In this document: positions 1 through 42,774 of the stretch, piece after piece | How the letters are laid out: each line of letters starts with the position of its first letter | How positions within the stretch are numbered: the first letter of the stretch is position 1 | NCBI GenBank assembly: GCA_017501005.1 | Contig: JAFVXT010000061.1 | Span: forward strand, 1 to 42,774 | Length of the DNA stretch: 42,774 bases | From: Clostridia bacterium | GTDB taxonomy: Bacteria > Bacillota > Clostridia > Oscillospirales > CAG-272 | Direction: 5' to 3' | The notes under the pieces: generated by a model | The model's input: the letters and a program-made list of their open reading frames with translations, nothing else | Databases searched by the model: none | Told to the model about the DNA's origin: nothing | Translations under genes and position numbers: made by a program

Positions 1-41
1 CTGTATTGGTGCTTGAGTTGATGATGAAATATCTTTTATAA
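1..41 (+). CDS. 3' end (last 13 codons plus TAA) of a plus-strand AzlD-like CDS truncated by the window edge
   Basis: The frame ending at TAA 39-41 reads ..VLVLELMMKYLL*. This is identical to the C-terminus of the minus-strand AzlD at 434-748. Nucleotides 1-66 are the reverse complement of 409-474. Only 13 codons are visible. Confidence 0.4.
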   Translation, partial: VLVLELMMKYLL

Positions 42-66
42 ACAAAACCTCGGCTTAGCGTGATAC
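1..66. repeat. Left arm of a 66-bp inverted repeat (partner 409-474)
   Basis: The reverse complement of 1-66 matches 409-474 with one mismatch (position 42 vs 433, the base just after each stop codon). The arm may continue beyond the window start. Confidence 0.9.
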
Positions 67-87
67 TCCGTTAAAAGTATCACGCAG

Positions 88-259
88 TCAAATCCGTCTT
101 TGACGGGCGAAATCCACCTATGGTGGATGAAATCGCTTCCGCGATGAAATCCTGCTTCGCATGGTTGTATTTTAGACGGATTTGATTTCATCCAAGGCGT
201 GTCTTGGATTTCATCTGAACGAAGTGAAGATTTCATCGTTGCTCTGCAACGATTTCATG
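88..259. repeat. Array of about 9 heptad/nonamer motifs interleaved with short hairpins; GATGAAATC-type in the left half, GATTTCATC-type in the right half
   Basis: Plus-orientation copies: CAAATC at 89-94, CGAAATC at 108-114, GATGAAATC at 126-134 and 143-151. Inverted copies: GGATTT at 178-183, GATTTCATC at 184-192, 207-215 and 229-237, GATTTCATG at 251-259. Spacing is 17-23 bp. Hairpins between motifs: 110-127 ATCCACC/GGTGGAT, 132-145 ATCGC/GCGAT, 190-209 ATCCAAG/CTTGGAT, 235-253 ATCGTTGC/GCAACGAT. Confidence 0.85.
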
Positions 260-408
260 AAACCAACAGAAAAAAGAGATAACATCTCGGCTGCAAACCG
301 ATTTGTTATCTCTTTCTGTCGTTATAAGGGTTTGGGCTTAGCCCATAAAGTATTCGACCAGACAAATGCGATGCTCGCACTTAGCAATATTTTCAAACTC
401 CGTTAATA

Positions 409-474
409 GTATCACGCTAAGCCGAGGTTTTGCTTATAAAAGATATTTCATCATCAACTCAAGCACCAATACAG
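409..474. repeat. Right arm of the 66-bp inverted repeat (partner 1-66); overlaps the azlD 3' end
   Basis: See the left arm. It covers the last 13 codons and stop of azlD (434-474) plus 25 nt downstream (409-433). Confidence 0.9.
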
Positions 475-748
475 TGACACAGCAAGTGACAGCTACGGTA
501 AAGAGCTTTGCGCCGAACCATGCAAGCAATACGCCGATCACAAGTGCACAGATGCCCGCGATCGGTTGATCGGTTGCGTGCATGATGGCGGGGAAGGTCA
601 TCACCGCCAGCGTGACGTAGGGCACGTAATAAAGAAAGGAACGGATAAAGCGGTTCTTGATTTTGCGGCGGATCAGCGTCAGGGGCAGGACGCGGACGAG
701 GTAGGTGACCGCGAACATGATGAAAATGTAGATATAGGTTTTACTCAT
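434..748 (-). CDS. azlD: Branched-chain amino acid transport protein AzlD
   Basis: Small hydrophobic protein of about 104 aa (MSKTYIYIFIMFAVTYLVRVLPL...) immediately downstream of azlC. Its ATG at 748 overlaps the azlC stop. The ORF-track start at 796 is probably too far upstream. Confidence 0.75.
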   Translation of the reverse strand: MSKTYIYIFIMFAVTYLVRVLPLTLIRRKIKNRFIRSFLYYVPYVTLAVMTFPAIMHATDQPIAGICALVIGVLLAWFGAKLFTVAVTCCVTVLVLELMMKYLL

Positions 749-1499
749 CGGCCGATTCCTCCTCATCGTCGTTGCGCGGGAATACGAGGGCGGCAAATGC
801 CGAGATTGATACCGTCAGAATGATGATGCGAATGCCCTCGGAGAGAGCTTTGAGATAGGGAAGCGCCGAAAAGGCGAAGCTGAAGGCAAAGCTGACGAGA
901 ACCAGAGCGGCAATCACGCGGTTTTTGCGTGCGGGGGGAATGATGATGGCAATGAACATACCGTAAAGTGCGACGCTGAGTGCGCTGACGACGTTTGACG
1001 GCAGAATGTTGCCCATGGCCACACCGAGCGCCGTGCCGAACGCCCAACCGGGCAAGGCAAGGAGCATGGCGCCGTAGACGTAGCGAGGCGGCAGAGGATA
1101 CGGATGCGCCACAGAAATGGCGAAGATCTCGTCGGTGACGTCATAGCCAATGAAGAAGCGGTGGTAAAAGGGCATAGAAGAGGAAAAACGCTGGCTGAGC
1201 GAGCAGCTCATCAAAAGATAGCGGCAGTTGGTGATGAAGGTCAGCAGAGCCACCTCGATGTAAGAGGCATTGGCGGCAATCAGAAGAAAGCCCGCGTATT
1301 CGCCGGCCGAGGCATTGTTGAGCAGGCTGGCAAGAAAGCCCTGAAAAATAGTCAGCCCCGCATTTCTGGCGGCAATGCCCAGCGAAAAGGAGACGGCAAA
1401 ATAGCCGAGCGCAATGGGCAGTCCGTCACGCATACCGCGCCGAAGGGAGGAGGCGGGGGAGATCGGTTCGTTTGGTTTCATATTGATATTCCGTTTCAC
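741..1499 (-). CDS. azlC: AzlC family branched-chain amino acid permease
   Basis: 252-aa polytopic membrane ORF with an N-terminal GxRDGLPIALGYFAVSFSLG motif typical of AzlC, paired with azlD. The start is uncertain (GTG 1499 or ATG 1481). Confidence 0.75.
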   Translation of the reverse strand: MKRNINMKPNEPISPASSLRRGMRDGLPIALGYFAVSFSLGIAARNAGLTIFQGFLASLLNNASAGEYAGFLLIAANASYIEVALLTFITNCRYLLMSCSLSQRFSSSMPFYHRFFIGYDVTDEIFAISVAHPYPLPPRYVYGAMLLALPGWAFGTALGVAMGNILPSNVVSALSVALYGMFIAIIIPPARKNRVIAALVLVSFAFSFAFSALPYLKALSEGIRIIILTVSISAFAALVFPRNDDEEESADE

Positions 1500-1667
1500 T
1501 TTTTTGAATCATTGACAACGGAGAATATTATAGCGCATTTTCCCGATTTTGTCAACTTGTATTTTGTTTTTCGGGCAGTTTTGAGAGGCGATGCTTCCTT
1601 TTCTTGCGTGAAAGAAAACAAAAAACAAAAAAAGATGAAAAAAAGTTCAAATATTTTGAAAAAACAC

Positions 1668-1696
1668 TTGAATTTTCAAAACAAATGTGTTATGAT
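1668..1696 (+). promoter_or_regulatory. Sigma-A type promoter candidate for rpsT
   Basis: TTGAAT (1668-1673), a 17-nt spacer, then TATGAT (1691-1696), about 75 nt upstream of the rpsT ATG. Confidence 0.5.
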
Positions 1697-1771
1697 AAGT
1701 AATGTATGAAATCACGGCGTCAGCGGACCCTCTCAGCCGCAGACGTGGAAAATTTGACAGGAGGAAGAGAA

Positions 1772-2035
1772 ATGCCGAATATCAAGTCTGCGAAAAAGCG
1801 TGTGAAAGTCACCGCTGTGAAGTCCCTGTACAACCAGATGTTCAAGAGCCGTATGCGTACTCTTATCAAGAAGTATGATGCTGCCCTCGCATCCGGTGAT
1901 AAGGCTGCGGCGCAGGAAGCATACAAGGCTGCCGTGAAAGCAATCGACCAGGCAGTCAGCCGCGGAATCATTCATAAGAATAACGCCGCACGGAAGAAGA
2001 GCAGTTTCACTGTAAAACTCAATACGATGGCGTAA
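1772..2035 (+). CDS. rpsT: 30S ribosomal protein S20
   Basis: MPNIKSAKKRVKV... N-terminus, 87 aa, basic, with an AGGAGG-like SD upstream of ATG 1772. Confidence 0.95.
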   Translation: MPNIKSAKKRVKVTAVKSLYNQMFKSRMRTLIKKYDAALASGDKAAAQEAYKAAVKAIDQAVSRGIIHKNNAARKKSSFTVKLNTMA

Positions 2036-4845
<2,810 letters not shown>

Positions 4846-4861
4846 GACAAAAAAGACGATT

Positions 4862-4910
4862 GATCCGCATATAATGCAATTGAGCTTGCATGATGTGCGG
4901 ATCTTTTTTT
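4862..4910 (+). terminator. Rho-independent terminator
   Basis: Imperfect hairpin GATCCGCA...TGCGGATC (4862-4903) followed by T7 (4904-4910). Confidence 0.7.
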
Positions 4911-4942
4911 CGTGCAAATGCGTATTTTTTCGGAGGTGTCTT

Positions 4943-5650
4943 ATGGCGTACGGCTTTTATGATTTCGCGTTGAACTTCATTTATTTGTTGCTCGGCATCG
5001 GATCGGGACAGCATTTTCCGCCGCCGCTCGGTGCGCAGGAGGAAAAAAAGCTTTTCCTTGCATTGAAGGAAAAGCGTGATATGCAGGCACGTGCTAAGCT
5101 GATCGAGCATAATTTGCGTCTGGTGGCCCATATCGTGCGCAAGTATTATACGTCCTATCCCACGCCCGACGATCTCGTCTCGATCGGTACGCTCGGCCTG
5201 ATCAAGGCTATTGACAGCTTCAAATGCGAAAACGGTGCGAAATTTGCAACCTATGCCGCCAAATGTATTCAAAATGAGATACTGATGTTTTTCCGCTCGC
5301 AGAAAAAATTTTCCTGCGAGGTTTCCATGAATGAAACCATCGACGTCGACCGTGACGGCAATCCCTTGACGTATATGGACATCATTTCGGGAGAAGATAC
5401 CATCGTTGAAGATCTTGATATGAAGGTTCATACCGAGCGTGTGTTCGTTTTGATCCGCGACGTGCTTGACGAGCGCGAGCGGCGCATCATCGTCATGCGT
5501 TACGGACTCGGGGAAGCGCCGCCCTGCACGCAAAAGGAGGTTGCCAAAAGGCTCGGTATTTCGCGCTCCTACGTCAGCCGCATCGAAAAAAAAGCGCTTG
5601 AAAAATTAAAAAACAGCTTCGGGCCGCAAATTCCAACCTTTGATTCTTAA
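4943..5650 (+). CDS. sigK: Sporulation sigma factor, SigK-like (pro-sigma)
   Basis: GGAGGTG SD before ATG 4943. A pro-sequence is followed by HFPPPLGAQEEKKLF and LIEHNLRLVAHIVRKY, which matches my recollection of SigK better than SigE. Region 4 is GISRSYVSRIEKKAL. Confidence 0.8.
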   Translation: MAYGFYDFALNFIYLLLGIGSGQHFPPPLGAQEEKKLFLALKEKRDMQARAKLIEHNLRLVAHIVRKYYTSYPTPDDLVSIGTLGLIKAIDSFKCENGAKFATYAAKCIQNEILMFFRSQKKFSCEVSMNETIDVDRDGNPLTYMDIISGEDTIVEDLDMKVHTERVFVLIRDVLDERERRIIVMRYGLGEAPPCTQKEVAKRLGISRSYVSRIEKKALEKLKNSFGPQIPTFDS

Positions 5651-5763
5651 CGTATAGCCTTGAAGCGTTTTGGTAACACTATGTGCGCAACCAAACGTAG
5701 ATTCGGTTGCATACGCGGTGCAAATTCACCGCACGAAGAACAAAATGTAGGAGAAATACCGGT

Positions 5764-5982
5764 ATGATCATGGATAAAATTGCGCTGGTTTTAACCATCA
5801 TCGGCGCATTGAACTGGGGGAGCATCGGGCTCTTTTCCTTCGATCTCGTGGCATGGCTCTGCGGCGGTCAGACCGCGCTTGTCAGCCGTGTGATCTATAC
5901 GGTCATCGCGCTTGCGGGTGTTTGGTGCATTTCGCTCCTTTTCCGTTCCGAAGAGGACCGCGAGGACGCAAGAGACCGATAA
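5764..5982 (+). CDS. DUF378 family small membrane protein
   Basis: About 72 aa. The ...LVLTIIGALNWGSIGLFSFDLVAWLCGG... signature (GxLNWG) is typical of DUF378/YuzA-like proteins. Confidence 0.7.
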   Translation: MIMDKIALVLTIIGALNWGSIGLFSFDLVAWLCGGQTALVSRVIYTVIALAGVWCISLLFRSEEDREDARDR

Positions 5983-5985
5983 ATG

Positions 5986-6015
5986 AAAAAGCACAGCCAC
6001 GGCTGTGCTTTTTTT
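5986..6015. terminator. Bidirectional terminator between convergent genes
   Basis: AAAAAGCACAGCC-AC-GGCTGTGCTTTTT, a perfect 13-bp stem flanked by A- and T-runs. Confidence 0.85.
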
Positions 6016-6025
6016 ATGGGCATAG

Positions 6026-6766
6026 TTAAATCAACGGCTTGACGAAATCCATGATCGTATTGATCAGATCGTATTCGCCGTTTTCTTTTTTGAAGCGGCC
6101 TGCACAGTGTCCGCCGGGCAGCTCAACCATTGGAATTTTTGCCTCGGGGAAGAAGTGAGTGATTGCGCGGTGGAAGAGCCTGTTTTGCTCGGCACGGCAA
6201 AACATATCGTTTGAGTAGTAGATGAGAAGCAGGGGCGTAAGCGTGAGGCTTTCATCGACAAAATAGAGCGGTGCGCCTTCGTCAATGCGTTCAAGCTTTG
6301 TAGAAGCTCCGCGCTCGCGCAGGACGTTAAAGTGCGTGGTCAACTGGGCGGAATCCGAAATGAAGCCGGTGAAATCAGAGGATTTTAAGCCGTGTGCGGC
6401 AAGATAATGCTTGTCGCAGTAGAGCATCATGGTCAGATATGCACCTGCTGACGAGCCCGAAATAAAGATCTTATCATTGCCGCCATAGGTGGCAATGTTT
6501 TTCTTGATCCATGCGGCACTTTCTGCAGCATCTTCGATGAATTCGGGGAAGCGCGCCGTGGGATACATACGGTACTCAACCGAGGCAAAAGCAACGCCTT
6601 GCGAAGTCAACGCTTCTGCCAGCTCGGGATCCATTTTGCGGTTTCCGTTTTCAATACCGCCGCCATGGAAGAAGATCACAGTGGCGAAATTGTCGTGGTC
6701 GGGCAAATAGAAATTAATCAACGCATTTTCGCGCGCACTGTACGGAACGTCAAATACTGTTCTCAT
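6026..6766 (-). CDS. Alpha/beta hydrolase (esterase/lipase-like)
   Basis: HGGG oxyanion-hole motif (FFHGGGIENG) and GSSAG nucleophile elbow. 246 aa. Confidence 0.75.
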   Translation of the reverse strand: MRTVFDVPYSARENALINFYLPDHDNFATVIFFHGGGIENGNRKMDPELAEALTSQGVAFASVEYRMYPTARFPEFIEDAAESAAWIKKNIATYGGNDKIFISGSSAGAYLTMMLYCDKHYLAAHGLKSSDFTGFISDSAQLTTHFNVLRERGASTKLERIDEGAPLYFVDESLTLTPLLLIYYSNDMFCRAEQNRLFHRAITHFFPEAKIPMVELPGGHCAGRFKKENGEYDLINTIMDFVKPLI

Positions 6767-6797
6767 GATTGATTCCTTTTACGCTTGTCAATAAATT

Positions 6798-7100
6798 TTA
6801 TTTTTCGGCTTTCTTTTCAGCGCGAAGGTGCTTGAAGTAGAGGAAAAGGTCGGTGGTGACCATAATGAAATTCAAAACGTAGAATGCAAATACCCACCAT
6901 TTGAAGCCGGGCTGATCGCAAACGAGAAGCTTGCCAACGATGCCGGCTACGTAGCCGAAATCAATGAGAAGCAAAAAGGGCAGGCTCTTGCCTTTGGTGG
7001 AGCGGGTTTGCAGGGATTTGATGATGTTGAGCGGCCAGGAGCAGCCGAAGCTGATGATCATGATGGCCTCTAAAATCGGGGCAATGTCTGAAGGGTTCAT
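6798..7100 (-). CDS. Small 3-TM membrane protein, PQ-loop/SemiSWEET-like (tentative)
   Basis: 100 aa with three hydrophobic helices. SWPLNIIKSLQTRSTKGKS resembles the PQ-loop motif context. Confidence 0.4.
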   Translation of the reverse strand: MNPSDIAPILEAIMIISFGCSWPLNIIKSLQTRSTKGKSLPFLLLIDFGYVAGIVGKLLVCDQPGFKWWVFAFYVLNFIMVTTDLFLYFKHLRAEKKAEK

Positions 7101-7161
7101 ATGTTTTTTCCTTTCTTTTGTTTGCTATCATTTCCACATATTATAGCATAGCTTTTTTTTC

Positions 7162-7220
7162 TTGTCAAGCAATCTTTTTTTATATAGAATATTGCTTTTA
7201 TGTATGAAATCTGTTATAAT
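7162..7220 (+). promoter_or_regulatory. Two candidate sigma-A promoters upstream of the ABC operon
   Basis: TTGTCA (7162-7167), 17 nt, then TAGAAT (7185-7190). Also an extended -10, TGtTATAAT (7212-7220). Confidence 0.4.
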
Positions 7221-7291
7221 ATAATTTGGTATTATATTTAGATTTTGAAAAAGCGTAAAAACGAGACTTTGCGCGGAAAGGGGTGTTTTTC

Positions 7292-9604
7292 TTGAAAAAG
7301 TGGGAAATACCTTTGGAGCTCGACCGATTGCCCCCCGATATTTTGAGTATTGCCGAGGAAAAAGGGATTCGGTACGAAGATATTCTGATCACATTTTATA
7401 CCGATAAAAATGCCGATTTCGGTGTGGCAGATACATACATTCTCGTGACCGGGCAACGCTTGCTTTCGGTGTGCGGTACGCGTGCCCTCGAAAAGAGAGT
7501 GGGGCGGCATTCCTACACGACCGAGCATTTGCGCGGCGTTTTTCACATTGATTCCATTGAAGAATATGCCCTTGATCAGCTGAAAAGCTTTCGTCTGACC
7601 GAGCATCTTTCGGGGGCGTCTTTGATTGTTGAAGGCGAAGAAGGGCCGCGCTTGCTTGCCGTGATGAGCGGCTTTTGCAAGCAATCGGCGCAGGTTTTCG
7701 TGCGCTATGCCAACCGTTTGCTCAAGGAAGGACGTGTGACGGTTGATGAAGAAGACCTTCCGAAAAATCATGCCTGCCCGACGTGTGGCATGCGTTATCC
7801 CGATAAAAACCGCCATATCTGTCCGCACTGTATGAAAAGAGGCTCGCTCTTCGGACGGATGCTGAAGTTCTTTTTCAAATACAAGGGCTATCTGATTGTC
7901 ACGCTCCTATCGCTTCTGGCAATGACCTTGCTTGGCACGCTCACCCCCTATCTTTCCTCGGGCTTTTTCTTTGACGAGGTGCTTGACGAGGGCGGCAGCT
8001 TCTACGGCCGGGTGGCATTTCTCCTCTTTTTGATTGTAGGGACTCGCCTCATCACCGCATTTTTTACAATGGTCAATAATTACGTGACCTCGGTCATTGC
8101 CGCACGTGTGGTCTACGACCTGAAAAAGGTGATTTTCGGCTCGATCGGGCGGCTCTCGCTCGGCTTTTTCACGGCACGGCAAACGGGCGGCCTTATGACG
8201 CAGGTCAACCGCGATTCCAATACCATTTACGAATTTTTCTGTGACGGTGTTCCGTATTTCATTGTCAACATCGTGCAGACGGTGGTGCTTGCCGTTCTTC
8301 TTTTCGTCATCAATCCCCTGCTGGCGCTTTGCTCACTTTGCACGGTACCGCTTTTTCTGTTCGTTATGAAATGGCTTTATAAGAATCAAAGTCGCTTGCA
8401 CGCACGTTGCTATTCGGGAAGCAGTCGGCTGAATTCTTTTCTTGCCGACGTTTTGTCGGGTATTCGTGTGGTCAAGGCCTTTTCGCGCGAGCAGGACGAG
8501 ATCGGTCGATTTGACGAGCGCAACCGCCGTGTGGCCGAAAGCGATCGAAATCTCGCCGTTTACAACAACTACGTTTTTCCGCTGTCGTCGCTCATTTTGT
8601 ATGCGGGCAATATCATTGCCTGGGCAGTTGGCGGCTTTATGGTCATGAAGGGCATAGGCGGTATGACCTACGGCTCGCTTCTGACCTTTATCGCATACAT
8701 CAATATGATTTATACGCCAATGAACTTTTTCGTGACCATGGTCAACCGCACGGCCGATTGCAGTAACGCCATGCAACGCCTTTTTGAGATCATGGACGCG
8801 CGTCCCGAGGTTTCGGAAAAGGAAAATCCTGTTCGTATTGAGAAATTCCGCGGCGACGTTACCTTCCGCGAGGTTGATTTTTCCTATAATAAGAGCCGCA
8901 AGGTGATCGATTCTGTCTCCTTTTCGGTGAAAGCGGGAGAGAGACTCGGCATTGTCGGCCATACGGGCGCGGGGAAGAGCACGCTTGCCAATCTTCTGAT
9001 CCGCCTTTACGATACCGATTCCGGTGATATTCTCATCGACGGTTATTCGGTGCGCGATCTTGCTTTTGAGGATCTTTACCGCAATATCGCCATTGTTTCA
9101 CAGGAGACATATCTGTTTGTCGGCACCGTGCTCGACAATATTCGTTACGCTTGTCCCGATGCCACACCGCAAGAGGTCATCTCGGCCGCCAAGCTGGCAG
9201 GCTGCCACGATTTTATCATGAAAATGCCCGACGGCTACGAAACGCGCATTGGCTTTGGCTATAAGGACCTTTCGGGCGGCGAGCGCCAGCGCATTTCCAT
9301 TGCCCGCGCGATTTTGCGCGATCCGAAGATTCTGATTCTGGACGAAGCAACCGCCGCCATGGATACCGAAACCGAGCGGCGTATCCAAGAGGCCATTGAG
9401 CGGCTGACCGTTGGCAAAACCACGATCATGATCGCACACCGACTCTCGACCTTGCGAGAGGCCGATTTTCTTGTTGTCATTGAGGGCGGGCGTATTGCGG
9501 AGCGCGGCACACAGTCCGAGCTTCTTCAAAAAGAAGACGGTGTTTACCGCAAGCTCTATACCTTGCAGCAAGAGGCATTGAAAAATGCGGGCATTGCGGA
9601 ATGA
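7292..9604 (+). CDS. ABC exporter, fused permease/ATPase with a roughly 190-aa N-terminal cytoplasmic domain and zinc ribbon
   Basis: Walker A GHTGAGKST, signature LSGGERQR, Walker B ILILDEATAAMD, six-TM exporter domain. The N-terminal extension ends in CPTCG...CPHC. TTG 7292 has better SD spacing (GAAAGGGG) than the ORF-track GTG at 7283. Confidence 0.85.
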   Translation: MKKWEIPLELDRLPPDILSIAEEKGIRYEDILITFYTDKNADFGVADTYILVTGQRLLSVCGTRALEKRVGRHSYTTEHLRGVFHIDSIEEYALDQLKSFRLTEHLSGASLIVEGEEGPRLLAVMSGFCKQSAQVFVRYANRLLKEGRVTVDEEDLPKNHACPTCGMRYPDKNRHICPHCMKRGSLFGRMLKFFFKYKGYLIVTLLSLLAMTLLGTLTPYLSSGFFFDEVLDEGGSFYGRVAFLLFLIVGTRLITAFFTMVNNYVTSVIAARVVYDLKKVIFGSIGRLSLGFFTARQTGGLMTQVNRDSNTIYEFFCDGVPYFIVNIVQTVVLAVLLFVINPLLALCSLCTVPLFLFVMKWLYKNQSRLHARCYSGSSRLNSFLADVLSGIRVVKAFSREQDEIGRFDERNRRVAESDRNLAVYNNYVFPLSSLILYAGNIIAWAVGGFMVMKGIGGMTYGSLLTFIAYINMIYTPMNFFVTMVNRTADCSNAMQRLFEIMDARPEVSEKENPVRIEKFRGDVTFREVDFSYNKSRKVIDSVSFSVKAGERLGIVGHTGAGKSTLANLLIRLYDTDSGDILIDGYSVRDLAFEDLYRNIAIVSQETYLFVGTVLDNIRYACPDATPQEVISAAKLAGCHDFIMKMPDGYETRIGFGYKDLSGGERQRISIARAILRDPKILILDEATAAMDTETERRIQEAIERLTVGKTTIMIAHRLSTLREADFLVVIEGGRIAERGTQSELLQKEDGVYRKLYTLQQEALKNAGIAE

Positions 9605-9617
9605 GGAGGATTTTTTG

Positions 9618-10154
9618 ATGAAAACCGAAGTAAAAACAAAGGAAGGTGTCAGTAAAACCGAGATTCTGCATCTGACTCCGTCAAATGCCGCCTTTGTAAG
9701 ACGAAATTCTTTGCTTTCGCTTACCTTCACCGAAGAGGACGGCGGGCAAAGGGTGGAAAAGCGCGTGATTCTGAAGCGTGCGTTCCCCTTTGATATGCCG
9801 TGGCAGTATATTGCCGTGCTTGATGCACACGAACGCGAGATCGGCATGATCGAAGCTCTTTCGCTTTTTGATGCCGAGACCGAAGCACTTTTGCGCGAGG
9901 AGCTTGCGCGCATTTATTATACGCCGAAGATCCGAAGGATTTTGTCTATGAAGGAGCGGTACGGCTTTTCCTATTGGCAGGTGGATACCGATGACGGCGA
10001 TCTTTCCTTCACGGTGCAGGATACCTTCCGCAATCTGCTCCGTATCGGCGAAGACCGCTTGGCCATATTTGACGTTGACGGCAATCGCTTTGAAATCGAA
10101 AGCCTGGCAGCACTTGATCGCAAAAGCTATAAAAAAATAGAACTTTATCTTTGA
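9618..10154 (+). CDS. DUF1854 domain-containing protein
   Basis: 178 aa with a GAGGAGGA SD. It sits between two ABC exporter genes, the arrangement I recall for DUF1854. The family call is from memory of that arrangement and sequence style. Confidence 0.6.
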   Translation: MKTEVKTKEGVSKTEILHLTPSNAAFVRRNSLLSLTFTEEDGGQRVEKRVILKRAFPFDMPWQYIAVLDAHEREIGMIEALSLFDAETEALLREELARIYYTPKIRRILSMKERYGFSYWQVDTDDGDLSFTVQDTFRNLLRIGEDRLAIFDVDGNRFEIESLAALDRKSYKKIELYL

Positions 10155-10174
10155 TTGAAGGGAGGGGAAACGGT

Positions 10175-12448
10175 ATGGCTCGTTTCCATCGGACAAAACC
10201 GAGCAAGGGCGGCTTTGAGGCCTTTTCAAAGCTTTTTCCCGATCGCTCGCGTGAAGATTTTTCGCTCGTCTTTCCCTATGATCTCGATAAAGAAAAAGCG
10301 TACGGCCGTCAAAAAGGGCTGTTTGCCTTTGACGGTGAAAGGATTTATATCGCTTCGCTTGAGGGTGAGCGCGAGGAGATTCCGCTTGACGACTGCGCCT
10401 CCTTTTTCCTGCAAAGAGGTGTGGGATGCGGCTTTTTCTTCGTTCGCATGAAGGACGGCGAGGAGCGCTTGCTCTGTCGCATGAGCGCGTCGGGCATGTC
10501 TCGTGCGGGGGCGGCGGCAAGAACGCTGAACCACCGCATTGAAAGCGGAGAGACCAAGAATTTTGCACGCGAGGAGGCACGCAATTGCCCCAAATGCGGC
10601 CGCCGCTTTCCCAAGGGCTCGCAAAGCTGTGTGCATTGCGGAAACAAGCGCAAGATCTTTATGCGGCTGGGGGCTGTGATCAGCCCTTATAAATGGCAGC
10701 TTCTTTTTTCTGTTTTTCTTTTTCTTGCGGTCTCCTTGATCAGCATAGTGAACCCTTATCTGAATAAAATTTTAGTGGACGGCTATATCAATAACAGTGA
10801 AGCCGCCGCAAAAGAAAACGTTTTATTTCTCTTTTTGTCTGTGATCGCCTTGATTTTGCTTGCACAGCTTCTGCAGCGCGGACTGTCGCTTTTGCGCGGT
10901 TATATCATGATCCGCACGGGCAACCGCGTGATTCTGCATTTGCGCGAGCTTGTCTTTTGCAAAATCCAGGAGCTTTCGGTTGCGCGGATCTCCAAGCGCA
11001 CGTCGGGTGAGCTTCTGAACCGTGTGACGCGCGATACGGGTGTCATTCAGCGCTTTCTTACCGACAGATTGACCGCTTTGCTTGAGCAGATTCTGATGCT
11101 TGCGGCGGTTTCGGTCATTCTTTTTGCCTATAACTGGAAGCTGGCACTTATGGTCATTTTGCCAACGCCCTGTGTGATCCTTTCCTTCCGCCTTTTCTGG
11201 CGCTTTATGGGCGGCATGTTCCGCCGCCGTTGGCAGCTCAATTCGGAGGCCAATGCCACGCTGCACGACATTTTCTCGGGCATTCGTGTGGTCAAGTCCT
11301 TCGGCATGGAGAAAAGGGAGGCCGAGCGCTTTGAAAAAATCACGAGACGTGAAAAGGAAGCGCAGATCCGCCAGGAAAAAGCGTGGGCGGTCATCATGCC
11401 TCTTCTCAATTTCATGATGGGCGTCGGTGAGTTTTTTGTTCTTTATTTCGTTGGCAACGAGATCCTTTCGGGCGGTATGACGCTCGGCGATATGGCCATG
11501 TTTTCTTCGTACGTCGGTATGGTTTATGCGCCGCTCCGTTCCTTTGCGGGCCTGCCGCGTGAGCTTTTGCATACGGCGACCGCCGTTTCGCGCGTGTTCG
11601 AGCTTTTGGACGAAAACAGCGACGTTTATGACGCTGCCAATGCCGTCGATATGGAGATCAAAGGCCATATCGAGGTGAAAAACGTATCGTTCGGCTATGA
11701 GGAAGGACGCGAGGTTCTGCGCGATATTTCCTTTGACGTCAAGCCGGGTGAATTTGTCGGCTTGGTCGGTCCGTCGGGTGTCGGTAAAAGCACCATGATC
11801 AATCTGATCATGCGTATGTACGACGTCGATCAGGGGCAGATCCTCATTGACGGTAAGGATATCCGCGAGCTTTCCCAGGAGTCGCTCCGCTCGCAAATGG
11901 GCGTGGTCTTGCAGGAAACATTCCTGTTTTCGGGCTCTGTTGCGCAGAATATTGCGTACGCCAAGCCCGATGCCACCCGTGACGAGATCATTGCGGCGGC
12001 CAAGCTCGCCGGCTGCCATTCATTCATCATCAAAATGCCCGACGGCTACCAGACCAAGGTCGGTGAAAAGGGCTATACGCTTTCGGGCGGCGAGCGTCAG
12101 CGCGTGGCCATTGCCCGTGCGCTTTTGCACGATCCGAAAATCCTCATTCTCGATGAGGCAACGGCATCGCTCGATACCGAAACCGAAAAGCAGATCCAGG
12201 AGGCCTTGGCGCATCTTTCGAAAACGAGAACGACGATTGCCATTGCCCACCGTCTCTCCACGCTCCGCAACGCGACCAAGCTGATCGTATTCGATAAAGG
12301 CAGGATCGCGGAGATCGGCTCGCACGATGAGCTGATGGCGAAAGAGGGAATTTATTACGGACTTGTATTAGCACAGAGAGAAATGACCAAAATGCAAAAG
12401 GAAGAAGGCTTGGCACCCAAGGGTGCGGAAAGGAAGGCACACGCGTGA
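10175..12448 (+). CDS. ABC exporter, fused permease/ATPase with N-terminal cytoplasmic domain and zinc ribbon (partner of 7292-9604)
   Basis: Walker A GPSGVGKST, LSGGERQR, ILILDEATASLD. The N-terminal extension ends in CPKCG...CVHCG. GGGAGGGG SD before ATG 10175. Confidence 0.85.
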   Translation: MARFHRTKPSKGGFEAFSKLFPDRSREDFSLVFPYDLDKEKAYGRQKGLFAFDGERIYIASLEGEREEIPLDDCASFFLQRGVGCGFFFVRMKDGEERLLCRMSASGMSRAGAAARTLNHRIESGETKNFAREEARNCPKCGRRFPKGSQSCVHCGNKRKIFMRLGAVISPYKWQLLFSVFLFLAVSLISIVNPYLNKILVDGYINNSEAAAKENVLFLFLSVIALILLAQLLQRGLSLLRGYIMIRTGNRVILHLRELVFCKIQELSVARISKRTSGELLNRVTRDTGVIQRFLTDRLTALLEQILMLAAVSVILFAYNWKLALMVILPTPCVILSFRLFWRFMGGMFRRRWQLNSEANATLHDIFSGIRVVKSFGMEKREAERFEKITRREKEAQIRQEKAWAVIMPLLNFMMGVGEFFVLYFVGNEILSGGMTLGDMAMFSSYVGMVYAPLRSFAGLPRELLHTATAVSRVFELLDENSDVYDAANAVDMEIKGHIEVKNVSFGYEEGREVLRDISFDVKPGEFVGLVGPSGVGKSTMINLIMRMYDVDQGQILIDGKDIRELSQESLRSQMGVVLQETFLFSGSVAQNIAYAKPDATRDEIIAAAKLAGCHSFIIKMPDGYQTKVGEKGYTLSGGERQRVAIARALLHDPKILILDEATASLDTETEKQIQEALAHLSKTRTTIAIAHRLSTLRNATKLIVFDKGRIAEIGSHDELMAKEGIYYGLVLAQREMTKMQKEEGLAPKGAERKAHA

Positions 12449-12990
12449 TTCTTGAATATTTTTTGCCCGACAGATGCTTTCGAAGCTTTGATAAGCTGAC
12501 ACCCGAGCGCTTGCAAAGGCTCGGCATCAGGGGACTGATTCTCGATATCGATAATACCATTGCGCCGTATGAGGAGGCCATGCCCGGCAAGCGCGCGCTC
12601 GAGTGGTTTCATGAAATGGAGGCGGCAGGCATTCGCATTGCCTTCGTATCCAATAACGAGGCCGAGCGCGTAGATCTTTTTAACCGCGATCTCGGCTATC
12701 CGCATTTTTCGAAAAGCGGCAAGCCGCTCGGCAAGAACGTGCGCCGCGCCATGCGTGCCATGGGAACGACAAGAAAAAACACAGCCTTGATGGGCGACCA
12801 GATCTTTACCGATATCCTTGCCGCCCGCTTGGCGGGGCTGAAGCGTACCTTTTTGGTGCCGCCGATCAAGGATAAAACCGATTGGCTTACGCAAGGGAAG
12901 CGCTTGCTCGAAAAGCCGATCCTTTATGCCTATCGCAAAAAGGCGGCACTCCTGAATTTGAAAAGAAGGAGAAAGAACCATGCGGAGTAA
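12445..12990 (+). CDS. yqeG: YqeG family HAD-IIIA phosphatase
   Basis: DIDNT (DxDxT) motif, VSNN, and GDQIFTDI motif. About 181 aa. The GTG start overlaps the upstream stop. Confidence 0.8.
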   Translation: MILEYFLPDRCFRSFDKLTPERLQRLGIRGLILDIDNTIAPYEEAMPGKRALEWFHEMEAAGIRIAFVSNNEAERVDLFNRDLGYPHFSKSGKPLGKNVRRAMRAMGTTRKNTALMGDQIFTDILAARLAGLKRTFLVPPIKDKTDWLTQGKRLLEKPILYAYRKKAALLNLKRRRKNHAE

Positions 12991-13846
12991 GGCTCTGTTC
13001 GGCCCCGGCGGTAATAGCGAGGCCTTTTACCGCGACGGCTGTAAATCCACGCGTCAAGCGCCCGCCTGGGTCAAGCGCATCGGCCTTGATGCTTATGAAT
13101 TTGAAGCGGGGAACGGCATTTCTGCCGGTGACGAAACCCTGGCCGCGATCGGGGCGGCCGCGTATGACGAGGGCGTGCATATGTCGCTTCATTCGCCCTA
13201 TTACATTTAGCTTTCGGGCATCATTCCCGAAAAAAGACTGAAAAGCATTGATTATATCAAAAGCAGTCTGCACGCGGCGGCGCTTCTGCGCGCAAAGACC
13301 GTGGTCGTGCATACGGGCAGTGCGGCAAAGATCGACCGTAGCGAGGCCATGAAGCTCGCCGCAGATACTCTCGACCGAACGCTCGCGGAGGTGGGCGAGG
13401 ACGGTGCGTTTATCGGCCTTGAAACCATGGGTAAGGTCAATCAGCTCGGCACGCTCGAAGAGGTCATCGCACTTTGCAAAATGAGCCGCCGTCTTGTGCC
13501 CGTCGTTGATTTCGGTCATATGAACGCACGTGCGTGCGGCGGTGTTTTTCCCGACGTCGATGCGTACAGACGCATTTTTTCTGCCATCGGAGAAGCACTT
13601 GACGATCAGACAGCGCGCAATTTGCATTGCCATTTCTCCAAAATCGAATGGACGGGCGCGGGTGAGAAAAAGCATCTGACCTTTGAGGATGCGGTGTACG
13701 GCCCCGATTTTGAGCCGCTCATGGAATGCCTGGTCCGCGAGAATCTGACACCGACCGTCATCTGCGAATCCGCAGGTACGATGAGTGACGATGCCTTGGC
13801 CATGAAGAAAAGCTATGAGAGGGCACTTGCGCAATGGAAAAATTAA
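12980..13846 (+). pseudogene. AP endonuclease family 2 / xylose-isomerase-like TIM-barrel protein interrupted by one in-frame TAG (13208-13210)
   Basis: ORFs 12980-13210 and 13301-13846 share one frame, and the frame stays open from 13211 onward. The joined product reads ...HMSLHSPYYI*LSGIIPEKRLKSIDYIKSSLHAAALLRAKTVVVHTG..., a continuous conserved TIM-barrel sequence. Confidence 0.75.
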
Positions 13847-14901
13847 GCAGAATCCGCCGTGCCATGAAGGAAAACGGCTTTGAGGCGATTCTTTTGACCG
13901 ACGAGATCAACTGCTATTATGCCACGGGCTTTTCCTTCACCGACGGGTGCGTCCTCGTCACCGACCGAAGCGCTCACCTGATCACGGATACACGCTATAC
14001 CGAGGAAGCGGCCATGCACGCAGACTCTGCGTTTGAGGTCGCAGCGCCCCAATCCCGTGCATCTTACGTGAGTGAGGTGCTTGACGGAGAAGGCGTGAAA
14101 ACGCTTGGCTACGAGGATCTTTCACTTTCCTGTGCCGATTTTCGGAAAATGCAAAAGACCTACCCCTTGACATTGAAAGCGATGGGGGATCTGATGAGCA
14201 CGTTGCGCGAGATTAAGGACAGCGATGAGCTTCTACTGATGAAGCGCGCACAGGAGCTGACCGACCGCGCATTTACCCATATTCTCACGGTGATGACGCC
14301 CGCGATGACCGAAACCGAGGTCGCTTTGGAGCTTGAATTTTTCATGCGGAAAAACGGTGCGGAAGGGCTTGCCTTCGAGACCATTGCGGTTTCGGGGGCT
14401 GCCAGCTCCTTGCCGCACGGCAAGCCGCAAAACCGTCCCTTGGAAAAAGGATTTCTCACCATGGATTTCGGGGCACGCTTTGACGGCTACTGCTCGGATA
14501 TGACCAGAACCGTGTGCATCGGCCGTGCCGATGCCGAAATGAAGCATCTTTACGAAACCGTTTTGCAAGCGCAAAGGGCGGCTCTCGCGGAAATCCGTGC
14601 AGGGGTTGATTGCCGTGCAGTGGACGCCGTGGCGCGTTCCTTGATTGAAGGAGCAGGCTATCGGGGCAAATTCGGGCACGGGCTCGGTCATGCCGTGGGG
14701 CTCTTGATCCATGAAAGCCCGCGCTTTTCTCCCATGGCGGGGGCGCGTGTTTTGGAGGTCGGGCACGTGATGACAGTGGAGCCGGGTATTTATCTCGAAG
14801 GGAAGTACGGCTGCCGTATCGAGGATATGGTGGCAGTCACGGAAGACGGGTATACCTCATTTACTGCTTCACCGAAGGATCTGATCGAGCTTTTTGCATA
14901 A
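13834..14901 (+). CDS. M24 family Xaa-Pro aminopeptidase/dipeptidase
   Basis: Creatinase-like N-domain plus a pita-bread fold with metal ligands (DFGARFDGYCSDMTRT, HGLGHAVGLLIHE, EPGIY, IED). Confidence 0.85.
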   Translation: MEKLSRIRRAMKENGFEAILLTDEINCYYATGFSFTDGCVLVTDRSAHLITDTRYTEEAAMHADSAFEVAAPQSRASYVSEVLDGEGVKTLGYEDLSLSCADFRKMQKTYPLTLKAMGDLMSTLREIKDSDELLLMKRAQELTDRAFTHILTVMTPAMTETEVALELEFFMRKNGAEGLAFETIAVSGAASSLPHGKPQNRPLEKGFLTMDFGARFDGYCSDMTRTVCIGRADAEMKHLYETVLQAQRAALAEIRAGVDCRAVDAVARSLIEGAGYRGKFGHGLGHAVGLLIHESPRFSPMAGARVLEVGHVMTVEPGIYLEGKYGCRIEDMVAVTEDGYTSFTASPKDLIELFA

Positions 14902-14937
14902 TTTCGGTAAAAAAAACAAAAAAATTTCAATATCCTC

Positions 14938-14966
14938 TTGCAAAATTTGAGATTATAGTGTAAAAT
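14938..14966 (+). promoter_or_regulatory. Sigma-A type promoter candidate for efp
   Basis: TTGCAA (14938-14943), 17 nt, then TAAAAT (14961-14966). Confidence 0.5.
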
Positions 14967-15083
14967 AGATTTGTCAGAATATGTCTTGCCGAAGAGGAAG
15001 ACAAGCGCGCTGGCTTTTACGGCGGAAAAGCGGTGCGGAAAAATATAAAAAACTAACAAACCGCCGGGAAAAAGGTGCTATTT

Positions 15084-15641
15084 ATGGTTACAGCAGGAGA
15101 TTTCAGAAACGGTATTACCTTCGACATGGACGGCGACGTCATGCAGATTATCGAGTTTCAGCACGTGAAACCCGGTAAAGGCGCGGCTTTCGTTCGCACC
15201 AAGCTGAAGAATGTTATCAGCGGTGCCGTGATCGAAAAGACCTTCAACCCGACTGAAAAATTTGAAAACGCTCACATCGACAGAAAAGAGATGCAGTATC
15301 TCTATAACGATGACAATCTTTACTATTTCATGGATATGGAAACGTTTGACCAGATTCCTCTGGATGCAGACAAGCTCGGCGATAACTTCAAGTTCGTGAA
15401 GGAAAACACCCTTTGCAAGATTATTTCCTACAAGGGCAACGTTTTCGGCGTTGAGCCTCCGCTCTTCGTTGAGCTCGAGGTCGTTGATACCGAGCCCGGT
15501 GTTCGCGGCGATACCGCAACCAACGTCACCAAGCCCGCAACGCTTGAAACAGGCGCTGTGATCAAGGTTCCGATCTTCATTAACACGGGCGATATGCTCC
15601 GCATCGATACCAGAACCGGCGAATATCTGGAGCGCGCATAA
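15084..15641 (+). CDS. efp: Elongation factor P
   Basis: [13 protein letters not shown]...[16 protein letters not shown]..., 185 aa. Confidence 0.95.
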
Positions 15642-15678
15642 TCCACCGACCGAGCAAATAGGAAAGTGAGGGAAGATT

Positions 15679-16125
15679 ATGAAAATCACTGAAAAAGCAG
15701 CATACCTGAAGGGCCTTTGCGACGGCTTGAAGCCCGATGCAAACAAAGCCGAAGGAAAATTGATCCTTGAATTGATCGAAACCGTGTCTCTTATGGCTGC
15801 AAAGATCGAGGAAATGGAAGCCGATGCCAAGAATCTTCGCGAATACGTTGAAGAGCTTGATGAGGATCTCGGCTCCGTCGAAGAAGATCTTTATGCCGAA
15901 GAGGACGACGAGGATGAAGACGACGACGAGGATGATTATCTCAACCCCGATGATTATTTCAACGTCGAGTGTCCCAGCTGCGGAGAGACCATTTGTTTCG
16001 ACGATTCTGTTGATCCCTCGAACCTGACTTGCCCCGCATGTGGCGAAAGCATTGAATGTGAAATTGAATGTGACGGCGATTGCGCGCAGTGTGAAGGTTG
16101 CGAGAGTGACGAAGAAGACAACTGA
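15679..16125 (+). CDS. Acidic protein with C-terminal CxxC zinc ribbons (CD1247 N-terminal domain-like, tentative)
   Basis: 148 aa. It has an N-terminal helical segment, a D/E-rich linker, then CPSCG...CPACG and a Cys-rich tail. AGGGAAG-like SD. Confidence 0.6.
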   Translation: MKITEKAAYLKGLCDGLKPDANKAEGKLILELIETVSLMAAKIEEMEADAKNLREYVEELDEDLGSVEEDLYAEEDDEDEDDDEDDYLNPDDYFNVECPSCGETICFDDSVDPSNLTCPACGESIECEIECDGDCAQCEGCESDEEDN

Positions 16126-16127
16126 TC

Positions 16128-16159
16128 AAAAAAGCCGTTGCGTGAGCAACGGCTTTTTT
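16128..16159 (+). terminator. Rho-independent terminator
   Basis: AAAAAAGCCGTTGC-GTGA-GCAACGGCTTTTTT. Confidence 0.85.
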
Positions 16160-16180
16160 CATTGAAAAAAGGAGAACACT

Positions 16181-18106
16181 ATGATTCAGGACAAGCGTTG
16201 TGTCCATCTGGATTTCCACACCTCTGAAAAAATCAAGGGCATCGGCGCGGATTTTAAGCGCGAAGAATTTGCAGCCGCTTTGAAAGAAGCCAATCTTGAT
16301 TCCATCACCGTTTTTGCCAAGTGCCATCACGGTAATTTGTATTATCATTCGGATAAGTATTTTACGCATCCGCACTTGACCATTCCTCTGCTTGAGGAGC
16401 AGCTTGCCGCTTGTAAGGAAGCGGGGGTTTCGGCAAAGATCTATATTTCCGCAGGCTTTGACGAGCACAGCGCGATGGAGCACCCCGAATGGCTGCAGGT
16501 GACAAGCGACGGCACGCACCCCAATCTGCTCATGCCCGGCTTCAAGCGCCTTTGCTTCAACACGCCCTATCTTGACGTGCTTGTCGGTCAGACCGAGGAG
16601 ATCATGGAAAAATACAATCCCGACGGTGTGTTCTACGATATCGTTGCCGAAGGTCCTTGTACTTGTCGCTGGTGCATGCGCGATATGGCGAAAAAAGGTC
16701 TTGACTATCGCAAGTATGAAGACTTGATGAAGCAAGCGCGCGACGTCTTTATGAAATTTACCGAAACCCTGACAGGCACCGTCCGCCGCTATCATCAAGA
16801 CACGCTTGTTTTCTATAATGCGGGCAATTTCCCTGTCGGTGCGCAGTACCGTCTCAATTGCTGCGATCAGCTTGAGGCAGAATCTCTGCCGACAGGCGGT
16901 TGGGGCTATGACCATTTCCCGATGACCATGTCTTATATTCGCCGCAACGGCAAGAATTGTATCGGTATGACCGGTAAATTTCACCGTTCCTGGGGCGATA
17001 TGGGCACGTATAAGTATAAAGACGCATTGCTTTACGAGGGTGCGCAGTGCCTTGCCTTTGATGCAGGTCTTTCTGTCGGCGACTCCTTGCATCCCGGCGG
17101 AAGAGTTGATTCCTATACTTACGAAAACATTGGTAATACCATGCGCTATCTCGAAGAAAGAACGCCGTGGCGCGGCGGCGAATTTCTGCCAGAATTTGCC
17201 GTTTTGGGCGAAGGCGCTTCAAGGGGCGTGCAGGGACGCATCGGTGCCAGCCGTATGTTCTTTGAGAAAAAATACCTCTTTGATATCATTGACAATGCAG
17301 AGATTTCCAACCGTTATCCCCTGATCGTTCTGCCCAATGACGCGGCTCTGACCGACGCGGCATATAAGGCCCTGACCGATTACGTTGCAAACGGCGGTAA
17401 GATCCTTGCTGTTGGTCAGGCGCCGATGTACCGAGGGCAAATGGCCTTTGATCTCGGTGCGGAAATGATCGGCCCCGATGAGCTCACGCCGACATTCTTC
17501 CGTGCCCGTTACGAGCTTGCGGCAGCGAGCGGCATGACCATGTTCGTGGAGAATGCGACGTACGATATCCGTGCGACAGGCGAAGTGCTTGCCGATAAGT
17601 TTTCACCGTATTTCAAGCGGGAAGGCTTGAATTTCTCGGGCCATAGTCATACCTCGGCCGATTTCAGTAAGGTCTCGCCTGCCATCACGATGGGCAAGCA
17701 CGGCATTTACGTATCCTCGTGCGTTTTTGCCGAGTATGCAAAATTGGGTAGCCTGAACGACAAGCAGCTTGTGCTTCCTTTGATGGAAATGCTTCTCGGA
17801 AAAGAGAATAAGACCGTTGAAACCAATCTGCCGTCAAACGGTAAGGTCACGCTTTATAAGAAGGGCGGCTCCTACATTCTGCACCTGCTTTATGCCAATA
17901 CCGTCAAGCGCGGTGAAAACATAGAGGTCATTGAGGATCTTGCCACCTTGGCTGATATCAACGTTTCCTTGAAGCTTCCCGAAAACGTGACGCGCGCCAT
18001 CTGCCGTCCGTCGGGCAAGGAGATTGCCTTGACCAAGGACGAAAACGGCCGCATCAGCTTTACGCTTGAACGTTTCCGTTGTCACGAGATCATTGAACTG
18101 ATCTGA
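16181..18106 (+). CDS. Putative glycoside hydrolase (TIM-barrel N-domain, GHL6-like; family uncertain)
   Basis: 641-aa ORF with a GGAGAA SD. The N-terminus VHLDFHTSE...ITVFAKCHHG resembles hypothetical glycosyl hydrolase 6-type proteins. No catalytic residues were verified. Confidence 0.4.
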   Translation: MIQDKRCVHLDFHTSEKIKGIGADFKREEFAAALKEANLDSITVFAKCHHGNLYYHSDKYFTHPHLTIPLLEEQLAACKEAGVSAKIYISAGFDEHSAMEHPEWLQVTSDGTHPNLLMPGFKRLCFNTPYLDVLVGQTEEIMEKYNPDGVFYDIVAEGPCTCRWCMRDMAKKGLDYRKYEDLMKQARDVFMKFTETLTGTVRRYHQDTLVFYNAGNFPVGAQYRLNCCDQLEAESLPTGGWGYDHFPMTMSYIRRNGKNCIGMTGKFHRSWGDMGTYKYKDALLYEGAQCLAFDAGLSVGDSLHPGGRVDSYTYENIGNTMRYLEERTPWRGGEFLPEFAVLGEGASRGVQGRIGASRMFFEKKYLFDIIDNAEISNRYPLIVLPNDAALTDAAYKALTDYVANGGKILAVGQAPMYRGQMAFDLGAEMIGPDELTPTFFRARYELAAASGMTMFVENATYDIRATGEVLADKFSPYFKREGLNFSGHSHTSADFSKVSPAITMGKHGIYVSSCVFAEYAKLGSLNDKQLVLPLMEMLLGKENKTVETNLPSNGKVTLYKKGGSYILHLLYANTVKRGENIEVIEDLATLADINVSLKLPENVTRAICRPSGKEIALTKDENGRISFTLERFRCHEIIELI

Positions 18107-18120
18107 TTCCCTTATAGAAG

Positions 18121-18159
18121 AAACACCTTGAGTGTCACATGGCACTCAAGGTGTTTTTT
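18121..18159 (+). terminator. Rho-independent terminator
   Basis: AAACACCTTGAGTG...CACTCAAGGTGTTT stem followed by a T-run. Confidence 0.85.
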
Positions 18160-18217
18160 GTTAGCAGAAGTTTTGAAAAGCGCGCGCATTTTCGTGTTTT
18201 GGAGAGGCGCGTTTTTG

Positions 18218-18261
18218 AAAAACAGCACAGGCATTCATGAAAGAAAGCCTGTGCTGTTTTT
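18218..18261 (-). terminator. Rho-independent terminator of the decarboxylase operon (usable in both directions)
   Basis: AAAAACAGCACAGGC...GCCTGTGCTGTTTTT, a 15-bp stem, 8 nt beyond the stop at 18270. Confidence 0.85.
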
Positions 18262-18269
18262 AGTTTGAT

Positions 18270-19703
18270 TTAGATGGAATGAATGCCGTTCTTCGCATCG
18301 GCATTGTCATCAAGATGGTGCATTTTCTTCTTGCGTGCTTCAAAGAATTTGACTGCAACCTGCTCGAAGAGAGCAAGCGAAAGCAGGTCTTCTTCCTGAA
18401 TAGCATAGGGGGCAACACGCTCACGCAAGGTGGCAATTTCGTCGGGAATATTATCTGCGGGACGGCAGGTGATCGGCTCGTCGTCGCCGATGATGCGGCG
18501 GCGGAATTCTTCACTGATCTCGACGGGAGTCTTGCCGTATTCGCCGCGAACCAAGCCGCGGAATTCCTAGGTGGTCGTCTGGTAGCGTTCACCGCCTGCG
18601 GCGACTGCCAAAACGTTGCTCACTGCCTGCGTACCGACGATCTGCGAGGTAGGCGTGACGAGCGGCGGGAAGCCTGCGTCCTCACGAACGCGCGGAACCT
18701 CAGCCAGAACCTCGGGCAATTTGTCGGATTTGCCTGCCATCTTGAGCTGGGAAACAAGGTTGGAGAGCATGCCGCCGGGCACCTGATAGCGGAGCACGTT
18801 GACGTCCACCTTCAGCACCTTGGTGTCGATCAGGCCGCTTTCCAGATATTTGGTGCGGAGCGAATCGAAGTGGCGGGAGATCTCGTTGAGGCTGTCAAGA
18901 TTGAGACCTGTATCGTAGGGAGTATCGGCAAGCGTTGCAACCATAGCCTCGGTCGAGGGCTGCGACGTACCCATCGAGAAGGGAGAAATCGCAGTATCAA
19001 TGACGTCAACACCGGCTTCAATCGCCTTCAGGAGCGTCATCTAGCCAAGACCCGACGTGTAGTGCGTGTGAAGCTGGATCTTGATATCGGCGGGTGTGCC
19101 GTTTGCGTCCTTCGGAATGACCTCCTTGATGGCCTTGACGAGCTGATATGCGTCAAACGGCTTCAAAAGACCTGCCATATCCTTGATACAAATGGAGTTT
19201 GCACCCATTTCGATCAGCTGACGTGCGTAATTTGCGAAAAACGCATTGTCATGCACGGGGCTGGTGGTATAGCTGATGGCCGCCTGCACGTGGCCGCCTT
19301 CCTTGATGGTGGCGTTGATGGCGGTCTCCAGGTTGCGCGCATCGTTGAGCGCATCGAAAATACGGATAATGTCGATACCGTTCGCAATCGACTTCTGTAC
19401 GAAGTAAGCAACGACGTCGTCTGCATAGTGACGGTAGCCGAGAATGTTCTGGCCGCGGAAGAGCATCTGAAGCTTGGTGTTCTTTACGTGAGAGCGAATG
19501 GTGCGCAGTCTTTCCCACGGATCCTCGTTCAAAAAGCGAAGGCAGGAGTCAAAGGTTGCGCCGCCCCAGGCTTCAAGAGAGTAGTAGCCGACTTTGTCCA
19601 TCGCGTCGAGGATCGGCAACATTTCTTCGGTCGTCATACGCGTTGCCGCCAAGGACTGATGCGAGTCGCGCAGAACGGTTTCTGTAATGAATACTTTTCC
19701 CAT
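18270..19703 (-). pseudogene. OadA / PycB / transcarboxylase-5S type carboxyltransferase (no biotinyl domain) interrupted by two in-frame TAG codons
   Basis: Three same-frame ORFs (19041-19703, 18567-19040, 18270-18554) join into about 477 codons: ...ITETVLRDSHQS..., ...[29 protein letters not shown]..., ...[22 protein letters not shown].... The TAGs are at 19041-19043 and 18567-18569. Confidence 0.85.
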
Positions 19704-19729
19704 TGGATTGTAATCGTCCTTTCAGTAAA

Positions 19730-20938
19730 TTATTTGAAGATTTGCAGGAACACACCTGCCGCAACGGCAGAGCCGATGACACCTGCCACGTTCGGGCCCA
19801 TGGCGTGCATGAGCAGGAAGTTGGAGGGGTTCTCCTTGCGTCCGACGTCTTGCGCAACACGTGCCGCCATCGGAACTGCGGAAACACCCGCACTGCCGAT
19901 CAGCGGATTGATCTTGCCGCCCGACAGGAAGCACATCAGTTTTCCCAAAAGCAAACCGCCGCAGGTCGAAAGAATGAAGGCCGAAAGCCCGAGAACAATG
20001 ATCTTCAAGGTTTCGGGTGCAAGGAAACGTTCAGCACTTGCCGTGGCACCAACCGAAACGCCGAGCATGATGGTGACGATGTTGATCAGCGAATCCTGTG
20101 CGGTCTTGGACAGACGGTCTGTGACACCGCAAACGTTCAGAAGGTTACCGAACATGAGAAAGCCAATAAGGGGTGCTGCATCGGGCACGAGAAGAAGCAC
20201 GATGATGGTGACAAGAACGGGGAATGCGATCTTTTCAAATTTGGACACGGGACGGAGCGCAGGCATGGTGATTACGCGTTCCTTTTTTGTGGTCAAAAGA
20301 CGCATAAATATTGGCTGGATCAACGGAATCAGAGCCATGTAGCTATAGGCCGCAATGGCAATGGCACCGAGCAAGTGAGGTGCAAGCTCCTTGGTGACGA
20401 GGATCGCCGTCGGGCCGTCCGCACCGCCGATGATACCGATGGCGGCTGCGGCTTCGGGGGCAAAGCCAAGCAAAAGTGCGCCGAAGAAGGCGGCAAACAC
20501 ACCGAATTGGGCGGCAGCACCGTGGAAGAGCGTTTTCGGATTGGCGATGAGAGGCGTAAAGTCGGTCATTGCACCGATACCGAGGAAGATGATCGAAGGA
20601 TAAATACCGAGCTTGACACCGAGATACAGAATGTCAAGAAGACCGCCTTCGTTGGCAACCAAACCTAAAATATCGGTCATTTTTTTCTCTGTATCGACAA
20701 ACCAATCCATATGGAAAATGCCGGTTCCCGGGAAGTTTGTCAAAAGCATACCGAACGCGATCGGCAGAAGCAGAAGCGGCTCGAACTTCTTGACGATGGC
20801 AAGATAAAACAGAAGGATTGCGATACCGATCATGACAAGCGAGCGCCAGTCGTAATCCGTACCCTCAACGATTTTGGCAATGCCCGTGCTTTTGGCAAAG
20901 CCGACGATCGCATTCCAGATATTTTCAAAAAGACTCAT
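19730..20938 (-). CDS. Sodium ion-translocating decarboxylase beta subunit (OadB/MmdB/GcdB family)
   Basis: 402-aa polytopic membrane protein with GIGAMTDF and GGADGPT motifs. Confidence 0.9.
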   Translation of the reverse strand: MSLFENIWNAIVGFAKSTGIAKIVEGTDYDWRSLVMIGIAILLFYLAIVKKFEPLLLLPIAFGMLLTNFPGTGIFHMDWFVDTEKKMTDILGLVANEGGLLDILYLGVKLGIYPSIIFLGIGAMTDFTPLIANPKTLFHGAAAQFGVFAAFFGALLLGFAPEAAAAIGIIGGADGPTAILVTKELAPHLLGAIAIAAYSYMALIPLIQPIFMRLLTTKKERVITMPALRPVSKFEKIAFPVLVTIIVLLLVPDAAPLIGFLMFGNLLNVCGVTDRLSKTAQDSLINIVTIMLGVSVGATASAERFLAPETLKIIVLGLSAFILSTCGGLLLGKLMCFLSGGKINPLIGSAGVSAVPMAARVAQDVGRKENPSNFLLMHAMGPNVAGVIGSAVAAGVFLQIFK

Positions 20939-20959
20939 GGAGTGACCTCCGCTCTTCGC

Positions 20960-21361
20960 TTATTGGAGCGAGACGAGCAGATCACCCGCCTGAACAGAAG
21001 CACCCTTGGAAACGCTGACAGATGCCACAACACCGTCCTGCGGTGCGGGAATGTCGTTTTCCATCTTCATAGCCTCAAGCACGCAAAGAACGTCGCCCTT
21101 CTTGACAGCTTGGCCTGCGGAAACCTTCACGTCAAGGATCGTACCGGGCATCGGTGCGGACACCTTAACGGAGCCTGCGGCAGCAGGAGCTGCGGCCTTG
21201 GGAGCGGGTGCAGCGGCAGGAGCGGCCTTGGGCGCGGGTGCAGCCATAGGAGCGGGAGCAGCGGCAGGAGCGGGTGCGGGAGCGGCCGTTGCCGTAGCGC
21301 CTACCTCTTCAACCATAACTTCGTACGTCGTACCGTTGACGGTGATATTATACATTTTCAT
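20960..21361 (-). CDS. Biotin carboxyl carrier protein (biotinyl domain with Ala/Pro linker)
   Basis: C-terminal EAMKMEN biotinylation motif with a long AP-rich linker. 133 aa. Confidence 0.9.
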
Positions 21362-21406
21362 AAGAAATCAATTCTCCTTCAAATTTTTATATCAAATAGA
21401 TTCGGT

Positions 21407-21721
21407 TTAAGAAACGCGCTTGAATGAAACCACGCGGAAGCGTGCATTGGGCGTTTCGTTTTCGGCGGCGGCAATGGCGGCGGCAATCACGGCAACGATC
21501 TCTTCATCGTTGGTTTTCACGACAACCGCAGGCGTGGGTTCTGCAGCTTTTTCTTTTTTATCAGCCTTGCCCATGAACAGGTTACAGGCATAATGGAAGA
21601 TCTGCAGAGCCAGAAAGATGATGCCAAGAACGGAAAACACCATCAGCATGCCGAGGATCAGCATTTGCGTACCGCCGTTGAGCGCGCCCGATAAGGTTGA
21701 GGTATCAATATTATCAAACAT
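21407..21721 (-). CDS. OadG family small subunit of Na+-pumping decarboxylase
   Basis: 104 aa with a single N-terminal TM helix and a C-terminal ...EEIVAVIAAAIAAA... motif typical of OadG. Confidence 0.7.
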   Translation of the reverse strand: MFDNIDTSTLSGALNGGTQMLILGMLMVFSVLGIIFLALQIFHYACNLFMGKADKKEKAAEPTPAVVVKTNDEEIVAVIAAAIAAAENETPNARFRVVSFKRVS

Positions 21722-21736
21722 AAAGATGTCTCCTTA

Positions 21737-23179
21737 TCAAAGCGGACGAACTGCGTGACGGTAGCTATCGGCACAGCCCTTGCTTGCAAGCAGATGAAGG
21801 GAAGTGCAGATGCGCTGACGAAGCTCGGATACCGTGATGATATCGTCGATCTCTCCGGTGGAGGCGGCGGCAACAGGGGAAGCAACCGAAGCCTTCCATT
21901 CGTCGGCAAGCTGTTCCTTGGTCGTATTCAGCGTGACCTTGTCGTTCCAAGCAAAGGCAACGGCATCGTCGGCAGGCATAGCACCGATTTCAGCGGTGTC
22001 CAGCGCATAGGCAATATCGGCACCGAGTGCCTTCGAGCCGAGCAAAACGTAGGATGCGCCGATTGCGTGGCCGAGCACGATCGAAACCTTCGGTACGGCG
22101 GCAGACGCATAGGAAAGAGCAAGCTTTGCAAGATCAGCGGCAAAGGAAGTGCTTTCCGCAGAATCGGTAAGCGAAAGTCCCGCGCTATCGGTAAGCGTGA
22201 CGATCGGCAGGCCGAACGCATCGCAAACGTCGATAAAGCGAGCGGCTTTCTTGGCGGCGGCAGCGGTCAGGCGGCCTTCATCGTCCTGATAAGAGGATGC
22301 GCAAATACCGCATTTGATGCCACCGACGGTGGCAAGCGCCGTGACAAATTCGGGCGCGAAAGCAGATGAAACCTCGTGATAAATACCGTTATCCGAAACG
22401 GCGGCGAGAATGGCACGCGCGTCACCCGCAAAATCAACGTCGCCGAGCATGCGGTTCAAGCTGTCTGCGCTTTCCTCGGGATAAAGGTTTTCTGCTGCGT
22501 TAGAAGGAAGAAAATCGATCAGGCGGCGGGCTTCGCCGAGTGCTTCTTCAAGGCTTGCGGCCTCTTCCGCAGTCAAGGGCTTCCATTCTTCTGCCTTCTT
22601 TTCAAGAAGAGAAGGGGAGGTCACGTAAAGCGAGGTGCCCTTCGGGGTGATCGTGAAATCGTACATAGCGGCAAGTGCGGCCATCGAGCCGATGCAAAGA
22701 CCGCCGATCACGGCAATCTGCGGAATGACACCGCTGGCATCGCTGACGGTACGCATGATCGATGCGTAGCCCGAAAGTGCGCCGACACCTTCGAAAATAT
22801 CAGCTCCTGCCGAGTCAAAAATACCGATGATCGGTGCGCCTGTTTTGAGCGCGAGATCGTAAAGGTCGCAGATCTTCTTTGCATGACGGGCATCGATCGC
22901 GCCCTTCATGCGGGAAGGATCCTGGGCGAATGCAAATACGCGTGCACCGTTGATGGCACCGTATCCGCAGACAACACCTTCAAATTCTTCCGATTTTTCG
23001 GTAGAAACGAATTCGCAGAAGGTGCGTTTCGTGTAAGCGCCGAGCTCCACAAAGGTGTCGGCATCAAAGAGTGATTTGAGACGGTTGCGTGCGACGGAAT
23101 CTGCCATACATGCTTCGCGAAGCGCTTCGGCAGAGGGCAATCCGCACACAGCGTTCTCACTTTTTTTCGTTGTGTCCAA
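21737..23179 (-). CDS. Acyl-CoA carboxyltransferase subunit (MmdA/GcdA/12S-like carboxyl transferase)
   Basis: 480 aa with two crotonase-like halves. It is the first gene of the cluster with oadG-like, BCCP and beta-subunit genes. Confidence 0.8.
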   Translation of the reverse strand: MDTTKKSENAVCGLPSAEALREACMADSVARNRLKSLFDADTFVELGAYTKRTFCEFVSTEKSEEFEGVVCGYGAINGARVFAFAQDPSRMKGAIDARHAKKICDLYDLALKTGAPIIGIFDSAGADIFEGVGALSGYASIMRTVSDASGVIPQIAVIGGLCIGSMAALAAMYDFTITPKGTSLYVTSPSLLEKKAEEWKPLTAEEAASLEEALGEARRLIDFLPSNAAENLYPEESADSLNRMLGDVDFAGDARAILAAVSDNGIYHEVSSAFAPEFVTALATVGGIKCGICASSYQDDEGRLTAAAAKKAARFIDVCDAFGLPIVTLTDSAGLSLTDSAESTSFAADLAKLALSYASAAVPKVSIVLGHAIGASYVLLGSKALGADIAYALDTAEIGAMPADDAVAFAWNDKVTLNTTKEQLADEWKASVASPVAAASTGEIDDIITVSELRQRICTSLHLLASKGCADSYRHAVRPL

Positions 23180-23367
23180 ACTGTTCTTTTGACTTGCGGT
23201 GAGGCAAGTCTCTCCTTCCCCTTAATGATAGTTATAGTAGGCTTTTTCAAAAACAGCCCAAATTACACCAAATATACTATACCACCAAATAGAAAAAAAG
23301 TCAATAACAAAACAAAAAAAACGGCAAAATACACCAAAAATTCCTTCGAAAAAAGCACAACTTGTTC

Positions 23368-23401
23368 AAAAAGCGGACTCTTTTTGAAGAGCCCGCTTTT
23401 T
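23368..23401. terminator. Bidirectional terminator downstream of the HAD gene
   Basis: AAGCGGACTCTT-TTTG-AAGAGCCCGCTT, a 12-bp stem with one mismatch, flanked by A5 and T5. Confidence 0.75.
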
Positions 23402-23407
23402 GAAGAG

Positions 23408-24121
23408 TTATTGCAGCAGAGGAGATACGTATTCACCGAATTTTTCGTAGTTGTCAACGCAGATAAAATCAATATCCGAGCGGTAGACCGATTCATCGTT
23501 GCCGCCGATGCCGTAATCGTCGCCGACGAAGGTCACTTCACCGTGCGAATAGCCGTGTTCGCGGCAGTAAAGATCAAGAGCATAGTATTTGTTGAAGGGC
23601 TTCGGTGCCATGTCGAAGGAGGAGGTGCCGCCAACGAACACCACGTATTCCGAAAAGACCGAGGCCACACGGTCGTAAATTTTTCTGCGCTTGCTACGGT
23701 CGGGATCGAAGCTCAGCTTGTCCGCAAGATCGGCTTCCGTGCCGATAATCGGGAAGGTCACACAGCCCGACGGGTGATATAGCACAGAGTCGCCCTTGTA
23801 TTCGCTGAAGCCGAATTCGCTTCGAAGCATGTCGATGCGTGCGCGAACGCTTTCGCGGTCGCAGGACACGGAATCGTTGCGCAGAATGCGCAGATCCTTT
23901 GCTTCGTGATCGTAAACGCCGTATTGCATGCCGTAGTTGCCGAGAATGTCGATGGGATACTGCCCGAGCTGGTTGAAAACGCGCAGGCACTGTCTCGCAC
24001 TCACCATCAGAAGCTTATAGCGTGCGTTTAGGGCATCAAGCACCAGACGGTTTTTCTCGGTCAGGGGGGATTTGGGTGGGGTAATGGTTCCATCGAGGTC
24101 GAAAGCAATCAGTTTTTTCAT
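23408..24121 (-). CDS. HAD-IIB family hydrolase (Cof/phosphomannomutase-like)
   Basis: N-terminal FDLDGTIT motif. 237 aa. Confidence 0.7.
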   Translation of the reverse strand: MKKLIAFDLDGTITPPKSPLTEKNRLVLDALNARYKLLMVSARQCLRVFNQLGQYPIDILGNYGMQYGVYDHEAKDLRILRNDSVSCDRESVRARIDMLRSEFGFSEYKGDSVLYHPSGCVTFPIIGTEADLADKLSFDPDRSKRRKIYDRVASVFSEYVVFVGGTSSFDMAPKPFNKYYALDLYCREHGYSHGEVTFVGDDYGIGGNDESVYRSDIDFICVDNYEKFGEYVSPLLQ

Positions 24122-24154
24122 GTCCTTTTCCTTCTTCAGTTGACGTCGACTGCT

Positions 24155-25015
24155 TTATGATTTGAAGGCGGCAAGCATGGAAATGCGTTTGTTTGCGTAT
24201 CGGTAGGCATTCTGATAATCGCCCATTTCACGGTGGCAGCTTTCAAGGTCTGTATAGATGCGGAAGAGCACGAATGCACTCAGGTGATCGCTCATTCTCC
24301 GTTCCTCCAAGGACTCCAAGGCGGCAAGCGCACCCTTGTAGTCGCGCGAGCGGAGCTTTTCTCTTGCCTTGAGATGCTCGGAAAGAATCGGATCGCGGCA
24401 GCTCGACGTATCCTCTGTCAGATAAGCGAAAAGCGGTTGCATGGTTGCCGTGTCGCGCAAGGAAGCATAAGCATCTTCGTTCATTTCATAGCGCGGTGAC
24501 TGCACGTTTGTCGTGATGGCGGCAAGCAGGGCAAGCGAGGCGCGCAGATGCTCGGTCGGATAAACAGTTCGTTCAGTGAAGGCAAATGCTTCACGAACCA
24601 GCTTGTCCGCGCTGTCGAGATTGCCGTCATAAACCTTTTTCTTGGCAAGGGAGGTTAAAGCCGTGGCGGCAATCAGAGCAATCTCATCGTCGCTTTCTTT
24701 GAAATAACGGCGAATGATGCGCAGTGCTTCCTCCTCGTTTCCTGCCTTGCACGCACGGTGAATGAGGGGCAAATAGAGCTTTTTGTAGCATTCGGTCAAG
24801 GTGACGCTATCGTCAAGTAAGTAAAGCAAGGGAAGATCAAGACGGTCGGCAAGATAGGCAAGCGTCGCGCGCGAGGGTGTGGCCGTGCCCGTTTCAATGC
24901 GGCACATCATGTTGCGTGTGATTTTGTCTCCCGCAAGCTCGCCTTGCGTCAGAGAGCGGGCAATTCTTGCGTTGCGTATCTTTTGCGAGATCGGCATCGG
25001 TTGTTCGGTTCCCAT
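24155..25015 (-). CDS. XRE-family HTH transcriptional regulator with TPR-like C-terminal domain
   Basis: The N-terminus ISQKIRNARIARSLTQGELA... has the HTH_3 pattern, followed by about 200 aa of helical repeats. Confidence 0.75.
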   Translation of the reverse strand: MGTEQPMPISQKIRNARIARSLTQGELAGDKITRNMMCRIETGTATPSRATLAYLADRLDLPLLYLLDDSVTLTECYKKLYLPLIHRACKAGNEEEALRIIRRYFKESDDEIALIAATALTSLAKKKVYDGNLDSADKLVREAFAFTERTVYPTEHLRASLALLAAITTNVQSPRYEMNEDAYASLRDTATMQPLFAYLTEDTSSCRDPILSEHLKAREKLRSRDYKGALAALESLEERRMSDHLSAFVLFRIYTDLESCHREMGDYQNAYRYANKRISMLAAFKS

Positions 25016-25027
25016 TTCATTCTCCGT

Positions 25028-25555
25028 TCAATGTTTAGAAAATATAGAAGCGCCCGTTGCGTCAATGCCGACGTACAGGGGAAGCTTTTCAATCACAAGG
25101 CGCTTGACAGATTCACAACCGAGCTCGGGAAAGGCAATGACGTCAAGGGTGCGCACGCTTTGTGCAACCAAAGCCCCCGCGCCGCCGAGTGCGAGCAAAT
25201 AAGCACCGCCGTAACGCTTGATGGCCTCATAGACCGTAGGCGAGCGGTCCCCCTTGCCGATGGTCAGCCGCAGCCCCGCATCGAAAAGACGGGGCAGGTA
25301 CGGATCCATGCGTGAAGAGGTGGTCGGGCCGCACGAGCCGATTGGCAAGCCGTTCTTGGCAGGTGTGGGGCCCGCATAATAAATGGCACTTCCCGCAAGC
25401 GGAAAGGGGAGGGGCTTATGCTCGTCAAGCAGAGCACAAAGCCGCTTATGTGCCGCATCGCGCGCGGTATATACCGTGCCCGAAAGCAAGATCTCTTCGC
25501 CTGCGTGAAGCGTTTTGATCCAATCGGCCATCTCCGAAAGTAAGTAGGTTTTCAT
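25028..25555 (-). CDS. Fe-S hydro-lyase beta-type subunit (class I fumarate hydratase / tartrate dehydratase beta)
   Basis: GTVYTARDAAHKRL, IYYAGPTP, GPTTSSRMD and IGKG motifs. About 175 aa from ATG 25555. No alpha-subunit gene is adjacent. Confidence 0.8.
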   Translation of the reverse strand: MKTYLLSEMADWIKTLHAGEEILLSGTVYTARDAAHKRLCALLDEHKPLPFPLAGSAIYYAGPTPAKNGLPIGSCGPTTSSRMDPYLPRLFDAGLRLTIGKGDRSPTVYEAIKRYGGAYLLALGGAGALVAQSVRTLDVIAFPELGCESVKRLVIEKLPLYVGIDATGASIFSKH

Positions 25556-25577
25556 AAGAAGAGTTCCGTTTCTTTTT

Positions 25578-26288
25578 TTATTGTGTGCTTGCACCGAAAT
25601 CGTAGAGATCGTCGATCTCACTTTCCACGATGTCGTCGGTCAAGCGGTTGATTTCCGTATAAGCGTCGGGCACTTTGCCGACGATCAGTGTTTCCGTAAG
25701 ACAATAGCTTTCCAAAACCGTCAGCTTTTCCTTGCCCTGCGGAAACAGCAAAGTGAAGGTGCCTTCCACGTGAAAGACGATGCGGTGACGGGTTTGGTTG
25801 ATGCCCGCTTCTTCAAATTCCGAGGTGTAATACGTATGTAAAAAGCGTGCGGGTATGACCTCGATCTGTGTGCTCGGCCCGACAGACGAAAGAAAATCAA
25901 GGCCGAACAGCCAAAGGTAGGGCACGGAAAGCGAAAGAGAAGAAAGAGAAGCGTAGGAAGCGAAGACTGCTTGGCATACGTCGTTTTGCAAGGAAAGCAA
26001 AAGCGGCATATTGGTGGTCACGGCGGCAACCTCGCCGCCATCCTTAAAGCTTAACGTGACGAGATCCCGATATGCGGCTTCCTTTTGTGCCAGCCTGTCT
26101 TTCATGGCATTCGTGACGGTGCTTGAAAAATAATAGGAAAGCTCGTTTTGACCGAGAGCTGCGGCCATTGTGTGCAGGCGCATATTCAGAAAAAGAGTGA
26201 GGAGAAGCACGGTAAGCAAAAGGCAGAGCAATTTGAAAAGAAAGGGGATCTTTGTGCGGCGGGGGCCGATCGAACCGATTCGTTGCAT
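25578..26288 (-). CDS. yunB: Sporulation protein YunB-like
   Basis: 236 aa with an N-terminal TM helix. Overall similarity to YunB is recalled from memory (…TNMPLLLSLQNDV…, C-terminal LIVGKVPDAY). Confidence 0.55.
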   Translation of the reverse strand: MQRIGSIGPRRTKIPFLFKLLCLLLTVLLLTLFLNMRLHTMAAALGQNELSYYFSSTVTNAMKDRLAQKEAAYRDLVTLSFKDGGEVAAVTTNMPLLLSLQNDVCQAVFASYASLSSLSLSVPYLWLFGLDFLSSVGPSTQIEVIPARFLHTYYTSEFEEAGINQTRHRIVFHVEGTFTLLFPQGKEKLTVLESYCLTETLIVGKVPDAYTEINRLTDDIVESEIDDLYDFGASTQ

Positions 26289-26366
26289 AAAGGAAAACCA
26301 CCTTTTGAAAAAAAGTCGGAAAGTCTTCCTTATCAGTATATGCGCTTCGCGCCGAATCGGTGCGGA

Positions 26367-27422
26367 TCAGTCTTCTTCGCTTTTTTGGGCTGCCTCTTTG
26401 GCTTCTGCACGGCTTGTGCGCACCGAGGCCAAGGGATTCGCATCAATGGCGCGCGCCATGTTGGCGTCACTGACGTGGGTATAAATCTGGGTGGTATTGA
26501 GCTGCTCGTGTCCGAGAATATCCTTGAGCACGCGCACGTCAACCTCACCCGTCTGATACATCAGAGTGGCGGCGGTGTGGCGCAGCTTATGCACTGAAAA
26601 GCCGCGGTGGTCAAGTCCTGCCATATCAAGATATTTATAGACCATCCATTGCACGGTCTTGTTGCTGATACGCGTTTTGCGTGTGCTCAAAAACAAGGCG
26701 TCGGTGGATTTGCCGCCGTCAAGAAGAGAGGGACGCTCCGAAAGATACTCCTTGAGCGCGGCGCGGCAGGCATCGTTTAAGTAGATCAGGCGCTCCTTGT
26801 GGCCTTTACCGATCACGCGAAGGCTCTTCATTTCACGGTCGATATCGTGAATATTGATGCCGACAAGCTCGGAAAGTCGCATGCCGCAGTTCAAAAAGAG
26901 CGTGATGATGGCATAATCGCGCGCAATCGTTTGCGATTCCCGATCGTTTCGCACGGCATCAAGCAGGGCAAGACTTTCCTCGAGCGATAGGAATTTCGGC
27001 AGAGAAGAGTGCTTTTTCGGCCCTTCCATATCGGCGGTCGGATTGGTTTCCAGATAATGCTTCGTGGCGGTCATCACCTTGAAATACGCTTTGACGGCGG
27101 AGAGCTTGCGCGATTTGGCGGCCCAGCCGTTTCTGCGCGTTTCGCCGCTGTATAAAAGGAATCTGTAAATAAATTCGGGGGTAATGGTTTTGACGTCCTC
27201 GATCGTAATGCCCGAAATGTCAATGTCATTGAATTCTTCGCTTTGAGGATCAATACCCCGTTCAAGCGCAAGAAAATAACGGAAAAACGTCCGCAGATCC
27301 AAAAGATATTCGCAGATCGTTTTTTCGGAGCAATTCTGGACGCTGGATTTATAGGCCGCAAATTCTTTGACACTTTGCGGAAGCGCGTCAAACTCCGCGC
27401 CGCCGAGCGACATGGTTGCCAT
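26367..27422 (-). CDS. Tyrosine recombinase (XerC/XerD-like, phage integrase family)
   Basis: SAM-like N-domain. The catalytic region has RLSEL, HKLRHTAATLMY and LGHEQLNTTQIYTHV (R-H-R-Y). Confidence 0.85.
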   Translation of the reverse strand: MATMSLGGAEFDALPQSVKEFAAYKSSVQNCSEKTICEYLLDLRTFFRYFLALERGIDPQSEEFNDIDISGITIEDVKTITPEFIYRFLLYSGETRRNGWAAKSRKLSAVKAYFKVMTATKHYLETNPTADMEGPKKHSSLPKFLSLEESLALLDAVRNDRESQTIARDYAIITLFLNCGMRLSELVGINIHDIDREMKSLRVIGKGHKERLIYLNDACRAALKEYLSERPSLLDGGKSTDALFLSTRKTRISNKTVQWMVYKYLDMAGLDHRGFSVHKLRHTAATLMYQTGEVDVRVLKDILGHEQLNTTQIYTHVSDANMARAIDANPLASVRTSRAEAKEAAQKSEED

Positions 27423-27605
27423 CGTATGTACCTCACTGATCGTTTCAGTATTGACTACTACCTAATATTATACAAAATCTTTGGCGGAATAAGTGGATAA
27501 AGTGTAAATTATTTTGACGATTTTGCGAAAAGTCTTGCAAATCGCCCGATAAAAAGTTAAAATAGAAGGGAATGGAACTTTTATCATATAAGAAAGGTAT
27601 ATACT

Positions 27606-28175
27606 ATGCGTTTTTTTAAGAAAAATTCTTATGAGATCGTGCGGCTGTTCGTCATTCAGATGGGCATCATGATCTTCAGCTTTGTCGTCTCCACGGCGGC
27701 GGTACGGGTCTATGATAAGAATACAAAGGGCGCGCACTTGGTCGTTTGCGTGTTTTCGGTTTTGTTTTATCTTTTTGTTTTGTATACGACCGTGTGGAAC
27801 GTTGGGCTGAAGAGAAGCGAACGCCTGGCAAACGGACACGAAAAGGAGGATAAGCTTTACGGTGCCAAGATCGCTCTTTATGCCAATCTGCCCAATCTTT
27901 TTCTTTGCCTTTTGATGGCAATCGGCCTTTTCCGCCTTGCTTTTCCCAATAGCTTTTTCATCGGTCTTTTCGGTGTGGCGCGCTTGCTTGAGGGACTTTT
28001 GAACGCCAACTATCTCGGCATCGTCAATTATCTTGTATCAAGTGACAATTACGTTCTGATCACGCTCCTCTCCTTCGCATCGGTTCTTCCGTCGGTGCTT
28101 GTCACGCAAATTGCGTGCATGCTCGGTGAGAAGAATATACGGCTGACAAAAGCAACACCGCCTTCCAAGGAATGA
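27606..28175 (+). CDS. Hypothetical integral membrane protein
   Basis: 189 aa with 4-5 predicted TM helices and a GAAAGG SD. No family was recognised. Confidence 0.5.
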   Translation: MRFFKKNSYEIVRLFVIQMGIMIFSFVVSTAAVRVYDKNTKGAHLVVCVFSVLFYLFVLYTTVWNVGLKRSERLANGHEKEDKLYGAKIALYANLPNLFLCLLMAIGLFRLAFPNSFFIGLFGVARLLEGLLNANYLGIVNYLVSSDNYVLITLLSFASVLPSVLVTQIACMLGEKNIRLTKATPPSKE

Positions 28176-28240
28176 CATATTTTTTCCCCTTACCCCATAT
28201 TTTGTAACAGAAGAATGAAAGCTTATGGGGGAATCGGTTT

Positions 28241-28990
28241 ATGAGAGGGGAAAAGTTTTCGAGGATCTTTATGGGAAAGCTTTGCATTTTCTTGGCTTTC
28301 CTTTTCCTTTGTACCACGTTTTTGAACCGTTACGGTGTGCGGCAAAGCATCGCGTTTGCGGACGGCTTGCCCGTCACCGAAGAAGAGAAAATCTATACCG
28401 TGGTGCTCGATGCGGGGCACGGCGGTGAGGACGGGGGTGCTGTCGGTGTGAACGGTGTTCTTGAAAAGGATCTGAATCTGACCATTGCCCGCTATATCAA
28501 GGAAAGGCTTGAAAGCAAGGGCTGCCGTGTGGTTATGACGCGCACGGAGGACCGTTTGCTTTATACCGAGGAGCAGAACATTTACGGTCAGCGCAAGCTG
28601 TACGATCTGCGCAACCGTCTTTCGATTGCCGCCGCCGAGGAAAATCCCATACTCGTCAGCATCCATATGAATAAATTCAGCCAAGCCAAATACAGCGGCT
28701 TGCAGATCTACTATTCGAAGAACCACCCCGATAGCCGAGTGCTCGCCTCGACTGTCAGAAATCACGCGGTCAAGGAATTGCAACCGCAAAACAAGCGTCA
28801 GAATAAAGAGGCCACAAGCGCCCTTTATCTTTTGCACCGCGCACAAATGCCCGCCGTTTTGATCGAATGCGGCTTTCTTTCCAATCCCGACGAATGTGCA
28901 AGCCTTTCAAGCGAAGCATATCAAAGGCGGCTTGCGTGTGTGATTGCCGATTCGATCTTCGCATACCTTACCCGAAGCGCGACCGAATAA
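28241..28990 (+). CDS. cwlD: N-acetylmuramoyl-L-alanine amidase, CwlD-like (Amidase_3)
   Basis: Signal/TM N-terminus, LDAGHGGEDGGAVG, LVSIHMN and ECGFLSN motifs. Confidence 0.8.
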   Translation: MRGEKFSRIFMGKLCIFLAFLFLCTTFLNRYGVRQSIAFADGLPVTEEEKIYTVVLDAGHGGEDGGAVGVNGVLEKDLNLTIARYIKERLESKGCRVVMTRTEDRLLYTEEQNIYGQRKLYDLRNRLSIAAAEENPILVSIHMNKFSQAKYSGLQIYYSKNHPDSRVLASTVRNHAVKELQPQNKRQNKEATSALYLLHRAQMPAVLIECGFLSNPDECASLSSEAYQRRLACVIADSIFAYLTRSATE

Positions 28991-29016
28991 AACCAGGCAG
29001 AGAAGGAAGTTTCAAT

Positions 29017-30402
29017 ATGGCAAAGCAGTCAAAAAGTATTTTTTCATGTGCCGAATGTGGCTATATCAGTAATAAATGGCTTGGGCGCTGCCCCTCATGC
29101 GACGGCTGGAATACCTTCGTTGAGGAAGAGCCCGTCGGTGAAGAGATGGCCGTACAATGCAAACGCGCAGCCTCGCCTGCCGTTTTGATCTCCGAGCTTG
29201 ATCTGCCCGAATATATCCGTATGAAAACGGGCATGGAGGAGCTTGACCGCGTGCTTGGAGGAGGTCTTGTGGCAGGAAGCGTCGTATTGCTCAGCGGTGA
29301 GCCGGGCATCGGTAAGTCCACGCTTCTTTTGCAGATCTGTGAAACCGTCTCGCGCCACGCACGCGTGCTTTACGTGTCGGGCGAGGAATCCAAGGGACAG
29401 CTGAAGCTGCGTGCCGACAGGCTTGGCGTGAAGGGAGAAGCCATTCATCTTCTGACCGAAAGTTGCCTCGAAAGCATTCTCGGCGAATGTGAATCGGTTG
29501 CCCCGAACGTCATCATTGTGGACTCGATCCAGACCGTCTGGAGCGAGGGCGCGCATTCCGCACCCGGCAGCGTGGCACAGGTGCGTGCATCGGCCATGGC
29601 CTTTATCAGTTGGGCCAAGCAAAGAGGGTGCTCGGTTCTGCTCGTCGGCCACGTCAATAAAGAGGGCGGTATTTCCGGCCCGAAGCTGCTTGAGCACATG
29701 GTGGATGCGGTTCTTTATTTTGAGGGCGATCGCCGCCACAGCTACCGCATGATCCGCAGCATCAAAAACCGTTACGGCTCGACAAACGAAATCGGCGTTT
29801 TCGAAATGGGCGACGTCGGCTTGAAGGAGGTTCCCAATCCTTCGCAAATGATGCTGGACGGCCGCCCCGAAAATATCGGCGGCAACTGCGCTTGCTGTGT
29901 CATGGAGGGCTCGCGTCCCTTGATTTCGGATATCCAGGCTCTCGTTACGGCCACCGCATTTCCCACGCCCCGTCGGACGGCGGACGGCTTTGATTATAAC
30001 CGTATGTGCCTTCTGATTGCCGTGCTCGAAAAGCGGCTCGGCTTGAAATTCTATACTCACGACGTCTATCTCAATATCGCGGGCGGCTTGCGCCTTGACG
30101 AGCCTGCCGCCGATCTGGCCGTCGCCTTTGCCCTGATCTCGGGCATCACCGATCGCATCGTGCCGAACGATATGATCCTTTTTGGTGAGATCGGCCTTTC
30201 GGGCGAGGTGCGCGCGGTGTCGCACGTTGAATACCGCGTCAAGGAAGCGGCTCGGCTCGGCTTCAAAACCATCGTATTGCCCAAACGCTCAACCGTAGGC
30301 TTAAAAGCCCCGAAGGACGTGCGGATCGTGGGCATTGGCAGTATTTACGAAGGTCTTTCTCTGCTTGAAAGGAAGCTTTCGGCGGAGGATCTTTCCGAAT
30401 GA
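29017..30402 (+). CDS. radA: DNA repair protein RadA
   Basis: Zinc finger CAECGY...GRCPSC, Walker A GEPGIGKST, KNRYG motif, and a Lon-protease-like C-domain. Confidence 0.95.
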   Translation: MAKQSKSIFSCAECGYISNKWLGRCPSCDGWNTFVEEEPVGEEMAVQCKRAASPAVLISELDLPEYIRMKTGMEELDRVLGGGLVAGSVVLLSGEPGIGKSTLLLQICETVSRHARVLYVSGEESKGQLKLRADRLGVKGEAIHLLTESCLESILGECESVAPNVIIVDSIQTVWSEGAHSAPGSVAQVRASAMAFISWAKQRGCSVLLVGHVNKEGGISGPKLLEHMVDAVLYFEGDRRHSYRMIRSIKNRYGSTNEIGVFEMGDVGLKEVPNPSQMMLDGRPENIGGNCACCVMEGSRPLISDIQALVTATAFPTPRRTADGFDYNRMCLLIAVLEKRLGLKFYTHDVYLNIAGGLRLDEPAADLAVAFALISGITDRIVPNDMILFGEIGLSGEVRAVSHVEYRVKEAARLGFKTIVLPKRSTVGLKAPKDVRIVGIGSIYEGLSLLERKLSAEDLSE

Positions 30403-31370
30403 AGCGCGAAAGGCAAGCAGATTCGAATCCTTTCCCCTATTCGGATTCCAATAAGCGATATTATACCTACGATTATTATCTCAGACAGACCTACGGCGAA
30501 AAGTGTGCCAAGATCTCGCTTGATGCAGGGCTCTCCTGCCCGAATATCGACGGCACGTGCGGCGAGGGTGGCTGTATCTATTGCTCGCCTGCGGGGAGCG
30601 GGGATTTCACGCAGGGCGCAAGCCTGACGATCCGCGAGCAGTACGAAAGGCAGATCGCACTCATGACCGCCAAATGGCCGTGCCGTTTTTTCATTCCGTA
30701 TCTGCAAGCACATACCAATACCTATGCGTCCGTCTCCCGTCTGCGCGAAATCTACGAAGAAACGCTTTCGCTTTCGGGCGCGGTTGCGCTCCATATTGCC
30801 ACGCGTGCCGACTGCCTGCCCGATGACGTGCTTTCGTTGCTCGCGGAGGTGGCGGAGAAGATTGACCTGACCGTTGAGCTCGGCTTGCAAAGCATTCACG
30901 ACAGAACAGCGCAAGCAATCGGCCGCGGCCATACCTATGCCGATTTTTGCCGCGGCTTTTCGGATTTGCGGAGCGCATCGAAAAAAATCCGCATCGCCGT
31001 GCATCTCATCAACGGCTTGCCCGAAGAAGACCAAAGCATGATGCTCGAAAGCGCGGTGGCGGTGGGGGAGCTTCACCCCGAGCAAATCAAATTCCACCTT
31101 CTGCACGTTCTGCGCCATACGCGCATGGCAGCTCTTCTCGAAAGCGGCCGCTACGAGCCGATGAGCGAGGATGCTTACGTTTCAACGCTCGTCCGTCAGC
31201 TTGAACGTACCCCCGACGATATCGTGATCGGGCGCGTCACGGGCGACGGCGCGAAGGCAGATCTGCTCGCACCCCTCTGGAGTCTCAAAAAATTCTGTGT
31301 GATGAATCATCTTGACCGTATGCTTTTTGAAGAAAATACGTGGCAGGGAAAAAGGACTCACTCTCCGTGA
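30399..31370 (+). CDS. Radical SAM protein, TIGR01212-like
   Basis: CPNIDGTCGEGGCIYC cluster near the N-terminus. 323 aa. The start overlaps the radA stop. Confidence 0.7.
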   Translation: MKRERQADSNPFPYSDSNKRYYTYDYYLRQTYGEKCAKISLDAGLSCPNIDGTCGEGGCIYCSPAGSGDFTQGASLTIREQYERQIALMTAKWPCRFFIPYLQAHTNTYASVSRLREIYEETLSLSGAVALHIATRADCLPDDVLSLLAEVAEKIDLTVELGLQSIHDRTAQAIGRGHTYADFCRGFSDLRSASKKIRIAVHLINGLPEEDQSMMLESAVAVGELHPEQIKFHLLHVLRHTRMAALLESGRYEPMSEDAYVSTLVRQLERTPDDIVIGRVTGDGAKADLLAPLWSLKKFCVMNHLDRMLFEENTWQGKRTHSP

Positions 31371-31550
31371 TGGGGAGTGAGCTTTTTTCTTTTTGCCCAC
31401 AACGCTTTCATGCCGTTTGAATGCGACAGATGCGCAAAAAATCCTTTTGTTTGATATCAAAAAACACAAAAATCATTTATTATTGTGCAAAATAAACAAA
31501 AAGAAAGGCTAAATTTTTATATTTGAGCATCAAAAAGTTCAAAAAAATTC

Positions 31551-31579
31551 TTGAAAAATCAGGAAAAATAGTTTATAAT
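31551..31579 (+). promoter_or_regulatory. Near-consensus sigma-A promoter for the EF-G paralogue
   Basis: TTGAAA (31551-31556), 17 nt, then TATAAT (31574-31579). Confidence 0.65.
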
Positions 31580-31639
31580 AAAAGCAAGGTGCAGTTTTTT
31601 GAACCCGGCACCAAAATTGAACAAGGAGTTTAGCGTCCC

Positions 31640-33715
31640 ATGGAAAATTATTCGACCAAGAACATTCGTAACGTCTGTCTGCTCGGTCACGGCGGAGCAG
31701 GCAAAACATCTCTTGCAGAGGCCCTTTTGTATATTACCAAATCAACCGACCGTCTGGGCACGATCGGCGATGGAAATACTGTATGCGATTACGACGCAGA
31801 GGAGATCAAGCGCGGTTTTTCATTGGCCGCCTCGATGGCTCCCGTCGTTTGGAGAGATATAAAGATCAATATTCTCGATACCCCCGGTTATTTTGATTTT
31901 GAAGGCGAGGTTCTGCAGTGCGTACGCGTGGCAGACAGTGCCATTATCGTTGTGGACGGCAAGGCGGGCGTTGAAGTCGGCACCGAGCTTGCCTGGAAAT
32001 ACGCAACCGAGGCAGGCATTCCGAAATCCTTCTTTATCAACCGCTTTGATGACGGTGAAGCACGCTTCTATAAGGTGTTTGATGCGCTCCGCGCGCAGTT
32101 CGGCAATAAGCTTTGCCCGATCCTCATTCCGTGCATTGACGTTGATAAGGTCATCGGATTCCTTTACCTTGTCGATATGAAGGTCTATACCTTCGATTCG
32201 GCTTCGGGCTCGTACGTGACGGCAGAAATTCCCGAGCAGTTCATGGCGGTTGCTGAGGAGTATCATGAAAAGCTGATGGAATCGGTGGCGGGTACGTCCG
32301 AGGAGCTGATGGAAAAGTTCTTTGAGGATCCGCATTCCATTACATATGAAGAAACGGTTGAGGCCATTCACGAGGGCATCATTCACGGTGATATCGTGCC
32401 CGTATTCTGCGGCGCGGCCACCAAGATGTGGGGTGTCAAATCGCTGATCAACACGATCGTTGATTCCTTCCCCCGTCCGACGGCACGCGGAAGCGAGCTT
32501 TCCGCCGAGGGCGAGGCAATCGCCATCGACCGTGAAGGCAAGGATACCTCGCTCTTCGTCTTCAAGACGGTGGCCGATCCCTTTGTCGGTAAGCTTTCCT
32601 TTTTCAAGGTCATGACGGGAACGCTCAATAAAGATACCGTTTTGCGCAACACCACAAACGGTACGAACGAAAAGATGAGCCGCATTTATATGATGCGCGG
32701 CAAGAAGCAGATCGAGGTGGATTCGCTTGCTTGCGGCGATATCGGTGTGACGGCAAAGCTGGTCGATACCAATACGAACGATACCTTGACCACCTTGGCA
32801 GAGGACGTCAAGTATGCGCCGATCGTTTTCCCGAAGGCCTATATGACGCGCGCCATCGTGCCGACAACCAAGGGCGATGAAGACAAGATCTCGGGCGGTA
32901 TTGCCAAGCTTTTGGAGGAGAACCCGACGCTTGCCTACGAAAACAATGCCGAGCTGAAGCAGCTCTTGCTTTCGGGCTTGGGTGAAATGCAGCTTGATAC
33001 CATCGTTGCCAAGATGAAAACGCGCTACAATATCAGCGTCACGCTCAACCAGCCGAAGATCCCCTACCGCGAGACCATCAAGGGATCTGTGAACGGCGTT
33101 GACGGCAAGCACAAGAAGCAGTCGGACGGCAGCGGTCAATACGGCCACGTCATTATGAACTTTGCGCCCGGCAGCGAGGACGGCTTGACGTTTAAGGAAA
33201 CCGTCTTTGGCGGTGCCGTGCCGAGCAGCTATTTCCCCGCAGTAGAAAAGGGTATCCGCGAATGTATGCAAAAGGGTGTTCTGGCAGGCTATCCGATGGT
33301 CAATCTTTATGCCGAGCTGACGGGCGGCTCGTACCACGACGTCGACTCGAACGAGCTTTCCTTCCGTCTGGCCGCCTCGATTGCCTATAAGGAGGGTATC
33401 CCGAAGGCAAAGCCTGTGCTTCTCGAGCCTGTCGGACAGCTTCGCGTCTCGGTAACCGAGCAGTACGTCGGCGACGTCATGGGCGATCTCAACAAGCGCC
33501 GCGGCAGAGTGCTTGGTATTGAGCACGATGAAAAGAACGAGGGCTGGCAGGTGGTTCTTGCCGAGGTTCCGCAGGCTGAAATGACCGATTACGTCATCGC
33601 CTTGCGTGCTCTGACGCAGGGAAGAGGCCGCTTCGATTACGCATTCGAGCGTTACGAGGAGCTGCCCGCACCCCTTGCACAAAAGGTCATTGCGGCAGCC
33701 GCAAAGGCAGAATAA
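31640..33715 (+). CDS. Elongation factor G family GTPase (EF-G2-like paralogue)
   Basis: G1 GHGGAGKTS, G3 DTPGYFDF, 691 aa with EF-G domains II-V. It is not in an rpsL-rpsG-fusA-tuf context. Confidence 0.8.
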   Translation: MENYSTKNIRNVCLLGHGGAGKTSLAEALLYITKSTDRLGTIGDGNTVCDYDAEEIKRGFSLAASMAPVVWRDIKINILDTPGYFDFEGEVLQCVRVADSAIIVVDGKAGVEVGTELAWKYATEAGIPKSFFINRFDDGEARFYKVFDALRAQFGNKLCPILIPCIDVDKVIGFLYLVDMKVYTFDSASGSYVTAEIPEQFMAVAEEYHEKLMESVAGTSEELMEKFFEDPHSITYEETVEAIHEGIIHGDIVPVFCGAATKMWGVKSLINTIVDSFPRPTARGSELSAEGEAIAIDREGKDTSLFVFKTVADPFVGKLSFFKVMTGTLNKDTVLRNTTNGTNEKMSRIYMMRGKKQIEVDSLACGDIGVTAKLVDTNTNDTLTTLAEDVKYAPIVFPKAYMTRAIVPTTKGDEDKISGGIAKLLEENPTLAYENNAELKQLLLSGLGEMQLDTIVAKMKTRYNISVTLNQPKIPYRETIKGSVNGVDGKHKKQSDGSGQYGHVIMNFAPGSEDGLTFKETVFGGAVPSSYFPAVEKGIRECMQKGVLAGYPMVNLYAELTGGSYHDVDSNELSFRLAASIAYKEGIPKAKPVLLEPVGQLRVSVTEQYVGDVMGDLNKRRGRVLGIEHDEKNEGWQVVLAEVPQAEMTDYVIALRALTQGRGRFDYAFERYEELPAPLAQKVIAAAAKAE

Positions 33716-33750
33716 GCTGATCACGCGTTGACACACAACCGAATTAAAAA

Positions 33751-33780
33751 GGTAGCTCAAGCTGTAAGGCTTGAGCTACC
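33751..33780. terminator. Bidirectional terminator between the EF-G paralogue and clpC
   Basis: GGTAGCTCAAGC-TGTAAG-GCTTGAGCTACC, a perfect 12-bp stem, with A5 upstream and a T-rich tract downstream. Confidence 0.85.
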
Positions 33781-33797
33781 TGTATTTTTATGCGCGT

Positions 33798-36251
33798 TTA
33801 TTTTTTAGCATTTCTGAAAACGACCTTGCCTTCTTCCTCAAGCGCGGTGATCTCCATGCCTTTTTTGATCTCGCCGTCGAGGATCGCACCCGAAAGGGTA
33901 TCCTCGACCAGATGCACGATGGCGCGGCGGAGCGGTCTTGCGCCGTAAACGGGATCGAAGCCTTCACGCGCAACGAGCGCAACCACGCTTTCGTCAATCG
34001 TGAGCGGAATGTCGATGGAGGCGGCGCGCTTTTTGACCGAGTCGAGCATCAGGCGTGCGATTGTGCGAATGTGTTCGTCCGAAAGCTTGCCGAAGACGAT
34101 GATCTCGTCAAGACGGTTGAGAAATTCGGGGCGGAAGGTGTTTTTAAGCGCACTCATGACGTTTGCCTGCGTCTTTTTCTCTTCTTCCTCCTTGGAGGTG
34201 TCCGCGATAAAGCCGAGCCGCTTGGGCTCGACGATATTGCCCGCACCCACGTTTGACGTCATGATAATGATGGTGTTTTTGAAGTCAACGCGCCGTCCGC
34301 GCGAGTCGGTGAGAATACCGTCCTCGAGAATCTGCAGAAGAATATTGAAAACGTCGGGATGCGCCTTTTCGATTTCGTCGAAAAGAAGCACTGAATAGGG
34401 CTTGCGGCGGATCTGCTCGGTCAGATGCCCGCCCTCGTCGTATCCGACGTAGCCGGGAGGAGAGCCGATCAGCTTGGAAACGCTGTGCTTTTCCATATAT
34501 TCGGACATATCAATGCGCACCATGGCGTTGACAGAGCCGAACATCACGTCGGCAAGAACCTTGGTCAGCTCGGTTTTACCGACACCCGTCGGGCCCAAAA
34601 ACATGAACGAGCCGATCGGACGGCTGGGATCCTTCAAGCCCATGCGGCCACGTCTGATGGCGCGTGCCACGGCGGAAACCGCTTCGTCCTGCCCGATGAT
34701 GCGCGCTTTGAGGATCTCGTCGAGATGAGCCAGCTTTTCGCTTTCTTCCTCGGCCAATTTCTTGACGGGGATATGCGTCCACGCGGTCACAACGTCGGCC
34801 ACGTCCTCTTCACTCACAGTGAGCTCGCTTCCACCGTTTTCGGATTGCCAGGTGCTTTTCTTCTTGTCAAGCTCCTCCTTCATTTGCTTCTCACGGCTGT
34901 GCAGCTCGTGTGCCACTTCGAATTTTTCCGCCTTGACCGCTTCCTCCTTTTGGCGGATCACGTCGGTCAGCTCCTTTTCAAGCTCCTTGATGTCCTCGGG
35001 GAAGCTGTTGCGGTCAATTCGTAGTTTGGAGGCCGCTTCGTCGATCAGGTCAATGGCCTTGTCGGGCAGAAATCTGTCGTTGATATAGCGGTAGGAAAGC
35101 TTGACGGCAGCTTCAATGGCCGCATCGGAAATCTTGAGCTTGTGGTGCTCTTCGTATTTCGGGCGCAAGCCCTGCAGAATGAGAATGGCTTCATCTACGG
35201 TCGGTTCGCCAACCGTAACCGATTGGAATCTGCGCTCAAGCGCGCTATCCTTTTCAATGTGCTTGCGGTATTCGTCAATGGTCGTTGCGCCGATCAACTG
35301 CATTTCGCCGCGTGCAAGAGCAGGCTTTAAGATGTTGGCGGCGTCAACCGCACCCTCGGCCGCTCCCGCACCAACGATGGTGTGGATCTCGTCGATGAAG
35401 AGAACGACCGATTGGTTTTTGGCCACCTCTTCCATCACGCCCTTCAGCCGCTCTTCAAATTCGCCGCGGTATTTTGCTCCCGCGATCATGGAGGCAACGT
35501 CCAGGGTGACGATCATTTTGTTTTTGAGAAGCTCGGGAACGTTGCCGTCAACAATGCGTTGCGCAAGTCCTTCGACAACTGCAGTCTTACCGACACCGGG
35601 CTCACCGATCAGGCAGGGATTGTTCTTTGTGCGGCGGGAAAGAATCTGCACCACACGAGAGGTCTCCTCGTCACGGCCGATGATCGGATCAAGCTGTCCC
35701 TTGCGTGCAAGCTCGGTCAAATCGCGGCCGTGGCTTGCGAGCGTCGGCATTGACGAAAGTGTGGATTCTTCTGCCTTGCGTGTGCCGCCTTTTTGGGAAG
35801 CATCGCGCGTATCGCCGCTCTTTTCGGTCATGGAAAGCAGCTCGTTGCGCAGCTCGTTCGGTGCAACACCGAAGGACTGCAAAAGACGCACGGCCACACA
35901 GGTGCTTTCCGAAAGGAGCGCGAGCAAAAGATGCTCGGTGCCGATAGAGAGGGAGTGGGATTGCATGGCCTCCCGTGCAGAGGCTCTGATGATGTTTTGC
36001 AGGCTCGGTGTCATTTCGGCAGAGGAAAGATGGGTCTGCACACCGATGCCTGCATATTCGCAGATGGTGTCTTTGGTTTTTTCATAGCCGACACCTGCAC
36101 TTTCAAGAAGCTGTCCGGCAATGCTGTCGCGCACGAAGAGCAAGCCTAAAAGCAAATGCTCGCTGCCGATAAAGGTGTGCCCCAGCTTGCCCGCCGCCGT
36201 TTGTGCGTGGTGAATGGCGCTTTGAGCCTTGGGGGTGAAACGTTCGTCCAT
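33798..36251 (-). CDS. clpC: ATP-dependent Clp protease ATP-binding subunit ClpC
   Basis: Two Clp_N repeats, AAA+ modules with GEPGVGKT and GPTGVGKT, and a UVR-like linker. 817 aa. Last gene of the ctsR operon. Confidence 0.95.
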
Positions 36252-36266
36252 TATTTTACTCCTTTC

Positions 36267-37373
36267 TTATGCCTCGTCAGGAGTTTTCTTGCTTTTGCGC
36301 TCCTTGTCCGACGGGGTGGATCTTGTCTTTTTTGTGCCGCCTTTTCCGTAGGCGGCGATGGTTTTCTGAATCAATACCGCGCGGTTCTTGTCACGCTGCA
36401 TTTCCTTCGGAAGCGTTGTGGCGGTATCGCGGTAGCCTGCAAGCTCCATGGTTGCGGGCATGACGGCAAAGAGCAAGCTGTCAAGAAGCTCGGGGGTGAG
36501 CGATGAGGTATTGCCGATCATGCAGCCCAGGCGAGCGGCATTGTAAAGCGAAAGAAATTCCGAGGAGGAGACGAGACGCGCCGTTCTTAAGATGCCCTCC
36601 GAGCGTTGGGCGCGATCAAGCAGCTTTTCACTTGTCTCTTCGTCATATGACGTGCGCATTGCACGCTCGGTATCTGCGATCTGACCAATGATCTTGGACA
36701 TCTTTCGAAGCGTTTCTTCTTCGGTGATGCCCATGGTTACCTGATTCGAGATCTGGTAGAGTGCGGCATCGGCACGCGAGCCTTCACCGTAAAGGCCTCG
36801 CACGGTAACGCCGATCTTTTGCAGCTGCTGGGTGAGCGCTTCCATGCGGCCTGCCGCGGTCAAGGCGGGCAGGTGCATCATGACGGAGATGCGCAAGGCC
36901 GTACCGAGGTTGGTCGGGCAGTGCGTGAGATAGCCAAGGCTTTCACTGAATGCGAAGTCAAGGCGGCTGTCAAGGAAGGCTTCTTCTTCCATGGTGGCAC
37001 GGAAGGCTTCTTCAAGTGCGTATCCGTTTTTGATGCACTGAATGCGCAAGTGATCCTCTTCGCCTACCATGATGGCAATATCGCGGCTATCATCGCGAAC
37101 AAGCAGGCGCGGGGAAGTGCTCTTGGCAAAGTCGCGGCTGATATAATGACGCTCAGCAAGCGATTCCGCATCAATACGGCCGATATCCTGCATGGTTGTG
37201 ACGGTATAATTCTCTTGATCATTGTAAATATCAAAAAGCTTGTTGACGATCTCGGCAGCCTTTTCGTCTGTGAGGCGCGCCTTAAAGGGAAAGTCCTTCA
37301 GATTGCGAGCCAGGCGCACGCGTGTGCTGACGCAAACGTCCTTGCCCTCCGCTTTCTTTTCATACCAAAACAT
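36267..37373 (-). CDS. mcsB: Protein arginine kinase McsB
   Basis: ATP:guanidino phosphotransferase fold with VGEEDHLRIQ and CPTNLGT motifs. AAGGAGG SD before ATG 37373. Confidence 0.9.
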   Translation of the reverse strand: MFWYEKKAEGKDVCVSTRVRLARNLKDFPFKARLTDEKAAEIVNKLFDIYNDQENYTVTTMQDIGRIDAESLAERHYISRDFAKSTSPRLLVRDDSRDIAIMVGEEDHLRIQCIKNGYALEEAFRATMEEEAFLDSRLDFAFSESLGYLTHCPTNLGTALRISVMMHLPALTAAGRMEALTQQLQKIGVTVRGLYGEGSRADAALYQISNQVTMGITEEETLRKMSKIIGQIADTERAMRTSYDEETSEKLLDRAQRSEGILRTARLVSSSEFLSLYNAARLGCMIGNTSSLTPELLDSLLFAVMPATMELAGYRDTATTLPKEMQRDKNRAVLIQKTIAAYGKGGTKKTRSTPSDKERKSKKTPDEA

Positions 37374-37386
37374 CTTATTGTCCTCC

Positions 37387-37911
37387 TTATTCCTTTTCAA
37401 GCGCGCGGATCTCGTCGCGCAAGTTGACGGCCTGCTCGTATTCCTGAGCCTCTACGGCACGACGCAGTGCCTCGCGCAGCTCTGCGAGTCGCCGTTCCTT
37501 TTTGTTTTTATCACCAAGGGAGGCGGGGGTACGTCCCGTGTGCTTTTGTGTTCCGTGAATCGAGCGCACGGTCGGTGCAAGCTCGTCTGCGAAGGTTTCG
37601 TAGCAAACGGCACAGCCTGCCTTGCCGCTCCGCTTCAGATCGGCGCAGGTGGCGTTGCAAAGCGGACAACGCTTGCTCTCGTAGTGCTGTATACCGCTCG
37701 GCGCGAAAAGTGAGCCGAAGAGGGCATCAATTCCCGAAAAGGGCGAGAAATCGGTTGCCTGGAAATAGTTGTCCTCCTGCTTTTTATGCGAATTTCTCCA
37801 TTCTTTAGCACAGTCTGCGCAAAGAGCGCAGTTGCTTTTTTTGCCGTTTATAATCTGCTCATAATAAAAAACGGCAGGCTTTTTTTGACAGTTTTGACAT
37901 ACGTCTTTCAT
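37387..37911 (-). CDS. mcsA: McsA (UvrB/UvrC-motif, zinc-finger activator of McsB)
   Basis: CQNC, CALCADC, CPLC..C and CAVC cysteine pairs, with a C-terminal UVR motif EYEQAVNLRDEIRALE. AGGAAG SD before ATG 37911. Confidence 0.85.
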   Translation of the reverse strand: MKDVCQNCQKKPAVFYYEQIINGKKSNCALCADCAKEWRNSHKKQEDNYFQATDFSPFSGIDALFGSLFAPSGIQHYESKRCPLCNATCADLKRSGKAGCAVCYETFADELAPTVRSIHGTQKHTGRTPASLGDKNKKERRLAELREALRRAVEAQEYEQAVNLRDEIRALEKE

Positions 37912-37946
37912 GTTTTTCGCTTCCTTTCTATCATTCATAAGGCACT

Positions 37947-38402
37947 TTATTGCATGAGCGCGGTGAGAAAGCGCCTCATCATCACAGCGCGTACCTCACT
38001 TTGCTCTTTTTTGGACGAGATGGGGGCAAGGGAAGGGGCGGACAGTGCAACGGCAATCAGATCCACGTCATGCGCGTCAATGGCGTTGTGCGCCTTCAGG
38101 GTGCGCAGAATGGCGGCACAGTCGCTTTCTTCGAGACGTGCGCCGATGCTTTCAATGACCTGCACGAGAAAAACGTTGCGGTGCAAGGGCTTTTTGACGA
38201 TTCGAATGAATCCGCCGCCACCTCTTCTGCTTTCGGTCAGATAGCCGCGCTCGGGTGTGAAGCGCGACATGATCACGTAATTGATCTGGCTGGGCGCACA
38301 ACCGATCTGTTCCGCCATGACGTTGCGCTTCAATTCAATCGTACCGCCGCTTTCTTCAATCAGCTCTTCAATCATGCGTGCGATATTATCCGAAATGATC
38401 AT
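37947..38402 (-). CDS. ctsR: Class III stress gene repressor CtsR
   Basis: ...CAPSQINYVIMSRFTPERGYLTESRRGGGGFIRIVK... matches the CtsR HTH and glycine-rich loop. Confidence 0.95.
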   Translation of the reverse strand: MIISDNIARMIEELIEESGGTIELKRNVMAEQIGCAPSQINYVIMSRFTPERGYLTESRRGGGGFIRIVKKPLHRNVFLVQVIESIGARLEESDCAAILRTLKAHNAIDAHDVDLIAVALSAPSLAPISSKKEQSEVRAVMMRRFLTALMQ

Positions 38403-38458
38403 TTTTTCAAACCTTGGCCTTCGACTCCCGAAAGCTCCCTTTTTCTCTTTGTGATTTC

Positions 38459-38504
38459 ATTATACAACAAAAGTCAAAGAAAGTCAAAGTCAAAGAAAGT
38501 CAAA
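38459..38504 (-). promoter_or_regulatory. ctsR operon promoter overlapped by tandem CtsR operators
   Basis: The plus strand reads AGTCAAA-GAA-AGTCAAA (38472-38488) then GTCAAA-GAA-AGTCAAA (38489-38504). These are two copies of the heptad direct-repeat CtsR box. On the minus strand there is TTGACT (38482-38487), 17 nt, then TATAAT (38459-38464). Confidence 0.85.
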
Positions 38505-38610
38505 AACAATCGGGTAAACCGCTTCATCTTCGATTATACCCGATTTTTTGTGAAAAAGCTCTCGAAATCTCACGATTTCTCACTTTTTTGTTTTTTTATT
38601 TGAAAGAGAC

Positions 38611-38883
38611 TTAACGGTCGCGAGATTCGCGGTTGCGCCGACGCTCGTTTTCGGCATAAGCGATGAGATACGCGTCGTAAAGTGCGTTCCATGTCTCTCT
38701 GTCGGTGCGCCCTGTTTCGGGCAGACCTTGCTTGCGCTGAAAGATGCGCACGGCACGGCGTGTGCGTTCGCCGTAAATACCGTCGATGCTCACGTGCGGC
38801 AAATCTCCGTCAACGTAAGAGATCTCAAGCAAAAAGCTTTGCGTCATGCGCACGGCGCTTTCGGGATTTTTGATATCGTACAT
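38611..38883 (-). CDS. Peptidoglycan-binding domain (PG_binding_1) protein
   Basis: DGIYGERTRRAVRIFQRKQGLPETGRTDRETWNAL motif. 90 aa. Confidence 0.7.
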   Translation of the reverse strand: MYDIKNPESAVRMTQSFLLEISYVDGDLPHVSIDGIYGERTRRAVRIFQRKQGLPETGRTDRETWNALYDAYLIAYAENERRRNRESRDR

Positions 38884-38965
38884 AAATCGTCAAACCATGG
38901 CCTTCGCCTGTGCGAAGGCTTCCTTTTTATCTGTGATTTGCGGAAAAGGGGAAGCGGGGCGCTTT

Positions 38966-40357
38966 CTACGGCACGGTATACCCGGGGTACTGTCCTTCGG
39001 CGGCGCGGTTCCCGTAATAAAGATCCTCATAGACGTTCGTGATGCTATCCCAAAGATTTGCCCCCACAACGCCCTCGGGTCCTGTCAGAGCGAAAACCTC
39101 CTGAAATGCGCGGACGGCATTTTCGGTGGCGGGGCCGAATTGGCCGTCAACCGTGACAGAGGGAATGTCGGTATAGGTCTGCGCAATGTAATTGAGGTAT
39201 TCCTGCAAAAGCACTACGCTTTCACCGCTTGAGCCGCGCACGAGCGTGGTGCCCGGAAAGGGAATGATCCTTCCTTCTCGGTATTCTAACGGAATGGAGG
39301 CAACGAGCGAAAGATACACGTTATAGATGGAGTCCCACGTCGGCTCGTTCACAACGCCCGTGACGGGCAGGCCGTATTCCGTCTGGAATGCGCGGACGGC
39401 TTCCTCGGTGGCAGGGCCGAATTGACCGTCGGCGGTCAGCGTCGGTACGTTCGGATTGAAATTGGCAATGTAACGCAAAAAGTATTGCAGCACACGCACA
39501 CCGATGCCGACCGAACCGATCGAGAGCTCCTCGGGGTATTGTGTTGAGCTTTCGGAAAGCGTCAGCCCCTCCGAATCGAGCGAGGCCAGCCTTTTGACAG
39601 CCGTATAAATATACTGGATGCGATACCACGTGCCCCGACCGACGATGCCGTCGTCGGTGAGAGAAAAGATCCTTTGAAATTCGCGCACGGCCTCTTCGGT
39701 GCTTTCGTCAAAAATGCCGTTGACGGGATAGATCTTCGGAATGGCGGGGTAGTTGGCAGAAATGCGGTTCAGCTGCACCTGAATGCGCTGCACGTCCGAG
39801 CCGATCGAGCCGAGCCGAAGGGGAGAGAGCGGTACGCTTTCTTCAATATCGCCGACGGGAACGTTTGTGACGATGTCGATATTGTTGCCGTAATAATTGG
39901 TGAGGATCTGGTAAGGCGTCAAGCCGCGCTCGGCCAGTGTGACAGTCCCCCATTGCGAAAGGCCGTTGCACTGCACTTCAATGCCGTCGCAGTAGGCGGT
40001 AAAGAGAGGCTCGATGCTCCCTTGGCGGCGCACGTAGCTATCGAAGATATCGTCAACGATGAGTGAAATGTTTTCAAAAATATCGCGGCCGTAGATGAAG
40101 GATTGGTCGTTGGCGGTTGAATTGGTGATGTCAAAATCGTAGCCCTGGCTTCTGTAAAACTCGGTGTAAATGCGGTTGAGCGCAAAGGAGATCTGCGCAT
40201 AGATATTGGCGCGGATGGCGGATTCGGGCCACGTGGGATAGATTTCGCTTGAAGCGACGTTTTTGATGTATTCGGGAAAGGGAAGCGTGACGTTTTGCGC
40301 ATTTGCAGAAGGTCTGCCGAGATGGACGGTGATGTTTTCGGGGATAATGGGCGGCAT
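38966..40357 (-). CDS. Peptidoglycan-binding protein: conserved N-terminal domain plus three PG_binding_1 repeats; the only CDS here ending in TAG
   Basis: N-terminus MPPIIPENITVHLG...YIKNVASSEIYPTWPESAIRANIYAQISFALNRIYTEFYRSQGYDFDITNST.... Three repeats of DGxFGxxTxxAVRxFQ follow. Stop TAG at 38966-38968. Confidence 0.75.
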   Translation of the reverse strand: MPPIIPENITVHLGRPSANAQNVTLPFPEYIKNVASSEIYPTWPESAIRANIYAQISFALNRIYTEFYRSQGYDFDITNSTANDQSFIYGRDIFENISLIVDDIFDSYVRRQGSIEPLFTAYCDGIEVQCNGLSQWGTVTLAERGLTPYQILTNYYGNNIDIVTNVPVGDIEESVPLSPLRLGSIGSDVQRIQVQLNRISANYPAIPKIYPVNGIFDESTEEAVREFQRIFSLTDDGIVGRGTWYRIQYIYTAVKRLASLDSEGLTLSESSTQYPEELSIGSVGIGVRVLQYFLRYIANFNPNVPTLTADGQFGPATEEAVRAFQTEYGLPVTGVVNEPTWDSIYNVYLSLVASIPLEYREGRIIPFPGTTLVRGSSGESVVLLQEYLNYIAQTYTDIPSVTVDGQFGPATENAVRAFQEVFALTGPEGVVGANLWDSITNVYEDLYYGNRAAEGQYPGYTVP

Positions 40358-40369
40358 GTCGTTCTCCTT

Positions 40370-40798
40370 TCAATCGTCGAACAGATCCTGCTCGTTTTGG
40401 GTGTCGGTGATCCCTTCGGGCTTGCGGTCGGCACTGTCAAAGCGGGTTAAGGGAATCATGTTGACGGGCTGTAACGACGTGATCCCCGCGAAGACGGGTA
40501 CACCCGTGGCGCGGAAGGGATAGAAGCGCGGATGCGTGACGGTCACGTCATAGATGGCATACGGTCGCGTGAGCGAGGGAGATTGCGAATCCATGGCTGA
40601 AGGGGCGGGCAGGGCAATAGGCTCGGTCTGCCCCGAGCGGCCCGTTTGACGGACGATCTCTTCGGTGATCAGGCCGTCCCCGCCGTCGCGCACGGTGACG
40701 GTGGCACCTTCTACGGGTAAAGCCTCACCCGCCGTGTAGGCGCGGACTGTCAGAAAGCCAAAGGAGGCTTCGTTTTGCACTTTGTCGGAAAGATTCAT
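40370..40798 (-). CDS. Carboxypeptidase-regulatory-like (Ig-like beta-sandwich) domain protein
   Basis: From ATG 40798: MNLSDKVQNEASFGFLTVRAYTAGEALPVEGATVTV.... 142 aa, translationally adjacent to the gene at 38966-40357. The longer ORF-track start (41092) runs through an AT-rich promoter region. Confidence 0.55.
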   Translation of the reverse strand: MNLSDKVQNEASFGFLTVRAYTAGEALPVEGATVTVRDGGDGLITEEIVRQTGRSGQTEPIALPAPSAMDSQSPSLTRPYAIYDVTVTHPRFYPFRATGVPVFAGITSLQPVNMIPLTRFDSADRKPEGITDTQNEQDLFDD

Positions 40799-40960
40799 GG
40801 TGATGCTGTCCTTTCTTTGAAATAAACTGTTACAGTATATGTATACTGTGTGACTTTTGCGATTCATGTCGAAAAAAAGAAAAAAAACGGGATTTTTTTG
40901 TCCATTTCGCAGAACTTTTGCAAAAAGAAGAAAAAAGTCGTTTATGATTGGTTTTTGCAC

Positions 40961-40990
40961 TTGACTTTTCTGTTGCGAATTTGCTATAAT
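40961..40990 (+). promoter_or_regulatory. Sigma-A promoter candidate for prs
   Basis: TTGACT (40961-40966), 18 nt, then TATAAT (40985-40990). Confidence 0.6.
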
Positions 40991-41051
40991 AATATACGGT
41001 AATGATTTGTGACCCCGATGAAGAAAAAGAAAGATGAGGACGGAAAGCTTT

Positions 41052-42161
41052 ATGAAGGATTCATTGTACGGAGATTTGAGTGTGATCTGCACGCGCGGTT
41101 GCGAGGATTTTGTCGCACAGGTCGACAGTTATCTGAAGGAATGGCGCCGTCACGATAGCGAAGGCACTTTTCTTGTTGAGGCATCCTGCCCCCGCTTCGG
41201 CAGCGGCGAAGCGAAGGGCTTGATCCACCAGTCGTTGCGCGGAAATGACGTGTATATCATTTCTGATGTATTCAACCATGGTGTAACGTACAAAATGTAC
41301 GGCCAAACCGTACCCATGAGTCCCGACGATCACTTCCAGGATCTGAAGAGAATTATCGGCGCGATCGGCGGCAAGGCACGCAGAATTTCGGTTGTCATGC
41401 CCATGCTTTACGAGGGCAGACAGCACAAGCGTTCTTCGCGCGAGTCTCTTGACTGCGCGCTCGCTTTGCAGGAGCTGATCAATATGGGTGTTGAAAACTT
41501 CATCACCTTTGATGCACACGATCCCCGAGTGCAAAACGCCATTCCGTTGAGCGGCTTCGAAAACGTTCGCTCCAGCTATCAGATGATCAAGGCTCTCGTC
41601 CATACTTATCCCGATATTACCTTTGATAAGGATCAGATCATGATCGTATCTCCCGATGAAGGCGGTATGTCCAAGTGTATGTACTATTCCTCCATGCTGG
41701 GGATCGATCTCGGTATGTTCTATAAGCGCCGCAATTATTCGGTGATTGTTGACGGTAAGAACCCGATCGAAGCGCACGAATATCTCGGCCGCGACCTCAC
41801 CGATAAGGACGTCATCATCGTTGACGATATGATCTCCTCGGGCGAATCCATTCTCGACGTTGCCATGCAGCTCAAGGAAAAGGGCGCACGCCGCATTTTC
41901 GTGTTCGCAACCTTCGGCCTCTTCTGCAACGGCCTCGAGATCATGGATAAGGCTTACGAGGACGGTCTCTTCACAAAAATCTTCACCACAAACCTCATTT
42001 ACCGTACCCCCGAGCTTCTCAAGCGCGAGTGGTATTCAGAAGTCAATATGTGTAAGTACGTTGCTTACATTATCGATACATTGAACCACGACCAGACCAT
42101 CAGCGGTCTTTTGAACCAGTCCAAGAGAATCCGCCGCTTGCTCGCAGAGCAGAAGCACTAA
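41052..42161 (+). CDS. prs: Ribose-phosphate pyrophosphokinase (long form)
   Basis: PRPP synthetase pattern with ...RISVVMPMLYEGRQHKR..., FDAHD, and PRPP-binding loop VIIVDDMISSGESI. The alternative start is ATG 41034. Confidence 0.85.
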   Translation: MKDSLYGDLSVICTRGCEDFVAQVDSYLKEWRRHDSEGTFLVEASCPRFGSGEAKGLIHQSLRGNDVYIISDVFNHGVTYKMYGQTVPMSPDDHFQDLKRIIGAIGGKARRISVVMPMLYEGRQHKRSSRESLDCALALQELINMGVENFITFDAHDPRVQNAIPLSGFENVRSSYQMIKALVHTYPDITFDKDQIMIVSPDEGGMSKCMYYSSMLGIDLGMFYKRRNYSVIVDGKNPIEAHEYLGRDLTDKDVIIVDDMISSGESILDVAMQLKEKGARRIFVFATFGLFCNGLEIMDKAYEDGLFTKIFTTNLIYRTPELLKREWYSEVNMCKYVAYIIDTLNHDQTISGLLNQSKRIRRLLAEQKH

Positions 42162-42171
42162 CGAAAAAAGA

Positions 42172-42206
42172 GACTTCATGCAGATTTGCATGAAGTCCCT
42201 TTTTTT
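42172..42206 (+). terminator. Rho-independent terminator
   Basis: GACTTCATGCA-GATT-TGCATGAAGTC followed by CCTTTTTTT. Confidence 0.85.
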
Positions 42207-42285
42207 CTTTGGAAAATATTGACAATCGACGTTTTATATGCTATGATAAAAGCATCAAATCTTTGAATTTAAAGGAGAATCGACC

Positions 42286-42774
42286 ATGGAATTGAAGGGT
42301 TCAAAAACCGAAAAAAATCTGATGGAAGCGTTTGCGGGCGAAAGCCAGGCAAGAAATAAGTATACTTATTTCGCTTCGGTTGCCAAAAAGGAAGGCTATC
42401 AGCAGATCGCCGCTATTTTCGAGCAAACCGCCAATAATGAAAAGGAGCACGCAAAGCTTTGGTTCAAGGCTCTCGGCGAGCTCGGTGATACCGCACAGAA
42501 TCTCCTCCATGCCGCAGAGGGCGAATACTATGAGTGGACGGATATGTACGACCGCTTCGCAAAGGATGCCGAAGAAGAAGGCTTCATCGCCTTGGCCGCA
42601 CAGTTCCGTATGGTTGCCAAGATCGAAAGGTCACACGAGGAGCGTTACCGCAAGCTGCTCAAAAACGTTGAAATGCAAGAGGTCTTTGCCAAGGGCGAAG
42701 CTACCATGTGGGAATGCCGTAACTGCGGCCATCTCATGATGGGCAAGAAAGCGCCCGAAATCTGCCCCGTTTGC
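42286..42774 (+). CDS. rbr: Rubrerythrin (3' end beyond the window)
   Basis: [37 protein letters not shown]..., and [15 protein letters not shown] ferritin-like motifs. The rubredoxin-like CRNCGH...CPVC sits at the window edge. The frame is open to base 42774. Confidence 0.9.

Follow-up and report, generated by a model that had tools for sequence, protein, structure and literature searches.

Three private in-frame TAG codons in a Clostridia contig: possible recent nonsense alleles in a clade that avoids TAG

Introduction

Do three in-frame TAG codons, interrupting two otherwise intact genes on a stretch of DNA where TAG almost never ends a gene, reveal a changed genetic code, a suppressor tRNA, or broken genes? 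The question is raised by the window, by which we mean the whole 42,774-nucleotide stretch of Clostridia DNA analyzed here. In-frame TAG in conserved genes, together with few TAG terminators, is also found in code-15 gut phages, where TAG is read as Gln (bioRxiv 10.1101/2022.01.06.475225), and in the TAG-recoded pyrrolysine-decoding archaea and bacteria (bioRxiv 10.1101/2024.09.30.615893). Those systems have many TAGs per genome at one amino acid, common to relatives and served by a dedicated tRNA and enzymes, whereas the window has three private sites and is chromosomal bacterial DNA without pyl or phage features.

Stop codons and in-frame TAGs in the window

Stop usage over the 41 genes of the window is 27 TAA, 13 TGA, and 1 TAG, exactly the tally given by the first-pass annotation; our own gene list held 40 genes (26 TAA, 13 TGA, and 1 TAG), and a gene recognized from relatives (4174-4845) brings the number to 41. 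All three in-frame TAGs lie where they had been placed (Table 1), the accompanying claim that internal TAA and TGA are absent holds for every gene of the window, and no further real gene of the window has an in-frame TAG. The three sites thus fall in 2 of the 41 genes, and each is flanked by unbroken reading frame. Alignment places Ser, Ser, and Lys at these sites instead of the Ser/Ala, Lys, and Asn given earlier, and the objection that the residues are too different for any one amino acid is weaker than claimed, since two sites are Ser and the third is a variable Lys position.

Neither a tRNA nor any Rfam RNA was found in the window. Nor could any pyl genes or methylamine methyltransferases, as expected for pyrrolysine decoding by pylTSBCD, be found among its Pfam-annotated genes, and the enzymes that contain the three TAGs are unrelated to methylamine methyltransferases.

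The sole TAG terminator was considered as a fourth internal TAG and rejected: it is a natural protein end followed by a hairpin, with an in-frame TAA 13 codons on, and the peptidoglycan-binding ORF that comes next lies in a different frame and is a gene of its own.

Table 1. Coordinates of the genes, in-frame TAG codons, and other features discussed in the text
Feature	Position	Strand	Remarks
T7 run in ligA	4052..4058	+	+1 frameshift
223-codon gene	4174-4845		Recognized from relatives
AP_endonuc_2 / xylose-isomerase-like TIM-barrel gene	12980..13846	+	288 codons, one TAG
In-frame TAG, codon 77 of AP_endonuc_2 gene	13208..13210	+	Ser in homologues
HMGL-like/PYC_OADA carboxyltransferase gene	18270..19703	-	477 codons, two TAGs
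In-frame TAG, codon 379 of carboxyltransferase gene	18567..18569	-	Mostly Lys in relatives; creates CTAG
In-frame TAG, codon 221 of carboxyltransferase gene	19041..19043	-	Ser in relatives; creates CTAG
Sole TAG terminator	38966..38968	-	Ends peptidoglycan-binding-domain gene 38966-40357

The interrupted genes

In the AP_endonuc_2 gene, the Pfam PF01261 match spans the TAG (E = 2e-26), intact 288-aa homologues are 99%, 91%, and 88% identical, and all 120 homologues checked have Ser at the TAG; termination there would leave a product of 76 aa. The site is TCA both in a conspecific contig (L084, 98.7% nucleotide identity) and in the nearest genus relative, and TCC, TCA, or TCG in other relatives (TCG in L086-L088). 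A single step from TCA gives TAA; TAG would have taken two, or an unseen TCG intermediate, a circumstance that counts against nonsense alleles.

The carboxyltransferase gene is the final gene of a carboxyltransferase-gamma-BCCP-beta-alpha operon and encodes a product of the oxaloacetate-decarboxylase-alpha / transcarboxylase-5S type without a biotinyl domain (Pfam PF00682 and PF02436; PDB relatives 2NX9, 5KS8, and 1RQB). Intact 477-aa orthologues are present in two relatives (L081 and L085) and in a conspecific contig (L098), whose codons at the two sites, TCG at 221 and AAG at 379, are each one substitution from TAG (C>A and A>T, respectively). Among 80 species-representative relatives, site 221 is Ser in all 80 and site 379 is Lys in 70 and N, Q, A, D, R, or G in the rest; two close relatives have Ala or Thr at site 221. 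The product truncated at site 221 would be 220 aa long. Missense changes unique to the lineage number only 2 in this gene, its rate is not accelerated, and the signs of an old pseudogene (extra missense changes, frameshifts, rate acceleration) are absent from both TAG-interrupted genes; that a single, otherwise undecayed gene should carry two nonsense codons counts against nonsense alleles.

The ligA frameshift reported by the first-pass annotation is real. Deleting one T from the T7 run recovers the BRCT C-terminus, with TGA 4161-4163 as the stop codon. In conspecific contigs L183 and L184 the sequence is GATTTTGTGG, and their LigA is intact at 671 aa. This is one frameshift among the 41 genes of the window, and it falls in an essential gene, another observation that sits poorly with nonsense alleles in dispensable genes.

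The same sites in conspecifics and relatives

Conspecific contigs (98-99.9% nucleotide identity) have TCA, TCG, and AAG at the three TAG sites and an intact ligA, and TAG is within reach of these sense codons by point mutation, as in a young pseudogene; the shared genes of these contigs (about 57 kb, redundant) contain no in-frame TAG, and congeneric sequences likewise have a sense codon at each site. The conspecific contigs come from gut samples of yak, sheep, and cattle (ERZ28653793 and ERZ28593901 among them), and GCA_017531665.1 is a conspecific MAG. Neither recurrent TAGs in many conserved genes at one amino acid nor recoded sites common to close relatives are found, and the earlier suggestion of TAG reassignment, suppression, or read-through is not supported as a property of the lineage.

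Nor could the alleles be found elsewhere. TAG in the Ser221 context has no match in 185k GTDB species genomes or in JGI metagenomes, and the exact 24-mer around Ser221 has none in JGI metagenomes; a search with a 260-aa segment spanning both carboxyltransferase TAGs returned only relatives at 62-71%, with no same-species fragments; and in a collection of assemblies other than the window's own, neither the 220-aa and 76-aa truncated products nor the window's GHL6 and OAD-beta have an exact match. When the species genomes were scanned with ClpC, all matches were distant relatives and none exceeded 64% identity, and the genus of the host appears to be absent from that collection. Across relatives, about 1.28 Mb contains 4 in-frame stops: a TAG in L006, a TAG at a conserved Glu in L012, a TGA in L007, and a TAA in L047. 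The window and 85 loci, with 15 tRNAs sampled in all, contain no suppressor tRNA, and RF1 is present, with its PxT motif, in a family-level relative (L007).

Avoidance of TAG, CTA, and CTAG

The near-absence of TAG as a terminator is not special to this genome. TAG is equally rare in genus-level relatives with intact genes, where it ends 1 of 62, and its share reaches 7% across 84 family-level loci. The probability of finding at most one TAG among 41 terminators is 0.21 if the family rate applies and 0.86 if the genus rate does, so that the depletion does not exceed the lineage background (1/41 compared with 1/62). The most underrepresented trinucleotides are TAG and CTA, and the avoidance is strand-symmetric. 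CTAG occurs twice in 42.7 kb where 16 copies are expected, and both copies are the carboxyltransferase TAG sites, which marks these sites as recent. We attribute the scarcity of TAG terminators to a clade-wide avoidance of TAG, CTA, and CTAG. Avoidance of CTAG and TAG is a classic oligonucleotide bias of bacterial genomes, and here it accounts for both the rare TAG terminators and the rare CTA codons of the clade; it leaves the three new in-frame TAGs unexplained, however, and two of them break the bias.

That all three stops are TAG is not more than chance would give. With the codon usage of the window, 50% of one-step nonsense mutations yield TAG and the probability that all three do so is 0.13, and the abundance of TCG, AAG, GAG, and CAG, which makes TAG half of the one-step nonsense products, would be the main reason for the pattern. 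What does exceed expectation is the number of in-frame stops: their density is about 20 times that in relatives, with 0.13 expected for the window and a probability of 4e-4 for three or more, and so high a density weighs against nonsense alleles. We also discounted as evidence the occurrence of two of the three TAGs at serine, because the probability that two of three sites have a common amino acid is 0.46 when any amino acid is allowed.

Private changes of the strain

The 33 polarized changes in 9.6 kb that are private to the strain comprise 25 synonymous, 4 intergenic, and 4 conservative missense changes; 26 of the 33 are transitions, mostly synonymous ones at third positions. Some 85% are silent, indicating otherwise strong purifying selection, and the neutral ratio predicts 0.55-0.76 nonsense changes, with a probability of 0.02-0.04 for three or more, which counts against nonsense alleles. 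Random errors would be about 73% nonsynonymous, with about 20 missense changes per nonsense change, and an error-prone consensus would scatter differences randomly over codon positions and substitution types, which is not the distribution found; because the other private changes are almost all synonymous, both random error and general decay fit poorly. Of the two causes suggested by the first-pass annotation, recent pseudogenization or base-call error, a recent private change is supported and random base-call error is disfavored.

We also considered a signature of oxidative damage (G:C>T:A). C>A makes up 6 of 36 private changes when the TAG sites are counted, compared with 6 of 133 conspecific singletons (P = 0.02), but P rises to 0.11 without the TAG sites; the signature is no more than suggestive, and that only with the lesions included. 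No sequence motif common to the three TAG sites, as might be left by methylation- or context-driven miscalls, was apparent by eye.

Competing explanations

Comparison with related sequences leads us to favor, tentatively and short of even confidence, the view that the three TAGs are recent nonsense alleles private to one strain or assembly and that the code is unchanged. Other strains of the species have ordinary Ser and Lys codons, which makes recent strain-specific nonsense mutation the likeliest origin we can offer. Point substitutions would have converted TCG to TAG twice and AAG to TAG once, truncating two nonessential genes, one for an AP-endonuclease-family TIM-barrel protein and the other for the 5S/alpha carboxyltransferase subunit of a decarboxylase/transcarboxylase operon, to give fresh loss-of-function alleles rather than old pseudogenes; the changes would then be real mutations rather than artefacts, the truncated products would presumably be nonfunctional, and the host could well be an uncultured ruminant-gut Oscillospirales-like Clostridia species using the standard code. 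Derivation by single nucleotides from conspecific codons, restriction to one genome, and location in dispensable genes are all shared with ordinary strain-specific nonsense alleles; the high density (2 of 41 genes, with two TAGs in one gene) and the undecayed state of the affected genes in a lineage under strong purifying selection are not.

A first rival explanation is a tRNA that reads UAG as Ser in this one strain, for example a tRNA-Ser(CGA) whose anticodon has mutated to CUA or a Ser-accepting allo-tRNA; we consider such a suppressor unlikely. It has a well known counterpart in E. coli supD, an amber suppressor tRNA-Ser with a CUA anticodon. Allo-tRNAs that accept Ser and have non-serine anticodons occur in Clostridia, as well as in Proteobacteria and Acidobacteria (PMC7609411). 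As with supD or an allo-tRNA, UCG>UAG would be effectively synonymous, two of the TAGs would be silent, and Ser would be tolerated at the variable Lys379 position. Several observations fit: two of the three TAGs replace a Ser that almost all relatives conserve, and the third site varies (N, Q, A, D, R, and G); in-frame stops are only TAG, never TAA or TGA, even at the AP-endonuclease site, where TAA was the nearer neighbor of the conspecific TCA; nonsense changes are overrepresented relative to missense in a strain whose private changes are about 85% silent; neither TAG-bearing gene has decayed; and TAG terminators are rare in the lineage (about 2%), which would make such a suppressor cheap, and the only TAG-terminated gene of the window has a TAA 13 codons on. 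Against this, the window contains no such tRNA; Ser suits two sites and is plausible at the third, but with three sites this is not significant, and both the shared amino acid (P = 0.46) and the exclusive use of TAG (P = 0.13) are expected often enough in the absence of any suppressor; two of the TAGs create the strongly avoided CTAG and so look unselected; the conspecific contigs have no in-frame TAG and the alleles occur in no independent assembly; and the ligA frameshift is left unexplained. It is accordingly doubtful, if attractive, that serine is here naturally beginning to capture the amber codon in a free-living gut bacterium, in which, with TAG nearly emptied from terminators and a Ser suppressor present, UCG>UAG drifts in as a silent change.

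An artefact would dispose of the ligA frameshift as well: the TAGs and the extra T could be miscalls, or low-frequency sub-strain variants merged into the consensus, as when two carboxyltransferase knock-out alleles 474 bp apart are joined in one contig. We regard this too as improbable. All four lesions are private to the window's assembly, one is a change of homopolymer length in an essential gene, 3 of the 4 come from G:C>T:A transversions (the oxidative-damage class), C>A is enriched once the TAG sites are counted, and two new CTAG sites stand in an otherwise CTAG-free background; but the remaining private differences are overwhelmingly synonymous, unlike random errors, one frameshift per 41 genes argues against a noisy long-read consensus, the three sites lack a common motif, and the C>A excess loses significance without them. 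By far the least probable explanation is that TAG codes for an amino acid, or for pyrrolysine, across the species or genus. The rarity of TAG terminators in window and genus alike would suit it, but this scarcity fits a strand-symmetric avoidance rather than a translational signal; conspecifics and congeners use sense codons at all three sites and have no in-frame TAG in shared genes, RF1 of a family-level relative has the PxT motif, the window lacks pyl genes and methylamine methyltransferases, and bacterial TAG reassignment did not turn up in screens of 250,000 and 2.7 million genomes (PMC8629427; bioRxiv 10.64898/2026.04.02.715157). Recoding throughout the lineage is thus already largely refuted.

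Implications

If the TAGs are private nonsense alleles, the finding is an ordinary one, and we wish to stress the warning that comes with it: in clades that avoid TAG, CTA, and CTAG, a scarcity of TAG terminators combined with a few in-frame TAGs is no sign of recoding. If instead a serine-inserting suppressor proved to be present in this strain, the window would show stop-codon capture in a bacterium at its earliest stage, seen for the first time in nature.

In-frame TAG codons in two conserved genes

The three in-frame TAG codons that the first-pass annotation had placed inside conserved genes lie at exactly the positions it gave, and the Pfam match extends across the stops in both genes; six-frame read-through of TAG found no further TAG-interrupted genes in the window. 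The affected residues are as follows: i) the AP-endonuclease site is Ser in 120/120 homologues, and not the Asn given by the annotation; ii) carboxyltransferase site 221 is Ser in 80/80 species-representative relatives, with two close relatives having Ala or Thr and the Vibrio structure 2NX9 having Asp; and iii) carboxyltransferase site 379 is Lys in 70/80 relatives and N, Q, A, D, R, or G in the rest. Nearly all relatives have serine at two of the TAG sites, and the third site is permissive.

Coordinates of the features discussed (window positions unless an L-number, denoting a relative's locus or contig, is given)
Feature	Position	Strand	Remarks
TAG, codon 77	13208-13210	+	inside 288-codon AP_endonuc_2 TIM-barrel gene
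TAG, codon 221	19041-19043	-	inside 477-codon HMGL-like/PYC_OADA (carboxyltransferase) gene
TAG, codon 379	18567-18569	-	same gene
ligA T7 run	4052-4058		+1 frameshift, one surplus T
ligA 3′ end	4049-4163		last ~35 BRCT-domain residues replaced unless frame corrected
223-codon gene	4174-4845		real, judged from relatives
Small acidic Cys-rich protein	15679-16125		3′ of efp; zinc-ribbon-like CPxCG motifs; without Pfam match
efp-to-decarboxylase-operon stretch	16181-18106; L085:9262-13176		gene content differs among close relatives
Antisense ORF	18279-20342	+	overlies real genes
Fumerase_C gene	25028-25621		class I fumarate hydratase beta-type
Insertion in HAD-family gene	L098:2216-2343 (window 23833-23873)		~87 nt, several TGA stops
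Divergent OAD-beta patch	L098:5826-5907 (window 20323-20399)		short; adjoins scaffold gap
TAG in relative	L012:959-961		same carboxyltransferase gene; Glu in all 77 aligned relatives
Isolated stops in conserved genes of relatives' MAGs	L006:8381; L007:888; L047:1634		TAG (aligned to Gln); TGA; TAA

Comparison with conspecifics and relatives

Short conspecific contigs, 98-99.9% identical in nucleotide sequence, were recovered through exact look-ups of EF-P, biotin carrier, and S20; they come from one NCBI MAG and several gut metagenomes. The TAGs are not shared by these other sequences of the species. The AP-endonuclease site is TCA in conspecific L084; conspecific L098 encodes an intact 477-aa carboxyltransferase with TCG and AAG at the TAG sites, each one nucleotide off TAG; and genes common to the conspecific contigs and the window contain no in-frame TAG. 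Genus-level relatives (L081, L082, L085-L088) have sense codons TCC/TCT/TCG/TCA and AAG/AAA at the sites. The truncated products are on record in no other assembly, and a degenerate pattern with TAG fixed in the Ser221 context gave 0 matches in JGI metagenomes and 185k species genomes (with the codon left free, the pattern recovers about half of known homologous loci).

TAG is scarce throughout the clade

Terminators in the window gene list comprise 26 TAA, 13 TGA, and 1 TAG, agreeing with the earlier count of 27/13/1 once gene 4174-4845 is added. Genus-level relatives with intact genes use 37 TAA, 24 TGA, and 1 TAG, and TAG ends 8/324 orthologues from 80 family-level loci and 7% of genes in a rough call on 84 loci. 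The claim that TAG rarely terminates genes therefore stands as a count but not as a sign of recoding: scarce TAG termination is a clade property. No trinucleotides in the window are more depleted than TAG and its complement CTA (observed/expected about 0.5), and 7 of 12,932 codons are CTA. CTAG occurs twice in 42.7 kb where 16 copies are expected, once in 57 kb of conspecific sequence, and, in 1.28 Mb from relatives, 168 times against an expectation of 962; both window copies (18567 and 19041) are exactly the two new carboxyltransferase TAG sites. This bias is strand-symmetric, pointing to an oligonucleotide-level cause rather than translation. Because CTA, TTA, and TCA codons are rare, antisense ORFs reach 687 codons, and naive longest-ORF gene calling was misled here.

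Chance, density, and mutation spectrum

Under this codon usage single-step nonsense mutations yield TAG (50%), TAA (36%), and TGA (14%), and therefore the probability that all three are TAG is 0.13; for two of three deriving from one and the same amino acid it is 0.46. Their density is another matter: about 1.28 Mb of sequence from relatives contains 4 in-frame stops (TAG twice, TGA and TAA once each), a rate some 20-fold below that of the window, predicting 0.13 stops (P(≥3) = 4e-4). Most (25) of the 33 window-private changes, counted only if polarised by at least 2 conspecifics, are synonymous; the remainder comprise 4 intergenic and 4 conservative missense changes. The neutral nonsense-to-missense ratio predicts 0.55-0.76 nonsense changes for the whole window (P(≥3) = 0.02-0.04). 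In the carboxyltransferase gene, hit twice, only two missense changes are unique to the lineage, and the rate is not accelerated. This is neither a noisy assembly nor a decaying lineage.

The ligA frameshift proposed earlier is also real as a feature of the sequence: removing one T from the T7 run restores a C-terminus nearly identical to that of relatives, and the 671-aa LigA is intact in conspecifics L183 and L184, which have GATTTTGTGG where the window has GATTTTTTTGG. Relative to GATTTTGTGG, a G>T change first makes a T6 run, to which one T is then added.

Gene content of the window

Pfam annotation identifies the source as chromosomal DNA of a spore-forming Clostridia bacterium, with ctsR-mcsA-mcsB-clpC, radA, fusA, efp, yunB, ligA, rpsT, and an operon of carboxyltransferase, OAD-gamma, biotin carrier, OAD-beta, and OAD-alpha/5S-type carboxyltransferase genes. 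Among public sequences, the closest are MAGs of uncultured 'Eubacteriales/Clostridia/Oscillospiraceae' that come from the guts of ruminants and other animals. The window contains no tRNA gene and no match to Rfam families. Between efp and the decarboxylase operon, a GHL6 glycosyl-hydrolase-like gene is present in the window and in L085, where a GH127 gene accompanies it, and L081 lacks both genes; the Asp/Glu repeat of the Cys-rich protein is polymorphic by in-frame indels among conspecifics. The Fumerase_C gene adjoins no N-terminal/alpha partner, a solitary layout shared with the closest relative, L081. A recombination tract may account for the two L098 oddities, or they may mark an assembly junction.

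Origin of the TAG codons

Lineage-wide recoding, a form of the reassignment that the first-pass annotation raised as one possibility, is contradicted by the sense codons of conspecifics and congeners and by the compositional account of TAG scarcity, and bacterial genome screens offer no precedent for it (PMC8629427). We tentatively favor, at somewhat under even odds, private and recent nonsense substitutions. Two dispensable genes would carry very recent private loss-of-function alleles, alongside a slippage frameshift close to the ligA end; the fresh CTAG sites and absence of decay mark the TAG changes as young. Of the annotation's alternative, pseudogenisation or base-call error, the part that is recent private change is supported. 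Random consensus error is disfavored: it fits poorly with the synonymous-dominated private spectrum and with the finding of just one frameshift among 41 genes. An assembly artefact is improbable, at about one chance in five by our reckoning; the candidates are non-random in kind, either damage of the G:C>T:A type or a consensus that blends minority knock-out alleles from co-existing sub-strains. The private changes show an excess of C>A when the lesions are counted (P = 0.02), but not convincingly without them (P = 0.11).

A strain-level amber suppressor inserting serine, which would render the TAGs nearly silent, seems unlikely, if marginally less so than an artefact. Clostridia are known to have allo-tRNAs that accept Ser and bear non-serine anticodons (PMC7609411), but no such tRNA was seen here, and every statistical hint is weak on its own and was noticed after the fact. 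The AP-endonuclease site is TCA in the conspecific and the nearest congener, from which one step leads to TAA or TGA, and TAG requires a TCG intermediate. Of the two live biological readings, private loss-of-function alleles are the simpler, and a serine suppressor would be the more interesting.

Follow-up and report, generated by a model that had tools for sequence, protein, structure and literature searches.

Can a carboxyltransferase gene that carries two in-frame amber codons, and that closes an operon of otherwise whole genes, still yield its protein, or has it been lost? The locus lies on a 42,774-nt contig of a Clostridia bacterium (assembly GCA_017501005.1, contig JAFVXT010000061.1), which was analysed over its whole length and is referred to here as the window. 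An initial annotation, made from the letters alone, had joined three minus-strand ORFs into a carboxyltransferase of the OadA/5S type of about 477 aa and had placed them in one continuous frame. This frame indeed runs over 477 codons to a TAA end, with exactly two internal stops, both TAG:

18270..19703, minus strand: oadA-like gene for a 5S-type carboxyltransferase without a biotin domain of its own, 477 codons, two TAGs

The ORFs had been described as abutting at the TAG codons, which is exact for 19041-19703 and 18567-19040 (they meet at TAG-ATG) but not for 18270-18554, which starts at a TTG four codons past the second TAG; this late start leaves the frame unbroken.

The domain content of the joined product and its end-to-end alignments with PDB entries both agreed with the proposed family. 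Pfam searches returned HMGL-like (PF00682, E = 1.5e-18) and PYC_OADA (PF02436, E = 3e-50), and full-length alignments that span both TAGs were obtained with Vibrio OadA (2nx9, E = 3e-146), PycB (5ks8) and the transcarboxylase 5S subunit (1rqb), the E values for PDB entries ranging from 3e-146 to 2e-133. The intact conspecific allele that served as reference, hereafter L104 (gene 6615-8048 of the 8.3-kb ENA contig ERZ28653793 scaffold_18874), passes the NCBIfam equivalog NF008985, named 'oxaloacetate decarboxylase subunit alpha', with 724.8 bits for a cut-off of 718. This gene was the sole part of the contig used as intact reference, and N gaps at 1113-1173, 4401-4410 and 5949-5958 distort the gene calls of that contig (OAD_beta was called at 462 aa and the 12S gene lacked a Pfam match). 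Residues D13 (LRD), K174 (ICIKDMAG) and H212/H214 (HTHYT) are invariant in the orthologue alignment and align to 2nx9 and 1rqb; we take them to be the metal-site Asp, Lys and His-x-His of the published 5S structure. The gene thus resembles Vibrio cholerae OadA, PycB and Propionibacterium 5S in its HMGL-like TIM barrel, its PYC_OADA domain and its KDM and HTH metal-site motifs. It differs from these in lacking a fused biotin domain, a separate MmdC-like carrier being encoded upstream, in sharing its operon with a 12S/MmdA-type carboxyltransferase and in carrying TAGs at codons 221 and 379, so that the window allele, as written, does not encode the single polypeptide typical of the family.

The closest intact orthologues, all of 477 aa and with 86-91% amino acid identity, come from uncultured Clostridia/Eubacteriales MAGs, one of which (L001, GCA_045649045.1) is syntenic with the window over ~20 kb; more distant relatives, at no more than 77% identity among the matches listed, are MAGs from ruminant and other guts that carry the labels Eubacteriales, Oscillospiraceae or Ruminococcus. 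In ~30 gut, bovine-gut, goat-gut and faecal metagenome runs there is DNA about 99% identical to that of the window, which indicates that the species is widespread in animal guts; the highest share of the window's words in any indexed run is 0.72. These relatives and conspecific populations allowed us to ask which codon stands at each TAG column. The sites that distinguish the window allele at the protein level are as follows:

19041..19043, minus strand: TAG1, codon 221; TCG (Ser) in 8/8 conspecific runs and in L104; private coding-strand C>A
18567..18569, minus strand: TAG2, codon 379; AAG (Lys) in 7/7 covering runs and in L104; private coding-strand A>T
18796, minus strand: private missense change A303V; GCG or GCA in the others, GTG in the window
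18602, minus strand: private missense change S368A in a variable loop, from the conspecific comparison

At plus-strand position 19042, the contigs of eight gut metagenome runs from five studies all read G where the window reads T, and at 18569 the seven covering runs all read T where the window reads A. L104 differs from the window by 12 nucleotides within the gene, and the two proteins differ only by S221*, A303V, S368A and K379*. With TCG and AAG in the conspecific alleles, both TAGs are single-base changes private to this assembly. The ten closest orthologues have Ser, Ala or Thr in column 221 and, without exception, Lys in column 379, L001 using TCC and AAG, respectively; this is the comparison that the initial annotation had proposed, and its outcome runs against the implied view that the TAGs are something beyond plain lesions. 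The TAG alleles were absent from every independent dataset examined (metagenome runs, ENA contigs, protein records and two JGI metagenome pattern scans), and none of the indexed runs held the 31-mers that contain TAG1 (two words sampled). The window's OAD_beta protein likewise had no entry among the protein records. As had been claimed, the gene contains neither indels nor other stops, its 1434 nt matching the length of the intact conspecific allele. The further statement that it shows no visible decay held for indels but overlooked the private A303V and S368A changes. Two nonsense codons had also been judged odd for an old pseudogene; the oddity disappears because the lesions are very young, being private to one assembly within a species that is ~99% identical.

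We next considered how selection acts on this gene. The L001 orthologue, which is 83% identical, was judged uninformative for such recent lesions, and the dN/dS check that had been suggested was replaced by a comparison within the species. Among conspecific populations, 37 of the 38 oadA polymorphisms are synonymous, and the remaining one is a missense change that falls in a variable loop. Thirty of the sites come after TAG1 and eleven after TAG2, which places the whole gene, including the parts beyond both TAGs, under strong purifying selection in the species. The private changes of the window allele amount to two nonsense, two missense and one synonymous, that is, four of five non-synonymous as opposed to 1/38 in the species (Fisher p = 2e-4), although the TAGs themselves account for two of these four and both missense changes are mild. 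As a background, we took the 8.6 kb of the window that are covered by at least two conspecific ENA contigs, where the private changes comprise 24 synonymous, three missense, four intergenic and no nonsense substitutions (p = 0.004 for the non-synonymous contrast with oadA). This clean background indicates that the assembly is generally clean and that the damaging excess is specific to oadA, as expected for a gene released from selection. Sense codons in the relatives together with an excess of private non-synonymous changes in the window lineage would fit the pattern by which the initial annotation itself would have recognized a plain pseudogene. However, column 303 holds Ile in Vibrio OadA and Val in PycB, so A303V is tolerated in the wider family, and decay other than the TAGs themselves is thinly supported.

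The carboxyltransferase gene is the last of five in a minus-strand Na+-decarboxylase operon, which reads as follows:

23276..23304, minus strand: sigma-70-like promoter match upstream of the operon, TTGACT-17-TATAGT with TG, a match to the consensus only
21737..23179, minus strand: first gene, 12S/MmdA-type acyl-CoA carboxyltransferase, intact; Pfam Carboxyl_trans, E = 2e-82; TIGR01117 match below its cut-off
21407..21721, minus strand: OAD_gamma/MmdD-like small membrane subunit, intact; matches to family profiles
20960..21361, minus strand: MmdC-like biotin carboxyl-carrier subunit, intact; NF047903 match
19730..20938, minus strand: Na+-translocating decarboxylase beta subunit, intact; Pfam OAD_beta, E = 1e-155; TIGR01109
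18218..18261, minus strand: intrinsic terminator that ends the operon, a hairpin followed by a U-run; -27.8 kcal/mol, z = -8.3

The initial description of a last cistron in an otherwise intact operon with its own strong terminator was therefore accurate, the four upstream genes being whole and the hairpin reaching z = -8.3. The MmdA-like subunit, the delta/gamma anchor, the MmdC-like carrier and the beta subunit, all in one operon, recall the Veillonella-type methylmalonyl-CoA decarboxylase, the MmdABCDE Na+ pump, from which the operon departs in having a 5S/OadA-type fifth gene rather than MmdE and in scoring below equivalog cut-offs. It encodes both a 12S/MmdA-type and a 5S/OadA-type carboxyltransferase alongside a single biotin carrier and the beta and gamma subunits of the Na+ pump, a five-gene layout kept in the related MAGs L001-L003 and in L104, and could encode a dual-substrate decarboxylase or a membrane-bound complex resembling transcarboxylase. 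On the other side of oadA, a 641-aa putative glycoside hydrolase of the GHL6 family (16181-18106, plus strand) lies between oadA and a 148-aa acidic zinc-ribbon-like gene, and is absent from the corresponding position in L001.

Comparisons elsewhere in the window uncovered two more lesions, which brings the private damage to three TAGs and one homopolymer frameshift in 42.8 kb:

13208..13210, plus strand: TAG in frame within an AP_endonuc_2/TIM-barrel (Nfo/CbiR-like) gene at ~12980-13846, the third private one; four runs and a 90% relative have TCG (Ser77), L001 has TCC
4051..4057, plus strand: T7 homopolymer in ligA with a private +1 frameshift; T6 in four conspecific runs

The T7 frameshift scrambles the last ~36 residues of ligA (2147-4177, plus strand), at the BRCT end, and deletion of one T restores the canonical C-terminus. 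Further private missense changes relative to all covering conspecific contigs map to mcsA (F98C, 37646), an HAD gene (Q15P and P86S, 24078 and 23866), an esterase (V189F, 6202) and a xerC/D-like gene (D56G, 27256), several of them being transversions. A methylation or other sequence motif shared by the three TAG sites was considered and rejected, their contexts being GGC-TAG-ATG, ACC-TAG-GAA and ATT-TAG-CTT.

The start of the contig is unusual in a different way. Bases 1-67 repeat 408-474, where an AzlD-like gene has its 3' end, in inverted orientation and at 99% identity; the arms are 340 nt apart, and several GATGAAATC/GATTTCATC hairpins lie between them. The whole (1-474) may be an artefact of foldback at the end of the contig, or else a small element that the inverted repeats delimit. 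Word depth over 1-367 reached 125-285x in four metagenomes, as opposed to about 6x elsewhere in the window, and contigs of high depth lead from 1635 back to 295 through 24 additional letters. Such depth implies that the stretch has a counterpart, at 97% or more, in a far more abundant entity, perhaps a small and promiscuous mobile or repeat element.

Whether the TAGs could be translated in this organism depends on how the codon is used elsewhere. A peptidoglycan-binding gene (38966-40357) of the window terminates at TAG, as it does in four conspecific contigs and a 96.5% relative, whose sequence past this codon diverges in a non-coding manner. Relatives use TAG for ~10% of their stops and the window for one of 36 genes, which is not significantly lower; depletion of TAG was thus rejected as a sign of recoding. 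Neither the tRNA scan nor the Rfam scan of the window found anything. Programmed read-through or recoding as a property of the organism, be it through pyrrolysine (Pyl) or a reassigned amber codon, is accordingly not supported, and we hold it to be very improbable: it could draw on nothing but in-frame TAGs in otherwise intact genes, with the Lys>TAG change at codon 379 chemically reminiscent of Pyl, whereas the TAG columns are not conserved even inside the species (TCG and AAG in the eight runs and L104, Ser/Ala/Thr and Lys in the orthologues), the replaced residues differ (Ser, Lys, Ser), TAG is a normal stop in the relatives and the terminator of a conserved gene in the window, and a context of Pyl-dependent methyltransferases is absent. 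A strain-level amber suppressor, either a supD-like tRNA-Ser(CUA) or one borne by a phage or prophage, that lets the TAGs be partly read through and full-length OadA be made, is unlikely too, if somewhat less so. The tRNA-Ser that reads TCG is the one that mutates to supD-type suppressors, and two of the three TAGs replace TCG serine codons; each of the three premature stops in 42.8 kb is a TAG, and the interrupted genes look otherwise undecayed, oadA having no indels or additional stops. Yet 51% of the nonsense-creating substitutions in the window's coding sequence give TAG, so that three of three would arise by chance with p ~0.13 and two TAGs in one gene are not in themselves beyond chance, while TCG>TAG makes up ~10% of TAG paths (p ~0.03 for two of three from TCG); both figures are suggestive at most. 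Moreover, one of the three TAGs replaces an invariant Lys, a genuine and conserved TAG terminator lies in the same window, the use of TAG as a stop is not significantly low, no tRNA lies within the window, and the ligA frameshift would be left unexplained. Gut phages that recode TAG to Gln through suppressor tRNAs are known (bioRxiv 10.1101/2021.08.26.457843; PMC7886860; PMC10879173), and the window shares with them, and with pyrrolysine decoding, in-frame TAGs in otherwise intact coding sequence of a gut microbiome organism. It differs from the phages in being chromosomal bacterial DNA syntenic with related MAGs, in its unconserved TAG columns with Ser, Lys and Ser rather than Gln, in the lack of a suppressor tRNA in the window, and in the use of TAG as a terminator. 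If a suppressor with many tolerated in-frame TAGs did exist, it would be a rare instance of nonsense suppression at the level of a strain, here in an uncultured lineage of gut Clostridia.

Equally improbable as programmed recoding is a working split gene, in which ribosomes would terminate and reinitiate at the TAG-ATG (19043-19038), and reinitiate also at the TTG at 18554, and the resulting fragments would assemble into an active enzyme. The ATG directly after TAG1 and an AGGA ~10 nt upstream of the TTG would suit such a scheme, but this ATG encodes the family's invariant Met222 rather than a new start, the break falls inside the TIM barrel, seven residues past the His212/His214 metal ligands, and the conspecific proteins and all orthologues are single chains; a search of protein records returned no called protein corresponding to the 220-aa fragment. 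The explanation that carries more weight, and that we consider a serious possibility though short of probable, is that all three TAGs and the ligA T7 are errors of sequencing, assembly or polishing, in which case the strain would have TCG, AAG, TCG and T6, with the gene intact. Each of the four lesions is private and absent from the eight runs and the ENA contigs, the one in ligA alters the length of a homopolymer, which is a classic type of error, and no indexed run holds the TAG1 31-mers, as far as the two sampled words tell; about four of 36 genes would be hit, including the essential ligA, which is implausibly dense for a living cell, and very dense for a free-living gut bacterium whose other genes look well constrained. 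On the other hand, the rest of the window appears accurate (24 synonymous and three missense private changes over 8.6 kb), and private indels numbered one among the matches listed in the ~19 kb surveyed. Random substitution yields nonsense in 2.4-3.5% of changes, or about one per 21-29 missense, so three nonsense errors would need to be accompanied by dozens of missense errors, which were not seen, and the three TAG sites lack a shared motif that could elicit systematic base-calling error. That the consensus is a chimera with an abundant foreign homologue of oadA was rejected as well, since at the loose end at 19046 the foreign contig reads GCT TCT ATG and the conspecific allele GGC TCG ATG, neither of which supplies the A of TAG.

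Together, these data favor, with a probability of about 0.5 as judged from sequence comparison, that a normal, species-conserved oadA/5S gene was knocked out in one strain or assembly by two independent single-base substitutions, TCG>TAG at Ser221 and AAG>TAG at Lys379. The feature is real as written but ordinary: a known gene family with strain-private nonsense lesions. We infer that these lesions are more likely real mutations than base errors. A first nonsense mutation would then have been followed by drift, during which the second TAG, A303V and S368A were gained. Translation most likely stops at codon 221, leaving a 220-residue fragment that would keep D13, K174, H212 and H214 and lose the C-terminal domain along with the last part of the barrel, and that is for this reason predicted to be most likely inactive. 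The four intact upstream genes could still form an MmdA-type Na+ pump driven by acyl-CoA, without the oxaloacetate/pyruvate-side carboxyltransferase, and their integrity suggests that loss of the 5S-type subunit may be tolerable. The locus resembles ordinary nonsense-mutation pseudogenes of bacterial strains in its single-base premature stops relative to intact conspecific alleles, its restriction to one lineage and the extra non-synonymous changes in the gene; it differs from them in an unusually high local density of lesions, with a third TAG and the ligA frameshift nearby within 42.8 kb.

That three TAGs and a homopolymer frameshift, all of them private, cluster in this way is a quality warning for the assembly, and annotation should mark the gene as a pseudogene or as possibly affected by a sequence error. 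For the organism, the preferred reading, a gene inactivated by two recent nonsense mutations, predicts that the Na+-pumping decarboxylase operon of the strain would be without its oxaloacetate/pyruvate-side carboxyltransferase.
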